A DNA stretch of 64,000 nucleotides from Psilocybe cubensis (Eukaryota), in NCBI GenBank assembly GCA_017499595.2, contig CM039001.1, positions 2,976,001 to 3,040,000 on the forward strand, in the 5' to 3' direction. A program made the translations under genes and the position numbers. Positions 1 to 64,000 of the stretch are shown piece after piece. The notes beneath the pieces are model-generated. The model did no database searches, was not told the DNA's origin, and was given only the letters and a program-made list of their open reading frames with translations. Positions within the stretch are counted from its first letter, which is position 1. Every line of letters starts with the position of its first letter.

Positions 1-1477
1 GGAAGACGTTTCAGCTGCTCGCTCGAGGCGTTCAGCGAATATGGGGTTGCAAGTGAACCAGCCTGCGCGACTGCCAGGCGCGATCGTCTGTCAAATAAGC
101 GCGGCGAGTTAATTAGGCGCCGGAGAATCGCAGATGAGACTGCGCGCGTACCTTTGAGAATGTATCCAAACGGACGACACGGCCTTGATAGTCGAATCTT
201 TATTTTTGCTCGAGTCAACGGTTATTTAATTCAAGGTGTACGATCGGGCTCACTTCAAGAAGCTCGGTGCGAGACTGGCGAGATATTGGTCGTCGCTCAT
301 GTCGGTCTGCTTGAACGTCGAGAATCGCTGCGTCGGGTGAACATACGGACCCTCTTGCAGGAAGTAGTACGGATCATCTTCGACGATGATCACATCTATA
401 ACGATGTATGATTATAATTAGGCTTTTGAAGGAGCGATCATGGCATCAAATGACGTGAAAGCCTCACGAACCAAACTCGACACATATATTGTAGATCTCC
501 TGCTTCCGTTCAGCACCCATCGTCTAAGTCGGGCACAGATGATAAGTAAAAATGTCTCTTGCTACCACATGGCCGCGTGCCGCATTTGAAAATAAACTTA
601 CCGCGCCTGTGGGGTTCTGTCCGACAGGAACGATGTACATTACATGCGGGCTACAGAGAAAAAAAAGAAAGATAACATATATTGAATATGGCATGTACGG
701 GGAGATAACACAAAGAAAGAAGAGATAGTACCGTGGCATGCCGCGGGCGGCCGCGTCCCAGCCCGCCAGCACCTCGCGGAGGCCCGTGGCGCTCATCCCC
801 TGCCCGTCCATGCGCACCGGCACCGCGCGCACGCCCTGCGGGTACATCGTCTCCAGCGCGGACGGGTACGTCCAGTCGCTGACGAGCACGCCCTCGCCCG
901 GGTTGCACAGCGTCGTGACGGCCTTGGACCACCCGTCCGTGTTCCCGACGTGCAGGAGCACGGTCGCGTCTGCGTACGCGGGCTGGAAGACGCGCGTGGT
1001 GAACGCGACAATGGTGGATTGCAGCTGCGGAATGCCGCGGGCGACGCCGTATTGGAGCGCGGTGGCGAGGTTGAGGTCAGTAGGTGTGGAAGGGTATTTG
1101 GGGATGCTTATGGGGATGGTGCTGTCGCTTTCGCTGGAGAAAAGGCTGAGGAGCCAGGATAGGGGTCCACTGCTGCTGCCATGAGAGTCAGGAGTTGAGA
1201 CGAATTTGTCCGAGCTCAAGATGTCTGCTTTGACGGTGTCAAATGGGAAATACTCTGGGCTAGGCAAGCCTTTTGTTGTCTGTATTTCAGCATTGTTAAA
1301 ATGCGTTGATTATGGAGTGTTCTGACCTCCAGCGAGACTTATAATTCCAGGTCGTCCATAATATCTGGCCAAATTCTTGAGCGGAGAGACTGACCGAGCT
1401 CTGGCGAGTGCAGATAAGTGGTGAGAGAGGTCAATAGCCTCTGGGAGCGAAGCAACACCTTTTCGTTCAGGAGACAT
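1..1477 (-). CDS. Aro8-like PLP-dependent aromatic amino acid/aminoadipate aminotransferase, multi-exon; 3' end beyond the window start
   Basis: ATG at 1477 gives MSPERKGVASLPEAIDLSHHLS...IISLAGG, then LPSPEYFPF, ALQYG, GNTDGW, WTYPSALE, YIVPVGQNPTG and IIVEDDPYYFLQ, all typical of Aro8-family class I/II aminotransferases. Confidence 0.88.
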
Positions 1478-2597
1478 GGTTCAGAAAGTGAAGCAAAGCA
1501 AGTGGGCAGTAGGGAAACGAGAAAGATAGCTGCCTTTCTCCCGTCATTACGTGAAAATCACACAGCGCAGTGGGAAATTAGGTAGCAGATAAGGGCGGCA
1601 TGCAGTCGCTAGCCTTTCCGAGACACAGTGTTCAGCTGAGCTGGCCGTTATCTTTTCCCCCTTTATTTTATTTTTACTCGCAGATATTTGTAATGTGATT
1701 TGTGGTTTGACAAATCCAGATGGCATAAGTGACAAGGCAGCAAGTGTGGCAAAGGATGGGAGGGCATCGCAAGTCTGAACATGAAGTTAATGGGAGCCAG
1801 GATGAAGATGCAGATTGATTGTGGTGGTTGGATGTGAACCTGTTATATACAGTGGCGCCTTTTTGTATGAGTTCATCGACGCCATCAATTGCGTGCTTCG
1901 TCTTTCAGATTGACTGCAAATGAATTTGTATGTCATTGCATGCTTTATTATTGCGGTACAACACATCAACATGTAAGTACATTGCCCCATGTTCCCTGCC
2001 ATCCATCAGACCATGCTTAGCGAGCTCGTTACTTCGCTTGTTGCGGGGATGTGCAACGGTGTCATATGAGGATACTGCCTGGATAGCGGTCAGTCGACAG
2101 ACAAAACCCAGATAAAAGTGCGGACCCTCAAAGGAAGCCGGTGATCATCCTAGCAAGAAGCGCGATGGACGCGAACTTGCGAAGGTTGCCCCAACGATGG
2201 GAGGAAGAGTGAGCCTATAAGCGCCGTCAAAAGTGATGGATAATGTCATATAGCAGAGAACGTACATGTCCGCAGAAAAGAGGCGGATGGGGGCCCTGGA
2301 GACGAAGCAGAGCCTTTATAGCTGCAGCAGCATCAGCCTAATCTGCGATAGGAAATCTTGGAGGCCAATCTCGTGGGCGCTGAATTGCCTCGGCAAACGC
2401 CGGCCGTAGCAATTATGACAAACATCGTCCATTCATCATCACGCGTCCCTCTACTTTTCACACCAAAACCATCTTCGTCACTTTCGGAGGAGGCTGAGTT
2501 GTAAGCGGTTAGTTGGAAGCGGGAAGTGAGAGGTCCGTCTATCTCTATCTGTCTCGCTATTCTCGCTCACAATGCACAGTTATCACACAGAATCGAT

Positions 2598-3445
2598 ATG
2601 GCGTACCAGTTTTCTAGGAAGGGATGTTTCAAGTGTGGCAATCGTGAGTTATTAATTCTCTTTCTCTTGTTTATCGTCCGTCTAAACTAGAGTCAGTGGG
2701 CCACATCGCCGAGAATTGCTCTTCTGAGCAACGTCTGTGCTATAATTGCAGACAGCCCGGCCACGAATCATCCGCCTGTCCTTCCCCGAGGACAGTTTCC
2801 GCAAAACAGTGCTACTCCTGCGGTGGAGTAGGTCACATTCAGGGTTCGTCCTCCTTTGCATCTTTCACTTTCTTCCATCTCATTGTCGTTTACAACAGCT
2901 GAATGCCCTAGCCTGAGGATCCAGCAGAGCGGTAACCAAAAGTGCTACGTGAGTTTCAGACCCATGTCTCTCTTCGTCACACCGGCTCACATACACGCCT
3001 ACAGAACTGCGGGCGCTTCGGCCACTTTGCGAGGAACTGTCAGAACCCTGCTGGCGGCGTTGGCGCCGGGTTCGCATCGCGTGCTCCTCCCCCTGGACGC
3101 GCGTTGAACACCTCCACCTTGCCCCCTGTCAAGTGCTACAGATGCGGCGGACCTAACCATTTGGCGAGGTGAGCGTTTACTCGTCACTCCACCATTCGTG
3201 AGAACTGGCTAATTGCTCGTCGTTAGGGACTGCCTTGCCGCTCCTGGCACAGGACTTAACGAGGGCATCCCCACTGGACCCGCGGCTGCCAACGTCAACA
3301 AGAGCAAGACCTGCTACAAATGTCAACAGGAAGGCCACGTCAGTACTCCTCCCCTCTATTCCGACGCGCAAGCGATTGTTCTGACGTTTTTCGCACCAAT
3401 TTCTAGATTGCTCGCGACTGCCCCGAGGCCGAGTTTGTTGGTTAA
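2598..3445 (+). CDS. CCHC zinc-knuckle nucleic-acid-binding protein (CNBP/Gis2/Byr3 family), spliced
   Basis: Six CX2CX4HX4C knuckles after splicing (CFKCGN.GHIAENC, CYNCRQPGHESSAC, CYSCGGVGHIQAEC, CYNCGRFGHFARNC, CYRCGGPNHLARDC, CYKCQQEGHIARDC); ATG at 2598, TAA at 3443-3445. Confidence 0.92.
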
Positions 3446-4970
3446 ATATGTTACAGACGATGATCATCATGACCATTTCTCCTATGCTACGCGAATTAGT
3501 TTGATAAAAAAAAATACATGAAGTGAAGCGACTTCTCGACTTTCTTAGTATATGTACCATATGCATGCGTCAGTGTTAGTATTGTTTTATTTCATGCCGC
3601 CAATTATATGCTGTGTATCGCGACGACGACGGCGCAGTGGGGCTAACTCGAATTAGACCAGTGCGATGCATGCCATAACATCGAATTTAGCATCTTTCTA
3701 GCAACTGAGCAACTTTTCGCAAGCTCGTTGGTTGAGATGTCGGAGTCAAGGAGGCAACAGAGTCGCATCATTGTCGGGCATCAAACGAGACTGCATGCAC
3801 TAATTTTATAATCCGCTCTAAAGTCGCTCGCTACAAGTCGCTACATCTCTTCCCCTTTTCGACGCGGATTTCATGGCAGTTCTTGGGCGCACGGTCGTAC
3901 TTCAAGCTATTAGTCGACATGGATGAGCTTTGGACATCGAAAACACTATCCGAGCAAAATGACAACGCACGAAGCCCTGGGGCCTGCACGCCCGGCCTGA
4001 CACCTCTGAATCCAACGTCACTTCCTTCACGGCTCAGCACAACCAGTTTCCCCGACGCAGGTTAACTGCTTCCTATACCAAAGAAAAGAAAAGACCCGTC
4101 ATTTGCATTTGGTGCAATTGCCGTCGTCAACATCGATATCTTTGTATTCTGGAAAGTTATTATCCGCGTTCCGGTGTCGACTGGTGTACCGACCCCAACT
4201 AAGCCTAACTCTCCGACATCGACGCCCGCCCATCTGTGATGCATCGTGCATCATGCATCATGCCTCGATCGTGTCGAATCCCGAATCCTACAACGTCGTA
4301 GGGGTTCATGCGGCGCCGATACGATGCATGCTGCCGTCTCTTCTCCGCTGATACACTACATCCCTCGGAAAATCTAGACCCTGCTTCGCTTTCTTTACTG
4401 TGCAGTAACCGCGAGAGAATTCAGACTGCTCGAACCGCTGTTGGCTGGATGCTCAGACTTCTGATGATAAACGAACGCTTGGATTGCTTGGGTAGCTGTT
4501 CCTGGATGGCGCACGGACGCGGGCGGGGTCGAAGAGCGTCTCGACGCTGTGCACCCTGGCGCTCTACCAGGTGGGACGCGATTGCGCTCTGTGATATGTC
4601 ACATTTGCTTGTTTTGCACTGGCGTTGATCGACATTCCAAAGAGCTGTAAGTGATATTGATTGCTCCATGCGAATGCGAATGCGAAGATCTATATGTCAT
4701 ACTGGACTGACGTCTTCTGTGTACTTCAGGACCTCGGGCGTGAGGCCGGCGAAGGGTATAAGCGTTACATCTGTTAGCGGAAGACAGTCCGTCATTGTAT
4801 GGCGAAACTCGTTTATTGTCACTATGTATTCGAGAGAATCATATGTATGGTATGTATTCCAACGATGAAGGAAATTTACAAATGATTCCTCTGATCGTTT
4901 GATAGTTATTTGTCCAGATTGAAAGCATTTAATCCATCGAATTCAAGTTTGCAAGGTACATTATGTACCT

Positions 4971-6488
4971 TCAAACAGAGGCACGCTTAACAACGTACCC
5001 AAGGCGGGGGAAGTGACAGCGTAGGAGGCCTTCGGAACCCTGAACCTCCAAAGTCAATTCACTACGACTCAGCGCGACGAGTTTACCGTTTGTCGGATAA
5101 TCCTTCCCTATAACGCAATACACCCAAGCAAGATATTATACATACGTACTATCAATGACACATCTAGAAGAAGAGGTATTGAATTACTTACCGTAATCGT
5201 CTGGAGCGACCTGTACCGTGTCTCCAAGTCCCACGCCCAAGCGCGTTGCCTCGATGGTGTCGAAGCCGACGACGTCGTATGGCTCGTGCGGCGCGGATAC
5301 GATCTTTCGCGCTGCTGTCTCCCCGGAGAGCTTGGACGGAGGGGTCTGCGTTGCTTTAAGAGCAGTTATTGCTGCAGACACGCGATCGAGCCACTGGAAA
5401 ATCCGGGTTAACGACCGTAATCATGTTGAGGTCATAATGTCATAATAGCAGGATGTGTAATGGACTGAGAAGAAAGGAACAAGAAAGACTTACAGCGATA
5501 GTGAGTGGGAAGCGCGACTCGTCGAATAGGGATGCGACGGTAGGCATCCTTCTGCCCCAGGCGAGAAGGAAGTGTACGGATATGTCGGTGAGGCTTAAAG
5601 CCTTTGTGTCCGAAAGCCATTCGCGGGAGTCACTTAGCTGCTCTTCCAGGAGAAGCTGACGATGATTATGGGGTTGGTCGGATGAGAATGGCAAAGGATG
5701 ATGGGCGACAAAGTTATTATGAGCCTTACCAAATGCGAGGAAAATAGGGAAATCGAGCTTGGTCTGCCTTCTGCAAATTGTTCCAAATTTATGGGTCTAC
5801 CGAGGAGCTAGATGAATGGACAAAACATTTTCAGGATTCACGGATGTAAGGCGAGCTGGGGCGGATGAACCTTGGCGCGATCTTCGATGAACGCTGGAGG
5901 GGAGGCCTCCCAAGGCAGTACGCTCACTATAAGCGGAAACAACACATTGTCGGTGTAGAATTTCGAGAACGCCGTGACGAGTCCTCCTTTAGTTGCACCT
6001 TCTGCACCCTCGCTATGCTTTGGGGCAGGATAGATTGTGCCGTGTCTGGCTGACGGGGGGAAGCGCCTTTCCAGTGTGGGCGCAATAAGACTGTAGATAT
6101 GCTAAGTATTAGAGTGTCAAGTGAATTTTGATGAAGTAATACGGGCCCAGTGTCGCAGTAAACATCATTTCCAATGGCGAGTATGGGTATGCGGCGGTAG
6201 TTTATTCCCAATTGGTCGGTAATTTCAGGGCGAGGAAGCATCACTGAGACCTGAAGAACAACGTCGAAGATATGAATGAGCAAAGGATGTAACATCAACT
6301 AAGAATGGACTCATTTACATCTACATGCTCGTGAGGTATGTTCTTCAAAGCTAGGACATGGTCAATCTTTTGAGAATAAGGTGAAGTGTCGTAGCTAGAT
6401 GATAGAGGGTGAAATGAGCGACAATGAAGGTTACTAGTAACAAGGATGTAATAGCAGACCGATAAACAATGACAGTTTCGTTGGACAT
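4971..6488 (-). CDS. Glutathione S-transferase-like protein (GST_N_3-type N-domain), paralog 1
   Basis: MSNETVIVYR/YDTSPYSQKID..., MLPRPEITDQLGINYRRIPILAIGNDVYCDT, C-terminal HFPRLGYVVKRASV*; canonical introns. Confidence 0.85.
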
Positions 6489-7967
6489 GATTCTGTTGTA
6501 AGAGTGCTGAGAGTGGAGGTGATGAAGGATGAGATAAAATGCTCTTGGGGTTGTTGTGGGTTGCACGGTGATACAGCCTGTGACTTAATACAATAGGTGA
6601 TTACACGTGAAACGTTTAGTGAGAATTCCGGATATGCGGGCAATAGGTGGGTTTTGGAAAGAAACGAAACAACACAAAACCTGTCGAGGCGTTCTGCATG
6701 TTTTCCGGTCCAAAGGTAATGTACTGGTCATGGTTAGAATGATCAGATCTTGATATCGGTGTGCCTAATTAGGGAATTTTTTTTCCCCGTTTAGGCTTGG
6801 GTGGCAAGATTGACGCAGGACATCGATTGTGAGCCGATGTGTACTGCACGTTGAATTTTTGTCAAAAATTTGGTGCACGGAGAAATGGCGACGAGAACTT
6901 CCTATGTGATGTGGATCTCCTTCGTTCATAATTAGTACTAGAGACTGGTAATTAAACGTTGTTAAGTAGTTGAGTCAATGAATAATTAAGACCTACCTCC
7001 GTAGTTTTGATGAATATGGCCAAGTTACCGAAGTTAAGCTTCCATGGTGCTGAGCGCTGAAGGTTGGTTGAACAGTGGGCCAAACCAGCACAATAACTGT
7101 AACTGTGAATAGAAGCGACGGCGATCAACGGAGTTCCAATTTGGCGGAGCGTCGGAGTCTAAATGCCAAATTACAAAACGCAACTGCCGCCGAGTTTAAA
7201 CCAAACCACAAACTCAAATTCAACTGACAACATTCCTTGCTCAACACCACTTTCGACGAGATGAAAACGCGGCCTATGTGCTGAATTCTGTATAATTTTG
7301 GTGTAAAATGCAGAATGTTGCCTGTAAATCCATTATTCGATCACCTTAACCGTTATCGACGTGTCTACGCGTTCATCAATGCTGGTGGACACTGATGTTT
7401 GTGGCGCTGTACTATTTCTTGAAAATTTCCATCGTAGACGATGCATTGCGACTCCTTGTAAGTGCGTCTATCCCACACATAGATTACATACTTATCACTC
7501 CTGCTTCTTGCGACAATCCAAGGAATCCACAGGCTTCAAATTAGACGCCCATAAGGGGCTCAGAAAGGCCTCACGCGGATTTTTTTTTCATCACAGGTAT
7601 GAATCTCTCAAGTAAATATTTTATTCCACTAAATAATCTTTCATAGGTTTATTTGATATCTTTGATTGTCAATTTCATTGACATAGTTCCGAATCATAGG
7701 AACGTCAATGCAATTGTACTGGATCAGGACTCCCTTCAGGAAAGTCGCCGGACCTATCGATGAACGAGGTCCTATGTCTTATTCAACTCATTTATGGTCT
7801 TTCAAAGCACGTTATCCTCAGCATAAATTGTTGTGCAGCATGTGACAAAAATCTTTACAGACAAATATACAAATAATGCTCGATCACCCCGCCGTTATAA
7901 ATATCCTGCCTACTGGTCAATCCTGTCTTTCTTCCTTACCGCAACATTAAATCATACAAGGCCCAAT

Positions 7968-10900
7968 ATGCACCTATCATCTGAGCCGGTACCTCAATAT
8001 CCGAGATTAATATCTCGCCCTTGCAAACAGTCTCCTAGCATGAAGTTTAACAAGCCCGACCCTCCCTCCTCCAGGTACCTGCAGGACATCGCGCGGGACC
8101 AACTCCCCCCGCCTTCGTTACATAGAAGCAGACATGGGTGTACGTGTATATTCTTACTGGCTTTGTCCTCGCTTTTTTTAAAAATTGTATCCAGCTATCC
8201 AGGACCCCGCCCAGGATTATACACTCCCTCACCCGTCCAACAGGCGAGGACGAAGGGAATGTGAGTTGATATATAGTTAATACAGGAGGCCTCTGTGTTT
8301 ATATGTCATACGCCCAGATGTTCAAGATATCGCCTATGATAAATCGCCATCTACATCATCAGTTAATCGAGGTCGCAAAGGATGTAAGTGTACATTGGTG
8401 TGTTATCTGTTGTTGAATATGTTGACATGTGGTAGCTTCAGCTGTTCATACTATCGATCACAATACTATACCCCTTCCTACACCAGTCAAGCGTGGTCAC
8501 AAAGGTCGTAAGTGTACACTGAGTCTATGCCTGTACATGTACTGATATATCGTTCAGCTGTCCAAGATATTGCCCAAGACAGAATGTCCTCGCCATCATC
8601 CATTAAGCGAGGTCGAAAAGGATGTAAGTGTATATGAGGCTTATATGACTGACAATTGTTTATATGATTTGTACTCAGCCAATCAAGATATCGCCCAAGA
8701 ACAAAGAACATCTCCTACAATGACAAAACAAACTCGAAAAGGCGAGTATATACAGCCTCCAATACAAGAATTTATAATTGATTTTCTCTCAGTAGCCCAA
8801 GACCTTTCTAAGGAGTCACTCCCCTCGCCACTCCCGGCCAAAAAAGGGCGAAATGGATGTGAGTATATCAAACTAGCTCAAGTAAATTAGGTCATTGATA
8901 TTTAATACCTTTACCAGTTATGAAGTTTCTCTCTAAAGCGGTCCCATGCACTTCAGCAAAAAGCGTGGTGGAGGAGCCCAGTGTTATCTGCAGCCAAGAA
9001 GTGAAAAGTGTCAGTTCTTCCCCCCCATCGCAGAGCGAGGTAGCCCTGTCCCGCAATAAGTTTTCGACGGATTTGATCCCCACTCGAGGATCTTTCAGCA
9101 TATCCGCCAGGGAGTCCTTGCTACCCCAGTTCTCGCCCGAGTTCAATTCTATGCCGGGGTCTTCCAGGGCAGGACATCGCTGGCCCTCCTTCATGGAGAT
9201 AGAAACGCCAGTATTGGAGGCAGGCGCCTCTCCCAGGAACATCGTACCCTCGCCCAGTTCATCATTGTCGGCGGGCAGGAGATCAATCCACGCCATTGTG
9301 GAGGACGCTGACAGCGAACCTGTCCAAATAGAGCCCTCAAGCGGCAACACAATCGCCATTGAAGTACCTGCGGATCGCCAGTCTGACCACGCCACCAACA
9401 CGTCCTCTGACGAAGAGCCCCCCGCCCCAACCAAGATGTCTTGGGCCGATATCCTCGCCGCAATGAAAAATAATGCCGAGGAAGATGCATCGTCTGTTCC
9501 TATCAATGATTTGGAAGAGTTCTTATCGGCGTTTGGATTGAAGGTTTCCAAGAAGGAGCCAGCAGTGGAGGAGATGTCCCTTTTTCAGCTTAACAAAGTC
9601 GTAACGGACCATGAAGAAAGGGACGCGCAAACAATTATGGATTGGCTACTTATTCATCCGGAGGCGACCGGTTTCATGTCCTCTTACCCAGCTTTAACAC
9701 GACTGGTGGAGGTGGACGCAGACACCAACGAAATAGGTGCGTTAAACACATTTCATTCGTTTTCATTTTACTAACTCTTGGTTTTTTTATCTAGTTAACA
9801 CCACCTCTTTCGTGAACATCACAGGTTCGATTACCTCTTTATTTTTGGAATCTCTGTTTAACATATTCTTTAGCGGATCTGGAGGGGGAGGGCATGGGCC
9901 AAACTGTTGGCTCCATGGACTCCTTGCCATCTGTTTATTCCCAACAGACATCGCCAACCCACAGCGTTGAGAACATCCCTCAACTCATATTTACACTCCC
10001 AACGGAGACCGATCTCGCCCTCGATCCCGTCATGGAAGAAGAGACTGTTCCAGCCCCGGAACTTCTGAATGTCGCATGGACGCCTACTCCCATGCAAAGG
10101 CGCCGAGTATACTCGGTAACACCTCCTAAGCGCCGAATCTCGAGGCTTCGCAAGGTGGCTTCGGCGCCTGACCTCCAGCTTGTTGCTGCGGGGTCTAGCT
10201 TCGACGACAGCGACGACGAGGACACCGTTCCCTCATCCCGTGAGGTGTCTGGTGTTTCCTCTACCGTCTGGACGCCATTCTCCATCGACTCTTCGGTGGA
10301 TGCAAATGATTCCTCCACCATGACGGTTGTGTCAGAGGAAGAGCGTAGGAAGTCTGGTAAGTATTCGATTCAACTCCCTCTTTATGTCAAACTTTCTTTG
10401 CTAACTGTTTCAATCCCACAGATCCTAATGTCGGAGAGAACATGTTGGTGGCAAACTTGCTGCCAGACTCTTCTCTCGGCTCATTCTCGTCTAACCGTGG
10501 ACGCGTTTCTGTCATCGACGCTGGGACTACTACCACTGACCCCTCAACCGCTTCTCTCTGTATTACCGACGTCGTGACCCGCGTTTCCGCTGAGGACGAC
10601 GGCGTATCTGTCTCCGGTTTCGTTTCTGCTCCTTCCACGCCCGCTCCTGACGCTCATACTTTTGAATCTACTGGCAACGAGGCTGTGGAGGCTTCGTCTG
10701 GTGAAACTCAGGTCCGCTCACGCCCTGTTGGTATCTACGGCGGCCCTCTCAACATGGCCAGCCTTCGTTCGCAGATGAACAAGGTCGAGGAGATCATCAT
10801 CGCCAATGCCAGCAATCGGGCGAGCATGTCTGCTCCCAGCACACCTCAGGTTCAAAGCCCAGGTTCACCTAAGCGCGATTCCCAGGGTGCAACGCCTAAG

Positions 10901-11071
10901 CGCCGAGGAAGCATGGGTTACAAACCACGGGCCATCACCGGCATCAGACCTTTGATGCTTCCCATGCGGGTGGCACTGCGAGATTTCGACGACGACGGCA
11001 ACAGGACTGTTACGCACCCTCCTGGCACTGTCTCTCCCGAGGACTCCCCCCGGAACATTGTTCCATTCTAG
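7968..11071 (+). CDS. Hypothetical Ser/Pro/acidic low-complexity protein with N-terminal exon-encoded 22-aa repeats
   Basis: Chain of phase-1 short exons at 8195-8858 splicing into long ORFs 8920-9774, 9894-10577 and 10442-11071; stop at 11069-11071; start codon uncertain (7968 or 8040). Confidence 0.65.
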
Positions 11072-12511
11072 GTTTCTTTTCTTTGACTTTTTTCTCAAAA
11101 ATTTACTCAAACCCCCCTGGTGATGTCTTTGTGACTTGGGCCTCTTGTCAACGGTCTTTTAGGCTCTCGTCGACGTCACCACGGTTGACACAAAAAATGT
11201 TTTGGAGGCAAGTCTTCGCCTCTCCGCCTTTGGCGGGTTTTTCTTCTCTCAAAACCTAGTTTTCTGTTCCCGGATCGTTCTCTCTGGCTGGCTCGCTACC
11301 GCATCTCTCAAAGGTCTTTCGTCATCTGCACTACAGTCTCGGTTGAGTTTTCTCTCTCTCTCTTTTCTTCTTCTTCCGAGTCTCTCTTCTCTTTCTGTCT
11401 CTCTCTGTCTCTTTCTCTCGTTATGTCCTACCATCTTGATTTGGACAATACCGGCACCGGCATCTTCAATTTGTATTTTTTGTGATCTGGCAACATCTTC
11501 ATCCTATCTTTCTATCTTTATTGGCGGCCTTCTTTTCTGTGGATTTTCTCTTTCTCACGTGCCTTGGGTTGTACTCCGCTCGACACCATCAACGATTGGA
11601 CCCTCGACGCCCTTTTCACATCAAAAAATCTTTTCGAACCCCCCGGAACATACTTCGGATGAAAAAAAATTGTCTATTCTTCATTTTTCGGACCCGCACT
11701 CGACCCGGAGCTTCTTGTTCTCTCGCTTTGCGTCGTCGTCGCCCTTTGCCAACCTGGGCCTGTGCTTGTTTAACTTTACTCCTCAGCTTAGAAGGTCGCC
11801 CGCCATGTGTTCGCCTCTTCATCATTTGCACACTATGTATTATTCATTTTCTATCACATGTATTTTTCATTTCTATGACATTTGTACTACATTTCTATTT
11901 TCTATTCATCTTCATGACTTTTCTATTGCATTTCTATTTCTTCATCTCTATGATATATTTATTACATTTCTATTCATTATCCATCTCTATTACATTTCTG
12001 TATAACATCCTATTCAGCTTTATAGATTTGTATTTTCTTGGATCAATAAAAATGTCAATATATGTATAGAAAATTTATAAACAGACAATTCTGCAGTGAA
12101 ATGATGATACAAGCTTTGAAAATGCAAAACAAGAATGGTGCATCTTTTTTGTGGCATCCAGAGTGCAGTGTTGAATAGCAAAACATGGATGGCTTGCTTC
12201 TCACCTCTATCAAAGGATTTTGCCAAAGTTTTATTATTTCTTACTGCAAATGCAACGAGTTGGCTCAAAGATTATGGCATTAGCAACCAGTGACTCTCGC
12301 AGCTTGAATGACTATGGACGTTCGACTCGAGCACAACCTAAACGTACCTAATTATAGTACAGCTTCGGACTTGGCATTGACATGCTGCATCCAACATTAT
12401 CTCACGATCAACTGATACACACAGACAGCCTCATGTTTATTATAAGAGGCTTGCCTTCAATACGCTGCACGAGGTATACCCAATAGTCCGTTGGCTGGCG
12501 TCGGTTCGACT

Positions 12512-37787: not shown

Positions 37788-40700
37788 TCAGTTCCGGCGG
37801 AACCATCTGAACAGGTTCCTCTTCAAGAAGTAATACAAACACTAAAAAGCCCAGTCAGCTGCCCATCAGAAAAAGAGAAAAAAAAAAGTCACATACCCCA
37901 GCAAACCTAACCGCGCTAAGCCCAAACGTCGAATACAAAATAAACGCAAAATACGTGCTCTGCTTCTTCGCCAGCGCCTGCTCATCCTTCTCCAAATCCT
38001 GACTCGGCACACTATTAATATTCTCAATCGCAATCGCAAGCGTCGCATTCGTCAGCATCCACACCGCAACAAGGCGCGTGCGGAACGTCTTGTTCTGATC
38101 ATCCAACGTCGGTTTTTCGGGTACCTCCTTCTTATTGATCTTCGTGATTGCTCGGGTGACTGTCTCTTTGAATGCAGCGTCCACGTCGGCCTGTGCTTGT
38201 GTCTGGTCTTCGACGACGGCGACGTCCGTGTCTTTGTTCTTCGATGATGAGACAGAGGGGAGTGCTTCCGCTTTATCGCTTCCCTTAGTCCCCCACGAAA
38301 CATCGTGCAGATTGCAAAACGCATAAACGTTCAGCACATTCGTGAAACTGGGAGCGAGACACAGATATTGAAGGAAACTAGAGAACATGTGCCAGGGATC
38401 ACGCTGTGTTGCAAAATTACAGCGTCAGTTTTGCCTTTGTCGAGGGCAGGTTAACAATAGTGAGACTTACGTAGAGGAACGACGCGATGATGTATATACC
38501 AAACGTTGACACGATCGCAGCCGATAAAGGTCCCAAAGTTGTGTTAAACACGGCATCCTGGAAGGATTTTCCTTGAATTTGAGAAGGAAGTTGCTACAAA
38601 CCTCTGTTAAGCTGTAAATCTGTCAAAAAAATTCATCATTGCGCACTTTGAAGGACAACACCGTCAACCAGACAGAGCAGACAAGCAGATAAACAGCGAG
38701 GAACGCATAGACCCTTGAAGAAAAAAGAAGTGTAAACACACAACGACACGAAGTACTTCAGAAGGACACAAACCATAAAGTGACAGCATACGGAACTCGT
38801 TCACCCTTCGGCCGATTACCCAGAGCCAAGATGAACTGCAGCGCGAGGAACGACAGGTATATCCACTTGAACGCCAAATTAACCCAATGAGTCTATCGAG
38901 AATGGGGATATACGTAAGTAATTGAAAAAGTGAGGTAAAAAAGGGCCACCCATGACGTACGATGACCAAATTCCCAAAAAGATAGATTTTTTGCGCCGGG
39001 AGCAGATCGATGATGATGCTGAATGTTAACCAGAGATTGGCCAATGCGAACCATGAAAAGACGAGTGAGAAAACGTTGTACTGCGCCCCATTAGTTAGCT
39101 GCAATACTTTAAATGTTTCGGAAGGAGTGAACGTACCAAGGCTTGGATATGCAGCGCGACCATTCGAAGAGGCCCGTGACCAGACTTGTAAAAGGAGAAG
39201 AAGTGGACGAGAGCGTACTATCCCCATCGACCCATTAACATGCATTTTTAAGACACTAAATGAGCAAACTTACGACTGAAGCTGCAAAAGATCCATTCAA
39301 CCATCGTCGACGTTGGCCGATGAGTTCGACTGCAGTTTCTGGAACATCCGTTTCGGCCTTGCTTGGCTTGACATAAGTAAGCGTCCAGCGCTCTCCAGCC
39401 TTTGCGACAAGCTCAAAGCAAAGAATACGATCCTCGGCTATAGAGAAAAAAGAATCAATCAACCACTAGAAAAGTTAAGCCCAGCATCTTAGCATACCCA
39501 AAAACATGTTTTTAGTGAAAATATTCATCCCATATATACCCTTCTGCCCAAGGCGATCAGCGAGCGAGTGGTCACCATGGAAGTACTGTTCGAGTGGCCT
39601 TCCCAAAATGGCACGGAATCGGTATGCTGAGAATGCACCGGGCAGCACTGAGACGTAGCCAAAGCTACTCTCCAGCGGTTTGTCTGTGGAATCGAAACTA
39701 TCAGTACGCGATGGTCCTATATAGATAGATAGATCTCACCCAGAATATTGGACATTTTGTACTCAAAGTTTTGAGCAGCGACGAGAGGATTGAGAAGTTT
39801 TTTGCCACCCTTGATCATGGCGTGAATTTCACCTAATGCAATTTAGGGAAATCGGCATGAAAATCGGTGTGTAATGCTTACCACAGCATCCTCCGAGATT
39901 AGGGTCGTTGTAAAATGCTTCCCAAAGATAGAAGATGGACTTGTGACCGGGCTTGGTACCTGCGTCAATGAGAACACAAACCTCAGGCTGGATTCACATA
40001 AGAGTCAGTCAGAAGGGCGTTTGGATCACGATTTGATACTGACCTGGAGCATTTTACCGACGGCGTTAAAAAGCCAACGATGCGAGTTGATCTTTTTCTG
40101 ATTCTTGGCTTTCAGAATGAAGATAATTTGCACAGGAACGAGGTTGTTGCCATCGTTTGCTTGAGGAAGGACAAGCTGTGGTGTAGCGTCTACGGATAGC
40201 TGGGTGGTATACTGGAAAAAAGGAGAAATTTAACAGGAGAAAACTCGATATAGAAAAAGGCAACCAACCTCAAAAATATGAGCGACCGTGTCTTTTTCAT
40301 CGACTTGTTTCTTCATGACACCATCTTGGTAGACACCGACAGTAGCCAGGACATCCAGTACACTCTTGTCCATAGGTTCCAGCCCATCGACGATAAGAGC
40401 GACAGTAATCTTTTGCCATGCAGGGTTGCCGTCTTCTGTGTGACTTCGCCAAAACTTTGATTGCTTTGTTTTGCAGATGTCACGGATGTTGAGCATGACA
40501 CCATGCAGGGTTCTGGCATACAGGGTTTTGTCTTCGTTATATGACGTCACCGCAATTAACAGCTCGGTTTGGCGATTGTACATCTTTGTGCGCAGGGACC
40601 AGCCATTTGCTTCGTTGAACTCATCAGGGTCGCACGTGGCGGCGGTGTATCGCATGTGTCTATGCAGTGGCAGAACACGAAATTAGAGTTGAAAAAATAG

Positions 40701-41303
40701 ACGAGCGACAGTTAATGAAAAATCGAAAATAACTTACGAGAATTCCGTCGTATTCGCGGACTTGTATTTTGCCTCGATAGCAGAGTAGACAGGTGTAGGG
40801 ACAGGATATTCCGCAATGAAGTTTCCATTGGTGAGCTTTACCTTGCGGGTCACGCCACGCTTGATGGTTTGCCTCCGTCTCCAGGCATTGTCCATGCCAT
40901 TTGTAGAGGTAGAAACGACGGACATGGGTCTTCCATCCGCATATGGATCACCAAAACTATTGGGGTCTACAGGCCTAGTCGCAATACAAATTACATATGA
41001 TGATGTCTTTCATCTTTAATTTAATGCTCACTGTGGAGGGGGGTAGAATCCACCAGCAAAACCCTGGCCAACGTTCAAAGGCAACTTTTCGACATATTCG
41101 TCGTCATCGTACATCTCATTCTGGGGATCTTGAGCCAGGCTGGTCGAGCTTCCGTAAGGGCGCGAGGTCAGGGAACGCCCATCCGCCTGGGAGAGAGGGT
41201 CAGGGCCCCGATAGGGAGCCTGGAGGCGAGAATGGTCAGAAAAAGGATCGTCATATGGTTCATTCCTGGTGTTTCTGGAGGACAGGGAGGGATTGTTGTC
41301 CAT
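37788..41303 (-). CDS. Chitin synthase (division 1, class I-III type)
   Basis: [76 protein letters not shown]; ends WFRRN*. Confidence 0.96.
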
Positions 41304-41594
41304 GATAGAGCGGAAAGGAGAAGAGGAGGCGTTGACAGCACTGCTGGAGGAACGCTTTTGACCGTTGAGACGGCAAGTGGCAACCTGAAGGCAATGTCGT
41401 CACGTGATGCCGCGCTCATTTTCTCACGGAGTCGATCAGGCTCCGAACAGCCCCAGTGGCTATTTTGGTCACACCGCTCACTTGCAGCCTGCAACTCCCA
41501 TTCACATGTCCGAACTACAGGCTCTTCCTTTGCCGGTCAGCACCCACTGCCCGCTATAAGTACTGCGGGCTACCCCTTGTATAGCCCACCAAAA

Positions 41595-43025
41595 ATGTCC
41601 GTCATACTCTATCGGTCAGTCGCTTGCCTTCTTTGCCAAGTCTCAGCGCGGCTTACATTCCCCTTGCTCAAGCTATGACTCTTCCCCTTTCTCTCACAAA
41701 ATTGACAATGTTCTAGCTCTTAGGAGAATTAAGTATGAGAAGGTTGATGTAAGTCCTGCTCCACATCTCATGTATGTATTGTCATGTATCTTCTTGTGTT
41801 CTCAACAAGATATCCCCGATGCTACCTCGCCCCGAAATTACGGACCAACTAGGCATCGTCTACCGCCGCATACCTATTCTTGCCATTGGAAACGATGTTT
41901 ACTGTGATACAAGGCTCGTTACATCTCTTCGTAATGTCAACACCTGTTCATCATTTCTAATTTTACTCCATTACATCTAGTCTCATCGTATCTGCGCTAG
42001 AACGACGCTTCCCCACTTCAAATGGTCATCCCACACTCCTCCCAGAGAGTGCGGGGGCAGGCGTCATTAAGGCGTTCTCCAAGTATTATGCAGAATCCGC
42101 TTTATTTCCTCCTGCGACAAACTTGATACCATGGGACAAGCTACCTGCTGCATTTCTCAAAGATCGTAGTGAGGTTAGCATCATCATTTGTCTATATCAG
42201 TCCGGCGCAAGTTGACTGATCGACAAAAAGTTTGCAGGTTCGCCTATCAACACCAAAGCTTTAGCAGCGAACGTGCCCAACGCTCAAAGTGTAATTTCCT
42301 CACATTTAGTAAGTCATTGTACTGTATGAAAGAGACTAATTCTAAGCGCTAGCATATTTTCAAATTAAACAGTTGCTTATTGAACAACAACTTAGTGATT
42401 CTCGGCAATGGTTATTCAACACCGTCACACCCAGTCTTGCCGATGTTTCAGTTCACTTTATTTTCAACTGGGCGCGGTCGTTCAAGGGAACTGAACAGCT
42501 TTTCGACGCCTCGCGAATTCCGCTCACTATGCAAGTCAGTACAATACCTAATTATCTACTTTGAAACAACCATTAAACATGCGCCGTCTAACAACCTCAC
42601 AGTGGCTCGATCGGCTTTCCGCTCAAATAAAGAAAGAACGTAAATCACAAAGCCCACCAACAAAGCTTAGCGGAACCGAAGCGGCGAACAAAATTGTGTC
42701 TGCAGCCTACGAACCATACAATGTTGTAGGCTTCGATGCCACCGAGGCGTCACGTCTGTGTGTCTCTCTTGAGGACACCGTGCAGGTCGCACCTGAAGAT
42801 ACGGGTATGTCGGTTTTCTATGATGCCGACAATGTTTGATTATCATCTAATCCTCACGTCATGGCACTCTTTTCCGTAGGACGTAATTTCCCGACCATTG
42901 GAAAACTTGTTGCTTTGAGCCGTGAAGAGATCACACTGGAGGTCAAGGGATCAGCAGGCCTTGTGCGCTGCCATTTCCCTCGTCTGGGATTCTCTATTCG
43001 GCGCGTTCCTGGAAGCAAACTTTAA
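41595..43025 (+). CDS. Glutathione S-transferase-like protein, paralog 2
   Basis: MSVILYR/YDSSPFSHKID, PMLPRPEITDQLGIVYRRIPILAIGNDVYCDT, CHFPRLGFSIRRVPGSKL*; same exon layout as 4971-6488. Confidence 0.85.
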
Positions 43026-43599
43026 ACCGAGTTTTGAATTCTCTGACACCGTCAAATCATGATTGAAAGTATCAATCTTCCTTGACTGCGTCGCCCATCA
43101 TGCACTCGTTTTTGACCAAGTCCCCTGATCTATCAACTTTTAACACAGTGCTCTTTCACTCTGAACTCGTGCTATGGCGCATCATCTTCAGTGAGATGAT
43201 CACCTATCTTTTTAATTGATGGTTAGAACGTGTCATCGTTGAAAGAACAATCAATCGAGGAATTGTTGTCATGTTCCCCTCAACGACAGTGATCTACTGC
43301 TACCTCGGACACTGGGGCCCTTAAATTACCTGTCGTACTGATTCATTTAGAAGATGATAATCGCTGAAACTCGATAAGCTCACATTTCATCACTTTATTC
43401 CTCAAAATTTCAGCACGAATTGTTATTCAGAATTAGAACGATGAGACTACATCGGGTATCACAAGGATGACCCCACTGTAAAATACAAAGTGAGGGTGCT
43501 TCAACACATCCACAGTAGATGGCAGATGATAAAATTAAATTGGTAACCAGTCAGTCAAAGAGTCATTAAAATTGAAAGTGTGCTTAATTATAGATATCC

Positions 43600-45330
43600 G
43601 AAAAACCATGAGCTGCGCTGGTGAAGCTACAGCTGAACTTCACATTCTTCCTTTCATCGATCCGCGACATTCAGAATCCTCGTCACTGCGCAGTGTGCCT
43701 CTCTGGTGCATTTTCAATCTAGATGCATCGAGTCCGAGAGAACAGTATTCAAGTTGGGGCCTCATCATACTGCCACAAAATCAGCTTTCAAGTGCAAAGC
43801 TGAACTCTGGGATGGACTCCTCTCATTCCTTCTGACAGAGCGCACGGACAAGCAGATGAAGAAACTACTCATTCGATATCGGTCTGCCGATGTGATAATG
43901 ACCGCGACCACACACCTGCACAGTTATTAGCCTATCACGAAATAGGTCAAAATGAGACGTCAGGCTACTATCACAGAATGGACTTGAATGGCAGGACATC
44001 TAGCGGTGCCAGTGCTTCGAGAACGTACACGAAGGCCTGTTGTGCAATTTACTTGATTCTGATAAATGAGTTGACATTTCCCCTCCTGGACACGGCCAGC
44101 GTTCGGTCAATGTCAAAGGGTACCGCGACCTTCTGGCCTGTCCGTCTAACGAATATCATGCCATTCGGTCCAGATAACTTGGTGCAAAGCCTACAGCAAC
44201 TGTACCGATTCGTGCCTGATAGTCTCATTGCCTGGGCTATGACACTCATTCTCGAGGTTACCCAATCGCTTTCCGCACCGAGCTTTATCAAATACCGCAT
44301 TGCCGACACCACTTTCCTTCATATTATGTGGTGGATGTCTAGCATACGATGATCGATTTATCTCTTCAACGACAGCCAATACCTGCTTACATGACTATTC
44401 ATAAAATCTGTTTTCATTTAACTGAAACTACTATAGGGGCCTTTCATATCCTCGACGATACTATTCCGTATGACCTCAAAGCGGCCTTATTCCGTGGCTG
44501 CAAGGTCAAAGCCAGACAGCTCTGCTCCATGCTATTATACCTTGCTCAGTAACTCACACCGTACTTGGAAGCTGCACAGCTTCCAGTAAAAAATTAGACC
44601 AATCTAGCTTTCATGGGACGTGAGATATATGCTTTGGTGTATATACACATGCCTCACGGAACCTCCATTCCTGTTCACCCCCTGTTCTAGGAAATCAATG
44701 CACAGGACGTCCGCCTACAATTATCCCAGAAACCTCCGCTAAAGGCGGCAATATCTATAATTCGATCTCTCCACGACGACTTGCGATGCTCTGCCGAAGT
44801 ATTCCTCAATTCGATGAGACAAGTGGATAACAGCTTTCGACGATGCAAAGCGTGTGTTATTACCCCCTATTGCAGTCAAGAATGTCAGCAGTAGGCTTGG
44901 AAGGACGAGCGCTATCCGCACAAGCGGCTGTGCTCCATTCTCCGGAGGTTCGTCGATCTAGGCGGTGGTGACGCTCTGTTCTTTGCAGGGCGTAAAGCAC
45001 TTCTCCTTGATGAAACTATACTTGCGAATTGGCGTAGTAATGGTACTGTTGATGAAGGCGAATTGGCTATTTTGAAGGAATTGGCTTTGTCCATTGAACG
45101 AGGCAGAGGTTACCTAAGAGCAGACGAGTTACAATGGAATCCTGGTTTTGAAGACTATGGAGATATAATTGCAGAGCTGTCTACAGAAGGAAGAGGTCCT
45201 AAGCGTAGGTAGTTCTTCAAGTGGATGTTGCCTGTTTCCCTGTCCCCTTTTTTTCTCTAGCAATGTATTTGTACCCACTGAGAAAGGCAACATGAAGTTG
45301 ATGCGCTGTATTTCTGGATCTACACTTGTA
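43600..45330 (+). pseudogene. MYND zinc-finger protein pseudogene
   Basis: FRRCKACVITPYCSQECQQ*AWKDERYPHKRLC with an in-frame TAG at 44892-44894; upstream coding-like pieces (WPVRLTNIMPFGP) lie in several frames. Confidence 0.7.
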
Positions 45331-46705
45331 ACTAAGGTATGACTTGCGACATTACTAATTTAAGGCAGTTGGAGATGATTGTGACACACCTGATATGAAA
45401 TGATATTATTATCATTGAATGGTAAGGCTTTTAACGCGTTCTTTCTGTTTGCTGTACTACTATTTTTCCACATATTTCGAAGTAAATTCACTGATATTAT
45501 ATAAAGTTTGGAAAAGTAAATGAATGTTTTGCAAACAAGGATGCAAAGGGAGCGTTATTTCAAGTTGTGCGATACATCCGACGCGCCCCTAATAAGACGC
45601 GTTTGATCTTCACGTGATGGGAAATAACACGACGGGTCTACGGCAGCACGCGAATCATTGTTTTACTTCAACTTGTATTGCCATAACTTTCAGGTCTTCA
45701 AGGGTCTTCATCATCATAACTGCACCCATACCACCGCCCATTCTGCTTGAAGATCTGCTCCCCAGTCTGCAAATAAGAACGTTCTATTTCTGTGGCACTT
45801 TCTGACCTTTTTCGGAACCACACAGACACATAACATTCACCAGTTACAACGACAAAATTTCCAAGCTGACTCCACAAGTTCACAAATTGAAGCTTGGTTT
45901 ACATCTCGATGGAATACTCTGCTAAAGTCGTGACGCGCTGCACTAAGGCCGGAAGAACTCTGGAATCTATTGCTTCAATTGCAACCAGTCAGAAATTTTG
46001 CCGTGTGGATGCTTCTGACGCGTACTCGACAGGACGCGTTGCGGATGATTTCACCGAGGGATCACCTAGCATTCGACCGTCAATTTCATCTTCGTTGTGT
46101 GCTAGTAACTGGTAACTCAGAATCTTCTGTGGCTATCGACGACTCCTATTCAACTATTCTCTGTTTTTTTCCATGTTGTCTGACCAATGTACCCCTCCCT
46201 GTCTTACACCTCAACAATCCCAACCTCTTTCAATACGGTTTTGAACGACCAATCAGAATTCTTTTCTACCAGCACGTGTAATGGTCTGGACCGTTTCTTT
46301 ATCTGTCTTTGACGTGTTTAACGCGGTCCCAACGCCTCTCCTCGTGTCCATCGATAACCGATATCTGATTTTCACCCGGTCGAAAAAGGCTACCAGGTGT
46401 GATTATAGCGAGTAGTGATGCCTCGAGGCGTACACGCTGTTCTTATAGCGAGGTGCAAAAATTCAACGCTACATCTGTGGTTACCCAAATTTTGCGGAGG
46501 TTTGGGCTCAAAAGGTGCACAGAATGGCGGGGGAGTATAGGCAGCAATACATCGTATTGAACGATTCAGAAAATCTTCTGATATTCTCGAGTACATTTAC
46601 TTGATAAAATGTCTTTCTCCTTCGGTGTTGCACCCAACTCTCTCTCTGGACAATTTTTTGACGATTCATCGTTCACTTGTGCTGGTACGCCTATGATATT
46701 TTCGG

Positions 46706-47652
46706 ATGTATTATTTCTCTGACCATGATATCATAGACCGTGATGCTACCTTGAGCTTGCTGGGTCACGAGGGCGCGATACCTTCACTTTCCCAATATTC
46801 TCTTGCCTCTTCCGGTACTTCTGGTATCGACGCGTCCTTTTCCGTCCCTCCTCGTCGCCCAAGCAGCCGTCGTCGCGAACCAGGACACATCCCTCGCCCT
46901 CGTAATGCTTTTATTTTCTTCCGCTCATGGTATATCAACAATATGCATGAGTCCAAGGATGTGAAGCAGAATGAGTTGAGCAAGCAGGCCGGCGAGATAT
47001 GGAAAAACATGTCGGTTGAGGAGAAGGAGCCTTTCTTGCAATATGCTGCTATCGAAAAAGAGCACCACTATGCTATGTTCCCTGACTACGTCTACTCCCC
47101 CAACACGACCACGGCTACCAACAAGAAAGCATCCAAATACAAAGTCTCTCGCGCTACCTCCAATTCGGTGTCACGGGAGGCGTCGTCGACTTCATGGAAC
47201 CACATTGGCGAGGTCTGTGAAAACTTGTACAAATTTTATCCCCTGTTTCTTATGTTACATCGCAGGTATTCCATTCAGTTGGATCCGAAACTCTTTCACC
47301 ATTCCACGACCATATTGAACACGTCTCCAATCAACAGGAGTATCAGCAATACACGCAGAACACGTCGCCTGCGTATTTACCTGTCCTTCCGCATACTTGG
47401 TTCAATAAGGGGTTGGACGCCGCTCTACCAGACACGACCAATTTATTATCTCCAAATTCATCGTCATACCCTCTCTCCGACACACCGTTACCCTTGACAT
47501 ATGATAATCCTTACCTTGGTTTTCTGGACTACACGTTCCCTGAAGTGTGTTCAGAGGCTGACGGTCTGATGCAACAGTTCATGGATGACTCGATGGAATG
47601 GTTAGAGCTCACCACCCCAGTTTTGGGGTTTTCTGCAAACTTTGGGCAATAG
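46706..47652 (+). CDS. HMG-box transcription factor (MATA_HMG/Rox1-like type)
   Basis: HIPRPRNAFIFFRS...QNELSKQAGEIWKNMSVEEKEPFLQYAAIEKEHHYAMFPDYVYSP; one probable intron near 47213-47265. Confidence 0.88.
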
Positions 47653-48336
47653 TATTCTACCTCTCCATGTTTCCACTCTGCCGTTAATAGATTATAGGTG
47701 ATGGTCCAGCTTAACATCGATAGGGATTACTAATAAGATAATACACGTATATCGATTCGCAGATAAGTCACAAAAAGATCAAGAATGATATCGATCACTT
47801 TTTCTCTGGAAGCAGAACCTTCGGTGTGAATGCAAGGTCGAGTCACTGCTTGCAATCGGCGGTGACGTTGCTGCGATGATCTATCATACCCGGATTAGGA
47901 AGGTCATTTGCCTTGCGATTCCCGTTATGGAAATTATATGAGGAGCCCCTTTAACTTGCGTTCGGCTGAAACACTCGTTCCTCCTGTTATTTCCCATCGT
48001 CAGCCTCGCCGAATGTAATCTATCACTAGATTTTCCCGCCAAATGTCAGAATAGCCGAGGTGCCACTCGAGAAGCTCGTACATCGAGGTGTGTGTGTAGG
48101 TGCACACAACACGTGCGATAGAACAACGAAAACAAAAGATAACAAACACCACACAACCCAGTTCCTCTATAAAAACCCACTTCTTTTCTCCAGAATCCCC
48201 ATCGCTTCTTGGTTTCCTACCACCATCATATACCTTCAACCAAGGCGGTCAACATACCACCTCCTCACGGCATACTATTACTTTTAACATCTCAACATCG
48301 CTCGGCGTCTAATAGACATACCCCGCCCTTCTACAG

Positions 48337-48970
48337 GCACGCGACGACGATGGCGACATAATCTGATACCCGCCCTGCACAAACAGCATGCGGCGGGTGA
48401 CTAGGTATCCTCTTCCATCTCTCAACCGTAATACCTGACCACACCGCTTGGTGTTGGCATAGAGCAGGACACTTTGGGCCTCCCACCTTTCGTCGATGCA
48501 CTCCCATCAATCCGCGGTCTGGCCTAACGACTACAAGGTAGCGCGAGGTAGACGTGTGATCTCCGCCGCGAGGCGTTGTACTCCGATGTCAGTTGTTCCG
48601 GGCAGTGAAGGGTAAATTGTTGCTTCACACGTCCATGATACATGCTCGGACGCAACGTTCTCAAGGAGGTCTGGACGGACGAGGTACTAGATTTCTTCTT
48701 TAGGCGCTCACCGGATGGGAGTTAGCTTAAAGGGGGGTCTAGTCGGAGCGGGCCTACTTGCGAAGGCGCTTAGACCGGCACCCGATGGGGTGCTCCTTCG
48801 TCAAGTTGCGGTCTGTCTTTTTCCGGAGGTGGCACAAAGACTAGTAAGACTCGCCTAGCAGCGCGGAGTCCCTGCTAGCGAGGTACATGAAAATCTTCTG
48901 TGACGTGCTTAAACGATTGGCGGTGCCCAACATGGGTGGACTGCTCGAAGAGAGTATTGGTTGATCAGAG
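48337..48970 (+). ncRNA. Candidate large structured RNA or structured non-coding exon, family unknown
   Basis: No long ORF; 5' and 3' ends complementary; many hairpins with G-U pairs; TATAAAA at 48168; bounded by a CTAAT...CTACAG acceptor (48336) and a GTGAGT donor (48971). Confidence 0.5.
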
Positions 48971-50412
48971 GTGAGTCCTTACCCTCTTCCTCATCGAACT
49001 TGGTTTTGATGCAATTGATTCAAGGTTGAGGGTATCTTGCAAGGCGCAACATACCATCATTGTTAACTATTTTCTCTTCATTGTTTTGTATCACTTTAAT
49101 TTGACCCTTCTATTCCTTTAGATCAGTTGCTGCCTAGCTCAAAATCATTTGAAGCCGCCTGGAATACAGATCAATCGTTATTCATAGAGCGGACTCCAGT
49201 GGGCGCGATGTCACGAACTGTTGACTATTTCCTTTTCTTACCTGCAAGAACTACGTCAATTGACGTATCTGTTTGTTCAGAGACAGTATATTCATGCTTG
49301 ATATGCACAAACCATCAGGAGATTCGAAAATTCATATCGCGCCCGTATCCATTCCCGATCCAATGCAAACTCAACGCGACGCCCGACGCCATGATCCTCA
49401 TCACCTTGTAATTTCATATTATCAACAGGTCGGAAACACATATGTCAACGTTGTTTCGTGGCACTACATATTTTGATCCCATACATCGACATTTGAAGAT
49501 AACTCCATGTTTGAGTCGGGACTCGGGACATGAACGCGGAGTTCACATCAGGGTTCGTCCGTTGGTTATTCTCACTTCCATTATACTAATAACATTATTT
49601 TACATCACGTAGCTTGTATAAGTCGCCTGCCAGTACACTACTTGACGATTGGCTTATTTGTGTTCTCTCCGTTTCGTTTCTGTTTTCCTTTGTTTCTCTT
49701 CATTTTATTTTCTTTTGAGCTTCGATATTTACGAGTTTCACTGTTTTCATCCTGATTTTCCTAATGTTTATCTACGATCGTCCAATCATGACCATTCTGT
49801 CCTACTGACGTACGCCAAAATACATCACATCCCTCTTTTGCCTCATTTTTCATTCAATTTTTGATTCCATTGGAGCTTTAATAGTGACATGGAACTAATC
49901 TACCCAGCTGTATTATACATACAGGAATATTACTCCATAAATCCTTTCCTAACAAGACTGATAGTATTTATTAACATCATGCATCACAAATACCTTGACT
50001 ATCAAAATACCTGGCTTTATCATGCTCCATATTAAGGTCCTTATCAACGGCATATGATACACACTCGATCGATTACGGCAGGGCTCAACATATTTCAACC
50101 ACTATGAGAGTGGAGGGAACTATACTTGGTGCTCATGAGTTACTGCGACGAGTGACGACTGATTGCTGGTATGACCGCTCAGCGCTCAGCGCTCAGGTCT
50201 AGCAGGAGCGCCGTGTGTGAGGCACCTTGTGAGAGTTATGGCGTCACATTGCTTGCGTACTGCAATATCTTGACAATAGCTCAGGCCCAGGCTTTGTATA
50301 AATGTTCAAATCACCTAATCTGGAAAGATATATTCCATTTTAGCCACACTTCAAGTTGCACATTCTATATCTTGCTTTGACACATGGAAATTTTATGTGC
50401 ACAAGTTTAGAA

Positions 50413-51671
50413 TTAAACTGTACGAGCTTGCCATTGCCACTGCCTGCTAGCTCCAGGAGTTGTCTGAGAGGTTTCAAAGTTTTCAGATTGCGTAGATTGC
50501 GAACGGTCCGCTCTCGATTCATCTCTATGAAAATTTAGCTGAGAAATCATTTGGGAGGTCGAACGGTTCTCTTTTTCTCTTTTTTCCTCGCGTTTTGTGG
50601 CGTTTCTGGAGGCGATAAGGGTTGGGGCTATGCCCTTTGCATACGGACTCAGAAAGTGTATCCGGTGCGAAGCTGCAAGGTTTACTCACAGTGACGGGAA
50701 CCAAGATAGCATCAAAGTCCTGAACCGCTTGAATTACACCAGGTGTAACCACTCCAAAGTCCAACATCAAATGCGTAACTCCACAGATCAAAATGACCGC
50801 TGTGTATAATAGTCCGGACTCGACCAGAATTTTTATGGTGTAATGGTAGCGACTTATGTCATTGTTTCCTCGACTTGATACGTCGACGATCCGATATATG
50901 ATGAGGCCGGACGTTGTTATTGTGGTGCACAAGGATAAAATAAAGTAGAGGTCGAGGAAGCCAAATCTAGACCCCAGTGTGATATGTAAAACCAAAAATA
51001 TCGGGAGAATAACTTCAAACTGTAAATGAGAAATGGCACCATACGCAATTTTTAACTCACTAATTTCTCCGACAAGAACGAGACCGTACACGGCTAATAT
51101 TAACTTGGTTTGCCATAGCATATAACATCGCCAAACCTGGACTCGGAATACAAAATGAAAGCCTATTCGCGACTCACGAATATGTGACGGTAGCTTATCT
51201 GGCTTACCATAAATGTATCTGCAATAATAACAGAAATTGCTAGAGTTCCATATGCCACTTTTTGCATCGTAGACTCTGGGCCAGTGAATAAATCTTGCGC
51301 CATTGATTCCCGTGAGGTATCATGAACGACCACCACAGAACGACATGTGCTCCATGCCGCCGCCAAGTTTATCACAATAACAACAAAAAGGGTGCTCAAT
51401 GTTCCGCTGACAATTCTCTTTTTTTGCTTTACAGAAGGCCCTGGGGTGTATAAGTCGCTAATAAAGCACATGAGCGGTCGAGCATACCAATAGCTTGGAG
51501 AAAAAGTAAAGCATAGATTCCTCGAGAATCAGTGTCAGTAGCGAAAACGACTATCCTGATTGGATAGAACCAACCTGTAGTGAATGACTGCAACAGTGTC
51601 GATTCGACAAGGGAGTCGATTGTCGCTTGGACAACCCACAATTGGTGCTGAGCTGATTGGGGAATGGGCAT
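50413..51671 (-). CDS. Agaricomycete multi-pass membrane protein (hypothetical, 7TM-like)
   Basis: Hydrophobic spliced ORF with IIADTFM/VWRCY, KILVESGLLY and GIAPTLI motifs; ATG at 51671, TAA at 50413. Confidence 0.75.
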
Positions 51672-52299
51672 GGTCACAATGAACTAAATCCATCGTTTCT
51701 AGTTTGGTTCGTTTTATAGGAAGTGAGAATGCTATCGAAGTAATGGCGAGTGAAGAGTACGGTCTTACTACATCCGAGTCGTTGGCAGTTGATCGCTTCA
51801 TTGGCAGTTGCCGATTGTTTATCCCAATATGGTCAATTCGAATAGGTTTCCAGTTTTGCGAGCTCCAACTAAACTTTCTATCAGCTGGTGACCACAGATG
51901 CGCAGAACGTCAGCTGTCATGGATAAGGAGAATGAAGATTTTTTCCCATGAGTTGACAACCTTTGGCTGTTGTAGGGTGTCGGCCGTGGCAACTCAGTGC
52001 TATTCATCTCATCGATTACTAAAGAAAGTAGCCAAGTAAGGGACCCCGGGGGATAGAGGGGAAACGGTGATAAAGGGAAGTGTCATGGTAAGTGATGATG
52101 ATCGACAAAATTTTTTCCAGTCAGAGACATCCATACAAATTACAAGTGCATCTTCTTGAGATATACTGACACACTTTCCTTTTTTTAAATAGCCTTCCTT
52201 GGTAGATTGCTGGATGGACGGGGATCTAATCCGAGGCTTGATTCAACCTCAGATTCTCTTTCGTTGAAGTATAACTGTGAGATTGTTTGAACAGGCTGG

Positions 52300-53252
52300 G
52301 ACTCAGATCTATATTGTCACCGACACTGACAGTTCACGAGCGTTGGTATCATACCCAATTATAAGCGCCATATCAATTGAAGGTCAACGTTTTCGAGCGC
52401 CCAATGACTTACAGTGACAGGGTCCAAGATAGCTTTAAGTAAAATTAAGCATGTAAGCTCAAGATATCTGCAGGATAAGCAGAATACCGCAAATAAGCAT
52501 GTTCTTGGTGTGAAGGGACCCCCGACTTGACTAAGATCTTGGGTATTCGACCGGTATTGAAGCTGCAAAAGTGACGCTCAAGGATGGCGCAAAGTAGACG
52601 TCAAGAAAATCCCAATGAGATCCCATAGTTATGTTAACAGCGACGCAGCGACGCAAAGAAACTGATTGTTAGAGGATCAATAAAGCTAAAATGATATTAA
52701 ATTTGCCAAGGGGTGATACTTCAATAAACCTTACCGCATTCTCCAAAAAAATACCACAGAGTATCCTTGCAGCATCCACCTGCTTCTCTCCCAAAGAACG
52801 TTGCGTCTCCATGCCTAGAATGGATCAAGGTGAATTTGTATCTTTTAGTTATGTTTATGCCATACCAAAAGGGTTTCGGAAATAGGAATAGCGAGGTCAA
52901 TGAGGCAATTGACGTCTTTTGTGCCATGGAATGGCCAGTGTTATCGAATTCTTGTATCATACCGTTTTGCGTAGCATTATCGAGGTCCACGAATGGGCAA
53001 AGCATTTGCCACACTACAATTAAGTTAGTACGAAATATGACGACGAGGGCTGCCGGCGTAACATACCTGTTTTGTCGACGAATGTATGTCAGATTGTGCG
53101 ATCGTGAGCGGAATCACAAGGAGTCATCTGTACCGATTCCTCAAAAAATATCAAACTACAGATGTCTTCAATAAATTTCAGATGGCTGATATGATAGATT
53201 CAACCAAAAACATACCTGTAAAGAGCAATTGGAGGTTTTGGCTTCTATCCAT
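52300..53252 (-). pseudogene. Decayed tandem paralog of the adjacent membrane-protein gene
   Basis: Fragments LQLLFT, AWRRNVLW, NITMGSHWDFLDVYF (vs HITLGSRFGFLDLYF), KILVKSG, AILDPVT and GMIPTLV in collinear order, with frame breaks and a deletion. Confidence 0.65.
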
Positions 53253-53944
53253 GCTTGGTTCAATTGCGGTGGCTGGATTTGGGATGACGAAAAAAATCAA
53301 GGCTTCAAAGCTCTGTAGCTTTAAGTGATAAAGTAGACCGATCAAGTCACATACGTTAAATCTAATAACCTCGACTACTCCTGAGGATATTGTGTTGGCC
53401 AGGCTGATCTAGTAGGTGAAGTTGATCTGACATTTGCCCGGAGCGCCACCCTATAATATGTTTCGTTGCATCGTTGATTAGAAGATGTAGCGTTGGGGGC
53501 ATATGTACTAGTATGATGAAAATTGTTGGGTGTTTGTTCCAATGAAAAAGCGTTCCTGTGATTCATGAAAGTCGAATGTCAACGTTATAGCTTGGTTATA
53601 GCTTGATTCCTTGAATTAAAGCCGTGAAATTAGAGTTCTTTTTGCGGTAGGCCCTGTGGATGTGCTATGCAGTCCCTCCACTTTCATTGTGTTTCTCAGT
53701 CTTTACTGAGAGAGAATAGGATGAATCATTGATGGTTGAATGTGAACGTCGGTGCCAGAGAGACATGTTGTTCGAAGCCAGGATTCTTCGCATCACGTGC
53801 CTACGGGTTGTGCGACCTTGGACTCAAATTCGAAATCCTTTCGAATGAACCGTCACTCTGTGAAGCATCGACAAACTACGGTCACCGAGCAACCTTGATA
53901 CTGAAAACTACTGTTATCTGGTAACCCCAGAATTTGCTTGAGAG

Positions 53945-56900
53945 ATGAGTTATGAACGTCACGGTCGTGGAGGTGGATACCGTAATAAACGGAACCACTA
54001 TCGAGACAGAGGTGAGGAATGGGCGTTATGTTGAATGAGTGACTGTATGAAACTTTCTCTTCTGGGATTGCGCAGATGATTATGATGACCGCCGACGTGA
54101 TTATGAGTCTCCAGACGACAAACTCAAAACAGCAATTATCAAATTGGGCGAAGTTGTGAGCTGTTTCGTGACTTGTTCTGCTCTCACTTCGAAGCTGACT
54201 GTAGTATCACCAGGATCCTATAGAAGAACTTCCGCGGTTAGAACAACAAATTCGTGATCATGTTCCCCGCAACATTCCCATTCTCTCAGAGGCATTTCGA
54301 ATAGGGTACGTGCTATGCTCATTGTGGTTGCTGTGCACGATTCTTAACGCATGTTCTAGAGTTACAGAACAACCATATAAGATTCCTTTCTATGCTGCAC
54401 TTTTGCGTCTGCTTCATAACCCAACAGAACTTTCAATTCCTGGTGAATCACCGCTTGGTCGACTTGTTTTGGAGGATTTCTGGAAAGGCTTTCAAGCTTA
54501 CCTCGACAAAGTGGAGTGGAGAGAGACGCGTCTTTGCGTGAGTTACCCTCTTATTCAGTGGGAAGACAGTTTTATTGACAATGAATAGATTCATTTCTTT
54601 GCCCATTTGACTGTGGCCAGGCTGATTTCTACTGATTCTATGTTTGCTCTTCTTAGGTCATTTACATCTGTGTTGGATGAGTTCGGCGTATCCCATGGAC
54701 GAGCTAAACGGGCGGCTTTATGTGCCGGAGAGGGACTACTATTGGTTCGTAGCTTGACACTCAATTCGTGAACGAAATTTATGACATTGTTAGGCCGGTC
54801 CTGTCCTCAAAGCGGCCTCCCCTGCCATTACCGATGAGATAATCACAGCAATCCAAACATATGCAGACTCTACTGCACAAGAAAAATGGCTGGTATCGCC
54901 TTCTACTAGAATATCCAACCAGATGATGCCGAGTGACGGCACAGTTGAAGTAAGCTATTTAAGCAGCGCGACTCTACTGTCCACATCTCATTGTTCATTC
55001 ATAGCTCCTCGATATTCTTTTAAGTTCGTTGGTAACGTTAAACGCGACCGACTTCAAAGATACAGAAAACTGTGTTCCTCAGCCATATAAAAATAATGAA
55101 GAAATTGACTCAACGGTCTTGACGCCTTATGTCCTGCCCGCTGTTTTGGTTCCTCCTGAAGTCATTGAAATCGACTCAATGTCAACCGAGTCTGGTGAAG
55201 AATCTCAAGTTAAAAAAGATGAATGGCCCGAGTTCTTCATTCGTCTATTCCCCGACGACGTTCGTCCGTCCTTGATTTTCGCTCTATTACTTTGGCTCAC
55301 CCTAACCCTTCCTTAGGTTTCTCCGGATCCCAAGAGCCCTCCGGGATACATTGTTCGTACAGCGTTATTAGACATAATCGATATCTTCGAAGTCAACCGT
55401 AAGGAATGCGCAAGGCTTTTGCTGGAATATCCCAAATGGAATCTCCCTGGGACTTTCAAACCAAAACCAGGTGCCCCCGTCGAGTCAGAGCCTACGCCTG
55501 GCAAAGATTGGCAGCTCGAGAGTACCATCATCGAGGTAGCGTTTATTGATTTTATTATCTTAGTGTATTTTATCGATTTCCCATCAGACAGTTCTTGGTG
55601 CATACTTGATTCTGCCGGAATCATCCAAAAAGTCGATCTACTACATTGCTCTCATTACAGAATTATGCAAACTTTCGCCTTCAACAGTTGGTCCCGCAGT
55701 AGGAAAATCGATTCGTAAGCTGTATAACTCTCTTTCGGATGGCCTTGATGTTGAGGCTGCGAGACGATTTGCTGAGTGGTTTGCTGTTCATATGAGCAAT
55801 TTCGGATTTTCATGGGTGTGGAAGGAGTGGTAAGTAAAATTTATCCAATGAAGCTTCGTGAATTAAATACATTTGTTGTCGCTTTAGGGTTCCTGACCTA
55901 TCTCTACCCGTCCAACATCCGCGCCGTGCGTTCATGCGCAGGGCAGTTGAATTTGAGGTTCGTTTGGCATACCATGACCGCATTCTGAAGACGCTTCCGC
56001 CATCAATGCAATCGCCTGATGCGTACACTATTCCGGAGCAAGCTCCGTCACCTGCATTCGAATACGATGACCCTAGTAAGTGGAAGGCCAAATTTCAGTG
56101 CCAAATTGTACTAATATGGTTTCAGCCAATGCACATCATGATGCTGCAGTTGCAGTATTGAACCTCTTCCGTGGTCGAGCGAAAGTGGAAGATGTCATCA
56201 GCCACCTCGACTCGCTCAAGAGTACACTCGAAACATCAGAAGACGGACACATAAACGTGGACTCCGTTGTTCGAAGTATTGTCGTCCAGTCACTTTTACA
56301 TATCGGCTCGCGCTCGTTTTCACATTTCCTCAACGCGATTGAGCGTTATCTCCCTCTGCTACGCAACCTCGCGAGCGGCGGTATTTCCGGCTCTGGTGGG
56401 AGTGGAAATCCTGAAGCCAAGGCGGATGTGCTCACGGCTGCTGCCTCATTCTGGAAACACAACAGACAGATGGTCGCAATTGTGTTTGACAAGCTCATGC
56501 AATACCAAATAGTCGACCCTACAGACGTCGTTGGGTGGACATTCCTTAACGGTGTTGCTGTTGGTCAGCTGGCTGAATTAGCTGGGCCAATGAATCTTAG
56601 TGCGTTTGAGTGGGATTTGCTCAAAGGCGCGTTAGATAAGGCCAATGGCCGAGTGACGATTGCGAAGAGGAAAGTGGCAGCATTGAGAAAGGAGGATGAT
56701 GACGCTCGGGCTCGATCCAAAGCTAGGGCTGATGAGACTATGGAGGTTGATGCTGAACCGAAAGGTATGCATTTCTCTTTCTTTCGCTAGATCAAACGTT
56801 AACGGATACTTTTCTCAGAATCGGCAGAGGATGCGGTGCCAGCGGTACCAGAGAAAGAGGTTCCTCAGGTGGAAAATCCTGCGATAACAACTGCATTGAA

Positions 56901-57307
56901 AGCCTTTTCTAGCCTTACAAAAGAACAGAAAGCAGCCCTTTCACGTACCCTCGAAGGCTTTGTTTCATGCCTTGCTCCATCACCTACTGACACCAACGCG
57001 AACCCTCACGCTCGTACTGTCATTACCGAAGCTGCCTGGGAGAACCGAGGGAACTGGGGTCGGGATGAGTGGAATGCGTGGGAAACGTGGGGATGGTATC
57101 GCCAATTCTGCAGAGCGGTATGTGTTTCCCCCTTGAATACCTATACTTTTACTTATGCATTCATTGGACGAATAGTATGCACCTTACTTGCGAACATATT
57201 CGAACACTCTCTACGCAGTATCGTTCTCCCGATTTGAGCATGCGAAGGATCCAGCTGCGGACTTGCTCAAGCTAGTGTGGAACATTGCTACCGGCCAAGA
57301 ACCATGA
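53945..57307 (+). CDS. CBP80: Nuclear cap-binding complex large subunit (CBP80/Sto1, MIF4G-like domains)
   Basis: VTEQPYKIPFYAALL, YYIALITELCK, RFAEWFAVHMSNFGFSWVWKEW, HPRRAFMRRAVEFEVRLAYHDRI, QSLLHIGSRSFSHFLNAIERY. Confidence 0.93.
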
Positions 57308-57701
57308 TAAAGTCATTCCACAGCTTTCGTTTGCCTGTGAGATTGGTTATTCATTCCGCTACATTGTACTTGAATTATTGTTCAACTACTACCTCTAGCG
57401 GCTGCTTGGTGGCGGCTATCATGTTTAGCAGTGTTTTTCTACTATAGACTAGGTATCGTAGTCAAATTCACTCGGATATCTCATGTTATATGCACAAGCG
57501 AGACGAGTTGCATTTTTTTTAACTGAAAGGACCAAGAGTAACTATAGTTGACTAGAATGTCCTATCTAAATGGTAAAAACCTGGATGTATTCAGATTTAT
57601 ATATCTGTATTTTCTTGGATCAATGAAACTGCCAATGCATGTATGGCAAATTCACGGACAGACAACTGCAATACAATGATGACACAAACTTGAAAATTAT
57701 T

Positions 57702-58213
57702 AGGCTGAGTTGTAAGCGGTTAGTTGGAAGCGGGAAATGAGAGGTCTGTCCATCTCTATCTGTCTCGCTATTCTCGCTCACAATGCAGTTATCACACAGG
57801 ATCGATACGGCGTACTAGTTTTCTAGGAAGGGATGTTTCAAGTGTGGCAATCGCGAGTTATTAATTCTCTTTCTCTTGTTTATCGCCCGCCTAAACTAGA
57901 GTCAGTGGGCCACATCGCCGAGAATTGCTCTTCTGAGCAGCGTCTGTGCTATATAATTGCAGACAGCCCGGCCACGAATCATCCGCCTGTCCTTCCCCGA
58001 GGACAGTTACCGCAAAACAGTGCTACTCCTGCGGTGGAGTAGGTCATATCCAGGGTTCGTCCTCCTTTGCATCTTTCACTTTCTTCCATCTCATTGTCAC
58101 CTACAACAGAGGAATGCCCTAGCCTGAGGATCCAGCAGAGCGGCAACCAAAAGTGCTACGTGAGTTTCAGACCCATGTCTCTCTCTTCGCCACACCGGCT
58201 CACATGCACGCCT
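57702..58213 (+). pseudogene. Truncated, intron-containing duplicate of the zinc-knuckle gene (source 2491-3000)
   Basis: High identity including the 5' region and introns; ATG>ACG at 57807, CAG>TAG at 57816, first donor GT>GC, 2-bp TA insertion near 57951; 3' half missing. Confidence 0.95.
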
Positions 58214-58986
58214 CGACTGATCACCCATTGTATACCAGCTGAACATCATTGAAGATAGCTCATATTTAAATGTGACTACTAGTATTACTATAGATTGAGA
58301 CGGGTAGTAATGAAACGAAAGCGAGTTATGAAAAGTATTTGGCCATACACAAGATATGGGCGCGCATAAGGACAGAAAAACCACAGGACTTGAAACCACT
58401 AGACCTAGAAATAAAAGGAAGCCACTGTAGTGTTAGCTGTGACTATTCAACGATTGCTTGATGTAGGCTTTCTGATTGGTAGTGTTTAAGCTCACTTTAA
58501 TCAATTTCAAACATCTCGTCTGGTGCTTTGATGGCTTCACCCTGACGAATCAAATCTAGGATGAGATTCTGACCCCAAGCTGGTTTCACTGCAAGTCGCT
58601 TTGGCTCGATGTCTGTCACTATGAAGTTTTACTTATGTACTGAATCTAAATTTATACTGCACAAGACTTACTCTTGAGACAGCGTCTGGTCAAGGTAAAT
58701 TTTCTTATCTTTTCTCTTGAACCACTCAAGAAGAGAAGACAAAAAAAATCCTGTCATAGATTTTCTGTATCAATATCATACAAGAAAGTGCTGTGTCTCG
58801 ACTTCAAGGAGCGAGTAGTAGGCTCTCATACTGAAATTTAGTTGATGAAGTCGTTCGTGATCATCAAAGAGAAATACTCCTATCTTAAAAAAACATTACG
58901 TCGTTATCAGTCTACTCTAAAATAAGTCTTTCTATACAGTAATTCTAAGCAAAATCCAGAGGGCAGTGCACGTATGAGTCGTTAAC

Positions 58987-61864
58987 TTATGCTTTAACTT
59001 CGTCCATGCGTCCCCAAAGACCTCCCTATATACAAATTACGCATATTAGCATTGAATTATCCTGGCATATCAAATGTTAAATGTACTGACCTTCACAAAC
59101 AATGTGAGGTGCATAGCAGGTCTAATCTTTTCTGTCGCCCGTCTTCCACTTCCTTCAGCCCAGCTCGCCGGAGGTTTGCTGTCCTCAGGCTGAGCATCGG
59201 GAGCGAGCCTGAAGTTGGTAAATTGCTGCAGCATTTTGACAAGGAAGAAAGATGCTTCCTGGAGGGCGAACTGTTATAAATAAAAAACGAAAACAGGGAA
59301 ACGTTCAAACGTTAATTCGGATATTGAGAACGAGAAGGTCACACCTGTTGGCCGAGACAGATACGAGGACCTGCGTTGAATGGAAGGAAGATGTAAGGGT
59401 TAGGTGTGATGTACTTGTGTAGGCGTTCGTCTAGGAAACGGTCGGGGTCGAATTCTTCCGCTGGTAGGACGGAATCAATGTTGTTATACGACGCATATAT
59501 GCGTTAAAGACTGAGCATACCATCGGGACCCCACAAGTCTGTTCTGCGGTGCATATGGAAAATGCTATACAGAATTCTAGATAACAGCAAGGTCAATTTC
59601 ATCAGTTTTTTAAATCGCATCCGACTCTGGCAAATACAGACCTTGTATTTTTTGGCACGTAGTATGGCTTGGATCCAGGAGTTCGAGATGTCCATATAGC
59701 GGCTTCAGTGGACATGCTAAGGAATAGAGTCAGTAAACGAGATCTATATCAACCTAAAAACAAGACGACCCACCGGCTGTTGAATGGGCTATTACGCATT
59801 CTATCATTAGCTAAAATTGCGAGAAGATTTCGGCGATGCTTACACTGGTGGGTAAAGCCTCAACACCTCTATATGGAGAAAGTTCATAATGAGGTGATAA
59901 GCATATACGTTATGAAAGTATGACCGACCGTTCAAAAATGCTCTCAAGTACTTTAGATCCCGGAGGTTATCGTATGAAGGCCTATTCGTCGGACCAACAA
60001 TATCAAGTATTTCATTTCGGAGACGCTCTGCGATGTCTGGGTGTTCTGCGAGCATATAAAATGCATATGTTAACGTTGTCGACGTCTATAGAATCTTGCA
60101 TGAGAATTTGCAAGCAGAATATTATGGAAAGAGCGTACAGTATCGCGACCTGCCACGAGAAGATTAATCATCTGTGAAGTCATGCCAAATCAGTCAGAAA
60201 GAGCCAACCACCACACTGTGTCATAACATTATTACCTCATCCTTGAGGACGTCGAAATCTATTCAAATTATGTGAAGTCAGTTTGACTAGGACTAGAGAA
60301 TGGAGTTGAACACAAACCTTGCGTTTCCTGGACAAGATTTTTTAGAAGAGTTTCTCCCTCGGAATCATCGACCTTGGAGTCGCCTAGAAGTTCCCGTTGC
60401 TTCTTTTCCTCCAATGCCTTCCTCAAGGGCGGCTCAATGAAATCTTCAAGAATTCGCCTCAGTGGCGCAATCTTGTCACCCCAGAATTCACCCATAGGCC
60501 AGTTGGGGCCCATACGAGCACGGTAGGCGACTTGAATTTGAGCGGCAAGGAATGCATCAGCGAACACGTTAGAGGGATGATTCAGAAATTCGGTCGAGTT
60601 CTGAACTTTGGATTCAGGAGAGTACGGCAGACCGGCAGAGAGGGATTGGACGTCATGCCCGAAAAGATATTGAGTAGCGGAGTCAAGCGTGAAGCGCGAT
60701 GTTAAATCCTAAAGGAACGTGTAGTGGAGTCAGTATCAAATTTCAGTTTTCACAAAAGCATATGGAGCAAAAAGGAGCCTGTGGGGCGCTGGTGGCTGTA
60801 GCCTGTAACAATATACTGACCTGGATATCGACGGCCTGACCTTCGGCTAGGCGATCCTTGGCAAGTTTGAGCGCTCGATCCGCGTGATCCTCGAAGATAT
60901 CGAAGTCGCTGATTCGGTCGCGAGTGAAGAAGGGGCGAGTCATGGTTCGGTGGAATCTTATGCGTTGATCATCAATACAGCTTGAATGAGAGAAGTTAGT
61001 TAAATGAAAGTAGCTCACTTCCACATGGAACCTGTTGTGCAAAAATGTCAGCGTCTCTCTATAGCGGAGACGATCAAAGAAGGACAACAGACCATCGGAA
61101 TTGAATACACCGATACCAAGAAGAGACTTCAGTTGGCTGTGCAAGATGGGGCCTATAGAAACTGTGTCAATAAGGTTTACTTCTAGTACAAGAAAGTTGT
61201 TACCTTTGCCGAAAGACTCAAATTGAGTAGCAAGAATGGCCTGTGGTGCAAATTAATACATGTATCCAGAATAGACTTCGACACTATTTACTTTGAAGTG
61301 ATCGGGTTCAAAAGTCACGATCTGCGAATTTTATTTGAGTTGAGGACGGACTGGACAAAGCAAGATAGAAAGCGTACTCGATTATCGGATACAAGTCTTA
61401 ACTGATAGACGTTTCCATACATCTCTTTCCACTTCAAGATCAAATCCCCTAATAATAGATAGTTGAGTGATGTCCTCCTCGGTTCAAACTCATGAAAGCT
61501 GGCACTTACCAGGATAGCCATTCTTGAGGTCTTGTACAAGCTGTTTCATCAGGGACAAACCCGCAAACGCAGGCCGTTCCTCCTGAACATGAGGAATTAC
61601 AAACGCGCCGCTTGCGGCGGCAGCTTTTGCGACACTGTATCTTGTGTAATAGCGTTGAAAAACGGAGAAGAGAGGGCGCGCCAGCAAAGCAGCAGCGATA
61701 TACAACCACGTCGGTATGGCGCGATTTGCAAAAACTGCATCGGCGCGAAGAATAGATATTGCCACTGTCGGTGGACCGAGGAAGAAGGGCAATAACTTGA
61801 GGAGGTATAGAGGTCCTGGGGGAATCACGAATGCGCTTCGCGATGCTCGAGGGATAGATTCCAT
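58987..61864 (-). CDS. Cytochrome P450, CYP63/CYP52-clan-like
   Basis: [47 protein letters not shown] (ExxR), FDPDRF, heme motif [13 protein letters not shown]. Confidence 0.93.
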
Positions 61865-62577
61865 GAAGACTGAGTAACGATTTCAAGTGGGGGGCTTTTT
61901 CTTGGTGAAATTTCAAGCCTCTCAGGCCTCAGATTTTAAAGCAGGTGATGCGTAGAAGTATTTGAGCCAAGATGGCCAGGAATAGATGGAGAAGGACTTT
62001 GGGCGCTGTTGGGATTCTAAAAATCGTCTAAAGGGCGTTTTATATGCACGGGTGTGGTGGGCACATAACTGTGTACGTGATCGTTGCATTGATTGTGGAT
62101 CAAGATAGGGTCGCAGAAACCAGTAATCCGGTGGACATAATTGCAATGCCAGTGAATACATTCACGGCATTAGGCAACGTCGACTTGCCAGGATGCTGAT
62201 TCGGAAACGTCATAGCGAGACCACGATTCTTTGCACAAAGGTCGTCAAAGAAGATGACGTTTTAACTCGGAGACTGACCGAATGCTCGAATCAGCATAGA
62301 TGACAGGACTGTCATTTTCATGAGTTTCCTACGATATAGAGTGGCGATTCGGACGAACGTCATGCGAAAGAAGCAAAGCGCGAGAAACTGTTAGCGTATC
62401 CGGCTACTCCCTTGGTAGCACCGGCTACTTGCAGTAGCCGGTTATTTATTGCACGCTCAAGTTCAACGCCAGCGACAAGGCGAAAGCAAAATTGACTAAA
62501 AAACGGCAAGGCCGGAGTAGCATAGACGAACCTCGAATAAAAAAATTATCTAAATGCACAACGGGTTTACAACGCAG

Positions 62578-64000
62578 CTATTCTACCTTTTTCTTTTCTT
62601 TCACCGGTTCTTTCTTCTGACTACCGATAGTATAGCCGACAGTCCCCAGCATAACCAAGAACGCGCCCGCCCACATCATCCTGTTATCGACCTGTGGGCG
62701 GCGCTTTGTAGTCTCCACGCCCACTAGCGTCCCACCAACCGAGCTCATAACAGAACGGAGATCCGTTCCAAACATATTCGCCGACCAACCGTCCTCGAGG
62801 ATGGTCAATCCAAGCGACGAGGCGATGTACTTGAGACCGCGGATTGTAAGATCCCAAGTTTCTGCGCCGACTTTGGATATACCAATCACACTGATGATGA
62901 GGCTCGCAGCCTTCCGCACGACGAGGACGAGGGTGACGGTCAATGCGCTGACACGCGTCGTCAGCCTGTGCACGCCCGCGACGCAGAGAAGCTGTGTCAC
63001 GGTGTTCAACACAAGGGGTAAGTAGATATGCGGAAGAGAAACAGATACGAGGATCGCGTTCGCGTTGGAGTTGGCATCTTGAGTGATTGATAACAGTGAA
63101 GCGTTTTCTGATTGTTGAAAGATCTGAATCGGGAGGCGAGGGAGAGAATATGGTGGGATGATATTCATGGGGAATGCAGTTGTTAGGTTTGCCGTAGTCG
63201 GAATGGGAATAGGAAAGTCAAATTGAGATCGCGGGCCTACGCTGAGCTCGTGCATTTGGCCTGCGAGCTTTGGTAGAAGAGGTAGAAACATAGGAAGACC
63301 AAGGAGATGAAGGTAAAACATAGACTCTTTCCACTGAGGTGGGATGTCTGAGGATTTAGAAGTAAGGGTTGGTCGTCCGTATTTAGTGAACGACCAATCC
63401 TGTACCAATCCTAATGCACCTGAAAGGACAAGGGCTAATGTCAAGATTCCAATGCCTTTGGAATATGTATATGTGTCTGCAGTCATCTTTCCTTTCGATG
63501 AAGGCTGGGCAGAGAAGGTCGTCAGAATAACCCCCAAAGTCACCAAAAAGACCGAGAGAACTTGGGTCGCCGTGTATCTGAACAATCGAGGTGAAATGTT
63601 CTGTTATAATCAGAGAAAAATACATACCTCTTCTTCGATATTAACCATCCAAATAACAAGCTTATCATGAGACCCCCACTTCTAAAGATGATATGGACGG
63701 CCATAGGAATTTGGTATGCAAATGCTGCATTGTTGAGCAGAGAAATGAGGTAAAACAACGCGACTTGAACGATATATGCAGTGATCGGAACTCTTCGCGG
63801 TTTAAACCTGGGACCTAGCCGTGTCCATATTAGGAAGGTTGGTAGTCCGTGAAGCGCAATGATTAAAAATTGCAAAAAGGTCAATATAGATCCAGCGTGT
63901 GGGTTCTGCGATGTGATTTGTTCCAGAGTGATTGCATTGCTACAGCAGCCGCCAAAGATGAGAGAAAGGGTAGTGATCCAGCCAGATAGTGATGTTAACA
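62578..64000 (-). CDS. UAA-family nucleotide-sugar transporter (Yea4/SLC35B4-like); start beyond the window end
   Basis: SLIFGGCCSNAITLE, LTFLQF, LLNNAAFAYQIPMAVHIIFRSGGL, WKESMFYLHLLGLP, LTVTLVLVVRKAASL, C-terminal KKKVE. Confidence 0.9.

Follow-up and report, generated by a model that had tools for sequence, protein, structure and literature searches.

Results

A spliced lncRNA gene lies beside an HMG-box gene

We analyzed a 64,000-nt stretch of Psilocybe cubensis DNA (GenBank assembly GCA_017499595.2, contig CM039001.1; hereafter the window), in which an earlier sequence-only reading had flagged positions 48337-48970 as a region without ORFs that folds end to end into a large RNA and is bounded by splice sites. 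All 22 of the strings quoted in that reading were found at the positions given for them. Four public sequencing runs were aligned over positions 46000-52000. One of these, X1, is a DNA run; X10 and X11, both from one study, are treated here as RNA-like because they contain GT..AG and CT..AC joints that are absent from X1, their RNA nature being a guess. The contigs of X10 and X11 do not show RNA ends, RNA level or the strand of the unspliced part, contig depth is not equivalent to copy number, and at least 83 more pieces exist beyond the contigs listed.

The flagged region has two neighbors, an HMG-box gene just upstream, with one joint in X10/X11, and a - strand membrane-protein gene downstream, with three CT..AC joints in X11; none of these joints occurs in X1. 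In between, four + strand GT..AG joints, present in X10 and X11 and absent from X1, give a spliced model with five exons, a length of ~1.9 kb (1888 nt) and introns of 54-61 nt (Table 1). RNA-like contigs with such joints cover the flagged region, which is part of an exon of a real spliced lncRNA and hence of a real non-coding gene. The depth of X10 contigs was 608-1335 over this transcript vs 14-102 for the HMG-box gene, a depth that is no measure of expression.

Table 1. Positions of the transcript model, the identity block and the predicted structural elements within the window.
Feature	Positions	Strand	Remarks
Exon 1	47897-48970	+	5' end is contig reach (47897 in X11, 47933 in X10); 3' end is the used donor
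TATA-like string TATAAAAA	48168-48175	+	inside sequence covered by RNA-like contigs
Flagged region, 3' part of exon 1	48337-48970	+	GC 0.554; + strand ORFs of at most 55 aa
Predicted hairpin ACCCGCC/GGCGGGU, outside the closed domain	48361-48406	+	z -3.39 (+), -1.72 (-); boundaries picked after folding
Predicted self-contained closed multi-helix domain	48422-48964	+	543 nt, RNAfold
Identity block	48429-48886		0 differences in 458 nt, X1 (one contig, among the contigs listed) and X10
Predicted clamp, 5' strand	48460-48503	+	pairs with 48903-48948; duplex energy -45.3 kcal/mol; pair probability 0.94-1.0
Predicted G-U-rich hairpin	48684-48745	+	-27.8 kcal/mol; z -5.0 (+), -3.1 (-); boundaries picked after folding
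Predicted hairpin with apical GCACCC/GGGUGC stem	48745-48820	+	z -3.56 (+), -1.47 (-); boundaries picked after folding
Predicted clamp, 3' strand	48903-48948	+	carries the A/G polymorphism at 48930
Intron 1	48971-49024	+	54 nt, GT..AG, contig joint
Exon 2	49025-49061	+	contigs
Intron 2	49062-49121	+	60 nt, GT..AG, contig joint
Exon 3	49122-49219	+	contigs
Intron 3	49220-49280	+	61 nt, GT..AG, contig joint
Exon 4	49281-49552	+	carries the longest AUG-ORF of the transcript, 60 aa, from 49294
Intron 4	49553-49612	+	60 nt, GT..AG (cut +1), contig joint
Exon 5	49613-50019	+	3' end approximate, last 200-nt bin with RNA-like contig cover

The two splice sites proposed as boundaries of the flagged region fared differently. 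The donor GTGAGT at 48971 is in use, as the joint 48968>49023 (cut +2, GT..AG) was found in three contigs of X10 and three of X11. No joint in the contigs of X10/X11 ends at the proposed acceptor at 48336, and an X10 contig spanning 47933-48420 (record 13) runs colinearly across this position, indicating that the flagged region is not an exon bounded on both sides. Two further X10 contigs are colinear over 48429-48886 (record 14) and 48393-48886 (record 19), and RNA-like contigs take exon 1 as far 5' as 47933 in X10 and 47897 in X11, which gives a length of at least 1038-1074 nt. The related idea of an exon that could circularize loses its basis because the acceptor is unused and the exon extends 5'; no back-joint was found among the listed X10/X11 joints, which come from contigs that drop rare forms. 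A TATA box at 48168 had also been noted upstream of the region; the string lies inside the 47933-48420 contig and can therefore be at most a second, internal start. In both X10 and X11, RNA-like cover is absent from 47782-47896 and past ~50020, and these gaps, in contigs of a single study, hint that the transcript ends near 47.9 and 50.0 kb.

Because the introns are spliceosomal, we infer that the transcript originates from Pol II. The earlier proposal of a Pol II structured ncRNA stands in this general sense of a spliced, ORF-poor + strand RNA, a sense that does not extend to a selected fold.

The transcript does not code for protein

The transcript is without protein-coding capacity. The spliced RNA contains 26 AUGs and its longest AUG-ORF spans only 60 codons' worth of protein (60 aa); within the flagged region, stop-to-stop ORFs reach at most 55 aa on the + strand and 85 aa on the - strand, in keeping with its description as ORF-less. 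Coding control stretches all gave a period-3 signal (8/8, values of 2.25-7.67), which was absent from the region (0.47, p 0.83), from the more 5' stretch of exon 1 (0.30) and from exons 4-5 (0.96). Pfam searches of 10 ORF pieces at E<=10 gave best two E values of 0.094 and 0.14, far under the cut-offs. The 55-aa + frame had no protein relatives in either a near search or a longer search, and a search with the 85-aa - frame also gave none. The sole match of the - strand frame, from a full HMMER search (E 1.4e-5; 22 residues, 36% identity), was rejected because the same 22-residue match recurs ~18 times in one tandem-repeat protein. Reading TGA as W opened no long ORF, and no CaaX pheromone-precursor ORF was found in the transcript.

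These results bear on the suggestion that the region might be an IRES-like leader for a small ORF. More broadly, the region could serve a small-protein mRNA as a long structured 5' leader, IRES-like or acting on translation in some other way, with the protein encoded either by the 60-aa ORF (49294-49476) or by a 47-aa ORF at 48715, and it does lie upstream of small ORFs within the same spliced transcript. We consider such a leader improbable, as 15 AUGs lie ahead of the 60-aa ORF and ten ahead of the 47-aa one, codon periodicity is absent from both the region and exons 4-5, and Pfam is blank for both ORF frames. The 55-aa frame, which is without relatives, is the one that holds the 47-aa ORF; the lack of a CaaX pheromone-type ORF and the fact that the versions described below diverge in the downstream exons also count against a leader.

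A second explanation would make the region a relic, either of a decayed coding sequence or of a transposable element or LTR, inside a transcribed exon. Such a relic could account for a region with no ORF yet a GC content like that of coding sequence, and the summed depth of X1 contigs over 46.2-49.0 kb, which is ~3.5x that of single-version contigs and is not a copy number, would also be in line with it. The absence of a period-3 signal, of Pfam matches near cut-off, of protein relatives and of a long ORF when TGA is read as W all argue against a relic. In addition, no second copy of the region (paralogue) was found within the 64 kb, no TE-like terminal direct or inverted repeats were found around it, and the other versions of the locus are homologous through the flanks too, as for alleles or segmental copies and not for insertions. 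We therefore regard a relic of either kind as very improbable.

The transcript matches no known structured RNA family

A search against Rfam gave 0 matches over the whole 64 kb at gathering score and 0 matches over 47900-49700 even at E<=10, in agreement with the earlier failure to place the region in a known RNA family. The C box of box C/D snoRNAs has the form RUGAUGA, and no TGATGA occurs in the transcript; a P4-type string is a motif of RNase P/MRP RNA, and no P4-like string occurs in the transcript. In a search for a telomerase template over 47897-50019, two isolated 6-mers of (CCCTAA)n were the only matches and no 8-mer occurred.

Four candidates were rejected on these grounds: a box C/D snoRNA (no TGATGA, no Rfam match), RNase P/MRP RNA (no Rfam covariance-model match at E<=10, P4-type string absent), telomerase RNA (a template of ~1.5 telomere repeats is not in the transcript) and a group I or other self-splicing element (contigs colinear over 48429-48886, no Rfam match at E<=10). 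The sequence-only reading had mentioned a ribozyme-like element and a loose resemblance to group I Q/R elements; neither idea is supported by Rfam or by the RNA contigs, which are colinear through the region.

A divergent telomerase RNA, RNase P/MRP RNA, snoRNA or snoRNA cluster, or group I intron would be compatible with the size of the region and with the multi-helix prediction described below. The predicted domain also ends 6 nt before the 5' splice site of intron 1, an arrangement that recalls 3'-end formation in some ascomycete telomerase RNAs. Set against this are the zero Rfam matches at E<=10, the absence of a telomerase template, C box and P4-like string, and the splicing of the transcript itself: intron 1 is completely removed, the RNA continues, and the region is not excised. 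A divergent member of any of these classes seems to us scarcely credible.

Searches for relatives were made with the pseudo-ORF of the core (48691-48858), which gave 597 pattern matches in metagenome contigs, 556 in prokaryote genomes and 172 in viral contigs, with 0 confirmed in each case. When metagenome contigs were searched with the HMG-box exon to anchor synteny, 251 pattern matches resulted, of which 0 were confirmed. A limited search of the literature on conserved lncRNA secondary structure in Agaricomycetes, covering titles and the starts of abstracts, found no such element there.

The exon core is predicted to fold into a closed domain

For the + strand of the flagged region, RNAfold gave an MFE of -244.9 kcal/mol, compared to a mean of -225.8 (sd 7.15) for 20 dinucleotide shuffles. 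The resulting z for the 634-nt region was -2.67 on the + strand (0/20 shuffles as stable) and -1.44 on the - strand (3/20). For the closed domain, z was -3.48 on the + strand, where all 150 shuffles were less stable, and -2.44 on the - strand, where 2/150 were as stable. The MFE structure contains the closing pairings 48422-28/48958-64, 48431-34/48954-57, 48462-67/48941-46, 48470-73/48935-38 and 48474-79/48925-30, and hairpins at 48367-99, 48439-57, 48686-743, 48777-94 and 48850-82. The nested closing pairings and most of the local helices noted previously are thus recovered. The exception is the helix GACGTGTGA/TCACACGTC (48551/48625), which had a probability of 0.0 in the full-length fold. 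The pairing ACTCCCATC/GATGGGAGT (48500/48714), suggested as a pseudoknot or alternative fold, also had a probability of 0.0 there, and its 9-bp match is at chance level.

When the full 1888-nt spliced RNA was folded, 0/543 bases of the domain paired outside it. Mean pair probabilities in this full-transcript fold were 0.80-1.0 for the closing helices, with 0.94-1.0 for the clamp and 0.80-0.95 for the two outermost helices. The clamp is predicted to be an interrupted, long-range helix of ~29 bp that encloses several hairpins. In a search for clamp partners among 6396 tiles over the 64 kb, the true partner was the best (-44.1; next best, -40.2), a ranking that, by our estimate, is only marginally significant after correction for how the segment was chosen.

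The stability of the domain was compared to that of 14 control windows of 543 nt in the 64 kb (30 shuffles each), which had a mean z of -0.41 (sd 2.56). One of the 14 had a z below the -3.48 of the domain, and two were at or below -3.36. The shuffle comparison on both strands, which the sequence-only reading had proposed as a check, came out in favor of the fold for the + strand, but with a z that is not exceptional for the genome, a point against a functional RNA module. The control at 14900 (z -7.0) is an inverted-repeat cluster, and that at 36400 (z -3.36) is low-complexity sequence.

Perfect Watson-Crick inverted repeats in the region numbered 5 at >=7 nt (9.1 expected), 2 at >=8 nt (2.2 expected) and 2 at >=9 nt (0.57 expected; 36/300 shuffles reach 2). 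In 120-nt windows, the mean z was -0.64 (+) and -0.67 (-) inside the region (n=13), with no strand difference, and 0.05 (+) and 0.10 (-) outside it (n=62). With perfect helices at or below chance level and only a weak signal in 120-nt windows, the fold signal therefore comes from composite, G-U-containing helices, namely the clamp and three hairpins that each have a lower z on the + than on the - strand (Table 1). We consider the predicted structure of the exon core plausible, with computed support that appears to go only moderately beyond chance.

The core is identical among otherwise divergent versions

The DNA run contains two versions of the sequence over 47801/47874-48422, which depart from the window at 9 and 68 letters, and both stop at 48422. 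For the more divergent version, this corresponds to 68 differences in 549 letters just upstream of the identity block, or ~12%. Within the block itself, X1 and X10 match the window at every position (Table 1). The X1 contig that carries the block is the only piece in the 48613-48813 bin, among the contigs listed, and its depth is about the sum of the two upstream contigs. X11 has 1 difference and a 1-nt deletion over the block; the deletion, at 48853, falls inside a predicted helix and speaks against a functional RNA module.

The block starts no more than 7 nt from the 5' boundary of the predicted domain. At the other end, identity continues through intron 1 to ~49050, past the domain of the mature RNA. 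From ~49051-49113 onward, the other versions are diverged yet recognizably related in a loose-end comparison, and downstream of ~49216 only the window's own version aligned at >=80% likeness in X1, among the contigs listed. The RNA-like runs contain two continuations after exon 2 besides that of the window, and at least three versions are therefore expressed.

The sole variant placed in a helix is an A/G polymorphism at 48930, which turns a U-A pair with U48474 into U-G and so keeps the pair. This observation says little because, by our own count of cases, a pair-keeping transition is expected about half the time by chance.

The GC content of the region also differs from that of its surroundings, being 0.554 vs 0.466 in the upstream part of exon 1, with a local peak of 0.55-0.57 vs flanks of 0.43-0.48. 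The peak is only local, as 6.4% of 540-nt windows across the 64 kb reach a GC content of >=0.55.

The identity of the block fits two processes, GC-biased gene conversion and selection acting on an RNA module. Full identity over 458 nt beside 12% divergence exceeds what selection on an RNA usually produces, and recent homogenization at the DNA level fits equally well or better. An explanation at the DNA level would make the region an lncRNA exon with an incidental fold, its GC-rich identical block produced by recurrent or recent GC-biased gene conversion, or by recombination, among very divergent haplotypes; identity and GC content would then be DNA-level features, with no function that depends on structure. 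We hold this to be a distinct, if somewhat doubtful, possibility. The local GC peak would be expected from it, as would the sharp edges of a block with no differences beside 68/549 upstream and versions of <80% likeness downstream. The continuation of identity through intron 1, beyond the domain of the mature RNA, and the 2/14 control windows that match the fold z point the same way, and a GC-rich tract at the Cryptococcus MAT locus offers a precedent (PMC3390403).

Several observations count against gene conversion as the full explanation. GC content is already accounted for in the dinucleotide shuffles, against which the fold was still favored (0/150), more strongly on the transcribed strand; the GC peak, as noted above, is only local. 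Nothing marks the locus as MAT, since a Pfam search of 30 ORF pieces (27 from 41.5-57 kb) found only HMG box, MIF4G-like and NIF families and no homeodomain or STE3-type family. Gene conversion and an RNA function are, moreover, not mutually exclusive.

Discussion

The reading to which we commit, tentatively, is that the core of exon 1 is a selected RNA module of the lncRNA. The flagged region forms the GC-rich 3' portion of exon 1 in a five-exon lncRNA gene, which lies just downstream of the HMG-box gene in a basidiomycete-type genome with short introns of ~55-60 nt. The RNA is transcribed from the + strand, and splicing takes out the four short GT-AG introns downstream and keeps the region in the mature RNA. 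The core, at 48422-48964, would work as RNA, folding on itself into a closed module in which the clamp encloses several hairpins, and this module could be a stable protein-binding or stabilizing element of the lncRNA, perhaps acting on the neighboring HMG-box gene. Such a reading supposes that the fold would form in the cell, would be under selection and would have a function of some kind.

Strand-specific, composition-corrected stability and a self-contained fold favor an RNA module. Complete identity beside 12% divergence favors gene conversion, or both acting together, and the two readings fit nearly equally well. A stronger form of the RNA-module reading would make the 543-nt core a new large structured RNA family in exon 1, kept invariant by selection among haplotypes at least 12% diverged and acting as an RNP scaffold or regulating in cis the neighboring HMG-box transcription-factor gene in mushroom-forming fungi. 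We think this stronger form unlikely.

Under either of the two main readings, the locus deserves annotation as a non-coding gene, and not as intergenic DNA or as a small-ORF gene. If the fold is selected, the locus would provide a tractable example of a structured lncRNA, with an apparently abundant RNA and a compact, self-contained core beside a gene for a transcription factor. Should the identity block instead have arisen by gene conversion, it would mark a recombination hotspot within unusually diverged haplotypes and would bear on the upkeep of diverged regions.

The closest parallel to the identity block is found at the MAT locus of Cryptococcus neoformans, where, according to the published account, gene conversion in tracts of 560-2100 bp homogenizes a 0.614-kb GC-rich intergenic region across diverged alleles (PMC3390403). 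Like that tract, the block described here coincides with a ~0.6-kb GC peak homogenized amid strongly diverged haplotypes. Unlike it, the block lies within an exon and appears in RNA-like contigs, the Pfam search turned up no MAT genes in the vicinity, and the genome features point to a different basidiomycete lineage.

Among structured RNAs, the transcript can be compared to the TER of Ustilago maydis, which, according to the source, has a 9-nt template, UAACCCUAA, the template of a telomerase RNA being ~1.5 telomere repeats (PMC9564094). In both cases a long structured RNA (here a predicted one) is part of a Pol II transcript that undergoes splicing as well, whereas the template, which is the defining feature of TER, is absent here. 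The region likewise resembles group I introns and RNase P/MRP RNAs in size and in its predicted closed, multi-helix architecture; unlike them, it has no model match at E<=10, is not excised and lacks core motifs of these RNAs.

The transcript as a whole is most like the spliced, Pol II-type lncRNAs of fungi, with GT-AG introns, many short ORFs, no long ORF, no periodicity and no protein homologues, and, like such lncRNAs, it combines rapid divergence elsewhere with one highly conserved stretch. To our knowledge, a structured module has been defined for few fungal lncRNAs and for hardly any from mushroom-forming species. What distinguishes this transcript from fungal lncRNAs generally is a 543-nt GC-rich core that is predicted to form a self-contained closed fold and that is identical among divergent versions.

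Neighbouring genes and repeats

The immediate upstream neighbour of the lncRNA exon is an HMG-box gene, which has a Pfam HMG_box match (E 2e-12) and is covered by spliced RNA-like contigs. The DNA sequencing run X1 holds versions of this gene that are ~10–15% diverged from the window (30 differences/287 nt; 76/501 nt), and diverged versions are also present in the RNA-like runs.

Downstream lies a spliced gene with three CT..AC joints in the RNA-like run X11. Its product is a multi-pass membrane-like protein, for which no Pfam family was found. A 32-nt segment of this gene recurs further along at 81% identity, suggesting a tandem paralogue. Beyond it, a telomere-type repeat run of 11 nt, probably a chance occurrence, sits a short way upstream of an ORF whose MIF4G-like domain is of the cap-binding-protein type.

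Features of the window flanking the lncRNA exon
Feature	Position	Strand	Detail
Inverted repeat	14764–15439		arms 39 nt, 97% complementary, spacing 598 nt
Perfect 30-nt palindrome	14886–14947		
Overlapping low-complexity ORFs	36261–36800		dipeptide-type repeats PE, IP, ST
HMG-box gene	46198–47781	+	
Membrane-like gene	50525–51900	-	
32-nt segment	50684–50715		
Its recurrence	52407–52438		
Telomere-type run	55299–55309	+	complement orientation

Two other stretches were among those folded. The low-complexity ORFs gave the second-lowest z-score among the control windows (-3.36). For a 543-nt window at the inverted repeat, z was -7.0. The inverted repeat encloses the perfect palindrome and several 18-nt repeats, and is possibly an element of the foldback or MITE-like type.
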